A stretch of DNA of 37,345 bases from IMG/VR virus record IMGVR_UViG_3300024051_000049, positions 1 through 37,345 of that record. One strand, written 5' to 3'. This document shows, piece by piece, positions 1 through 37,345 of the stretch. Position 1 is the first letter of the stretch; each line of letters opens with the position of its first letter. Under the pieces are notes generated by a model. That model was not told where the DNA came from and searched no databases. It worked only from the letters and a program-made list of their open reading frames with translations. The position numbers and the translations under genes are program-made. The stretch is from a virus (Duplodnaviria > Caudoviricetes).

Positions 1-325
1 CAACCATCAAACGCGTAGGTGCCGATGCTCGTCACCGAATCAGGGATCACCAACGACGTAGCAGACGACCAACCATAAAACGCGTAGTTGCCGATGCTCG
101 TCACCGAATCAGGGATCACCAACGACGTAGCAGACGACCAACCATAAAACGCGTTGGTGCCGATGCTCGTCACCGAATCAGGGATCACCAACGACGTAGC
201 AGACGACCAACCATCAAACGCGTTGGTGCCGATGCTCGTCACCGAATCAGGGATCACCAACGACGTAGCAGACGACCAACCATAAAACGCGTAGTTGCCG
301 ATGCTCGTCACCGAATCAGGGATCA
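1..325 (-). repeat. Coding tandem repeat, 69-bp unit (23 aa), about 4.7 copies visible
   Basis: Units start at 1, 70, 139, 208 and 277; identical except at three positions. Confidence 0.97.
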
Positions 326-533
326 AAACCCCACGACAATACGGAAAAATTCCATACCTATTACTTCCGCTGAAGTAAGGGCAAAATTCATAGTCGGCAA
401 CCTGAGTAATACCATACGGCAAAACCAGCGTTGGATACCCCGAACGGGATGTAGTGGTGCGCGGAACAGTATCATTAAATCCAAACGTAAACAAAGCGCC
501 AGGCATAGGTATAACCGGGTTAATAACGGCCAT
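1..533 (-). CDS. BspA-type leucine-rich-repeat (LRR_5) protein, 3' end truncated by window edge; possible virion adhesin/receptor-binding protein
   Basis: Not in the ORF track. ATG at 533 overlaps the upstream stop (TGATG). Translates MAVINPVIP...VLIPDSVTSIGNYAFYGWSSATSLVIPDSVTSIG..., matching the BspA consensus IPxSVTxIGxxAFxG; open to base 1. Confidence 0.9.
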   Translation of the reverse strand, partial: MAVINPVIPMPGALFTFGFNDTVPRTTTSRSGYPTLVLPYGITQVADYEFCPYFSGSNRYGIFPYCRGVLIPDSVTSIGNYAFYGWSSATSLVIPDSVTSIGTNAFDGWSSATSLVIPDSVTSIGTNAFYGWSSATSLVIPDSVTSIGNYAFYGWSSATSLVIPDSVTSIGTYAFDG

Positions 534-1723
534 CAGAACACACTCACAATCACAGTAAAAACACTATGCGGATACACAGAACTTGAAACGCTCAACACAT
601 CAGAGGCTGCCCAATCAAAGTACGCTTCACACGCAGACCACCATGCAGCATCAGCGGAAGATTTAGGTGAAATAACCGTAGGACGAGCACCCATGCCAGG
701 AACCGAGAGCGTCAAAGAATGCGTTTCCCGCAAATCCACGACAACCTCGGTCTGCCACGGCTGGACAGCCCAATAATTCACGTTGACAAACACAGCCCTA
801 CTGGGGGCATCGCCGGAAATCGTGATCGTGTCACCATCTGACGTAAACCACCATTGGCATGCAGCCCATTCTGCGGCATCCGCTATAGAAGCAGGGAGGA
901 CTTGACATGAACTTCCTACGCCTGGCGCATCAATAACTGCTTGCCCACCATTAAAATCTTCCGAGTCAATCCGCAATTGGATAGTGGCCATCCCTCCGCC
1001 AGAACCTCCTTGCGGCGGTGCTCCTTGCCACGACCCGTCAATTACCGTTAGAACGTCGCCCTCGTCAGATGCTGAAGGTAGATTTCCACTCTCACTGATC
1101 AGACTGTTAATCGCAGCCCGCGTGTCAGATTCCTCATCCAACACGTACCCGGCAACATCAGCGTCAGATCCGCCCCCACCACCTGACGCGTTGATCCAGT
1201 GCGTGTCGAAGTCGGCAGCAGAGTTTTTGGCGAGAACTTGACCTGTCGCGCCACCAGCCGGGACACCAACACCATCTAGGCCGTCCGCGCCGTCTTGACC
1301 GGGTGCCCCATCAGCCCCCGGCGCTCCGTCTGCGCCATCACGTCCCGGCTCCCCGTCCGCACCCTTCAACGAAGCCAGCCAAGCAGCCTCATCACCAACA
1401 AAACCCTCTAAGAGAGCCACCTCGTAAGCGGACAATCCGTCAGGGCCAGGGTCACCATCATGACCATTCTTACCGTCTATCCCATCAACCCCTGGGATAC
1501 CTTGCAAACCGCGCTCGCCAGTCGGACCCTGCACGCCCTGCGGACCCTGCTCACCAACCAAAGAAGCAAGCCAGTCAGCCTCACTACCATCGAAACCATC
1601 AGCTTGAGCAACCTCAAAAGCCGACAACCCCGCAACACCACGAGGCCCACGAGCACCAGCAACAGAAGAAACCTCAACCGTAATAACATCCGGTTGAACA
1701 ACCTCAACGACCTCGTCACTCAT
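533..1723 (-). CDS. Collagen-like phage fibre/minor structural protein
   Basis: Gly-X-Y runs (GEQGPQGVQGPTGERGLQG; GADGEPGRDGADGAPG), two GLSA[FY]EVA...W-L-A-S-L motifs, GGATGQVLAK motif. Confidence 0.85.
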   Translation of the reverse strand: MSDEVVEVVQPDVITVEVSSVAGARGPRGVAGLSAFEVAQADGFDGSEADWLASLVGEQGPQGVQGPTGERGLQGIPGVDGIDGKNGHDGDPGPDGLSAYEVALLEGFVGDEAAWLASLKGADGEPGRDGADGAPGADGAPGQDGADGLDGVGVPAGGATGQVLAKNSAADFDTHWINASGGGGGSDADVAGYVLDEESDTRAAINSLISESGNLPSASDEGDVLTVIDGSWQGAPPQGGSGGGMATIQLRIDSEDFNGGQAVIDAPGVGSSCQVLPASIADAAEWAACQWWFTSDGDTITISGDAPSRAVFVNVNYWAVQPWQTEVVVDLRETHSLTLSVPGMGARPTVISPKSSADAAWWSACEAYFDWAASDVLSVSSSVYPHSVFTVIVSVF

Positions 1724-2130
1724 GCTTGCCTCGTAACATCAGGAGAAACAGTAACTAAACCCTGCGCTAAACGGATAACACCACCGTCAGGATTAACAAG
1801 TTCAAGATCCCACACGCCAAGGGGCTGCAACTCCCCTGCAACAACCTTGGAGCGTGTATCCCATGCAGGGTCCTCAGTAACCACCGCAGGAATATCGAGA
1901 ATAACCATCCCCTCATCTGAGAGGGTCAATGATGCTTCACCATCATCCGTTGACGTGACCGCCAACCAGATTTCCCCACCAACTTTGCGACGCAATTGCG
2001 TGCGAGCGAACCAGCCCGTCAAGTCAACAGGAGAGTCACCAACCTTATAACGCATGGCGCACCGGAAGTCCGCGCCCTGCGCGATCAGTAAATCAATCTG
2101 GGTGAGGCTTTCACGCCCGATAACGGTCAT
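1720..2130 (-). CDS. Phage structural protein typically found upstream of collagen fibres (BppU/LtfC-like Ig fold)
   Basis: I-x-QGADF...PVDLTG...WDLELV...G-x-V-x-VSPDVT pattern; ATGA overlap with the collagen gene. Confidence 0.65.
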   Translation of the reverse strand: MTVIGRESLTQIDLLIAQGADFRCAMRYKVGDSPVDLTGWFARTQLRRKVGGEIWLAVTSTDDGEASLTLSDEGMVILDIPAVVTEDPAWDTRSKVVAGELQPLGVWDLELVNPDGGVIRLAQGLVTVSPDVTRQA

Positions 2131-2153
2131 ACGCTGACTTTAAATAGGGGTAT

Positions 2154-2189
2154 ACGAAAACCCCCACACTCGTTAAAGTATGGGGGTTT
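2154..2189 (-). terminator. Intrinsic terminator candidate
   Basis: Minus strand AAACCCCCATACT-ttaacg-AGTGTGGGGGTTT followed by Tcgt; the G.U pair forms only on the minus strand. Confidence 0.7.
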
Positions 2190-2223
2190 GCGGGGTATCG
2201 AGCGGCAACTTAATACCTGGAAT

Positions 2224-2619
2224 CTAGTTTTTGCGGGGCCGTCCGGGGCGACGCTTCACAGGCTCCTCCGGCTCCACTGGGGTTTCCACATCTTCCGGTT
2301 CCGCAGGACGATTTGAAGCAGCCTCAAAACCAACCTCAAACCCAAAAAGAGCACCCCGCACACGCTCAGGATGCACATCCACAGGAATACCAAGCAAACC
2401 CGCCTGCGACACCTCATCCACAGTCAACGGCTCCACACCATGATCAGATGGAACACCCTCAGGAACCGGAACAATGGTAGGTCCGACCGGAATACCGCCC
2501 TCCACCAAATGCCCGCCCACACGAACACCATCAGGAATCACATCACCAGCCCGCAACACCAACCCGCCCGCATGAACAACACCATAAAAATCAGTGCGGA
2601 TCTTCGCCACAACAACCAC
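2224..2619 (-). CDS. Small head-associated hypothetical protein
   Basis: Follows major capsid gene; L-x-AGD-x-IP motif and RRPGRPRK basic tail. Confidence 0.65.
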   Translation of the reverse strand: MVVVAKIRTDFYGVVHAGGLVLRAGDVIPDGVRVGGHLVEGGIPVGPTIVPVPEGVPSDHGVEPLTVDEVSQAGLLGIPVDVHPERVRGALFGFEVGFEAASNRPAEPEDVETPVEPEEPVKRRPGRPRKN

Positions 2620-2632
2620 CTAAACCTTCCCA

Positions 2633-2675
2633 AAAAACAGTAGTGGGGTGAACACACTCAAGTGTCCACCCCACC
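2633..2675 (-). terminator. Intrinsic terminator after major capsid gene
   Basis: Minus strand GTGGGGTGGACAC-ttga-GTGTTCACCCCAC then tactgTTTTTT. Confidence 0.75.
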
Positions 2676-2701
2676 ATGTAACAACCCGCCAGCAGCCCTA
2701 A

Positions 2702-3727
2702 CTACAGGACCTTACCCACCAGCAGACCATTAATGTCATTCGCGACAGGCAAGACCACAGCCGAAGCCTTAGTCCAGCGCGTCACAGGATCAGGGACCTT
2801 CCACGAAGTTACCGTGATGCCCGGACGGTCCTCAGCAGTGAAATCAACTGCACGAGAATTCGACAGTTCCATCGCCTCAGAGGTTTCACCCCAGCGAGTG
2901 TTACCGACAGTGTCAGTCGTCAGGATGTACACATCCTGCGGCAGAACGTTAGTCGTGCCAGACGATCCAGGGACCTTACCCTTATACACGTTCAAGCGAG
3001 GCAGGTTGTAAATCTGGCGGACCTGCTCCACCTGAGCTGGAGTCAAAGTAGGCGGGTTCGACTGGCCCGGGTAAATCACAGCCTTATACGACGCGTTCTT
3101 CTGCAAGTACGCGAGCAGAGCCTGTGGGACAGTCGCCGTGGTCGGTGACGCGAGCGCATCATCCTCGACGACACCAATCCACGCCAACTCGTCCGAGATA
3201 ATGTCAGCGTCAGGGTCAGACCACAGGACCGAGGCAGTAGGCTTGTGATCCACATCAAGACCGAAGTCGAAAGTTTCCTTGACTCCATTCTCGTCAATCA
3301 CGACCTTACCGGTAGACAAGAACTCACCTCGAGCCTTTTCCACACGATTACGAATAGCGATCGTGTTATTCACCGTGTCATCGAAAGCACGCTTAATGAA
3401 AGCGTCAATGACACGCTGCGAAGCGTTCTCCTGCAGTTGTCGAATCAACGATTCATTCAACGGCAGTTTCTGAGAAATCGGAGGCAAAGTCACCCGCGAC
3501 GTGACAAGCTCAGACTGACGCTTACCAATAGGTGCTTCAGCGTCGAAAGCACGATACTTCGCAATAGAATGCGACACCGTGCCCTTCACGATCTCCGCGT
3601 CAACACCCTCAGTCAAAAGATCCGGGAGGACGTTCGACAAAGGATTCGCGACAGGTTCAGGAACCTCACGGGCAATGAACGTTGATTCAACGTCATCAAG
3701 CAGGTCAAGAATGTGGTCAGCCATCAT
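2702..3727 (-). CDS. Major capsid protein (lambda gpE-like family)
   Basis: 341 aa; AKYRAFDAEAPIG, LPPISQK, R-x-E-x-ARG-x-x-L-x-TGK, WSDPDADI, DPV motifs; position after scaffold and decoration genes. Confidence 0.9.
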   Translation of the reverse strand: MMADHILDLLDDVESTFIAREVPEPVANPLSNVLPDLLTEGVDAEIVKGTVSHSIAKYRAFDAEAPIGKRQSELVTSRVTLPPISQKLPLNESLIRQLQENASQRVIDAFIKRAFDDTVNNTIAIRNRVEKARGEFLSTGKVVIDENGVKETFDFGLDVDHKPTASVLWSDPDADIISDELAWIGVVEDDALASPTTATVPQALLAYLQKNASYKAVIYPGQSNPPTLTPAQVEQVRQIYNLPRLNVYKGKVPGSSGTTNVLPQDVYILTTDTVGNTRWGETSEAMELSNSRAVDFTAEDRPGITVTSWKVPDPVTRWTKASAVVLPVANDINGLLVGKVL

Positions 3728-3738
3728 TCACACCTCTT

Positions 3739-4122
3739 TCAGCGGATAATGATGGAGCCAGCAACATCAGCCGCCCCATCCGAGTCGATGGGGTGGGGAA
3801 GGTTCGCGGAAATTACCTGACCATGCAGGAGGATCGCACCAGGGACCTGCGTGTCACCAGACGTGACAGGAACATCAGCGAACAAGAAACCAGCAAGAAC
3901 ATCAGCCGGCTTCTCGTCATCACCCTCATACGGGCCATACAAACCAGACGCGAGTTTCACGAGAGGCTCACCCGACAGGATGCGACCCTTAGGCCAATAC
4001 GTGGCCTGCGTGAACTTAGAAACATCGAGAGTAATCGACTGCGTAGCATCAGTCCCGTGAGCGGAACCAAGCCACGAAGGATCAGAATTCCCCACAAGAA
4101 CAGGGGAAGTTCGAATAGGCAT
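3739..4122 (-). CDS. Head decoration protein (gpD-like)
   Basis: WLGSAHG...SG-x-PL...GLYGPY...LAGFL motif; start moved to ATG 4122 behind GGAGG. Confidence 0.8.
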   Translation of the reverse strand: MPIRTSPVLVGNSDPSWLGSAHGTDATQSITLDVSKFTQATYWPKGRILSGEPLVKLASGLYGPYEGDDEKPADVLAGFLFADVPVTSGDTQVPGAILLHGQVISANLPHPIDSDGAADVAGSIIIR

Positions 4123-4381
4123 AATGGCCTCCAAACGTGAACGAATAAGAAACAGGTCGATCACGCTAAAGGCTTGGTGTCCACACTCAACAGCGCGTGG
4201 TGGCTGACCCCATTAACGGGGTGACATGCACATTATGAATATAGGGGTGTGACTGGCAGGCAGGACGCGTATTAGAGTCAGGAAGAATTCCCCGAAGAAC
4301 CCAACAAAACGGCCTTACAGTGGGCGGTTGCGCATGACACGAGACGGGGACACTGCTCAACCTGCCAGCCACAAGAATTAG

Positions 4382-5053
4382 TTACGCGGTTTTCTCAACC
4401 CACCCGCGTTTCACCGCATATTCGCGAGCGATCTCACGCGCCGTTTTCTGCCCAGCCCCTGCCGCTCCAGACTTACCCGAATCAGAATTCGGGATACTCG
4501 CAACAGTAGTGAACAATCCGGGAGCATCAGCTTTCAACGATTCAACGGCAGCAGTGATTTCCTCATCCGTAGAATCCACATTCACGTTGTATGCAGCCAA
4601 AGACGCTTTAGCGACCTCAACCTTCACCGCGCCAGCGAGAAGCCGCTCCACCTTCGCGTCAAAACGATCCTTCGCGGCAGCAACACGATCAGCCGCAGCA
4701 GCAGCAGCCAACCGGTCCGCTTCATCCTTCGCTTTCTCAGCTTCAGATTTCAACGCGTCATCTGCTTCACGCTTCGCTTTCGCCAACGCAATCAGATCAT
4801 CAATGCTCGTGGTTTCATCCAAACCAGCGGCCTTATACTTTTCCGCGAGTTTCTCCGCATACTCGCGAGCACCCGCCCGCTTACCCTGCGCTTTCTCACG
4901 AGTCATGTACTCAGTGATTTCCGCTTGAGTGAACGTCTTATCCTTAAAGGATTCATGACGTGGGTCCGTGTAAACGCGTTCCTCACCAGCACCTTCCTCA
5001 TCAGTGGATTCAACGCAGACGAGGGGCCGGTTCTTAAAAAGTAGTTTGCTCAT
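4382..5053 (-). CDS. Capsid scaffolding protein
   Basis: KTFTQAE motif, Ala/Lys/Glu coiled coil, PGLF motif; lies between portal and capsid genes. Confidence 0.8.
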   Translation of the reverse strand: MSKLLFKNRPLVCVESTDEEGAGEERVYTDPRHESFKDKTFTQAEITEYMTREKAQGKRAGAREYAEKLAEKYKAAGLDETTSIDDLIALAKAKREADDALKSEAEKAKDEADRLAAAAAADRVAAAKDRFDAKVERLLAGAVKVEVAKASLAAYNVNVDSTDEEITAAVESLKADAPGLFTTVASIPNSDSGKSGAAGAGQKTAREIAREYAVKRGWVEKTA

Positions 5054-5077
5054 GATCTGATCCTCACTAGTGGGGTG

Positions 5078-6613
5078 TTACTCAGTTTCACTGCTCGTGG
5101 GTTGAATGACGCGGGCGGTAGGCTCCAACCCAAGCAAACGCAGTGCTTGCGTCGCATCACCGGTAGCCTTCACCAAATCCACGGCCTGGCTGAACCATTC
5201 CTGCTTGATCGCTTCCACTTCCGCTTCCGCATCCTCAATAGGGAAACCAGCAGCCTGCAAAGTCTTAACAGCAGTGAGCGTGGACATGCTATTCGCTGCA
5301 CGCATGTCCTTCACGTGATTAATTGCCGTGGGTTTATCTGCCGGTAATGCTGCACCCAATTCAATCCACGCATACGGTGTAGGGCCTGCCGGGAGGATCC
5401 CAGCGGCTTGCGCGATACGGTAAGCGAACTTCAAAATCAAAGGGTATTTATCGTCCCTGACGGTCCGCATCTCTTGAATGAGGTTCCTCGACGGGTGGAA
5501 ACCCAGCTCTAACGCATACCCGGATGGCACCTCGTTAGCTTGCACTTGACCTAAAAGGACCTTCGACACTCGTGTGGTCTCGGCAATCCGGTCCCGCAAG
5601 CGATCCACTTGTGATTGCAACGCGACGAGGATCTTCGACGTATCCACATACGCTGCACCGGCTTTCCCACCCCACACTGCACCGGGACCGCCTTCAAGGT
5701 CCCCCACCTCGTCTGTAGTCGCTAAAGCGGGGATCGCCTGCTGCGCACCCAACGCCAAATCACTATCCGAATCATGCAGGTCAGAGAGCGCTTCAAGGGT
5801 GTGCATGAGTGTTGATTCACCGAAAACTTCCTCAGTGGATGGAGTGTTCGGTAAATGCACGACAGGGATAAAATCGATTCCCATGTCAACTTCCTCGACA
5901 GTGTTACCGTCCACGTCAGTGAGGCGGCTTGACTGCGTGCGTGACATGCGGTCGTGGTAAATGTCAGTGCCAATGATCATGTCCTTCAACGGAATGTCAT
6001 GGACAGCGTAAAAGCATGAGACGGTCGTGGTGCCACCGTATGGCAGTGCCCTGGAGTCTACTTCGCGGAGGGTCCACCTGTGTCGAGTGACAATAGTTTC
6101 CCCTGACGGGTTTTCGCTTTCCCACGCGATAATCACTTGTCTGGGGAATTCTTCACCGTGATCTGTAATGAACGGGAAATAGAATCCAGGATTGTGGATG
6201 CGTAGGACGGGACGATTCTTTTCGGTATTCCACCCTACTGCCGCGACCCCATCACCTAACGTGACAGTGTCCTGCTCGAGCGTCAACAGTTTCAGGTCAA
6301 GGCGTTCCTTCACACGCCATTCCTCAAACCACCGCAACGCAGCATCATCGTCGCAGCGGATGGTTTGCGTATCCCCAAGGACGAGGTCCCGTGTTGTTTG
6401 CGTGAGGAGGTGAGCGTCACCATACTCACGCATATTCACGGCGTTAGGTCGGATACTCGCAGCATTATTTTGTGCGAACCGGTGGAACACTTCGTAAGCT
6501 TGCAAACGCCTGCGGTCAACGAGTGGAACCCATGATCGGGTGAATCGATTCCGACCGTCACCCATCACCGTGAGTTTATTTAACGGCGTATACAAATCCA
6601 AAATTTCAGCCAC
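5078..6613 (-). CDS. Portal protein
   Basis: 511 aa; LGDG, FIPVVHLPN...FG-x-S and PSGYAL-x-L motifs of SPP1 gp6-like portals; position after TerL. Confidence 0.85.
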   Translation of the reverse strand: MAEILDLYTPLNKLTVMGDGRNRFTRSWVPLVDRRRLQAYEVFHRFAQNNAASIRPNAVNMREYGDAHLLTQTTRDLVLGDTQTIRCDDDAALRWFEEWRVKERLDLKLLTLEQDTVTLGDGVAAVGWNTEKNRPVLRIHNPGFYFPFITDHGEEFPRQVIIAWESENPSGETIVTRHRWTLREVDSRALPYGGTTTVSCFYAVHDIPLKDMIIGTDIYHDRMSRTQSSRLTDVDGNTVEEVDMGIDFIPVVHLPNTPSTEEVFGESTLMHTLEALSDLHDSDSDLALGAQQAIPALATTDEVGDLEGGPGAVWGGKAGAAYVDTSKILVALQSQVDRLRDRIAETTRVSKVLLGQVQANEVPSGYALELGFHPSRNLIQEMRTVRDDKYPLILKFAYRIAQAAGILPAGPTPYAWIELGAALPADKPTAINHVKDMRAANSMSTLTAVKTLQAAGFPIEDAEAEVEAIKQEWFSQAVDLVKATGDATQALRLLGLEPTARVIQPTSSETE

Positions 6614-6628
6614 GATTACGCACCCTTC

Positions 6629-6994
6629 TTAGTCGGTTAATGGTGTGCGTGGGTGTGTGATCTGGTCCCATGAGCGTGTGGTGTCAAGGATGATGGGTTG
6701 CATGGTTTCAAGGTCAACTCCAACCCATTGTCCTGGAGTGTATTCAGGGATTTCTGTTATTCCGTGTGCTTCGAAGATCGCGTTAATTGCGGTGGGGTCT
6801 TGTTCCACTTCGATGAGCCATGGTTCGTGTTGTTCGAGGATTGCAGCGGTTTTGCGGTGGCGTTCGCGTCGGCGGTGTCCGCGTTTCGCTTTCCCTTGAC
6901 CGCATATGTTGCAGTCGGGGTCAGGGCATTTGCGGCAGTATTCGCCTTCGCGTGCTGGTTTGCCTAGGTAGGTGTGGCGGTGGGTTCGGCTCAT
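6629..6994 (-). CDS. Hypothetical protein with Cys cluster and Arg-rich segment
   Basis: Fills the TerL-portal gap; CRKC-x4-CNIC then RRRERHRK. Confidence 0.6.
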   Translation of the reverse strand: MSRTHRHTYLGKPAREGEYCRKCPDPDCNICGQGKAKRGHRRRERHRKTAAILEQHEPWLIEVEQDPTAINAIFEAHGITEIPEYTPGQWVGVDLETMQPIILDTTRSWDQITHPRTPLTD

Positions 6995-7020
6995 GCCTTA
7001 ATGGTGCGTGGGGGCGTGCG

Positions 7021-7061
7021 AGTAGGTTCACATTCCGGTGGGGAGTGTGAGCCTACTTTTT
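7021..7061 (+). terminator. Plus-strand (antisense-oriented) intrinsic terminator candidate
   Basis: AGTAGGTTCACATTCC-ggtgg-GGAGTGTGAGCCTACT-TTTT; 16-bp stem whose two G.U pairs form only on the plus strand. Confidence 0.65.
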
Positions 7062-8574
7062 AGCGGCGTAAACCACCCCAGCGTGCACCACGATTCAACC
7101 CAGCCCACCTATTCTCACGAGACATAGCAGCCTGCATCCCACCCGTGGAATGACTCGCCCTAAACAACCGCGTCAACGCATGCACCATCGCATCCATACG
7201 GTCAGGTGAATCACCTTCACCCGTCCACGACAACATTTGATGCTCCAACTTCTTCAGCCGGTCAGTCCCATCCGCTGCATGATGGACACGGCCTTTCTCC
7301 CAGAACACGGCCACAGATTCAGCACGTACACGCTTCGACTGAGTCGCATGCACACGAGAAACCGGTGGTGGGAGAGCATGCGATTTATGACAAGATTTCA
7401 AATGGTCTTTCCACGCGGTCGCCAACACTTCAACAACCATTTCCCCACCCTGATTATCCTCAATCAGGACTTCATCGGCTTTCCAATCACAAATCGCCTG
7501 CCACACTGCGCCAGCCCACTGCGAGGGAGTTCCCTTCATCGTGCGATCATCAAGCACCCAACCATGCCCGCGCCTATCCAAGCCAGCAACAACGATACCC
7601 GTGTAGTCTGACTTCTTTTTAGACGTGGCTGCAGGATCCACTGAAACAATGCAACGGGCACGGTACGTGTAAAAGTCACCGGCTTTACCTCGTGCCTGCT
7701 CAATCCACGGTGCTTTCCACACAGCACCCTCCGCTGGGGTTGGATTCTGCTGATACAACGCCGACCAGTTACGCGTACTCGTAGAATCTTTACGGTCCTG
7801 CCATTCAGCTTGAGAGCGCCCGCGTGCGGACTCCATGAACTCCCCCACCTCACGACCGAGTGGATCATGTTCCGGGTCCTCGCACTGCGCTGGAATTGAT
7901 AAGACTTTCCACCTGTCCGGCGCTGACGCTATTAAACGTCCAGCAAGATCATCCTCATGCCAACGCGTCATGATGAGGATAACGGGGGCACCTGGCGCGA
8001 GTCGGGTTTGAGCAACGGTTTCCCACCATTCCCAAATCTTGTCCCGGATACCTTCCGAATCAGCGGCTTCCGCGTCCTTCACAGGGTCATCAATGATCAT
8101 CAAATCACATGGCCGGCCAGTGAGTGCACCACCCACACCGACCGAGTAGGTCCCTCCCCCATGGTTAGCAAGTTCCCACTCGATCTGACCAGACAAATCA
8201 TTACGCACCGATAACCCCAGCAGGTCAGAGTTCACGGTGACATCATCACGCACTGCACGGCCAAGCCTGCGAGCTGCATTAGCCTCAAACGACGCAATCA
8301 CAATACGTTTCGACGGGTCCTGCGTTAACGCCCACAACGGGAACATGCGTGAAGCGCGTTGGCTTTTCCCTTCCTGCGGTGGCATCGAAATAATCAGCCG
8401 TGAATTAGGTGTATTAAACGCTTCCACCAACGCAGCATCAATCAAATCAAGTGCTGGAGTTTGCCGTATCGTCGGATCCAACTCCACAGCAAGCCGCCCA
8501 GGAGTCACCCAGCGTGGGGGTTGAGGTTCAAACATGCGTGCAGCAGCTTCAACCCACGCATAATCCTCACTCAT
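7060..8574 (-). CDS. terL: Terminase large subunit
   Basis: MPPQEGKS Walker A, LMIIDDP Walker B, MTRWHEDD, ALYQQNP, VDPA and SPDRMDA nuclease motifs; start moved to ATG 8574. Confidence 0.95.
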   Translation of the reverse strand: MSEDYAWVEAAARMFEPQPPRWVTPGRLAVELDPTIRQTPALDLIDAALVEAFNTPNSRLIISMPPQEGKSQRASRMFPLWALTQDPSKRIVIASFEANAARRLGRAVRDDVTVNSDLLGLSVRNDLSGQIEWELANHGGGTYSVGVGGALTGRPCDLMIIDDPVKDAEAADSEGIRDKIWEWWETVAQTRLAPGAPVILIMTRWHEDDLAGRLIASAPDRWKVLSIPAQCEDPEHDPLGREVGEFMESARGRSQAEWQDRKDSTSTRNWSALYQQNPTPAEGAVWKAPWIEQARGKAGDFYTYRARCIVSVDPAATSKKKSDYTGIVVAGLDRRGHGWVLDDRTMKGTPSQWAGAVWQAICDWKADEVLIEDNQGGEMVVEVLATAWKDHLKSCHKSHALPPPVSRVHATQSKRVRAESVAVFWEKGRVHHAADGTDRLKKLEHQMLSWTGEGDSPDRMDAMVHALTRLFRASHSTGGMQAAMSRENRWAGLNRGARWGGLRR

Positions 8575-8599
8575 ACCCTCAACCATCACGCACAGTGTA

Positions 8600-9178
8600 T
8601 TAAGCCGTAATAGCCCGCAACGCTGCAGGAACAATCGTAGGGACCATCTTCCTTTGCGCAGCAGTCAACTCCAACGCATCCAACACCCGTTGAATCACTG
8701 CAGCAACCTGCGCGCCCTGCGCCTCAGCCAAACGCACCCGACGTTCCTCCACACCAGCCTTCAACGCCGCAGACGTAGCCGTAATCAAATGCTGCCGCTC
8801 ACGCTCATACAACGTGTACCAAACAGACGCTTTAGCTTCCATCGTCACAACAAGACCAGCATCATCCTCAACAGTCTTAGTCCGACCAAAAACAAGAGCC
8901 TGCTGATCCACCTCCTGCACACGCTCACGCAACCACGCAACATGACCGGCAGTCCACTGCACCTCCTCCAACAATGCTTCCCCAGGCATAATGTCCCGAC
9001 GAGCACCAAGAGTCCGCATCTCATCTTCTGCTTTAGCCTCAGACAATCGACGCTTAGCAGCCTTCATCACCTGCGAGGCCTTACCACCGTGTGTGGCGCA
9101 AACGGTGGTGCCGTGCATGGCGTATTTTCGGCAGCGTTCACCTGATTGTTTTGATTTTGCTGTGCATTGCCGTTCCAT
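8600..9178 (-). CDS. terS: Terminase small subunit (HGG zinc-knuckle type)
   Basis: CTAKSK-x4-C...C-x-x-HGG; directly upstream of terL. Confidence 0.8.
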   Translation of the reverse strand: MERQCTAKSKQSGERCRKYAMHGTTVCATHGGKASQVMKAAKRRLSEAKAEDEMRTLGARRDIMPGEALLEEVQWTAGHVAWLRERVQEVDQQALVFGRTKTVEDDAGLVVTMEAKASVWYTLYERERQHLITATSAALKAGVEERRVRLAEAQGAQVAAVIQRVLDALELTAAQRKMVPTIVPAALRAITA

Positions 9179-9225
9179 GAGGTTGCTTTCTTTTGTTTGG
9201 TGTTTCTTGGGGTTCCGTGAGGTTG

Positions 9226-9298
9226 TGCCTGATACAAGGTTTGAACTTGTGACCCTCCGATTAAAAGTCGGATGCTCTACCGGTTGAGCTAATCAGGC
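9226..9298 (-). tRNA. tRNA-Lys(UUU), CCA not encoded
   Basis: Acceptor GCCTGAT/ATCAGGC+A; anticodon arm TCCGA-CTTTTAA-TCGGA; T arm ACAAG-TTCAAAC-CTTGT; 73 nt. Confidence 0.95.
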
Positions 9299-9355
9299 GT
9301 GACCCCGTGGGGCCGCTAACTGGTCTACACCGTCCGGGGGTGTCCGGTTAGCCCG

Positions 9356-9429
9356 TGCTCTTGACGCGATTCGAACGCGTACTGGACCGGGTTTAAGCCG
9401 GGTGCCTCTACCCGTTGGGCTACAAGAGC
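9356..9429 (-). tRNA. tRNA-Leu(UAA), short variable arm, CCA not encoded
   Basis: Acceptor GCTCTTG/CAAGAGC+A; anticodon arm CCGG-CTTAAAC-CCGG; T arm ACGCG-TTCGAAT-CGCGT; 74 nt. Confidence 0.92.
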
Positions 9430-9457
9430 GGGTGCCCACGGTGTGTGGGCTGTGGGG

Positions 9458-9619
9458 TTATTGGATGTTGATGTAGTGGCGTTTGTTGTTTGTGGTGCGG
9501 ATGGTGATGGACCCGAGTTGCGGTTCGATGTAGAGGCTTTTCACTTCGGTGTATGGGATGCCGGCGAGTTCTGTGATTGCTTGGATGATTCCGGTGGGGA
9601 GTGTGATGCGTGTGTTCAT
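9458..9619 (-). CDS. Hypothetical protein, 53 aa
   Basis: Hand-translated MNTRITLPTG...HYINIQ; ATGA overlap with dnaN stop. Confidence 0.65.
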   Translation of the reverse strand: MNTRITLPTGIIQAITELAGIPYTEVKSLYIEPQLGSITIRTTNNKRHYINIQ

Positions 9620-10701
9620 GTGAGGGTCCTGACGGGGACGAGGAGGTATGTGTATTGGCAGTGTGGTGTGTTGGGTGTGAATGTGACGGGTTTGTTGGGG
9701 TGGGTGAAGCCTAGGCGTGTGTCTTGGCTGGGTTGGGTGTCGAGGCCGTCTAGGAGGAATGCTGGGTTGAAGGATGTTTTTATGGGGTCCCCTTGTAGGG
9801 GTTGGGTGAGTGGGAGGGTTTCGGTGGCGTGTGCGTCTGTGGTGTTTCCGGCTGTGACTTCTACTGTGGTTTCAGTGAAGTTGAGGGTGATAGCGGTTCC
9901 TCGTTCGGCGACGATGCTTATGCGTTTCACTGCGTCTTGTAGTTCTTTGCCGTTCACTACTGCTGTGGTTGGGCAGGATTCTGGGATGAGGCGTTTCGCT
10001 GGTGGGTAGTCACCTGCGGTGATTGTGACGGTGATAGTTCTTAGTGGGGTGCTGAACGTGATGATGCGGTCGTTCGCGTGTAAGGTGATTTCGCCTGTGA
10101 GTGCGCGTGTGGCTTCGTGTACCGCCTTCCCAGGGACTAGGAGTTCGAAGTCTTTCCCGTCCCATGGGAGTGTTGAAGCAGTGAGGCGGTAACGGTCCGT
10201 TGAGATTGCCTCGAGGGCACCGTTGCTAGCGGTTAATTGGATGGCCGTCAGCAGTGGAAGTGCGTCATCTCGTGACGTAGCGGTTAACGCACGCGAGAGT
10301 ACTGGGAATAGTACGTCAGCGTGAACGTTTCCGAGGTAATCCCCTACGGTTGGTGGTGTTGGGTATTCACTTGATTCCATGGTGTTTAACCGGAATTTTG
10401 AGGCCCCACACTGTACTTCCAGTTTACCATTTTTCACGCTGAATTGCGCGGTTTTCTTCGGTAAAGCCGCCACGATTTCGGCTAGGAGTTTACCGGGAAC
10501 CAAGATCGTTTCCCCGTCAATGACGGTGGCTTCCACACTGGCTTTGACGTGTGTCGTGTAATCGTATGTTTCCGCTGTCAATTCACCGTTGAGGCTGCTG
10601 ATGCGCACGCCTGACAGGATTGGTGAAGGTGGGCGGATGGGAGCGGTTTTGGCTACCCACAAGAGTTGGTCGAAGTGTTGGGGTTCAAGTGTGAATTGCA
10701 T
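9616..10701 (-). CDS. dnaN: DNA polymerase III beta sliding clamp (phage-encoded)
   Basis: 361 aa; PILSGV, LVPGKLL, STDRYRL, GDYP, FNPAFLLDGL, YLLVPVR motifs. Confidence 0.93.
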   Translation of the reverse strand: MQFTLEPQHFDQLLWVAKTAPIRPPSPILSGVRISSLNGELTAETYDYTTHVKASVEATVIDGETILVPGKLLAEIVAALPKKTAQFSVKNGKLEVQCGASKFRLNTMESSEYPTPPTVGDYLGNVHADVLFPVLSRALTATSRDDALPLLTAIQLTASNGALEAISTDRYRLTASTLPWDGKDFELLVPGKAVHEATRALTGEITLHANDRIITFSTPLRTITVTITAGDYPPAKRLIPESCPTTAVVNGKELQDAVKRISIVAERGTAITLNFTETTVEVTAGNTTDAHATETLPLTQPLQGDPIKTSFNPAFLLDGLDTQPSQDTRLGFTHPNKPVTFTPNTPHCQYTYLLVPVRTLT

Positions 10702-10713
10702 GAGCGTGCTTTC

Positions 10714-11976
10714 TTATCTGGCAAGGTCTTTGAACCTTGAGTAATGGAATTGATGTGCAAGGGTAACAGTGCCTGTGGGACCGTTTCTGTGTTTACCTAC
10801 GATGATGTCTACCTCTCCTGCGCGAGGGTGTTCGGGTTCTTCATAATCTTCGCGGTGTAGGAGACAGATCACGTCTGCGTCTTGCTCGAGTGCACCGGAT
10901 TCACGTAGGTCGGAGATGCGGGGGCGTTTTTGGTCTGCTGCTCCACGGTTTAACTGTGCTGCAGCGGCAATGGGTATGCCGAGTTTTTTAGCCAGGATTT
11001 TTAGTCCGCGTGAGAATTCTTCGAGTCCTTCACGGCGTGAAACCTTCGGGTTGAATGTCCCTAACTGTAGGTAATCAATGCACGCGATGTCGGCTTTCAA
11101 ATCTTTGATGGTGGAGCGAATGTCAGCGATTGTGCATTCTGGGTCGTCAATGATGTGCAGGGGCGCGTTGCGGATCCGGGTTTGAGCTTCTGCTATGCGT
11201 TGCCATTCGTTGGCTCCTAAGTTTTTCTCTTGCAACTGTGTAAGTGGTATGCGTGCTTCAGCGGAAATGATGCGTCTGAGGTATTCATTTGCGCTCATTT
11301 CGAGTGAGAACACGACTGTTGTGTGTTGGTCTCGGATAGCGGCTGATCGTGCGATGTCTGCTAGGGCAACGGATTTACCCATTGCTGGGCGGCCAGCCAT
11401 GATAATGAATTGGCCTGCTTCCATTGGGCGTAGGACCCTGTGTGCGTCCGTGTAGGGCCAGTGGATTCCTTGCCCGTCACTGGTGTTTTCGAGGTCGTCT
11501 AGGAAGTCGTCTAATTGGTCGGAGACATGAGTTTTTTGGTGTTCTATTGGACGGTAGGCGGCTTCTAGCTCGGTCATTGCTAGGGTGGCAATGTTTTTTG
11601 GTGTTTCTTCGGGCATTGCCGCGATTTGTTGAATTCGCGTTCCGGTGAGGGTGAGCCGCCTGCGTACTGCGAGGTCTCTGATTTCTTCGGCGTAGGCTGC
11701 TGCTTGTACCCCGATGGTTCCGAGTGAAACTATGTCGATGAGTGTGGGTTGGAAGCGTTGTAAACCGTATTTCGCTAGCCCTGAGACGATGGTGATGGGG
11801 TCTACGAGTTGCCCTTGGGTGAGCATGTTTCTGGCGGTTTCCCATATTGCTTCGTGTGCTGGGACGTAGAAGTCATCGGGTGTGAGTGTGCGGATTAACT
11901 GGTTGAGGACGTTTGGGGTGTGTAGGGCTGCGCATATTACGCCGGCTTCTGCTTGTGGGTTGTGGAGGTCACTCAT
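10714..11976 (-). CDS. dnaB: Replicative DNA helicase
   Basis: AGRPAMGKS, FSLEMS, IDYLQL, QLNR, DLRESGALEQDAD, KHRNGPTG. Confidence 0.97.
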   Translation of the reverse strand: MSDLHNPQAEAGVICAALHTPNVLNQLIRTLTPDDFYVPAHEAIWETARNMLTQGQLVDPITIVSGLAKYGLQRFQPTLIDIVSLGTIGVQAAAYAEEIRDLAVRRRLTLTGTRIQQIAAMPEETPKNIATLAMTELEAAYRPIEHQKTHVSDQLDDFLDDLENTSDGQGIHWPYTDAHRVLRPMEAGQFIIMAGRPAMGKSVALADIARSAAIRDQHTTVVFSLEMSANEYLRRIISAEARIPLTQLQEKNLGANEWQRIAEAQTRIRNAPLHIIDDPECTIADIRSTIKDLKADIACIDYLQLGTFNPKVSRREGLEEFSRGLKILAKKLGIPIAAAAQLNRGAADQKRPRISDLRESGALEQDADVICLLHREDYEEPEHPRAGEVDIIVGKHRNGPTGTVTLAHQFHYSRFKDLAR

Positions 11977-12115
11977 TGGCTTCTCGTCCGTCTAGGCTGT
12001 GGTGTTTGTAGATGACACCGCCGGATAGGAATTCTGGGGTTGGCCCGCATACGCATTCGTCATCATCAGAGTGGTCTACCTGGTCGTTGACGGGCATGAC
12101 ATGCCATTCATCCAT
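11969..12115 (-). CDS. Small His/Cys phage protein, 48 aa
   Basis: Hand-translated MDEWHVMPVNDQVDH...CVCGP...HHSLDGREANE; GAAAGGA SD; overlaps dnaB start. Confidence 0.75.
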   Translation of the reverse strand: MDEWHVMPVNDQVDHSDDDECVCGPTPEFLSGGVIYKHHSLDGREANE

Positions 12116-12127
12116 TGGGTTTTCCTT

Positions 12128-12877
12128 TCAGAAATTCCGTGGGTTCGTGGGGTATCCGCGGAGGCTAATCCCCGGGTGATTGTGGCGTTGGCATCCTTTG
12201 GGGCATCCGTGGTAGTGCATGTAGCAAGCCCCCCTTCCCCGATGGTGGGCGTAAATGCTGGGGCAATCGGAGTGTTCAGCACCGATACATTCCCCGGTTC
12301 CGTCCGCGTGGACAATGACTGTTCCGTCGCATTTCAAGGTGAGGAGACTACGAGTGTTTCGCGGGTCTGCTTTTACCCATAGCTCTTCGTAGGATGCAGC
12401 ATCGCGCATGCATCGAAGGCGAGTATGGAATGTGGGGTTTGGTGGTGCCAGAGGGTTCTTGAGGTTTGGCCCGTCGAACGTGATCTTGTTTTGGCGTGCA
12501 GTGATGGGTTCGTTGCAGGCCATGCACGCGCCTTCGGGGATGGAGAGGAGTTCTTCCATTTTTTGGGTTTCCCGGAGCGCATATTCTTCGGCTTCATATT
12601 CCCGGCAGGGCGCGAGTTCACCACAGGACACGCAGATCGCGTAATGCTCTGGCAGGAGGTCCCAACCCATGTAGTAGGCGGGAACGGTGGTCCCATAGTG
12701 TGGGTGTAGTTGACCGGGTTTGTGGACGATGAGCTCAAACGAGTTTTCGTCAACGTCTCGAGTTCCTACAACGATCCAGGGTTTCCGGTCTATTGCGATG
12801 AGCATTCCTGGTTCGGGCCGTCGTGTCGTGATACTTCTGTGGATGCTTTTCACGGCGGGTGTCCAGTAGCGTCCCAT
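12128..12877 (-). CDS. Cys/His-rich hypothetical protein
   Basis: Start moved to MGRYW behind AGGAAGG; several CxxC motifs. Confidence 0.75.
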   Translation of the reverse strand: MGRYWTPAVKSIHRSITTRRPEPGMLIAIDRKPWIVVGTRDVDENSFELIVHKPGQLHPHYGTTVPAYYMGWDLLPEHYAICVSCGELAPCREYEAEEYALRETQKMEELLSIPEGACMACNEPITARQNKITFDGPNLKNPLAPPNPTFHTRLRCMRDAASYEELWVKADPRNTRSLLTLKCDGTVIVHADGTGECIGAEHSDCPSIYAHHRGRGACYMHYHGCPKGCQRHNHPGISLRGYPTNPRNF

Positions 12878-12938
12878 GGTTTCCTTCCTATGCCCGCCGA
12901 CATGACGCCGGCGGGCATAAAAATGACCCTCAGTGGGG

Positions 12939-13097
12939 TCAGTTGATGGTTGTTGGATCAGTGGTTTCGGGTGGGGGTGGTGTCCATCCGGCAGCGATGA
13001 TCGCGTCGGCGGTGTAGTAGTCATGTGTATGTGTAACCCCGCAACCGCATGTCCATACGTGGATGAGTTCGGCGAGTTCATCGCGTGGTGTGGTCAT
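12939..13097 (-). CDS. Hypothetical protein, 52 aa
   Basis: Hand-translated MTTPRDELAELI...ADAIIAAGW...; ATGA coupling. Confidence 0.7.
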   Translation of the reverse strand: MTTPRDELAELIHVWTCGCGVTHTHDYYTADAIIAAGWTPPPPETTDPTTIN

Positions 13098-13402
13098 GCG
13101 AAAACGGCTTCAGGTAGTGGGTTCACGCGAACCCAGTAGTGATACTTGGCGAGTTCACCTGACTGGATGTCAATGCCAACGAATGTCCCCACGGGAAGCC
13201 TTTCTAGGGAAATCACTTTAAGTTCCCCATGTACGATCCTCGTCACCCCTTCATCGACGATGAGGTCTAGGTCGAGGCCGTTGCTCTCATACCATGCAAG
13301 TAAACAGTCCCATGCGCTGGTATGGATCGGGTTCCTGGTCTCCGGCTTGGTGATTACCATCATTGCTCCATCAACGACGACCGTGTGGAAACGCCCCTTC
13401 AT
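13094..13402 (-). CDS. Hypothetical protein
   Basis: ATGA-coupled on both sides. Confidence 0.7.
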   Translation of the reverse strand: MKGRFHTVVVDGAMMVITKPETRNPIHTSAWDCLLAWYESNGLDLDLIVDEGVTRIVHGELKVISLERLPVGTFVGIDIQSGELAKYHYWVRVNPLPEAVFA

Positions 13403-13548
13403 GGTTTTTTCTCTCTGTTTTCGGCGATGAAGCCTTTCCCGCAGTCGCAGTCGAATACGTGGTATGTTCCGGCTTCATTGGCGCGGTGGCGGACGTTGTG
13501 GAAGACGGTGTGCCATGCGTATTTGAGAAAGACTAGGAAACTTCTCAT
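13399..13548 (-). CDS. Hypothetical protein, 49 aa
   Basis: GAGGAG SD and ATGA overlap; CDCGK motif. Confidence 0.6.
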   Translation of the reverse strand: MRSFLVFLKYAWHTVFHNVRHRANEAGTYHVFDCDCGKGFIAENREKKP

Positions 13549-13835
13549 GATTCTCCTCGTGCGATCTTGGCTGCGGATTTCAAGCCTTGCCGGAATGTAA
13601 GAGCCGTGGCTGCCTCCACTGCACTCTGCCACCCATTAATGGGCGTGTTCTCAGGTTCACGGATGTGTTCTTCGATCTCTTTGGCGATCTGCTCACGAAT
13701 GGCAGGCAGTGCTGCTTCGAGGGCAAAGGTTGCCAGCATACGTTGGTGACCTAGCGCTTCGTTGGTGTGCATGTCGCGCCAGTGTACGGATAGCGCTCGC
13801 GTGGCCGCTTCGATAGCGGCTTCGGGGATGGTCAT
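13545..13835 (-). CDS. Hypothetical protein
   Basis: GAGGAGG SD; coupled; IPEAAIEAA...ALEAALP module. Confidence 0.75.
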   Translation of the reverse strand: MTIPEAAIEAATRALSVHWRDMHTNEALGHQRMLATFALEAALPAIREQIAKEIEEHIREPENTPINGWQSAVEAATALTFRQGLKSAAKIARGES

Positions 13836-14098
13836 TCAGTTACCTCCTCATACATTTGCTCGAACACGTCAGGCTTACATGGGTAGAGTGCGCCCTCCAC
13901 GCCGCGGATGAGCATGTCCCCGATGTTAGCGCGAATGTTGCCTTCAGGCGTGGGGATGATTCCGAACGCGATCCCGCGCCCTCCTGACTGCTTGATGAGT
14001 TGAATCTCAGGAGCAAACTCCTGTACAACCTTCCACGGCGACGCGAAAACGATCGCCTCGATCTCGACTGGTTTCTTGCGGTACGTCATTGGGTTCAT
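13832..14098 (-). CDS. Conserved phage protein (RKKPV family)
   Basis: YRKKPVEIEA...IPTPEG...GD-x-LIRGVEG-x-x-YPCKPD-x-F. Confidence 0.85.
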   Translation of the reverse strand: MNPMTYRKKPVEIEAIVFASPWKVVQEFAPEIQLIKQSGGRGIAFGIIPTPEGNIRANIGDMLIRGVEGALYPCKPDVFEQMYEEVTE

Positions 14099-14400
14099 GG
14101 TTGTTCCTTGTTGGCTAGTTCGAGTAGGACATCTGCGTGGCAAGGCTGGTCGAGTGGGCACCAACACGCGAGGTTCTTACCTGCTAGTTCGGTGCGGGCT
14201 TCTGTAATGCTGGGGACCTTGGCAAAGGGGAGTAGCCCGTTCAGTGCATCGCGGTATCGCCAGACGCAGCCTTTGGCGCTCATGCCGTCCTTGATACGCC
14301 ACGGGTTTCCCCATTTCGATCCGCGTCCTACATACACGGTGTTGTCGGGCATGCGCCAGCCCTTGGCGCGGCGGCGTTGCACACGGATAGGGGCACTCAT
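14095..14400 (-). CDS. DUF4326 family protein
   Basis: YVGRGSKWGNP...LAGKNLACWCP...CHADVL. Confidence 0.88.
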   Translation of the reverse strand: MSAPIRVQRRRAKGWRMPDNTVYVGRGSKWGNPWRIKDGMSAKGCVWRYRDALNGLLPFAKVPSITEARTELAGKNLACWCPLDQPCHADVLLELANKEQP

Positions 14401-14996
14401 TCCTTCACCTCCTTGAGTGCGGCTTCGAGTGCGGCGCGTGCAGCGTCACACCACTCGTCAGCATCCTCCTTATCCAGTCCCTCCCATGAAGGCCAACTGG
14501 CGCGCTCGGCTGGACTCTCGATCAAGGCAACCCTGCCTTCGTATAGCGCCCGTGCCGCAGTGGTCACCATGCCATCAGTCACCTCGATAGCGTTTGAATG
14601 GTGTTTTGCGCAGGGTTCTGATTCTTCTATTACTGATTCGATACGGTTAATCGTCCGATTAGCGATTTGCAGACGGCGCAATATCGGGTCGATGTACTCA
14701 CCGGCGCGTTCATCGTCCGCCGCGTCACGCTTAAGAATCTCTCGAATCCTTGAGAAGGCTTGCCGCAGTTTTATATTTTGACGGCGTAACTCGTTGCGTG
14801 ACTGGCGCAAGTTGTTGTTCTCAGTTGTGAGCCATTTAACGTGCCGTACTGATTTTTCAGTTATTCGGTCTGACGGGATACGCCGCCAGCCAGCCGCGAG
14901 AATCTCGTCGGCTACATTCAGTGGGAATGGTCGTGCGTCGAGTTCCAGCGCGTTCGGGTCGATAATGCGTGCTAGTTCTTCGCGTTCAGTGCTCAT
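14397..14996 (-). CDS. Mosaic hypothetical protein with central coiled coil
   Basis: GGAGG SD; ATGA-coupled. Confidence 0.75.
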   Translation of the reverse strand: MSTEREELARIIDPNALELDARPFPLNVADEILAAGWRRIPSDRITEKSVRHVKWLTTENNNLRQSRNELRRQNIKLRQAFSRIREILKRDAADDERAGEYIDPILRRLQIANRTINRIESVIEESEPCAKHHSNAIEVTDGMVTTAARALYEGRVALIESPAERASWPSWEGLDKEDADEWCDAARAALEAALKEVKE

Positions 14997-15241
14997 GATT
15001 CCTCCGTGTAGGGGTTGATGTTTTTCGCGATCTCCACTGGCGTGCCGTCGGTGTACTTCATGGCTGCCACCGCCTCATCCCATGCTTGGGCTTTGGCTTT
15101 ACGGATTTCCTCGGCATACCAGCGGTCGAATGCTCGCTCTCCTTCCGCCGTGTGGTTTGTTATTGGGTCGTAATATTCAGCCACGGGGTCTTCCGCGTAT
15201 CCCTTGCGCACTTCCCTTGTAGTAGGCGTGTGGTCGCTCAT
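14993..15241 (-). CDS. Hypothetical protein
   Basis: MSDHTPTT...FDRW...KAQAWDE...NPY; coupled. Confidence 0.75.
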   Translation of the reverse strand: MSDHTPTTREVRKGYAEDPVAEYYDPITNHTAEGERAFDRWYAEEIRKAKAQAWDEAVAAMKYTDGTPVEIAKNINPYTEES

Positions 15242-15342
15242 TTCTTCTCCAATTCTTCGATGCGTGCGAGAGCACACAGGTAGCAGTACGGGCGGTCATG
15301 CAGGATTCGTTCGAGGCTGCACGCTGGGCAATCATCATTCAT
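15238..15342 (-). CDS. 34-aa zinc-finger-like peptide
   Basis: Hand-translated MNDDCPACSLERILHDRPYCYLCALARIEELEKK; AGGAGG SD; ATGA overlap. Confidence 0.65.
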   Translation of the reverse strand: MNDDCPACSLERILHDRPYCYLCALARIEELEKK

Positions 15343-15586
15343 TGCGTTCCTCCTGGTGGATGATCATTTCTGTTGCTGTTTTGAGTTCGCGGAGTACACC
15401 AGCGAGCACGTCATACGCTCGCACGGCTGCTCTCATCTCAGGGATTGTGCCGCCATGCTTTATCGTTGCTGCCAGTGCATCCAGATCGGCTTGGTATTTT
15501 CCACGTACATGGTCAATCACACGTAGAGCAATGTCTTGGCCAATATCGTCAGCATTCATTTCACCGAACATGAGTTGCATGGTCAT
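15335..15586 (-). CDS. Hypothetical protein
   Basis: AGGA SD; fits the operon. Confidence 0.7.
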   Translation of the reverse strand: MTMQLMFGEMNADDIGQDIALRVIDHVRGKYQADLDALAATIKHGGTIPEMRAAVRAYDVLAGVLRELKTATEMIIHQEERNE

Positions 15587-15599
15587 TTGGTGTTTCCTG

Positions 15600-15920
15600 T
15601 CAGTCGGTGTAGACGTTCACGATGAGGCCTTCTACAGTTCCCCCAAAGCAGGCGTTCCCGCAGTCTGCAATGAGTAGTCTTTGCCTGGCTGTGAGTTGTT
15701 TACATTCCTCAGATAGTCGATAGGTTGTCCGTCCGTATCCGTCGCCTATCCTGGTTCGGTGCTTGCTGATTCCAACGAGGCAGGGGCCGTAGTTGAGGCC
15801 TCCGTCCTCCATGACTTTTGGTGGTTTAACTTCTAGGATTTTTAGCGCTTCGAGAAAGTCATCCCGGTACTCGATGCGGGTTTCTGGTGAGGCAAAAGCC
15901 CATCCGGATATGTGGGTCAT
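15600..15920 (-). CDS. Hypothetical protein
   Basis: GAAAGGA SD; coupled. Confidence 0.7.
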   Translation of the reverse strand: MTHISGWAFASPETRIEYRDDFLEALKILEVKPPKVMEDGGLNYGPCLVGISKHRTRIGDGYGRTTYRLSEECKQLTARQRLLIADCGNACFGGTVEGLIVNVYTD

Positions 15921-16090
15921 TCTGGTGTCCTTTCAATGGTGAGCCGGGATGCGATCTCGGCATATTCTGGATAACGACGCTGGTCTGCATCACAAATCAG
16001 GTGCCCCAACCATGCGGTGATCGTGGCACGCTCATTGACTGCTGGCGGGAGGATTTGCGCACCAGTCGCCGTCTCAACAAGACGAATCAC
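15917..16090 (-). CDS. Hypothetical protein, 57 aa
   Basis: Hand-translated from GTG behind GGAGG; ATGA overlap with the next gene. Confidence 0.6.
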   Translation of the reverse strand: MIRLVETATGAQILPPAVNERATITAWLGHLICDADQRRYPEYAEIASRLTIERTPE

Positions 16091-16808
16091 AATTCACACC
16101 TCCTCCCTCAACAATCCCTTTAGGACGCTCCCTACGGTTATCAATGTCATCCCACGACAAAGCAGGCCTCCACCCATTACGACGCGCAATATTCCTTGCA
16201 CGATTCACAGCAGTACGCTCAGCCGCAGTAACCGCAACAGGAGCCTGATTCCACAAACGCTCAAACACCTCACACACCGCTTCATGCGTTTTCACATGAA
16301 TTTCAGTACGCTTCAACACAGCCTGAAAATTAGATCGCTGAATCCCCAACTCTTCAGCAATCCACGCCATAGGCCACCCATTCCAACCCAAAGCTTGAAT
16401 ACGACGTTGCGCACCATACGCCGGGACTAACGCACCTGAACGGAGATTCTCTTGCGTTGGCTGGACAGCAAGAATTTTCTCTGCTTTATCCCGCCTAATA
16501 CGTTTACGCGGTTCCCCGTCCCGGTCATGCTGCCCATACAAGATCGTTTCCACTGCCGTGTATCCGACACCAGATAGTTCTGCTATCCGCTTCCAGCCGA
16601 TCCCGTAGGCTTGCAGCATGTGGATGTGTTCACGTACTGGCTGCACGTCCACGAGTCCACTGTCATAACGTCCGTAAGCGATTTGTTTTCTTCTTAGACG
16701 CGCCCGGTCCCGCATTCCTTCACGGCATGGGTCACAACCGCATTTATGCGTGATATAGCATGTTGTTGCTTTTTCGTGCTTGTGGTCTGGTGGGCATGAG
16801 GCTCTCAT
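16074..16808 (-). CDS. DNA-binding protein with Zn module and two HTH-like segments
   Basis: CY-x3-CGC-x2-C; VREHI-x2-L...IAELSGV; RRIQAL-x3-GW; WDDID. Confidence 0.8.
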   Translation of the reverse strand: MRASCPPDHKHEKATTCYITHKCGCDPCREGMRDRARLRRKQIAYGRYDSGLVDVQPVREHIHMLQAYGIGWKRIAELSGVGYTAVETILYGQHDRDGEPRKRIRRDKAEKILAVQPTQENLRSGALVPAYGAQRRIQALGWNGWPMAWIAEELGIQRSNFQAVLKRTEIHVKTHEAVCEVFERLWNQAPVAVTAAERTAVNRARNIARRNGWRPALSWDDIDNRRERPKGIVEGGGVNCDSSC

Positions 16809-17005
16809 TTCTTCCTCCTTTCGCATGGGTGAAAATGTGCTATCTCGTCATGCAGGCGTTCGAGGTATTCGGTCTTATCCCAGCCTTCGAGTTCGCAAAT
16901 GGTGAGGTCCATGTTGATGTCTGCGAGTAGTTTCGTGATGAGTTGTTCCCTGGCTAACTGGTTGAGCGCATGGGGCGCATCATCGCCCGTCAAATGCACG
17001 CTCAT
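16805..17005 (-). CDS. Hypothetical protein
   Basis: Coupled on both sides. Confidence 0.7.
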   Translation of the reverse strand: MSVHLTGDDAPHALNQLAREQLITKLLADINMDLTICELEGWDKTEYLERLHDEIAHFHPCERRKK

Positions 17006-17556
17006 GGCATGCTTCTTCTTGCCGCTTGAAGTGGCTCACGTTTTAACGCGATATCTCGTTCCATCTGCACCAATTGAGCCTCACCAAGCAACGCCTTCAT
17101 CTGCTGCAAGAAATGAAACAAAAACAACGAATCACCCAACGCCTCATACACTGGGAACGGTTCTTCCTTGCGCGCCTGCCACACGTTAACGAACGTGATA
17201 AGCAACTGCGCCCACTCGCTAGACCAGTTTTGAGGCGCTAAATCCCGTAGAGGATCCAAAGCCATGCACTCACGAATAAGCAAAGCGCATTCAGTGAGAC
17301 TATATTCAGACGCTAAAGCACCCTCACATAACAGATGCAAGTAGAGGGCAGCGTCAGTGTGCTTAGCAGCCTTCTCCGCATACACCATCACTTCACTGAA
17401 CGCTGGGTAAACGTGCCTACACCATCCACCATTAGCGAGGTGCGGAATCATCGATAGCGTGTCACGGTCTAGTTCAATGCCCCACGCTTTAAGGATCTTG
17501 TCAGCTTCCCTGTTCTTCCACGGTCCAGACAGCTTTACCAGTGGCCTTTCCGTCAC
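17002..17556 (-). CDS. Hypothetical protein
   Basis: GTG start behind AGGAGG; GTGA overlap. Confidence 0.7.
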   Translation of the reverse strand: MTERPLVKLSGPWKNREADKILKAWGIELDRDTLSMIPHLANGGWCRHVYPAFSEVMVYAEKAAKHTDAALYLHLLCEGALASEYSLTECALLIRECMALDPLRDLAPQNWSSEWAQLLITFVNVWQARKEEPFPVYEALGDSLFLFHFLQQMKALLGEAQLVQMERDIALKREPLQAARRSMP

Positions 17557-17813
17557 TTCGTGCCTCCTGGAATCCAAGAACGAGTACGTAGCCCAGACCC
17601 TTCACGGCCTTTCGCGTTTGCTTTGCAGACGAGGCAGTCCCGCTCCCAGTGAGGTTCAGTGCCGCCCTTACCGTCAGCCCGATAAGACCTGTCTCGGAGC
17701 CGCCAGCGAGTGGTTTCACGCGTCCACGGGTGCCCGTTCCCGCATGTGGGTTTTGGTGAGGCTAGTGTGACGGGTGGGAAATCTGCACCAATCAGGGTTT
17801 TTAGGGTCGTCAT
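17553..17813 (-). CDS. Small zinc-binding protein
   Basis: CGNGH...R-x-CLVC. Confidence 0.7.
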   Translation of the reverse strand: MTTLKTLIGADFPPVTLASPKPTCGNGHPWTRETTRWRLRDRSYRADGKGGTEPHWERDCLVCKANAKGREGSGLRTRSWIPGGTK

Positions 17814-18118
17814 ACTGCACCCAACAATTCGTCAACAGGCACCACCGAAATATCGAGGGCCTGCGCTAACGTCACTTCAAGGTAAGCGCCCTTCGAGTCA
17901 CGCCAACCGGGAAGCATTACAACGAGGTCACACGACACCAAACGCGGTATCGACTCACGCATGAACGCATTCCACGTGGACGTGATCGGTAGAACCGTTT
18001 CCGCTGGGTTTTCAACATGGAACCCAGCAGCCCGCAATTGCTTAGCAGTCCTGTGAAACAAGGGATAGTTTGACTCTGGTAGGCCACTCATGGGGCCTGC
18101 AATATAGATTCTTTTCAC
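17810..18118 (-). CDS. DUF4406 family (nucleoside deoxyribosyltransferase-like) protein
   Basis: RIYIAGPMSG...NPA...LPGW-x-x-S-x-GA-x-x-E. Confidence 0.88.
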   Translation of the reverse strand: MKRIYIAGPMSGLPESNYPLFHRTAKQLRAAGFHVENPAETVLPITSTWNAFMRESIPRLVSCDLVVMLPGWRDSKGAYLEVTLAQALDISVVPVDELLGAV

Positions 18119-18128
18119 GACAATTCCT

Positions 18129-18962
18129 CTAAAACAAGGTATCCAAGTCCGGTTCATCTCCCGGTACATCGATTATTTGAGCGGGAGCGCAAACAGACAC
18201 AGGCTGTAAACCAGGATTCACGCGTTCACTAAAATCAGTGACCACAACCTCCGTAGAGGGATTCACCCCATGCCACTGCGAATACAATGTCGTATCAATG
18301 CCGATACCCGAACACAATTCAATGCCGGTCTGCTTAACGAACTTCTGATACTCAGGCAACTGCTCACTCTGATCAAAGAACGGCCTCCCTGAATACTTGA
18401 ATGGTGCACTCATCGCTGGAACAATGAACGCTCCAGCATCAGCGAAATCAGCAGCAAGATCAATAACCTTGTACTCAAATTTCGATCCCGTGTAACGAGG
18501 CGAACCACCAGCGGCTTTAATGTTCCCGAATGGCGGGTTAGAAATCGCGGTAGAGAACCTGCTACGCAGTTTCGGGAGTTCCTCAAAAACGTTCCCGCAA
18601 ATCCACTGAGCATCCGGGACCATCAGCTTCCCGATTTCCACATACGCTGGATTCAATTCAATGCATACAAGATAAGTTGCTTTCGCGTACTGACTGTACC
18701 TTTGCCGGTATGTCACCGCATACGTGAGAGTTCCAATGCCAGCGCACAAATCAACGAGTGCTCCACCACCAACTTCCATGGCAAAGTCAACTGCCAGATC
18801 TAATGGCGTGAAGAACGCTCCTGCTGCGCTGTTAACGTGGTTCGCTGACTCTTGCCAATTCTGGGTAAAGAACAAGCGGTCGTCGTCATCCCAGCGAGGT
18901 TTCTTCAGGAGTAGTTCAGCTTCAGCGTGGGCTTTCGCTTCCGCTTTTGTGAGTCTCGCCAA
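18129..18962 (-). CDS. SAM-dependent amino-methyltransferase, probably DNA N6-adenine
   Basis: FFTP, VDLCAGIG motif I, NPPF motif IV. Confidence 0.88.
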   Translation of the reverse strand: MARLTKAEAKAHAEAELLLKKPRWDDDDRLFFTQNWQESANHVNSAAGAFFTPLDLAVDFAMEVGGGALVDLCAGIGTLTYAVTYRQRYSQYAKATYLVCIELNPAYVEIGKLMVPDAQWICGNVFEELPKLRSRFSTAISNPPFGNIKAAGGSPRYTGSKFEYKVIDLAADFADAGAFIVPAMSAPFKYSGRPFFDQSEQLPEYQKFVKQTGIELCSGIGIDTTLYSQWHGVNPSTEVVVTDFSERVNPGLQPVSVCAPAQIIDVPGDEPDLDTLF

Positions 18963-18974
18963 AACGTGTCCTCT

Positions 18975-19373
18975 CTATTCAATTTTTGGTGCTCCAGGAA
19001 CATCACCGCGTGACGGGTATTCAGTGAAAACAAAATGCAAGCGAACCAACTTAGGCCCAGCCTTCTTGGTCGTCGCATAACCATGCGGACCCGTCACATG
19101 CTCATCATCATCATCCGGCCACAACCCAGCATCAGTGAACCCATCCACACATGCTTTAAACGTTGGCTGAAGATTTTGTGCATCACGCTTCCGGGATGCT
19201 TGCGGCCATTCAATAAACACCCGCACCCACACATGGCCTTTAAACATGGGAAGGCCCTGCGCCGCTAAACATGCTTTAGAGCGCAGGGCCTTCATCAAAT
19301 TGTTCTTCACTATCGGGTGGTAGCGTCCGTTTGCGGAAACTATTTCCTTGGTAGTGAATTCAAGCGTGATCAT
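18975..19373 (-). CDS. RusA-like Holliday junction resolvase
   Basis: S-x-N...RD-x-x-N...K-x3-DG...W-x-DD. Confidence 0.8.
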   Translation of the reverse strand: MITLEFTTKEIVSANGRYHPIVKNNLMKALRSKACLAAQGLPMFKGHVWVRVFIEWPQASRKRDAQNLQPTFKACVDGFTDAGLWPDDDDEHVTGPHGYATTKKAGPKLVRLHFVFTEYPSRGDVPGAPKIE

Positions 19374-19396
19374 GAAACATGATCACTGGCAGGATA

Positions 19397-19876
19397 TTAA
19401 AACGGAGGCTCCCCCGGATCATTCTGTGGAGGATTAGCAGACCACGGGTCATCCGCTGGAGGCCGGTTCGTGCTCTGCCGGCCAAAGCCGCCAGCCTGCT
19501 GTCCTTGCGGTTTTTGGTTCTTCTGCACCTGCACGGTCGCGTTCCTAAGTGACGCACCAATCTCGTCAATCTGCAATTCAATACTGGAGCGCTTCTCCCC
19601 ATCCCGTGTCTCATACGAACGTTGAATAAGCCGCCCCTGCGCTATCACGCGGGAACCCTTCACCAGGGAATTCGCTGCATTCTCAGCCGCTTCACCCCAT
19701 AAGCTCGACCGCATGAACAGCGTGTCACCGTCCTTCCACTCATTCGCCTGCCGGTCGAACATGCGCTGCGTTGACGCGATCGTCATGGACGCTACAGCTT
19801 TACCCGTTTGCGTGAACCGTAGTTCCGGGTCGCCAGTCAAATATCCGATGACAGTGATGATCGTTTCGTTAGCCAA
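19397..19876 (-). CDS. ssb: Single-stranded DNA-binding protein
   Basis: G-x-LTGDPELRFT, AEN-x3-SL-x-KG, DDPW...EPPF tail. Confidence 0.95.
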   Translation of the reverse strand: MANETIITVIGYLTGDPELRFTQTGKAVASMTIASTQRMFDRQANEWKDGDTLFMRSSLWGEAAENAANSLVKGSRVIAQGRLIQRSYETRDGEKRSSIELQIDEIGASLRNATVQVQKNQKPQGQQAGGFGRQSTNRPPADDPWSANPPQNDPGEPPF

Positions 19877-20276
19877 GGTGACTCTCCTTCAAGAGTGTTT
19901 TCCGGTTTCGTTGAGCAAGTTCTTGCCCACGTTTCGCTTGCGCGTACACTGCAAGCGCTGCTTTATCTCCTGTGATTTTGTCGTGGTCGATGGTCCCGAA
20001 TTCGCTAATGTACTCGTGTGTTTCAGGCACGAGGTAGTGCAGTGCTTTCAAATGTTCGCGGTTACGCCCGCATTCAACGTTGAGGCGATTGTTCATGTCA
20101 ATCATTTCTTCGAAACGACCATCGTCTGGTTTCCTACGCTGAACGATTTCCATCGACACTGCGTCAGCGATCATCGATGCAAGCCTCTTACGCTCAGCCT
20201 CATTTCCTAGCGAAACAAAATCATGCCTGCTATCCAAAACCTCATCGACTATTTCGAACAGTGTTCTCTCGCTCAT
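19869..20276 (-). CDS. Hypothetical protein
   Basis: AAGGAGG SD; overlaps both neighbours. Confidence 0.7.
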   Translation of the reverse strand: MSERTLFEIVDEVLDSRHDFVSLGNEAERKRLASMIADAVSMEIVQRRKPDDGRFEEMIDMNNRLNVECGRNREHLKALHYLVPETHEYISEFGTIDHDKITGDKAALAVYAQAKRGQELAQRNRKTLLKESHLG

Positions 20277-20440
20277 TTTCCCTCCTTCAACAGTCCAGCC
20301 TCACCCAATGCTTCAACAACTGGCAGAACATGCTCCATAACACTGTGCTGCACAATCGGTGTAAGGGACTCCCATCCAGTATCTGAACGGCCTTCCCAGA
20401 ATCCACGAGCAGCAACCTGAACGGAATTTGTGTAATCCAT
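20273..20440 (-). CDS. Hypothetical protein, 55 aa
   Basis: Hand-translated MDYTNSVQVAARGFWE...; TGATG and ATGA overlaps. Confidence 0.7.
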   Translation of the reverse strand: MDYTNSVQVAARGFWEGRSDTGWESLTPIVQHSVMEHVLPVVEALGEAGLLKEGK

Positions 20441-20781
20441 CAGAACGCCTTCCCGTGCTTATAGGATCGGGTCGCGTTGTAATCGAGTTTCTCAATGATC
20501 GCGGCCTCCAAATCAATTTCCATCCAACCAGCCAGATCGAAAACACGGATAACGATGTCCGCGAGTTCAGCTGGAACACCCTCAGGTTTTTCAGGGAATG
20601 ACTGCCAGTTCTCCGTCAGTGATTTCTTCGAACGCGCTTCCTCTAACGCTTCGGAAACTTCCGAGTGAATTAACGCGAGTTTCGAAGCAAACACTGTTGT
20701 GTCGTAAATGAATTCGTCGTGGAAGCCTGCTTCAGCGGCTTGCCTGCTTGACCTGTCGATCAGGTCTTTGATGTCAGCCAT
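20440..20781 (-). CDS. MazG-like nucleotide pyrophosphohydrolase
   Basis: LALIHSEVSEALE...ELADIVIR...K-x-x-YN-x-x-R-x-YKHGK. Confidence 0.9.
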   Translation of the reverse strand: MADIKDLIDRSSRQAAEAGFHDEFIYDTTVFASKLALIHSEVSEALEEARSKKSLTENWQSFPEKPEGVPAELADIVIRVFDLAGWMEIDLEAAIIEKLDYNATRSYKHGKAF

Positions 20782-20902
20782 GCTGTGGTCCTCTCTTCTC
20801 GTTGTTTTCGTACCTGCCAGCCACGCGTTGGGCCGGGACACCGTCAAATCGACTCGTTCCCGGCCCGTAGGCTGACGTTAACCATCTAGATGGTGTGATC
20901 GG

Positions 20903-21130
20903 TCATCCAAGATTTTTTAGGGCCTGTAAACGGTCTAGACGCAATCCAGACCATCGGCCAACACCCGGAGCATCAACAACCGGAGCCGACAAAAGACCCT
21001 CAGCCTTGAACTCGGCAGCCAACTCCGGCGTAATCTCACGCTCAACAAACGGTGTGTTTTGCCTGACCAGAATCTTTTTCGTTCGATCACACTGCACACA
21101 ATCAGGCTTCGAGTACACGACCACCGACAT
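20903..21130 (-). CDS. nrdH: NrdH-like glutaredoxin
   Basis: VYSKP-x-CVQC...APVV...WSG-x-R-x-D. Confidence 0.9.
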   Translation of the reverse strand: MSVVVYSKPDCVQCDRTKKILVRQNTPFVEREITPELAAEFKAEGLLSAPVVDAPGVGRWSGLRLDRLQALKNLG

Positions 21131-21470
21131 GATTTCCCCTCACCACCGGACTCCCGGCAATCTCACGGACAAGCCCGCGCCTCTCCGCCTGGTAAGCGGA
21201 AACATCATCAGGGTCAACGCTCGGAAGCACCGGCCCGTGGACAGCGAGCCTGTACGCACGAATGTTTTTGATTCGCTTCAGGATGTCCCCAGGTGTGGGA
21301 AAGCGAACCCCTTCCGCGAAGCACTCGTCACGCGCTGCGCAAGCGTCATCGAACCCATGGGGCGACAGCAGGCGCGCCCATAACCCGATCTCCACGGGTG
21401 TTCTCGGTTCACGGAGGCTCACGAGCAGATCTAACTCAGCCATGAAGCGCTGGAATTCGGTTTTCGTCAT
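21102..21470 (-). CDS. Putative helicase loader/inhibitor-like protein
   Basis: W-x-x-LL...RFPTPGDI pattern; coupled behind the initiator. Confidence 0.55.
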   Translation of the reverse strand: MTKTEFQRFMAELDLLVSLREPRTPVEIGLWARLLSPHGFDDACAARDECFAEGVRFPTPGDILKRIKNIRAYRLAVHGPVLPSVDPDDVSAYQAERRGLVREIAGSPVVRGNHVGGRVLEA

Positions 21471-22273
21471 GACTCGAACTCCGGGAAATCCATGCCCTCA
21501 ATGGTGTCGTAGGTCGATCTAGCGTTAACCATCCGACTCGAGGTAATAACACCCTGCGTCACCTCGTCCTCCCACCGTTTCCCGTTCAACCACGTTGACG
21601 GGTGAGCGATGTAGTTCGGGTCCAGCTGGGAGTTCGCATACTTCGAAAGTCCATCAAGGATCGTCGTGAGGTCCGTTGTTTTTCTAGCCTTGATGAACGC
21701 TTTGAGTGCGTTGGCCTTGTTGACTTTCCGTGGGTATGCCGGCCAGAACTTATTCGCGAACTCGGCTTCGAGGACCGCGGTTTTCGTTGGCTGCTCGGAT
21801 GGCACGTTTACTACTACGTTAGTAGTAGTAATGGGTTCGGGTTCGGGTTCGGGGCTATTACTTTGCCATGCGCTTGCCATACCACTTGCCATAGGTTTGC
21901 CATTACTTTGGTATGGCAAATCAGTGGTTTTGCCATCGCCCCATCTTTTGGCCGCTCCCCTCTTTCCCGCAGAACTACGCGCTTTACGAAGGTTTTCGCG
22001 CCTCTCAGCTTCATCGTGACCGCTCGGTTGAAAATCTGACCAGTCGTGAAACTGAAAACCACCATCAACTTCCTCCCACAAATTTGCCATTAGCAAACGC
22101 ATGGCAAACTCACGATTTGCCATAGAGTCGGAAACGGCCTGCGGAATAAACCCATCCGTGAGGTGTGCACACGACCACGAAGCCGCCCGCACCCACAAAC
22201 CCATAGCCTCATTCCCAGCCATGAGTGTCTTCGTGTGGAAAGCCAACATGTCATCAACTTTGAACCAGGCCAT
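21467..22273 (-). CDS. Phage replication initiator protein
   Basis: MAWFKVDD...TDGFIP...FHDW-x-x-FQ; FW-x-AYPRK...HPSTWLN-x-x-RWEDE. Confidence 0.85.
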   Translation of the reverse strand: MAWFKVDDMLAFHTKTLMAGNEAMGLWVRAASWSCAHLTDGFIPQAVSDSMANREFAMRLLMANLWEEVDGGFQFHDWSDFQPSGHDEAERRENLRKARSSAGKRGAAKRWGDGKTTDLPYQSNGKPMASGMASAWQSNSPEPEPEPITTTNVVVNVPSEQPTKTAVLEAEFANKFWPAYPRKVNKANALKAFIKARKTTDLTTILDGLSKYANSQLDPNYIAHPSTWLNGKRWEDEVTQGVITSSRMVNARSTYDTIEGMDFPEFES

Positions 22274-23265
22274 TACACAGCCTCCAGCAAAGTCGCTTCC
22301 ACAGGACTCAACCAATACCCAGCAGCCTGCAAAACCCTATAAACAGGCTTCACATCCCGGTCCTGAGAAACAATCAAAGCCAAGATCCCAGCCTCCAACG
22401 AAATGCCATCCACACTCCCGTCAGGGCGACCCAAAACCTCAAGCCACCCCTTCACCACACGAGCAGGAAGGACACTCTGCAACACTTCCAAAACAAGGCC
22501 AACCGGATAGTCTTTGACGACTACCTGACCGGCCATAATCGGTCGAAGAAACTCACGTCTCAACTCCCGTGCAATATCCTCATCCTGCACATCCCCAGAC
22601 ATGCGTTCCTCGATGAGGCGCTGCTTAAAATCAGGCTGGCCAATAGCCTCCAAAGCCCTAGCGTGAGCGTCACCAGTCAATCCAAGAAGAGCCTCCGCAT
22701 CCTCAAGGGTGATTTCCCCCAATGCCTCCTTCGACGCATCCGGCAGGCTAGCGATCTGCAAATGCCGTTTAATCCGATCCCGAGACCGTTTCGTCAACGT
22801 TGCAATCCGGGAGACCGTCAACCCTTCCAACGTCAACTGCTCATACGCTCGTGACTCCTCCAGAACCGTCAAATCACGGCGATGCCCATTCTCGCGAACC
22901 ATGAAAGCAAGACGCTCAGCCCGTGTCCTAGTGGACGTATTCACAACAACAGGAACCTCACGAAAACCTGCTGCCCGCGCTGCCGCATACCGTCTGTGCC
23001 CAGCCAAAATGATGTATTCATCACCAGCCGGCATAGACCCACCAGGGCACAATTCATGCTCCACCAGCAAGCCAGTGTGCATACGGTCAACGAGTTCACC
23101 GCAGGCCGAGCATTTCCCTTGCACCCGGTCTTTAGACCCGGGACGAACAACAATAGGCTGGATGATCCCATTCTCTCGAATGTCCTCAACCAATTCCCGA
23201 ATATCACCCAAATCATCACGCGGATTATCCGGGTCAGGTTGTATGCACTGCACACTCAACTTCAT
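22273..23265 (-). CDS. ParB/RepB/Spo0J-like protein
   Basis: NPR...GIIQPIVV...AGHRR-x-x-A...EN-x-x-R-x-DL-x3-EE, then HTH. Confidence 0.9.
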   Translation of the reverse strand: MKLSVQCIQPDPDNPRDDLGDIRELVEDIRENGIIQPIVVRPGSKDRVQGKCSACGELVDRMHTGLLVEHELCPGGSMPAGDEYIILAGHRRYAAARAAGFREVPVVVNTSTRTRAERLAFMVRENGHRRDLTVLEESRAYEQLTLEGLTVSRIATLTKRSRDRIKRHLQIASLPDASKEALGEITLEDAEALLGLTGDAHARALEAIGQPDFKQRLIEERMSGDVQDEDIARELRREFLRPIMAGQVVVKDYPVGLVLEVLQSVLPARVVKGWLEVLGRPDGSVDGISLEAGILALIVSQDRDVKPVYRVLQAAGYWLSPVEATLLEAV

Positions 23266-23732
23266 TGTTTAACTCCCTGCTGTACACGCGCATAACCTTG
23301 CATGTAAGTCCGGCGCACGTAATCAACTGTTTCCGCAGTGACATGCGGGTGAGAAAGCCGATCAGAAATGTTTTGCGCCTCAAAACCCTCTAAGGTCAGA
23401 CGCTTAATAAGGTCGACAACCCTGGAATGCAGTTTCCCTGACGCAAGAACCGGTAATTCATCGGTAACACGAGGTGTAATATCGCGAGCTGGAAGAACAT
23501 CCAACACCGTAACCACCGGTGGAGTGATCCCATTGTCAGCTTGATATTTCAGGCGTTGCTCACGTGTTAAACCAGCAGCGAAACCTGCAACATCCTGCGC
23601 AAGGCACCATTTCCGGCAGGCAACAAGAACAGGGCAGGCACGGCAGATTTCCCGTGCATCATCAACACTATGAGCATCATCTGGTTCGCCGGCGCTTACT
23701 TCTGCTAACCATGTCGGACAATTCGTTTTCAC
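23262..23732 (-). CDS. Divergent WhiB-like protein with C-terminal extension (start uncertain)
   Basis: ICRACPVLVAC...GFAAGLT-x-x-QR. Confidence 0.7.
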   Translation of the reverse strand: MKTNCPTWLAEVSAGEPDDAHSVDDAREICRACPVLVACRKWCLAQDVAGFAAGLTREQRLKYQADNGITPPVVTVLDVLPARDITPRVTDELPVLASGKLHSRVVDLIKRLTLEGFEAQNISDRLSHPHVTAETVDYVRRTYMQGYARVQQGVKQ

Positions 23733-23928
23733 TTAAACCTCCCCACACACCGAATTGCTGCTTCGTGTTGATCGCGTATTCACGGCATTGCATGATGACG
23801 GGAAATGATGCACAGATTTTTAAAGCCTGCTTCTCCTGCCGTAAACGGTTCTCGCCCCATCCATCTGGGAAATGCCACCAATAACCGATTTGCGCGCACG
23901 CAGCGTCAGCCCTCCATGTTTCATTCAT
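23677..23928 (-). CDS. whiB: WhiB-family regulator (third Cys replaced by Phe)
   Basis: W-x3-AAC...IC-x-x-F-PV-x3-C...FGVWGGLSE. Confidence 0.88.
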   Translation of the reverse strand: MNETWRADAACAQIGYWWHFPDGWGENRLRQEKQALKICASFPVIMQCREYAINTKQQFGVWGGLSENELSDMVSRSKRRRTR

Positions 23929-24104
23929 AATCCGAGGACCTCCCGCACATCCGTGTTTCCCGTGCGTTCTAGGTAAGACAATGCTGCGATGCGTTCGGCT
24001 TCCGTTGATATGGTGGGGCCTTTCACGTCATCGAAGAATTTGTCGATGCTTCCGGTGAGTCTGCGGCCATCCCACACGTAAGATTCGGTTTTACGTTTCG
24101 TCAT
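23925..24104 (-). CDS. Hypothetical protein, 59 aa
   Basis: AAGGAG SD; ATGA overlaps; ends EVLGL. Confidence 0.7.
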   Translation of the reverse strand: MTKRKTESYVWDGRRLTGSIDKFFDDVKGPTISTEAERIAALSYLERTGNTDVREVLGL

Positions 24105-24790
24105 ATGGACTCCTTGAAAGGTGTGGGATAACCGGCCTGATGGAACCCCCACAAGTTGGTGGTAAAGGAACGCCTGCATGTGCATTCCACGCGGCCATCG
24201 ATGAGGATTCCGCGGTGATCCTGCCACCATGCGCGAGCCTCGATAAGATTCTGGCCAGCGTCCTTGAACGCAAGCTTTATCGGTGTGAAAGGTCTCCCGG
24301 ATTTGGTGACGAGAACGTTCGTTAGAAGCGTGTTGAATCCGCATTTCATGGCCAGTTCAATGACTTTCACGTTGTATGCGTCCACGTGTTTAGCCCACCG
24401 TTGTAAACCCACCTGGTAGGCGTGCATGACGTGCTCCCAGCGTTGTTCACGCATCCGTTCCCAATCGGTATCGTAAGGGAGTTCGATTATGGTGTATCCG
24501 TCTTTGTCGAGGTTGTTGTGGTCTGGGAGTTTGTGGACGAAAGCGCAACAGTGAACGGTCCGGGCTCGGTCTTTGATGAAGTCGTGCATGTACACGCCAA
24601 CATGGCTTAAAACGTTGCTCATTTCTCGGCAGTGCAAGCGCCCTTCATGCATGAGGGGCAGGCCATGATTGTTGTGTTTCATCTTGGTAGGTTCGATCCC
24701 GCCGCATGCTTCACACGTGAACCGCACAGGCTTAGGCTGATCATCATTGAGCAAGTCCAGTAGGCTGTCCTGCTGCCATAACGCACTCAT
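24101..24790 (-). CDS. Hypothetical protein
   Basis: 229 aa; coupled on both sides. Confidence 0.75.
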   Translation of the reverse strand: MSALWQQDSLLDLLNDDQPKPVRFTCEACGGIEPTKMKHNNHGLPLMHEGRLHCREMSNVLSHVGVYMHDFIKDRARTVHCCAFVHKLPDHNNLDKDGYTIIELPYDTDWERMREQRWEHVMHAYQVGLQRWAKHVDAYNVKVIELAMKCGFNTLLTNVLVTKSGRPFTPIKLAFKDAGQNLIEARAWWQDHRGILIDGRVECTCRRSFTTNLWGFHQAGYPTPFKESI

Positions 24791-25386
24791 CGAGCACCTG
24801 ATAACTGCTTTGGAAATTTCCCAGTGATCCTTGCGAATGTAGCATCTGAAATCTCCTGATAGTGCTTTACCATCATTTTATTTCGGTAAACATAAGCGCG
24901 AGCAGTGTTACATGCTCTGCACTTACGGTGACCTCGACGCAGTTCAGCTTCAACGAGATTAGGAACAACTAATGGGTGACCAGATGGACAATGCGTCCTC
25001 TGTCTTTGCGGGTTCCGACCATGCTTCACGGTATCGAGACTATTTTCGCGTGACGTGTCATAACGCAGATTTTCGAGGCGATTGTCTCTTGGATCGCCGT
25101 TATTGTGACAGACTTCCAGTTTTTCAGGTCTTGGACCTAAGAAGGTTTCTGCGACGAGAACGTGTAGGTCAACATCACGGCGTTTACCTTCATGCTGCAT
25201 GACAACGTGAACGTATTTTCCTGGAGTACAATTTGGCGTAAGGATCTTTTCAGAGACATTCATCATCCCGCGTCCACGCTTCACAACCCGAGCTAGGCTG
25301 CGCACACGTCCAAGTGTGCTTACCTCATAGACTCCTTCAAACCCATTGACAGGCTTCCATTGCTCTTCGTCAGTCAATGTCAACAT
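24787..25386 (-). CDS. NUMOD4-HNH endonuclease
   Basis: WKPV-x-GFEG-x-YEVS-x-x-GRVRS; HVLVAETF; CHNNG-x3-DNRLENL; THCP-x-GH tail. Confidence 0.93.
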   Translation of the reverse strand: MLTLTDEEQWKPVNGFEGVYEVSTLGRVRSLARVVKRGRGMMNVSEKILTPNCTPGKYVHVVMQHEGKRRDVDLHVLVAETFLGPRPEKLEVCHNNGDPRDNRLENLRYDTSRENSLDTVKHGRNPQRQRTHCPSGHPLVVPNLVEAELRRGHRKCRACNTARAYVYRNKMMVKHYQEISDATFARITGKFPKQLSGAR

Positions 25387-25511
25387 GGTTCGACCCCTTC
25401 AATGAACGCGATCATTGCTTTATCAGAGGACGAACAATCCCCGCAATAATCCTTCGCATAAAAATGTTTACGCTCAATACCACAGCGTTTACATGCTCTC
25501 AGTACACGCAT
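25380..25511 (-). CDS. 43-aa zinc-ribbon peptide
   Basis: Hand-translated MRVLRACKRCG...YCGDC...; GGAGG SD. Confidence 0.65.
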   Translation of the reverse strand: MRVLRACKRCGIERKHFYAKDYCGDCSSSDKAMIAFIEGVEPC

Positions 25512-26276
25512 TCAACGCCTCCGCGAATAAATAGACAGGAGCAAAAACGCTGCACCAAAAACAATGATGATCACGACACCAACGAACTGTCGTGGACTGA
25601 GCCCTGTCTCTGCGAGTTCCGGTGAAACACCAGATTCACGTGGGACCTGCACTGTGGCGGTGTGGGCAGGTTCGCTAACCGGACGATTAACGGCGGTTTC
25701 GGTCTCAGGTACCACGGCTGTTTCAGGTGCTTCAACGCTGCTGGGTTTACCAATGTTCACCTCCGGTAGATTCTCTGGAATGCTGGTAGGCGGGTTTTCG
25801 TTGGCAGGAGTTTCCGAGACTGGGGTTTCAACCGTTTCTGGTTCGTCCACACCCACTTCCACTCTTGGAGTTTCTGGTTCAGGTTCACTGGGTTCTCCTG
25901 ACGGTTCTGTCAGCTCTGGTACTGATTTGCAGATTGGTGGCTGACCGCCTTCACCGAAATGCTCGTTAAACAAACTGACTTGCACCCACTCAATGCATTC
26001 ACCAGGTTGAAGGTTGAATGGGAAGAATGATTCGCCAATAAACCGTCCACCCGGCTGGTCATTATTTGGGTCAAAATGCATCCCAAACGAACCTTCAGTT
26101 GTCCGCCAGTTCACATGTCCATCTGCTGGGAAAACCATTCCGTCAGGTAACTGCACACCCTCAACAGTGACCGTGTACGGGGTCGGTGAATCTGAGCCAC
26201 CAGCCCACGCTGAAGTGTTGATGGCCGCGAAGCAAATAATCATGGCGGCAAGGATCAGTGCTTTAAGGATTTTCAC
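25512..26276 (-). CDS. Secreted, sortase-anchored (LAETG) surface protein
   Basis: Signal peptide MKILKALILAA...SAWA; Pro/Glu/Thr stalk; LAETG, hydrophobic helix, RRR. Confidence 0.85.
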   Translation of the reverse strand: MKILKALILAAMIICFAAINTSAWAGGSDSPTPYTVTVEGVQLPDGMVFPADGHVNWRTTEGSFGMHFDPNNDQPGGRFIGESFFPFNLQPGECIEWVQVSLFNEHFGEGGQPPICKSVPELTEPSGEPSEPEPETPRVEVGVDEPETVETPVSETPANENPPTSIPENLPEVNIGKPSSVEAPETAVVPETETAVNRPVSEPAHTATVQVPRESGVSPELAETGLSPRQFVGVVIIIVFGAAFLLLSIYSRRR

Positions 26277-26359
26277 GTGGAAGCCTCCAATAGAAAGTGG
26301 ACCCCACAACACTTGTGTGAGGTCCACTAGGTTTGAAAATGGTTTGAACCGTTACCGGC

Positions 26360-26752
26360 TCAAAATATGCAGGTTCCCTGGTCGTTCCATATCGTATGGA
26401 AACCAGTTTCAGTTAGTTCAATCCACCCTAATTCGATGTGGAAAACTGGGCGCTCTTCTGGGTTATCAGATTGCCGTAAACCCCAGCCGTAATATCTGGC
26501 TTCATCACGGTGGGATTCAACATATCCGTGGCAGCCTGTCGTCGCAGTGCCACACAGAAGAATGAGGTTTACAGGTGAGTTCGTTTGTGGGTCTTTCGAC
26601 CCACCCATTCCCCGTGCCCGCCGATGCTGCAATGAATACTGCTGCACTGGCTGCTCACTATGCGTGTTGTACACGGTTTTCCCGCAGCGCACGCACTGAC
26701 CGTTATCCCGATGCAAAACAAACCGGCGAACCGTTTTTGACGGGCCTGTCAT
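26360..26752 (-). CDS. HNH endonuclease
   Basis: RD-x3-CVRCG...HRR-x-RGMGG...NL-x3-CG-x5-CH. Confidence 0.88.
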   Translation of the reverse strand: MTGPSKTVRRFVLHRDNGQCVRCGKTVYNTHSEQPVQQYSLQHRRARGMGGSKDPQTNSPVNLILLCGTATTGCHGYVESHRDEARYYGWGLRQSDNPEERPVFHIELGWIELTETGFHTIWNDQGTCIF

Positions 26753-27120
26753 GACAACCCTGACGTGGCTACAAGCTCAGAACGAACTGCTGCGCCCAAA
26801 GACCTACCGACCTCGATCCGATCACGTAATGTCGCTAACGCTGCCTTCGTGGAACGGACCCTTGATTCGGCGAGTTCCATCTGAAACTTCATGTCCGAGG
26901 TTTCTAATACTGCGGATTGCTTACGAGCATCAACAGACCCGGATCCGGTAAGAAAAGCGCGTGCGAATGCTGCTTCGAATGCGATCTTCTTTTCCACGAA
27001 GTCCTCATCCAAGGTTTTGAGTTCCTTGGTGAGGTCATCGAGTTCCCTGCTTACTGACATGAGAGTGAGGGCGACCTGCGAGGGACTGGGCAGGTCGCCC
27101 TTCAACTCAAACCAGTTCAC
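26749..27120 (-). CDS. Coiled-coil protein of the recombination module
   Basis: Coupled behind the AAA ATPase. Confidence 0.7.
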   Translation of the reverse strand: MNWFELKGDLPSPSQVALTLMSVSRELDDLTKELKTLDEDFVEKKIAFEAAFARAFLTGSGSVDARKQSAVLETSDMKFQMELAESRVRSTKAALATLRDRIEVGRSLGAAVRSELVATSGLS

Positions 27121-28091
27121 GCGGCAACCTGAAACATAGTTGACCGATCATTGATCAGGGTCTTCCAGTCTGCTGGAATACCAGCAACTGAAGGATTCGA
27201 TGCTGTCTTACTGTAAAACTCCCGCAATTGCTCGATAGAGCCGATTTCTGAGAGCATGACATGCCACCAGTCATCTGGTGCACCGTCAGGTGCTGGCTGC
27301 GATTTCGCCGGTGTTGTTTCTTCCCCGACAGCCTTCGCACCAGAGTGTTCACGATTCGACATTGTGGCTTCACCTACACCGAGTTTCGCCCACAAATCTT
27401 GGATACTGAACCCCGCATACTGTTGGACCCCAGGGATAGTGAACCGAACAGATTTAAGGCCCGTGATCCACACATCACCGCGTTCCCTAAGTTGCACGAT
27501 TCCAGTCACGTCATAAGGCAGTGATTTATGAGAATCGACCTTCCAGTCCTTCTGCTTCGTCGGCTTACCATTCTCGTCCATCAAAGTGACGTAGTTCAGG
27601 CGAGAAGTCAGCAGGACCGGCCCATTATGCGACCGCAAAGTGTCCATTATGTGTTCCCAGCGTTGCCCAGCAAGATTCCACAAATCCATCGTCAACTTCA
27701 AGTCATCTGGGATTGGCTTCTTACTTCTCCGCAAACGCTTCAGAAAGATTTCTTCCATGTCGTTCTTCATGAGATCCCATAAACGGGTCATCGAATCCAC
27801 GACGATCATGTTAGGCTTCCCGCCTTCGCCAGGTTCTTGAACGGCCTGCTCGAGAACATTCAGGATTCCCCGGTATGTCCCATCATGTTGGGCTATCTCA
27901 AAATCAGAGCCAGGAATGTGAGCGTATTCGTCAGGATCGTCCTCACCAATTCCAATCCAGATCGTGCGATGCACGAGTGGGGAGCTGGAGGCTTCAGCAC
28001 AAGCCCACGACTTTCCTGCTTTCTCAACACCTGCAATGAGGATCATCGGCCATGGTGTTGCGCCGGTTGGTTTACGAGTTATGAGCGCCAT
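27117..28091 (-). CDS. AAA/RecA-like ATPase (Sak4-type recombination protein candidate)
   Basis: GVEKAGKS Walker A, IVVDS Walker B; follows YqaJ. Confidence 0.8.
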   Translation of the reverse strand: MALITRKPTGATPWPMILIAGVEKAGKSWACAEASSSPLVHRTIWIGIGEDDPDEYAHIPGSDFEIAQHDGTYRGILNVLEQAVQEPGEGGKPNMIVVDSMTRLWDLMKNDMEEIFLKRLRRSKKPIPDDLKLTMDLWNLAGQRWEHIMDTLRSHNGPVLLTSRLNYVTLMDENGKPTKQKDWKVDSHKSLPYDVTGIVQLRERGDVWITGLKSVRFTIPGVQQYAGFSIQDLWAKLGVGEATMSNREHSGAKAVGEETTPAKSQPAPDGAPDDWWHVMLSEIGSIEQLREFYSKTASNPSVAGIPADWKTLINDRSTMFQVAA

Positions 28092-29146
28092 TATGCTGCC
28101 TTCCCTTTTGACCCATAGGTTGCGTAATCGAAAGCGTTCTTCCCAGCGGGGATGCGCAGTGATCGGAAGTCAGCGCGTTGGCGCGTGTACTCTTGCTTAA
28201 CCTCAAAATCACTACGGTTTTCGAGTTCAGCTAGACGCTCCACTAGAGCATCAACGTCCACGTAAGATTGGCCCTTCTGGTTCTTCCACGTCACAGCAGG
28301 CTTACCGTGAATGATCAGCTGCTCGGCAGTACCAAGTAGAGCTTTCACTTTCAAGGATGCTTCCTTCTCAGTTTTCTCTAACTGCAAACGAGCGTCCCGG
28401 ACAAGCGCCCACTCGAGGTATTGATCAATCGCCATTTCAGGGATTGGCAAGTCATCTACGAGCAGTGTTTTCTCTGGGTCGGCAGTGGGGAACCGTAAAT
28501 CCAATTCGTCAGCAGTGACAGACGCGTAATCAATGGGAGGTTCCACGCCTTCCACGATGTGGCGCTGCCACCACGCAGTTTCGCGTGCGATGATTTCAGT
28601 GATCTGCTCTTCATCACGTTCGATAGGGCCGTGAATTTTCACGGATCGTCCAACGAGAGCGACAATCCAGCCGTGCGACCGACCAGTTACTGCGAGTGCT
28701 TTCTGTACTTGCAGTAGAGGGTGCTCAGGGATTTCACCTGAGTTCCACACTTCACCGTTAGCGGTGAACCACTCGGTGGTTTTCATCTCCAGGACTCCAC
28801 CATCTGATGTGAAACCATCCGGGTTCACATACAGTTCTGGGTGAGCTTTGGAAACGTATGTTCCGACACGACGCACGTCAATGCCGGTTTTTTCTTTAAA
28901 CCGGTCAATGATGATCGGTTCCATGACATGTCCATACCAGAAGATGTCTTTATCTTCCTCAACGGGTGGCTCTGTTTCGTGCTTCTCGACCCACACGTGG
29001 TATGGAGTGGAAAACTTGTTGACACCAGCGAGAGTTGCGGAGTCTGTCCCACCCAATCCTTTACGGCGTTGCAGGAGCCATTCTTCACGTGAAGCGGAAG
29101 CCGGCAATATGAGTTTCGCTGCTGGTGCTTTGTAGTTCGCGGTCAT
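28091..29146 (-). CDS. YqaJ/lambda-exonuclease-family recombination exonuclease
   Basis: WL-x-x-R-x-x-GLGGTD...G-x3-E...PDG...LEMKT. Confidence 0.92.
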   Translation of the reverse strand: MTANYKAPAAKLILPASASREEWLLQRRKGLGGTDSATLAGVNKFSTPYHVWVEKHETEPPVEEDKDIFWYGHVMEPIIIDRFKEKTGIDVRRVGTYVSKAHPELYVNPDGFTSDGGVLEMKTTEWFTANGEVWNSGEIPEHPLLQVQKALAVTGRSHGWIVALVGRSVKIHGPIERDEEQITEIIARETAWWQRHIVEGVEPPIDYASVTADELDLRFPTADPEKTLLVDDLPIPEMAIDQYLEWALVRDARLQLEKTEKEASLKVKALLGTAEQLIIHGKPAVTWKNQKGQSYVDVDALVERLAELENRSDFEVKQEYTRQRADFRSLRIPAGKNAFDYATYGSKGKAA

Positions 29147-29253
29147 GCTGCTACCTCGATTCGTTTCACCGGGACCCGCACAAGACGCGATGCAGGCGGT
29201 TCAGGATCGGGACGGCGCGGCACAAACCTGCGCAACACAATGACGTTTGACAT
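29143..29253 (-). CDS. 36-aa peptide
   Basis: GAAAGGA SD; MSNVIVLRRF...IEVAA; ATGA overlap. Confidence 0.6.
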   Translation of the reverse strand: MSNVIVLRRFVPRRPDPEPPASRLVRVPVKRIEVAA

Positions 29254-29312
29254 AAACTTTCCTTTCAGATCACACGCACAAGCTCGCCAAAGCCCAAGTG
29301 CGTGCTGGTTTG

Positions 29313-29567
29313 CTATGAAGGCCGGTATGCGCCATACACGCTCACCAGCGTTGACTCGCTTGCCCGCGAGAAACCCAAGAACCGTTCCACACCATGCCCA
29401 CGGGCTACCGTGAACGGTTCAGAAAGGATGATCGTTGCTAGCGCATACCGGTCAACAGGGTCATCAACTCTGACAGTCAAAGCGTTTTCACTCGACTCGA
29501 AGTCAGTTTTGAAACCCCGGAATTGAGCGGCCATAGCCGCATGATCACGAGCTATTACTGGACCCAT
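29313..29567 (-). CDS. Hypothetical protein (start uncertain)
   Basis: Fills the gap in the operon. Confidence 0.55.
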   Translation of the reverse strand: MGPVIARDHAAMAAQFRGFKTDFESSENALTVRVDDPVDRYALATIILSEPFTVARGHGVERFLGFSRASESTLVSVYGAYRPS

Positions 29568-29758
29568 CCCAAACCCCCACAGGGTTTGCAATCCAAGTCA
29601 CCGGTAATTCCACGTCCACCACAGTCAGGGCAATCCACCCCAACAGTGTTTTCAATGTCCTGGAGTAGTTCATTTGACTGCTCCCGATTCAGGGTGACGG
29701 TCGAACCGTCATCAAATCGAATCTCGATACCACCCTCATCTGGTAGGACAATCATCAA
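29555..29758 (-). CDS. Small protein with DnaJ-type zinc-finger repeats
   Basis: CPDCGGRG...CKPCGGLG. Confidence 0.75.
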   Translation of the reverse strand: MMIVLPDEGGIEIRFDDGSTVTLNREQSNELLQDIENTVGVDCPDCGGRGITGDLDCKPCGGLGWVQ

Positions 29759-29928
29759 ATGCTCCTAACAATCGCCATGATTTTTGATTCTGGATACTTG
29801 TATGGGGAAGTCCTCCCACCAAACTGCCGGCCAGGTAACTCCCCACGCCGTGTTTTCAACCTGACGACCTCAGGGTGCATGCCAAGGATCTGTGCGACTT
29901 CCCGCACATTTAAAAGCCTGTCTCCCAT
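29755..29928 (-). CDS. Excisionase-like winged-HTH protein, 57 aa
   Basis: Not in the ORF track; MGDRLLNVREVAQILGMHPEVVRLKTRRGELPG-x-x-FG matches the HTH_17/Xis pattern. Confidence 0.8.
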   Translation of the reverse strand: MGDRLLNVREVAQILGMHPEVVRLKTRRGELPGRQFGGRTSPYKYPESKIMAIVRSI

Positions 29929-29931
29929 GTC

Positions 29932-30069
29932 TCATCCAAGAGGGGAAGCTATGAGCAGCATCATGTACACGCTGATGTAGCAGATCGCTGCGAGAACGAA
30001 AATGCAGGCCGTGAAAAACATGGCCTGCACTGTCTTACGGACTTTTGGTTTCCACCAGAAACCATTCAT
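29932..30069 (-). CDS. Small membrane protein, 45 aa
   Basis: GGAGG SD; one hydrophobic helix. Confidence 0.65.
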   Translation of the reverse strand: MNGFWWKPKVRKTVQAMFFTACIFVLAAICYISVYMMLLIASPLG

Positions 30070-30263
30070 GGGGTGACCTCCAATTGGTCTGGGAAGAAAA
30101 CCCATCCTCCGTGCATGGGGTTGGCGATTCCTTCCACTTCGATTAGGACAGCGGGGCCAACAACACGCGTGATGACTCCGGTATCGTTTTTCCGTGGTCC
30201 TCGATCCGTGTAAGGGGAGCGGAGGACTTTCACTGATGTGCCAGGCTTCCACTGGTCAGCCAT
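30066..30263 (-). CDS. Small beta-barrel-like hypothetical protein
   Basis: GAGG SD; overlaps both neighbours. Confidence 0.65.
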   Translation of the reverse strand: MADQWKPGTSVKVLRSPYTDRGPRKNDTGVITRVVGPAVLIEVEGIANPMHGGWVFFPDQLEVTP

Positions 30264-30648
30264 TTGACACCTCGAGTGCTGCGATCTGGTCACGCAGGTT
30301 TTGTGCCTTGTCTACGGCTTTCTCCAAACGGGTTAGCAGGGTTTTCTGCTTACGGCGTTTGTTTGCTTCCTGCACTGGGATGAATTCACTTAATTCGGCT
30401 TCGAGGATGATCGCTTCGCCTCCCCATCTGCGCACGATGTCGACCTTCGATTGTGCTGCAGATCTGGACTGGTAAAGCTTGTTTTGCTTGGGCCAGAAGA
30501 ACGGCTTGTACGCGCCGAATTTCTCTTCCGAGTATTCTTGCCACCCTTCCGGCTCCCAGTCCTCGTTGATGTCGAACGCGCCCTCATCCCACTCATAGAT
30601 CGCACCGTCTGGGTACTTCGTGATTTCCATCTTGTACATGCGGGTCAT
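30256..30648 (-). CDS. Hypothetical protein
   Basis: AAGGAG SD; W-x-PEGW...FFWP...Y-x-SRS-x-A. Confidence 0.75.
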   Translation of the reverse strand: MTRMYKMEITKYPDGAIYEWDEGAFDINEDWEPEGWQEYSEEKFGAYKPFFWPKQNKLYQSRSAAQSKVDIVRRWGGEAIILEAELSEFIPVQEANKRRKQKTLLTRLEKAVDKAQNLRDQIAALEVSNG

Positions 30649-31478
30649 GCTGCGATCTCCTTACTAAGCGGTGGGAGCACCACATTGTGGGTGCGTAGGT
30701 TTTGAATTGCGGCATCCCATAGCCGTCCGTAACCGCGTGGGGTGAGGCGCGCGGACACTTTCACGAAAGACCCGTGATTCTTCGTTTGCACGGGAGTGTC
30801 CTTCGGCCGCACCCAACCCGATTCGATAGCCTTCGCGGTTGGCTGGTTATGGCGTACCGTATTCCCGCGAATGATCAGGCCAACGCGCCCGGCAAGGTCG
30901 AACACGTCATCCTGCCGGATCTTCACGTCAGGGAAATTCGATGCAGCGTGCACTTTCAGATCGTTGGCGAGATCACCGATAGTGCGCAGACCGTCTGCCT
31001 GCCGGAATGTTTCAGCTTGAGCGGCAGGCCCTTCCAGTTCTTGCGCTCGTTGAAGTGCGGCTTCTTTCGCGTCCTCCGCTTCAATGATCATGAGCGCGAG
31101 GTCACGGCGTGAGAGTTCACGGGGAGCCTGGGTTTCAGCGATGCGGGTTTGAATCGCGAAGTACGCTTGAGCCGCAGCCACTTCTGGGATATTTGGATCA
31201 CCATTCATCGCGACAAGGTACGCAGCAAAGCGCACCATGTAAATTTCCTCACGCGGACGGCCACCCGTACCCTTTTCAGTCGATCGCCTGAAAAGGTTCT
31301 CAACGTCATGGCCTTGGTTTTCAGCAGTCTTGAATGCACGGTTTATTGGGTTGAGGAACTCGTTCCACCGCGCATACCCCATGAGCGGCATCAAGTCACG
31401 GGCGGACCAGTACTCTGTACCATCAGGGCGGCGCTTCGCAATCCGATCAAACGGTGATGCAGGAACGCTGAGGCTCAT
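30645..31478 (-). CDS. Antirepressor-like protein (DinD/Bro-like N-terminus, KilAC-like C-terminus)
   Basis: SPFD...WSARDLM-x-x-MGY...AMNGDP...AQAYFA; PTA-x-AI-x-x-G...TPRG. Confidence 0.85.
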   Translation of the reverse strand: MSLSVPASPFDRIAKRRPDGTEYWSARDLMPLMGYARWNEFLNPINRAFKTAENQGHDVENLFRRSTEKGTGGRPREEIYMVRFAAYLVAMNGDPNIPEVAAAQAYFAIQTRIAETQAPRELSRRDLALMIIEAEDAKEAALQRAQELEGPAAQAETFRQADGLRTIGDLANDLKVHAASNFPDVKIRQDDVFDLAGRVGLIIRGNTVRHNQPTAKAIESGWVRPKDTPVQTKNHGSFVKVSARLTPRGYGRLWDAAIQNLRTHNVVLPPLSKEIAA

Positions 31479-32113
31479 TTTCCCTCCCACCGCTTTACGG
31501 TTGCTTTGCCCAGTCGCTTCAACGCACGGTATTGCTCGAACCAGATTTCTTGGGTGGCTTCGTCGGCGGTCCATTGCTTACGGCGGCGCTTCACCTCGTC
31601 CATGAGGGTGCCGAGAGTGCCACCGGTCCAGCAGCCAACGTCGAGGCGGTGTCCGCCGTTTTTTGTGCGGTAGAGATTTGCGGTTACGTTTTCTGAGCCG
31701 ATCTGCTGTACGACGAGGTAGTGCCATGAACGCTCAATATCCGCGTCGCCGTACACCCGCGCGCCGCCGGACACCTCCGCGTCGCCGAACACCCGCGCGT
31801 CGCCGAACACCCGCGCGCCGCCGAACACCCGCGCGCCGCCGAACACCTCCGCGTCGCCGAACACCCGCGCGCCGCCGAACACCCGCGCGCCGCCGAACAC
31901 CCGCGCGCCGCCGAACACCCGCGCGTCGCCGAACACCTCCGCGCCGCCGAACACCCACGAGCCATCATGTAGGTTGTCTAGGCTCTCAACCCAGCCACCA
32001 AGATCACCAGCCTTCACACCCTGTCGTGGTAGGTCTCGTGTAGCCCTGATCCGGTGGACCGTGTAGCTGTAAACCACTTTGGTCTCGCCCGTGAACTCGA
32101 AATGCTTGCTCAT
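31475..32113 (-). CDS. Hexapeptide-repeat (beta-helix) phage protein
   Basis: RIRA-x-RD...GDLGGWVE-x3-NL, 12 V[FSY]G[GD]A[RED] units, GCW-x-G. Confidence 0.88.
   Translation of the reverse strand: MSKHFEFTGETKVVYSYTVHRIRATRDLPRQGVKAGDLGGWVESLDNLHDGSWVFGGAEVFGDARVFGGARVFGGARVFGGARVFGDAEVFGGARVFGGARVFGDARVFGDAEVSGGARVYGDADIERSWHYLVVQQIGSENVTANLYRTKNGGHRLDVGCWTGGTLGTLMDEVKRRRKQWTADEATQEIWFEQYRALKRLGKATVKRWEGK
31739..31954 (-). repeat. Coding tandem repeat, 18-bp unit x12
   Basis: Consensus GTGTTCGGCG[GA]CGCG[CG][GA]G. Confidence 0.97.
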
Positions 32114-32517
32114 GCGGGCACCTCTTCAACAGTGGTCTGGCTGAAGGCATATTCGATAGCCTCCGTGAAAGTCGCAAACCAGCGAAACGGCTCACCCTTG
32201 ACATCAACTACCCACGCATTGACACAAGCGTTGGATTTGAAAACACCGGTCGTCCCGTACACAGTCTGATAATCCAGATATGCACCATCAGATATCAGCG
32301 GTGGCCTCGGCCGACCAAGCCGATCCTCAAACCCCGACACCACAGTGAACGGACCGAAATGTTCGAGAGCGAACCGAGCAGAATACGGCGCACCACTGCC
32401 CCCCATCAAAACAAGATGAGCAACACCAACAACAACACGATTACCGTTCTTATCCTGAAGCACAGTGCCTTCATATAAAGCATCAAGCTCAGCCAAGTTT
32501 GTGATCTGACGATTCAT
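32110..32517 (-). CDS. Hypothetical protein
   Basis: ELDAL-x-x-GTV-x-x-D module; coupled. Confidence 0.7.
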   Translation of the reverse strand: MNRQITNLAELDALYEGTVLQDKNGNRVVVGVAHLVLMGGSGAPYSARFALEHFGPFTVVSGFEDRLGRPRPPLISDGAYLDYQTVYGTTGVFKSNACVNAWVVDVKGEPFRWFATFTEAIEYAFSQTTVEEVPA

Positions 32518-32519
32518 GA

Positions 32520-32666
32520 TCAGTCAGCCCTGTGAAAACCTGGGGAAGCCAAAAAATCCCGGTTAAACGAGCGAGCGAGCCGCTGAAACTCAACCTCACG
32601 CTCAGAGTTATACGTTGCATGCTTTGGACCCTCATAAGCGTGAGCGCCCTTATACGTTGAGGCCAT
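32520..32666 (-). CDS. Hypothetical protein, 48 aa
   Basis: GGAGG SD before ATG 32666. Confidence 0.65.
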   Translation of the reverse strand: MASTYKGAHAYEGPKHATYNSEREVEFQRLARSFNRDFLASPGFHRAD

Positions 32667-32992
32667 AATCAGGCCCTCCACATTCTTTATCGATGATGAA
32701 CAAAAACAATATTTTTGAAGCTGTACCCAACCCGGCAGTGGTCCTTTCGACATGCCCACTTACCTGCCTACCCACCGGACGAAAACCTTGATGGGGTTAG
32801 CAGTAACAACCATTGGGTTGAGTCACCTGTCGGTGCTTCACACGGTCTGCGTGGTGTCATCGCGCTCACCAGTCAAATTCGATGCCAGCGCTCTTCCACG
32901 GTTCTCGTGTGGTCGTATCTCTATGTTGTTTTCAAGGTTCAACCGGTCGGACTTTTCACTGCTGGGGCAGTTACTGGGTGGCCTCCGGGAAG

Positions 32993-33262
32993 TTAAGCGG
33001 CTTTATCAAGCAGTACAACTGCACCGCTTGAACAGGCCATCTTGCGCACAAAAACGAGAGCTTCTGGAACATCCAAAGCCTCCGCAATGCGCTTACCAAG
33101 CAATGGAGTGCACGTCCGCTTCCGACCAACGCGAAGGTGGACGATAAACGACTTCGAGCAGCCGGCATATCGTGCGAGCCTCTCCGTGGAGAAGCCGCGC
33201 TGATCCATGAGTGCTCTCAACGTCTGCGGACTAGTGAGCTCCATGTACACGCTGCGGTTCAT
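32993..33262 (-). CDS. Cro-like XRE HTH regulator
   Basis: LRALM...LARYAGCSKSFI-x-HL-x-x-G...IAEAL-x-VP; GGAGG SD; divergent from the repressor. Confidence 0.88.
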   Translation of the reverse strand: MNRSVYMELTSPQTLRALMDQRGFSTERLARYAGCSKSFIVHLRVGRKRTCTPLLGKRIAEALDVPEALVFVRKMACSSGAVVLLDKAA

Positions 33263-33282
33263 GTTTGCCTCCAATCCGTTGT

Positions 33283-33447
33283 GGTAACCGTTGCTTGCAA
33301 TATCTATCCTATGGCAACGGTAACCGGTGCGCAAGACCCTTTTTAAAAGTTTTTTAAGGAATTTTGCTGAACCCTCAAGACGTTGGTAACCGCTCCAGAT
33401 AGGCTAGAGGCGTATTTCCCGCATATATCAAGGGAAAACGGTAACCG
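33283..33447. promoter_or_regulatory. Four operator cores GGTAACCG
   Basis: Exact copies at 33283, 33319, 33385 and 33440, between cro and the repressor gene. Confidence 0.75.
33306..33334 (-). promoter_or_regulatory. Early lytic promoter with operator in the spacer
   Basis: TTGCGC-17 nt-TAGGAT; near-palindrome GCAACGGTAACCGGTGC at 33314-33330. Confidence 0.75.
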
Positions 33448-33465
33448 ACGGCCCCGCCGCATCCG

Positions 33466-33494
33466 TTGCCGAGACCCCCACCGAAAGAGATGGT
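33466..33494 (+). promoter_or_regulatory. Candidate leaderless repressor promoter
   Basis: TTGCCG-17 nt-GATGGT, 6 nt before GTG 33501; no strong SD. Confidence 0.5.
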
Positions 33495-33500
33495 TAACCC

Positions 33501-34001
33501 GTGCAAAGCATCACTGACCTCATCCGATCTCAAGCAGCCATAACAGGCCGCTCATACCGAGACATGGAAGCGATCAGCGAAGCGGCAGGCTACAAGGTCC
33601 GACACCAAGCCTTCAACACCCTCGCTAACCGAGGTCCGGAAGGATTTCCCAGACACGTAGAAACCGTGAAGGGAATAGCAGTGGCATTGGATCTTACCGA
33701 GGAAGAAGTCCTCATGGGCTATGCGGTATCCCTGGGCATCCCTGTGAGAGGTAAGTCGTCTTTCGAGACTCGACTTCCCCCACGGGTGGATGAGCTTGAT
33801 CCAGAGATAGCGGATAACCTTATCCGTCTCATTAGGTCAGTGATAAATGAAGGGAGTGGGGAACATGATCAGCGTTCCACCACCGACATGCAGGCCGCAG
33901 GGAGTGCGGCCACCATCGCCCAAGACGATCTAGCCTTGGCAGCTCGAACCGGACTAGCCGGTAATGAGCAAGACACAGACTTCGATTCGTGGGGAGCCTA
34001 A
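33501..34001 (+). CDS. Immunity repressor (ImmR-like)
   Basis: RSYRDM N-terminal HTH-like region, IAVALDL, DLALAAR tail; position opposite cro and upstream of immA. Confidence 0.75.
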   Translation: MQSITDLIRSQAAITGRSYRDMEAISEAAGYKVRHQAFNTLANRGPEGFPRHVETVKGIAVALDLTEEEVLMGYAVSLGIPVRGKSSFETRLPPRVDELDPEIADNLIRLIRSVINEGSGEHDQRSTTDMQAAGSAATIAQDDLALAARTGLAGNEQDTDFDSWGA

Positions 34002-34059
34002 AGAAACCCAGCGAATCTACCGAAAACAGGTAGAAACACTTCTGCGCGGAAGGCCCATC

Positions 34060-34710
34060 ATGAGCGATAATCAATTCCAGCCGAAACCGGGAACGCAATC
34101 GACCCCGCAAACCCGGGCAGACATACGGATCCAGCAACCGGCGCTTGCCCCGCAATTTTCACCAGAACCACCACAGCCTCCAGTTCCACAGGTAGAACAG
34201 GATACTGCGACTCCACCGCGCAAGCGCCGGCTGATATCCATCCTCGCTGGATTCCTCACCGGCATACTCGTAGGAGCAGCCGGTGGAGTCGGATACATGC
34301 TCTGGGATCAACGATCCGACAATACAGCCGATGAAGAGTCTGACTTCACCCTCACAGTCCACGGGTCCGTGCAAGTCCCCGGACGCGACGCATCAGGCAG
34401 CCCATACATCACATCAGGCGGCAGATGCCGAGCTAACGATGGTTATGACGACGTGCGAGAAGGCGGGCAAGTAATCATCCGAGATAGCGCCAATACTGTC
34501 ATCGGGCTTGGCTACTTGAATGGCGGACGCATAGAGAAATCCGACTACGTAGACGGGGCTTACGAGACCGGAAAGTGCATCTTCACATTCGAGATCGAAG
34601 AAGTAAACCCACCATCTGGCTTCGTCTCCATTGACGTAGGGAATCGGGCCCCGTACACCATCGAATCGCTCGCGTTGTGGGATCCGATCGACCTCACTTT
34701 GGGGTACTAA
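34060..34710 (+). CDS. Single-pass membrane protein in the lysogeny module
   Basis: Pro/Gln-rich N-terminus, RKRR then TM helix, two-Cys beta-rich domain; GGAAGG SD. Confidence 0.8.
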   Translation: MSDNQFQPKPGTQSTPQTRADIRIQQPALAPQFSPEPPQPPVPQVEQDTATPPRKRRLISILAGFLTGILVGAAGGVGYMLWDQRSDNTADEESDFTLTVHGSVQVPGRDASGSPYITSGGRCRANDGYDDVREGGQVIIRDSANTVIGLGYLNGGRIEKSDYVDGAYETGKCIFTFEIEEVNPPSGFVSIDVGNRAPYTIESLALWDPIDLTLGY

Positions 34711-34728
34711 ACCGGGTACGAAAACCCA

Positions 34729-34750
34729 TGTCAGTGGGTAGAACTACCCT
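34729..34750 (+). promoter_or_regulatory. PafBC/RecA-NDp-type DNA-damage promoter (leaderless)
   Basis: TGTCAG-tgggtagaac-TACCCT = TGTCRG-N10-TANNNT, 6 nt before the immA ATG. Confidence 0.75.
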
Positions 34751-34756
34751 GCTAGC

Positions 34757-35152
34757 ATGTTTCAACCATGGCAAATAATAAGAGACCTACCCATCACCAT
34801 CCACTGGCGAAGAAAACCCGGTGTCCTCGGTGAAACTAACGGCACAGACACGATCTACTTGCACCCGGACCAATCACAAGCGCAACGACGCTGCACCCTC
34901 ACCCACGAACTCGCACACATCACCCTAGGCCACACTGACGGGTGCACAAGCCGTGAAGAGCACTACGCGGATATCCTCGCAGCGCAATGGCTGATCCCCC
35001 TACCTGACCTCATTAACGCGTTGAAATGGACGGAAAACCCCGTAGAACTCGCTGAAGAACTCACCGTAGACCAAGACACTCTAGCAACTCGGTTAAAGCA
35101 CCTCACACCAGAAGAACTCACAGAAATCCACGCGCACCTTGGAGAGCACTAA
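34757..35152 (+). CDS. immA: ImmA/IrrE-family metallopeptidase (anti-repressor)
   Basis: RRCTLTHELAH...EE-x-x-AD-x-x-AA-x-x-LIP...LAEEL-x-V. Confidence 0.92.
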   Translation: MFQPWQIIRDLPITIHWRRKPGVLGETNGTDTIYLHPDQSQAQRRCTLTHELAHITLGHTDGCTSREEHYADILAAQWLIPLPDLINALKWTENPVELAEELTVDQDTLATRLKHLTPEELTEIHAHLGEH

Positions 35153-36249
35153 TGCCTGGACACGTTAGAGACCGCTGGCACATCCCAGACCCTGACAGTC
35201 CGCGCAAAAAAATTAGGACACAACGCTACGGTAAAGGAAAACGCTGGCAAGCGATCTGGATAGAGCCAGACGGGACACGAAGGTCAGAGTCCTTTGAGTT
35301 GAAGGATGCGGCAGAAGCGAAACTAGATGCGATAAACCACCAACTGCGTTCACATGCGTACATCCCAGCTGAGCGGTCAAGAATCAAGTTCTCAGTCTAT
35401 TATCAGATGTTCACGGACTCGCAGCAGCATCGCCGGCCAAACACGCGGCGTACAGCACAAACCTATTACAAGAACGTTTACAAACCGCATTTAGGTGAGA
35501 AGCCCATCGGCTCCATCACACGGGAAGATATCCAAAACCTAGTCAATGGTCTTGCCGGGAACTACGCTCCGACCACCATCAAGAACATCATCTCCAACCT
35601 ATCGCCTGTATTCACGACAGCGGTTTTCGATGGGTACATAGTCAAGTCCCCTATCGTGCGTATAAGGATCCCAGAAGTCGATTCAGGACGTAAGAATCCT
35701 ATAGGTATTGACGACGTGAAAACCCTTGCCGAAGCGATGCCAGCAGACTACCGGCGTGCATGCCTGTTTAATGCGTGTGTGGGTCTACGACCAGGGGAAT
35801 TATGTGCTATCGAATGGGAAGATATTGAGGACCTCCCAGAGGGTACAGCTCGTCTAACCGTCAGTAAGCAAGTGGACCGGCAGGGGCAGCATGCACCATT
35901 AAAGACGAAGAATTCTTACAGGGTTATCCTGATCGGTGCTCATGCCCGTGCATTCCTTGGGGAACGTGGTGAAGGACCTATTTTTCACACGGTGCTAGGG
36001 AAAAAGTTGACGACCTTGGCGTTACGCACTGAATGGGCGAAAGCACGCGATAAGACGGGAGTGCAAGCGACCGGGTGGCATGAGCTTAGGCATTTTCATG
36101 CTTCGCAGTTGATTGCTGCTGGTGTGTCCCCAGTGGCGGTTGCTCGCAGGCTCGGACACAAAGATGCGACGGAGACGCTACGGACGTATGCGCATTTATG
36201 GCCGGATGATGATGAGCGGATGGCGGATGCTGCTGAGCGGTTTCTGTGA
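35152..36249 (+). CDS. int: Tyrosine integrase
   Basis: GLRPGE, LKT, HELRH, LGH, TY catalytic set; TAATG overlap with immA. Confidence 0.96.
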   Translation: MPGHVRDRWHIPDPDSPRKKIRTQRYGKGKRWQAIWIEPDGTRRSESFELKDAAEAKLDAINHQLRSHAYIPAERSRIKFSVYYQMFTDSQQHRRPNTRRTAQTYYKNVYKPHLGEKPIGSITREDIQNLVNGLAGNYAPTTIKNIISNLSPVFTTAVFDGYIVKSPIVRIRIPEVDSGRKNPIGIDDVKTLAEAMPADYRRACLFNACVGLRPGELCAIEWEDIEDLPEGTARLTVSKQVDRQGQHAPLKTKNSYRVILIGAHARAFLGERGEGPIFHTVLGKKLTTLALRTEWAKARDKTGVQATGWHELRHFHASQLIAAGVSPVAVARRLGHKDATETLRTYAHLWPDDDERMADAAERFL

Positions 36250-36267
36250 GCGTCCAAGGAGCGTCCA
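36248..36267 (+). repeat. Direct repeat GAGCGTCCA x2, candidate integrase arm-type sites
   Basis: Copies at 36248-36256 and 36259-36267, immediately after the int stop. Confidence 0.55.
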
Positions 36268-36307
36268 GTGGATGTGTTTATGCTGGTTGGAGTGGTTTCT
36301 AGTACTA

Positions 36308-37345
36308 CTAAGAATAGTTGCTGTCATCTTGACTTGAAAGTCGTGGCGAGTGTAACACTGCTCGCCCAATAGATCCACGACCAAACTTGGCTTGTATTTC
36401 GTCCATAACCTGCTCAGAGCGACTCAGTGCAACCACCGCACCCTGCGCGGACTCTTCGAGAGTATCTTGCATTGGAAGGCTCTGGGATGAACCCAGATTC
36501 TCAACTCGCACACCAATCAACCTGACAGTTTTATGACGTGGCAACGCTGTCAGAAGTTCCCGAGCATGACGGTATATGACCGCTCCCACATCTGTTGCCG
36601 AGCGCAAAGTAACCGAGCGATTAACCGTAATAAAGTCGGAATCTCGAACTTTGATTGATACAGTCTTGCCCTTTAGTCCACGGGCTCTGAGGCGCCGGGC
36701 GCAGTCATCGCTGAGGTCGAGCATCTTACGAAGTAGTTCCTCTTGAGAATGCTGGTCTCTCGAGAATGTGCTCTCCGCACCAATCGAACGTTCAACGTGA
36801 TAGGTCTCAACTTGCCGTGAATCCTGCCCCCAAGCTAGTGCGAGAAGGTGGCGGGCCGCTGACTTACCGACAATTCGCTCCAGAGCAGGCAGATCAGTAT
36901 GAGCCAATTCAACTACGTTATGAATCCCCCACTGCTCAAGTTTTTCTTGAGTCTTCGCACCAACACCCCACAGCGCGCCCACCGGCAACATATGCAAGAA
37001 CTCCACACTGACAGCATCCGGAATGAGCATGAGTCCGTCCGGCTTCGCTTGAGTCGAAGCCAACTTCGCAATGAACTTATTGCGCGCAATCCCTACCGAA
37101 CAGGTAATACCAAACGCTCGAAATACTTCAGCACGAATCAATTGTCCAATTTCTACAGCGCCACCTAGTCGACGTGTCGATCCTGATATATCGAGAAACG
37201 CTTCATCCACACTCACCTGTTCGAGCTCTGGTGTTATTGCGGCAAGGATGTCCATAACACCTCGAGAAACTTGGCGATATGCTGCATGATCTGGCACAAG
37301 ATAAATCGCACCTGGCGCGAGCGCCTTAGCTCTCGCCACCGGCAT
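36308..37345 (-). CDS. dinB: Host DNA polymerase IV, 5' end outside the window
   Basis: SVDEAFLD, CSVGIA-x-NK-x-x-AK-x-AS-x3-KPDG, LWGVG, VRLIGV. Confidence 0.96.
   Translation of the reverse strand: MPVARAKALAPGAIYLVPDHAAYRQVSRGVMDILAAITPELEQVSVDEAFLDISGSTRRLGGAVEIGQLIRAEVFRAFGITCSVGIARNKFIAKLASTQAKPDGLMLIPDAVSVEFLHMLPVGALWGVGAKTQEKLEQWGIHNVVELAHTDLPALERIVGKSAARHLLALAWGQDSRQVETYHVERSIGAESTFSRDQHSQEELLRKMLDLSDDCARRLRARGLKGKTVSIKVRDSDFITVNRSVTLRSATDVGAVIYRHARELLTALPRHKTVRLIGVRVENLGSSQSLPMQDTLEESAQGAVVALSRSEQVMDEIQAKFGRGSIGRAVLHSPRLSSQDDSNYS

Follow-up and report, generated by a model that had tools for sequence, protein, structure and literature searches.

A PafBC-type promoter signature before immA in an actinobacterial prophage: a possible induction switch read by a host LexA-independent DNA-damage regulon

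The anti-repressors Tum of coliphage 186 and AntC of N15 are controlled by LexA, and in these phages a damage regulon of the host drives prophage induction, through relief of LexA repression and anti-repressors of the binding type. The ImmR/ImmA systems (ICEBs1 of B. subtilis, TnSmu1 and the pneumococcal ImmAR prophages) combine a small GAF-less M78 protease with an XRE repressor devoid of an S24 domain, near an integrase; ICEBs1-type immA is paired with immR and its product is activated post-translationally. The M78 fold is shared by IrrE/DdrO of Deinococcus and by CapP/CapH, which also have an XRE repressor with a helical C-terminal part and an SOS-independent damage response, and in which IrrE (by a GAF domain) and CapP sense ssDNA themselves. 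How the small GAF-less ImmA proteases get switched on is described as an open question in the available text of PMC12828697, which reports that B. subtilis ImmA gets no stimulation from ssDNA and raises the possibility that induced expression serves as an input. In mycobacteria, the ssDNA-activated regulator PafBC (PMC11804915) acts by sigma adaptation at the so-called RecA-NDp promoters, and the targets covered in the parts of the literature available to us are chromosomal repair genes (PMC8635444, PMC11804915, PMC8151990).

Here we describe a prophage locus in which the same promoter layout, with an exact match to its TGTCAG variant, lies before a probably leaderless gene for a predicted anti-repressor. 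The window, i.e. the whole stretch of DNA analysed, is a linear virus record of 37,345 bases (53.6% GC, completeness estimate 67%) with head genes, a lytic and replication arm including whiB and, at its right end, the immunity genes, an integrase and the 3' part of a host dinB. The gene order at this end is Cro-like, repressor, membrane-protein gene, M78 protease, tyrosine integrase and dinB (Table 1). The dinB stop marks the limit of similarity to host relatives; the window contains one prophage end only, and the attachment core could not be fixed. As the nearest named DinB, that of Timonella senegalensis, is only 67% identical, the host should be an unsequenced Micrococcales bacterium, which we take to belong near the Jonesiaceae/Cellulomonadaceae; searching at the DNA level turned up no genome close to it. 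Genes elsewhere in the prophage include those for tRNA-Lys, tRNA-Leu, a DNA polymerase III beta clamp and a DnaB helicase (9225-13081), and a beta-solenoid (YdcK-like) protein with tandem 6-residue repeats (31475-32113, minus strand) whose gene adjoins that of a BRO/KilAC anti-repressor (30645-31574).

Table 1. Features of the immunity region and prophage edge (positions in the window)
Feature	Position	Strand	Assignment
Cro-like HTH gene, divergent	32993..33334	-	heads the lytic arm; domain and PHROG matches
Four GGTAACC near-palindromes	33283, 33319, 33385, 33440 (33283..33446)		candidate repressor operators; putative binding sites
Predicted immunity repressor	33501..34001	+	PHROG 12831 transcriptional repressor, E 1e-30; putative ImmA target
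Accessory gene	33964..34710	+	between repressor and immA; one predicted membrane segment (hydrophobic stretch judged by eye)
PafBC-type -26 element TGTCAG(TG), TGTCAGTG	34729..34736	+	consensus match; G, T and C at 95-98% in 60 homologue promoters
SigA-type -10 element TACCCT	34745..34750	+	among 60 homologue promoters, 98-100% have the A and the final T
immA	34757..35152	+	131-aa M78 (IrrE/ImmA) zinc metallopeptidase; PF06114, E 1.4e-11; PHROG 87; predicted anti-repressor
Tyrosine integrase	35152..36249	+	TAATG junction with immA; co-transcription likely in this case
Host dinB (3' part)	36308..37345	-	prophage edge and host lineage marker; 67% to Timonella senegalensis DinB cluster

Re-reading the sequence bore out the promoter as it had been described in the initial annotation. 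TGTCAG-N10-TACCCT spans 34729-34750, leaving 8 nt between TGTCAGTG and TACCCT, and 6 nt (GCTAGC) separate TACCCT from the immA ATG. None of AGGA, GGAG or GAGG precedes this ATG, i.e. immA has no Shine-Dalgarno (SD) sequence, and the TAATG junction with the integrase is present at 35152. The layout TGTCRG-N10-TANNNT, which had been put forward as that of PafBC-bound promoters, agrees with the consensus tGTCgg(N10)tA(N3)T given in PMC8635444 and with the TGTCAG variant accepted for M. tuberculosis in PMC8151990. From the spacing, transcription is predicted to start at the A of the ATG at 34757, giving a leaderless message; a generic sigma-70 scan called no promoter at immA. The window contains a single match to TGTCRG-N10-TANNNT, counting both strands. 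Its mere presence is not significant, since 0.27 matches are expected by chance anywhere in the window and 22 of 100 shuffles had at least one. A motif placed 5-10 nt before a given start, however, has a chance of 3.7e-5 at this base composition, or of about 0.003 over some 75 genes, the gene number being a rough estimate.

The initial annotation had proposed that the motif should be sought at the same spacing upstream of immA homologues. For each homologue, every in-frame start between -110 and +25 nt of the expected one was tried at spacings of 5-10 nt and the best-fitting placement was retained; controls were treated alike. With one mismatch at most, the motif was kept 6-9 nt from the start in 17 of 23 phage records, which had been chosen from 294 matching records for diversity and not at random, and in 26 of 56 other loci. 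The latter derive from 62 loci collected by alignment (5 viral, 57 from genomes) after removal of five near-duplicates and one locus without upstream DNA; 15 of them have an exact motif and 46 are within two mismatches, all 46 with a spacing of 6-8 nt, while the core GTC/A/T is kept in 49 and missing from 7. A single-protein scan of viral contigs for immA relatives found nothing. Among cultured phages, the motif is present in Sbash, Xavia, Squirty and Dori of M. smegmatis and in Cashline and Powerball of Gordonia. Thus, most of the related prophages examined share an immA directly behind a PafBC-type signature. The phage records without it are REQ2, Adelaide, Bran, Richie, Morgana and a Pseudoalteromonas out-group, and in four of the five actinophages among these immA overlaps or abuts the stop of an upstream HTH gene, as in the ICEBs1 layout (by the annotated start in REQ2 and Adelaide, by a start extrapolated from the alignment in Bran and Richie).

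In an alignment of 60 promoters, information is found at GTC, G6, A18 and T22 and the spacer is free; these positions correspond to the capital letters of the consensus in the accessible text of PMC8635444. The alignment leaves out nine duplicate, distant or motif-less loci and its placements were chosen by motif, so it displays the positions that are kept and is no blind test. The controls gave little: the motif occurred before one of 102 other annotated genes of the same phage loci, namely the integrase of Dulem virus 32, and before none of the 66 scored among 70 other M78 genes from the host's family (four could not be scored). These 70 comprise the 30 best matches and 40 short ones, with 60 further matches outside the set, and include one repeat of locus L023 and one motif-less gene of the same clade. 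None of 55 motif-bearing genes had an SD-like 4-mer, against 15 of 26 from a different clade of stand-alone M78 genes; in this comparison, part of the SD zone is taken up by the -10 box. The loci share ancestry and were counted without a tree, and therefore the counts do not represent independent events. Judged by this conservation and placement, the promoter signature is real and under selection, and we consider it very probable that PafBC reads it.

What is seen in relatives of the host fits this assignment. Of 301 genomes of the family, the five whose DinB is closest all have a PafB homologue (relatives, not the host itself; one PafB is in two pieces), and in the four of these with a readable recA promoter it contains TGTCAG-N10-TANNNT together with a LexA box, two of the four motifs matching the first 11 nt of the motif in the window. 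Hosts of related immA loci likewise carry tandem WYL genes (5/5) and the motif at recA.

Some variants of the promoter deserve mention. In one of the hosts just mentioned, Luteimicrobium album (L018/L019/L021, three copies that count as one event), a perfect LexA box at -47 replaces the -26 box, while the -10 element and the leaderless spacing are kept, so that this looks like the same gene placed under a second damage regulon, that of LexA; a motif close to the PafBC type is found some 207 nt upstream. In Jatrophihabitans/Pseudonocardiales-type MAGs (L031-L070), cro/XRE/immA modules carry the variant CGTCRG..NANNNT at immA and share a downstream neighbour, with no integrase within 3 kb, and these modules are possibly chromosomal, domesticated damage switches. 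A changed PafBC specificity in the Jatrophihabitans hosts was rejected as the reason for this variant, since recA has a canonical promoter (TGTCGG/TAGCGT) in the one such host checked; the variant fits tolerant positions of the consensus. Nor could the absence of the -26 box be put down to a missing pafBC: the hosts of L023 and L028, which have no box at immA, keep both the -10 element and pafBC. Of 16 Mycobacterium/Gordonia loci tested, 15 carry a second conserved word resembling GTARTTCCTGGTCA, some 10 nt ahead of the -26 box, and 14 other loci all lack it (loci bearing the word: L003, L005, L006, L008-L010, L038, L043, L304-L307, L309, L316 and L317); it is absent from the window. Dulem virus 32 has, besides the promoter of immA, a PafBC-like leaderless promoter of its own before the integrase (L308:1932-1960), and a complete mycobacterial-type provirus has two more exact PafBC-type motifs (G309:C1:56164-58073) in addition to that of immA.

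The product of immA is predicted, from its sequence, to act as an anti-repressor protease. The metal-site residues are HELAH at 50-54 and E68, and none of 11 aligned homologues deviates at the HEXXH motif or the third ligand. The structure model has a pLDDT of 93 and its top Foldseek rows are IrrE/PprI, PrpR of Mtb and CapP; these hits are weak, none being below E 0.001, and a search of PDB sequences with the ImmA profile returned nothing significant. Unlike IrrE and CapP, this ImmA has no GAF or other ssDNA-sensing domain, and sensing would therefore be outsourced to PafBC.

That the repressor has no recognisable S24 autocleavage domain, as first noted, was confirmed in three ways. Its model is all-helical, with an XRE-like five-helix domain (residues 1-77), three C-terminal helices (87-118) and a low-confidence tail, and gives weak fold matches to XRE proteins including DdrO and CapH, with no hit below E 0.001 and a best Z of 8.6; none of 56 aligned relatives matches S24; and no Peptidase_S24 match was found anywhere in the window (a record estimated to be 67% complete). 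Five related records also lack S24. The repressor thus differs from the CI type of lambda, which is recognised by its S24 peptidase domain. As in ImmR/ImmA systems, an XRE repressor without such a domain is found in the neighbourhood of immA, yet immA is not adjacent to or coupled with the repressor gene, because the accessory 248-aa ORF and a separate promoter signature intervene. The accessory gene has no family match among domain and PHROG profiles and its stop is 18 nt before the motif. The only four copies of GGTAACC in the window are confined to the stretch from cro to the repressor, with none near the immA promoter, which for this reason does not look repressor-controlled.

The initial annotation had further suggested that a single promoter serves both induction and excision. 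This holds for the window to the extent that int is coupled to immA; as a general design it does not stand. Within the 0.1-3 kb of flank searched, a recombinase was found on the same strand at 15 of 65 loci with the core motif, on the opposite strand at 16 and not at all at 34, so the promoter belongs to immA and the integrase link is local. Moreover, integrase alone gives no excision, for which a directionality factor is needed. Most of the 34 loci are of the Jatrophihabitans/Pseudonocardiales type and may be chromosomal rather than prophage. What most often follows immA immediately is a DUF3263 gene, which accounts for 13 of 26 downstream ORFs scanned (of 56 picked) and does not occur in the window.

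The availability of RNA data for one locus, L208, which is 98% identical to a stretch of phage phiGD20-1 and has an exact motif, allowed us to look at expression in three raw runs (X21, X22 and X23) from one study of unknown condition. A further run, X24, yielded 0 mapped reads. Coverage of immA equalled or fell below coverage ahead of the motif, without any step (108 vs 162, 6 vs 8 and 35 vs 49), and no pile of 5' ends was seen at the motif in these three runs. In X22 and X23, host recA exceeded its X21 level about 15-20 times, and these were also the runs with the lowest immA, i.e. immA tracked read-through, not recA. By our estimate, reads in these numbers spread evenly over a 5-Mb genome would give nearly the recA depth observed (150-400), and therefore none of the three runs may be damage-induced. 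Sbash carries the motif, and according to the available text of PMC6426596 its lysogen needs no added damage to express genes 40-43, of which 42 is IrrE-like. Together with the depth at L208, this indicates that read-through into immA exists. Read-through into L208 immA was higher in X21, the run in which a small HTH gene oriented against repressor and immA (L208:1033-1302) was about 10 times lower.

We propose that DNA damage triggers induction through PafBC-driven immA acting on a repressor that does not cleave itself, a reading to which we assign a probability of roughly 60%. Damage would activate the PafBC of the host, PafBC would start a leaderless immA message, and ImmA would inactivate the repressor, allowing lytic growth to begin; in the window the integrase would share the transcript, as an optional element. 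PafBC dependence, the start site and the action of ImmA on this repressor are what we infer here. Transcripts reading through from the repressor operon would cover immA and offer it no ribosome-binding site, so that mainly the PafBC-started leaderless message would be translated and the switch would be tight. Such a leaderless gate would reconcile basal read-through with control by damage.

The amount of protease may not be all that matters. PafBC might supply ImmA while RecA or another factor is still needed, making induction LexA-independent but not RecA-independent; activation of ICEBs1 ImmA through RecA or RapI (10.1101/2022.05.11.491493) and the variable RecA sensitivity of pneumococcal ImmAR prophages (PMC12637031) speak for such a double requirement, and extra control would be useful given basal read-through over immA. 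We regard it as unlikely, as some of those pneumococcal prophages lyse without RecA, according to the available text of the same study, and a dedicated, selected promoter would be the simplest solution if protease amount is limiting. Still less probable is that the promoter is PafBC-driven and its output is something other than a trigger of lysis, with ImmA, often together with DUF3263, tuning the repressor, binding it without cutting or regulating another target. The 34 motif loci without a nearby recombinase and the frequency of DUF3263 behind immA would be in line with this, as would Rir, a similar small M78 protein that inhibits its repressor with no detectable cleavage in the available text of PMC12828697, but the invariant HEXXH and third ligand and the position of immA in an immunity cassette beside S24-less repressors argue for a protease that acts there.

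Very improbable, in our judgement, is a promoter independent of PafBC, i.e. an ordinary leaderless SigA -10 element with an upstream word for another host or phage factor and low constitutive expression. Lysogens do contain basal immA RNA, and Mycobacteriales phages have a second element ahead of the box; the level of basal RNA, however, does not change at the motif, and the promoter therefore does not look constitutive. When viral contigs were searched in the reverse direction, starting from a 14-base pattern, about a ninth of the collection yielded 127 loci, and immA was behind the motif in only 3 of 122 distinct matches, most being low-GC lake phages or chance, and the motif is therefore not immA-specific across phages. 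Five WhiB-bearing viral contigs of 104-113 kb and about 40% GC (G303-G307; L179, L219, L226, L237 and L249) have 8-23 copies of TGTCRG-N10-TANNNT each, mostly clustered on one strand before small genes (0-2 with a reversed-pattern control), and many of L177-L303 belong with this multi-copy type. In such lytic-type phages the copies precede probable early genes and a damage signal is less obvious, which would favour another factor; yet none of the five has a WYL gene of its own, and the immA promoter fits the PafBC consensus letters, the N10 spacing and the host recA promoters exactly.

We therefore prefer induction by PafBC-driven immA, in which the novelty lies in PafBC as an input to the known ImmA/ImmR parts, working in the manner of the LexA-controlled anti-repressors mentioned at the outset. 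Compared with Tum and AntC, a positive activator and a predicted protease take the place of LexA relief and a binding protein, and the Luteimicrobium locus looks like the LexA version; compared with ICEBs1, immA has the promoter signature of a host activator of its own and is separated from the repressor by the accessory gene. Among the matches listed in our literature searches, whose coverage ended at subscription journals and bioRxiv supplements, no link between PafBC or RecA-NDp promoters and a phage anti-repressor was found; the accessible part of the NormanBulbieJr preprint has no passage on such a protease, and the phiRv1/phiRv2 rows in the accessible supplement of PMC8151990 gave no lead.

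Damage sensing by temperate phages of mycobacteria and their relatives is poorly explained where the repressor cannot cleave itself. It is possible, although we lean slightly against so broad a statement, that widespread temperate phages of actinobacteria (hosts in Mycobacterium, Gordonia, Arthrobacter, Cellulomonadaceae and Nocardioides) are induced without RecA/LexA and use PafBC as the prophage alarm, with LexA control or coupling to the repressor gene as swappable inputs and with read-through unable to replace the leaderless message. If the proposed switch is real, the PafBC regulon would extend to mobile elements, and it would be possible to predict which DNA-damaging drugs induce such prophages.
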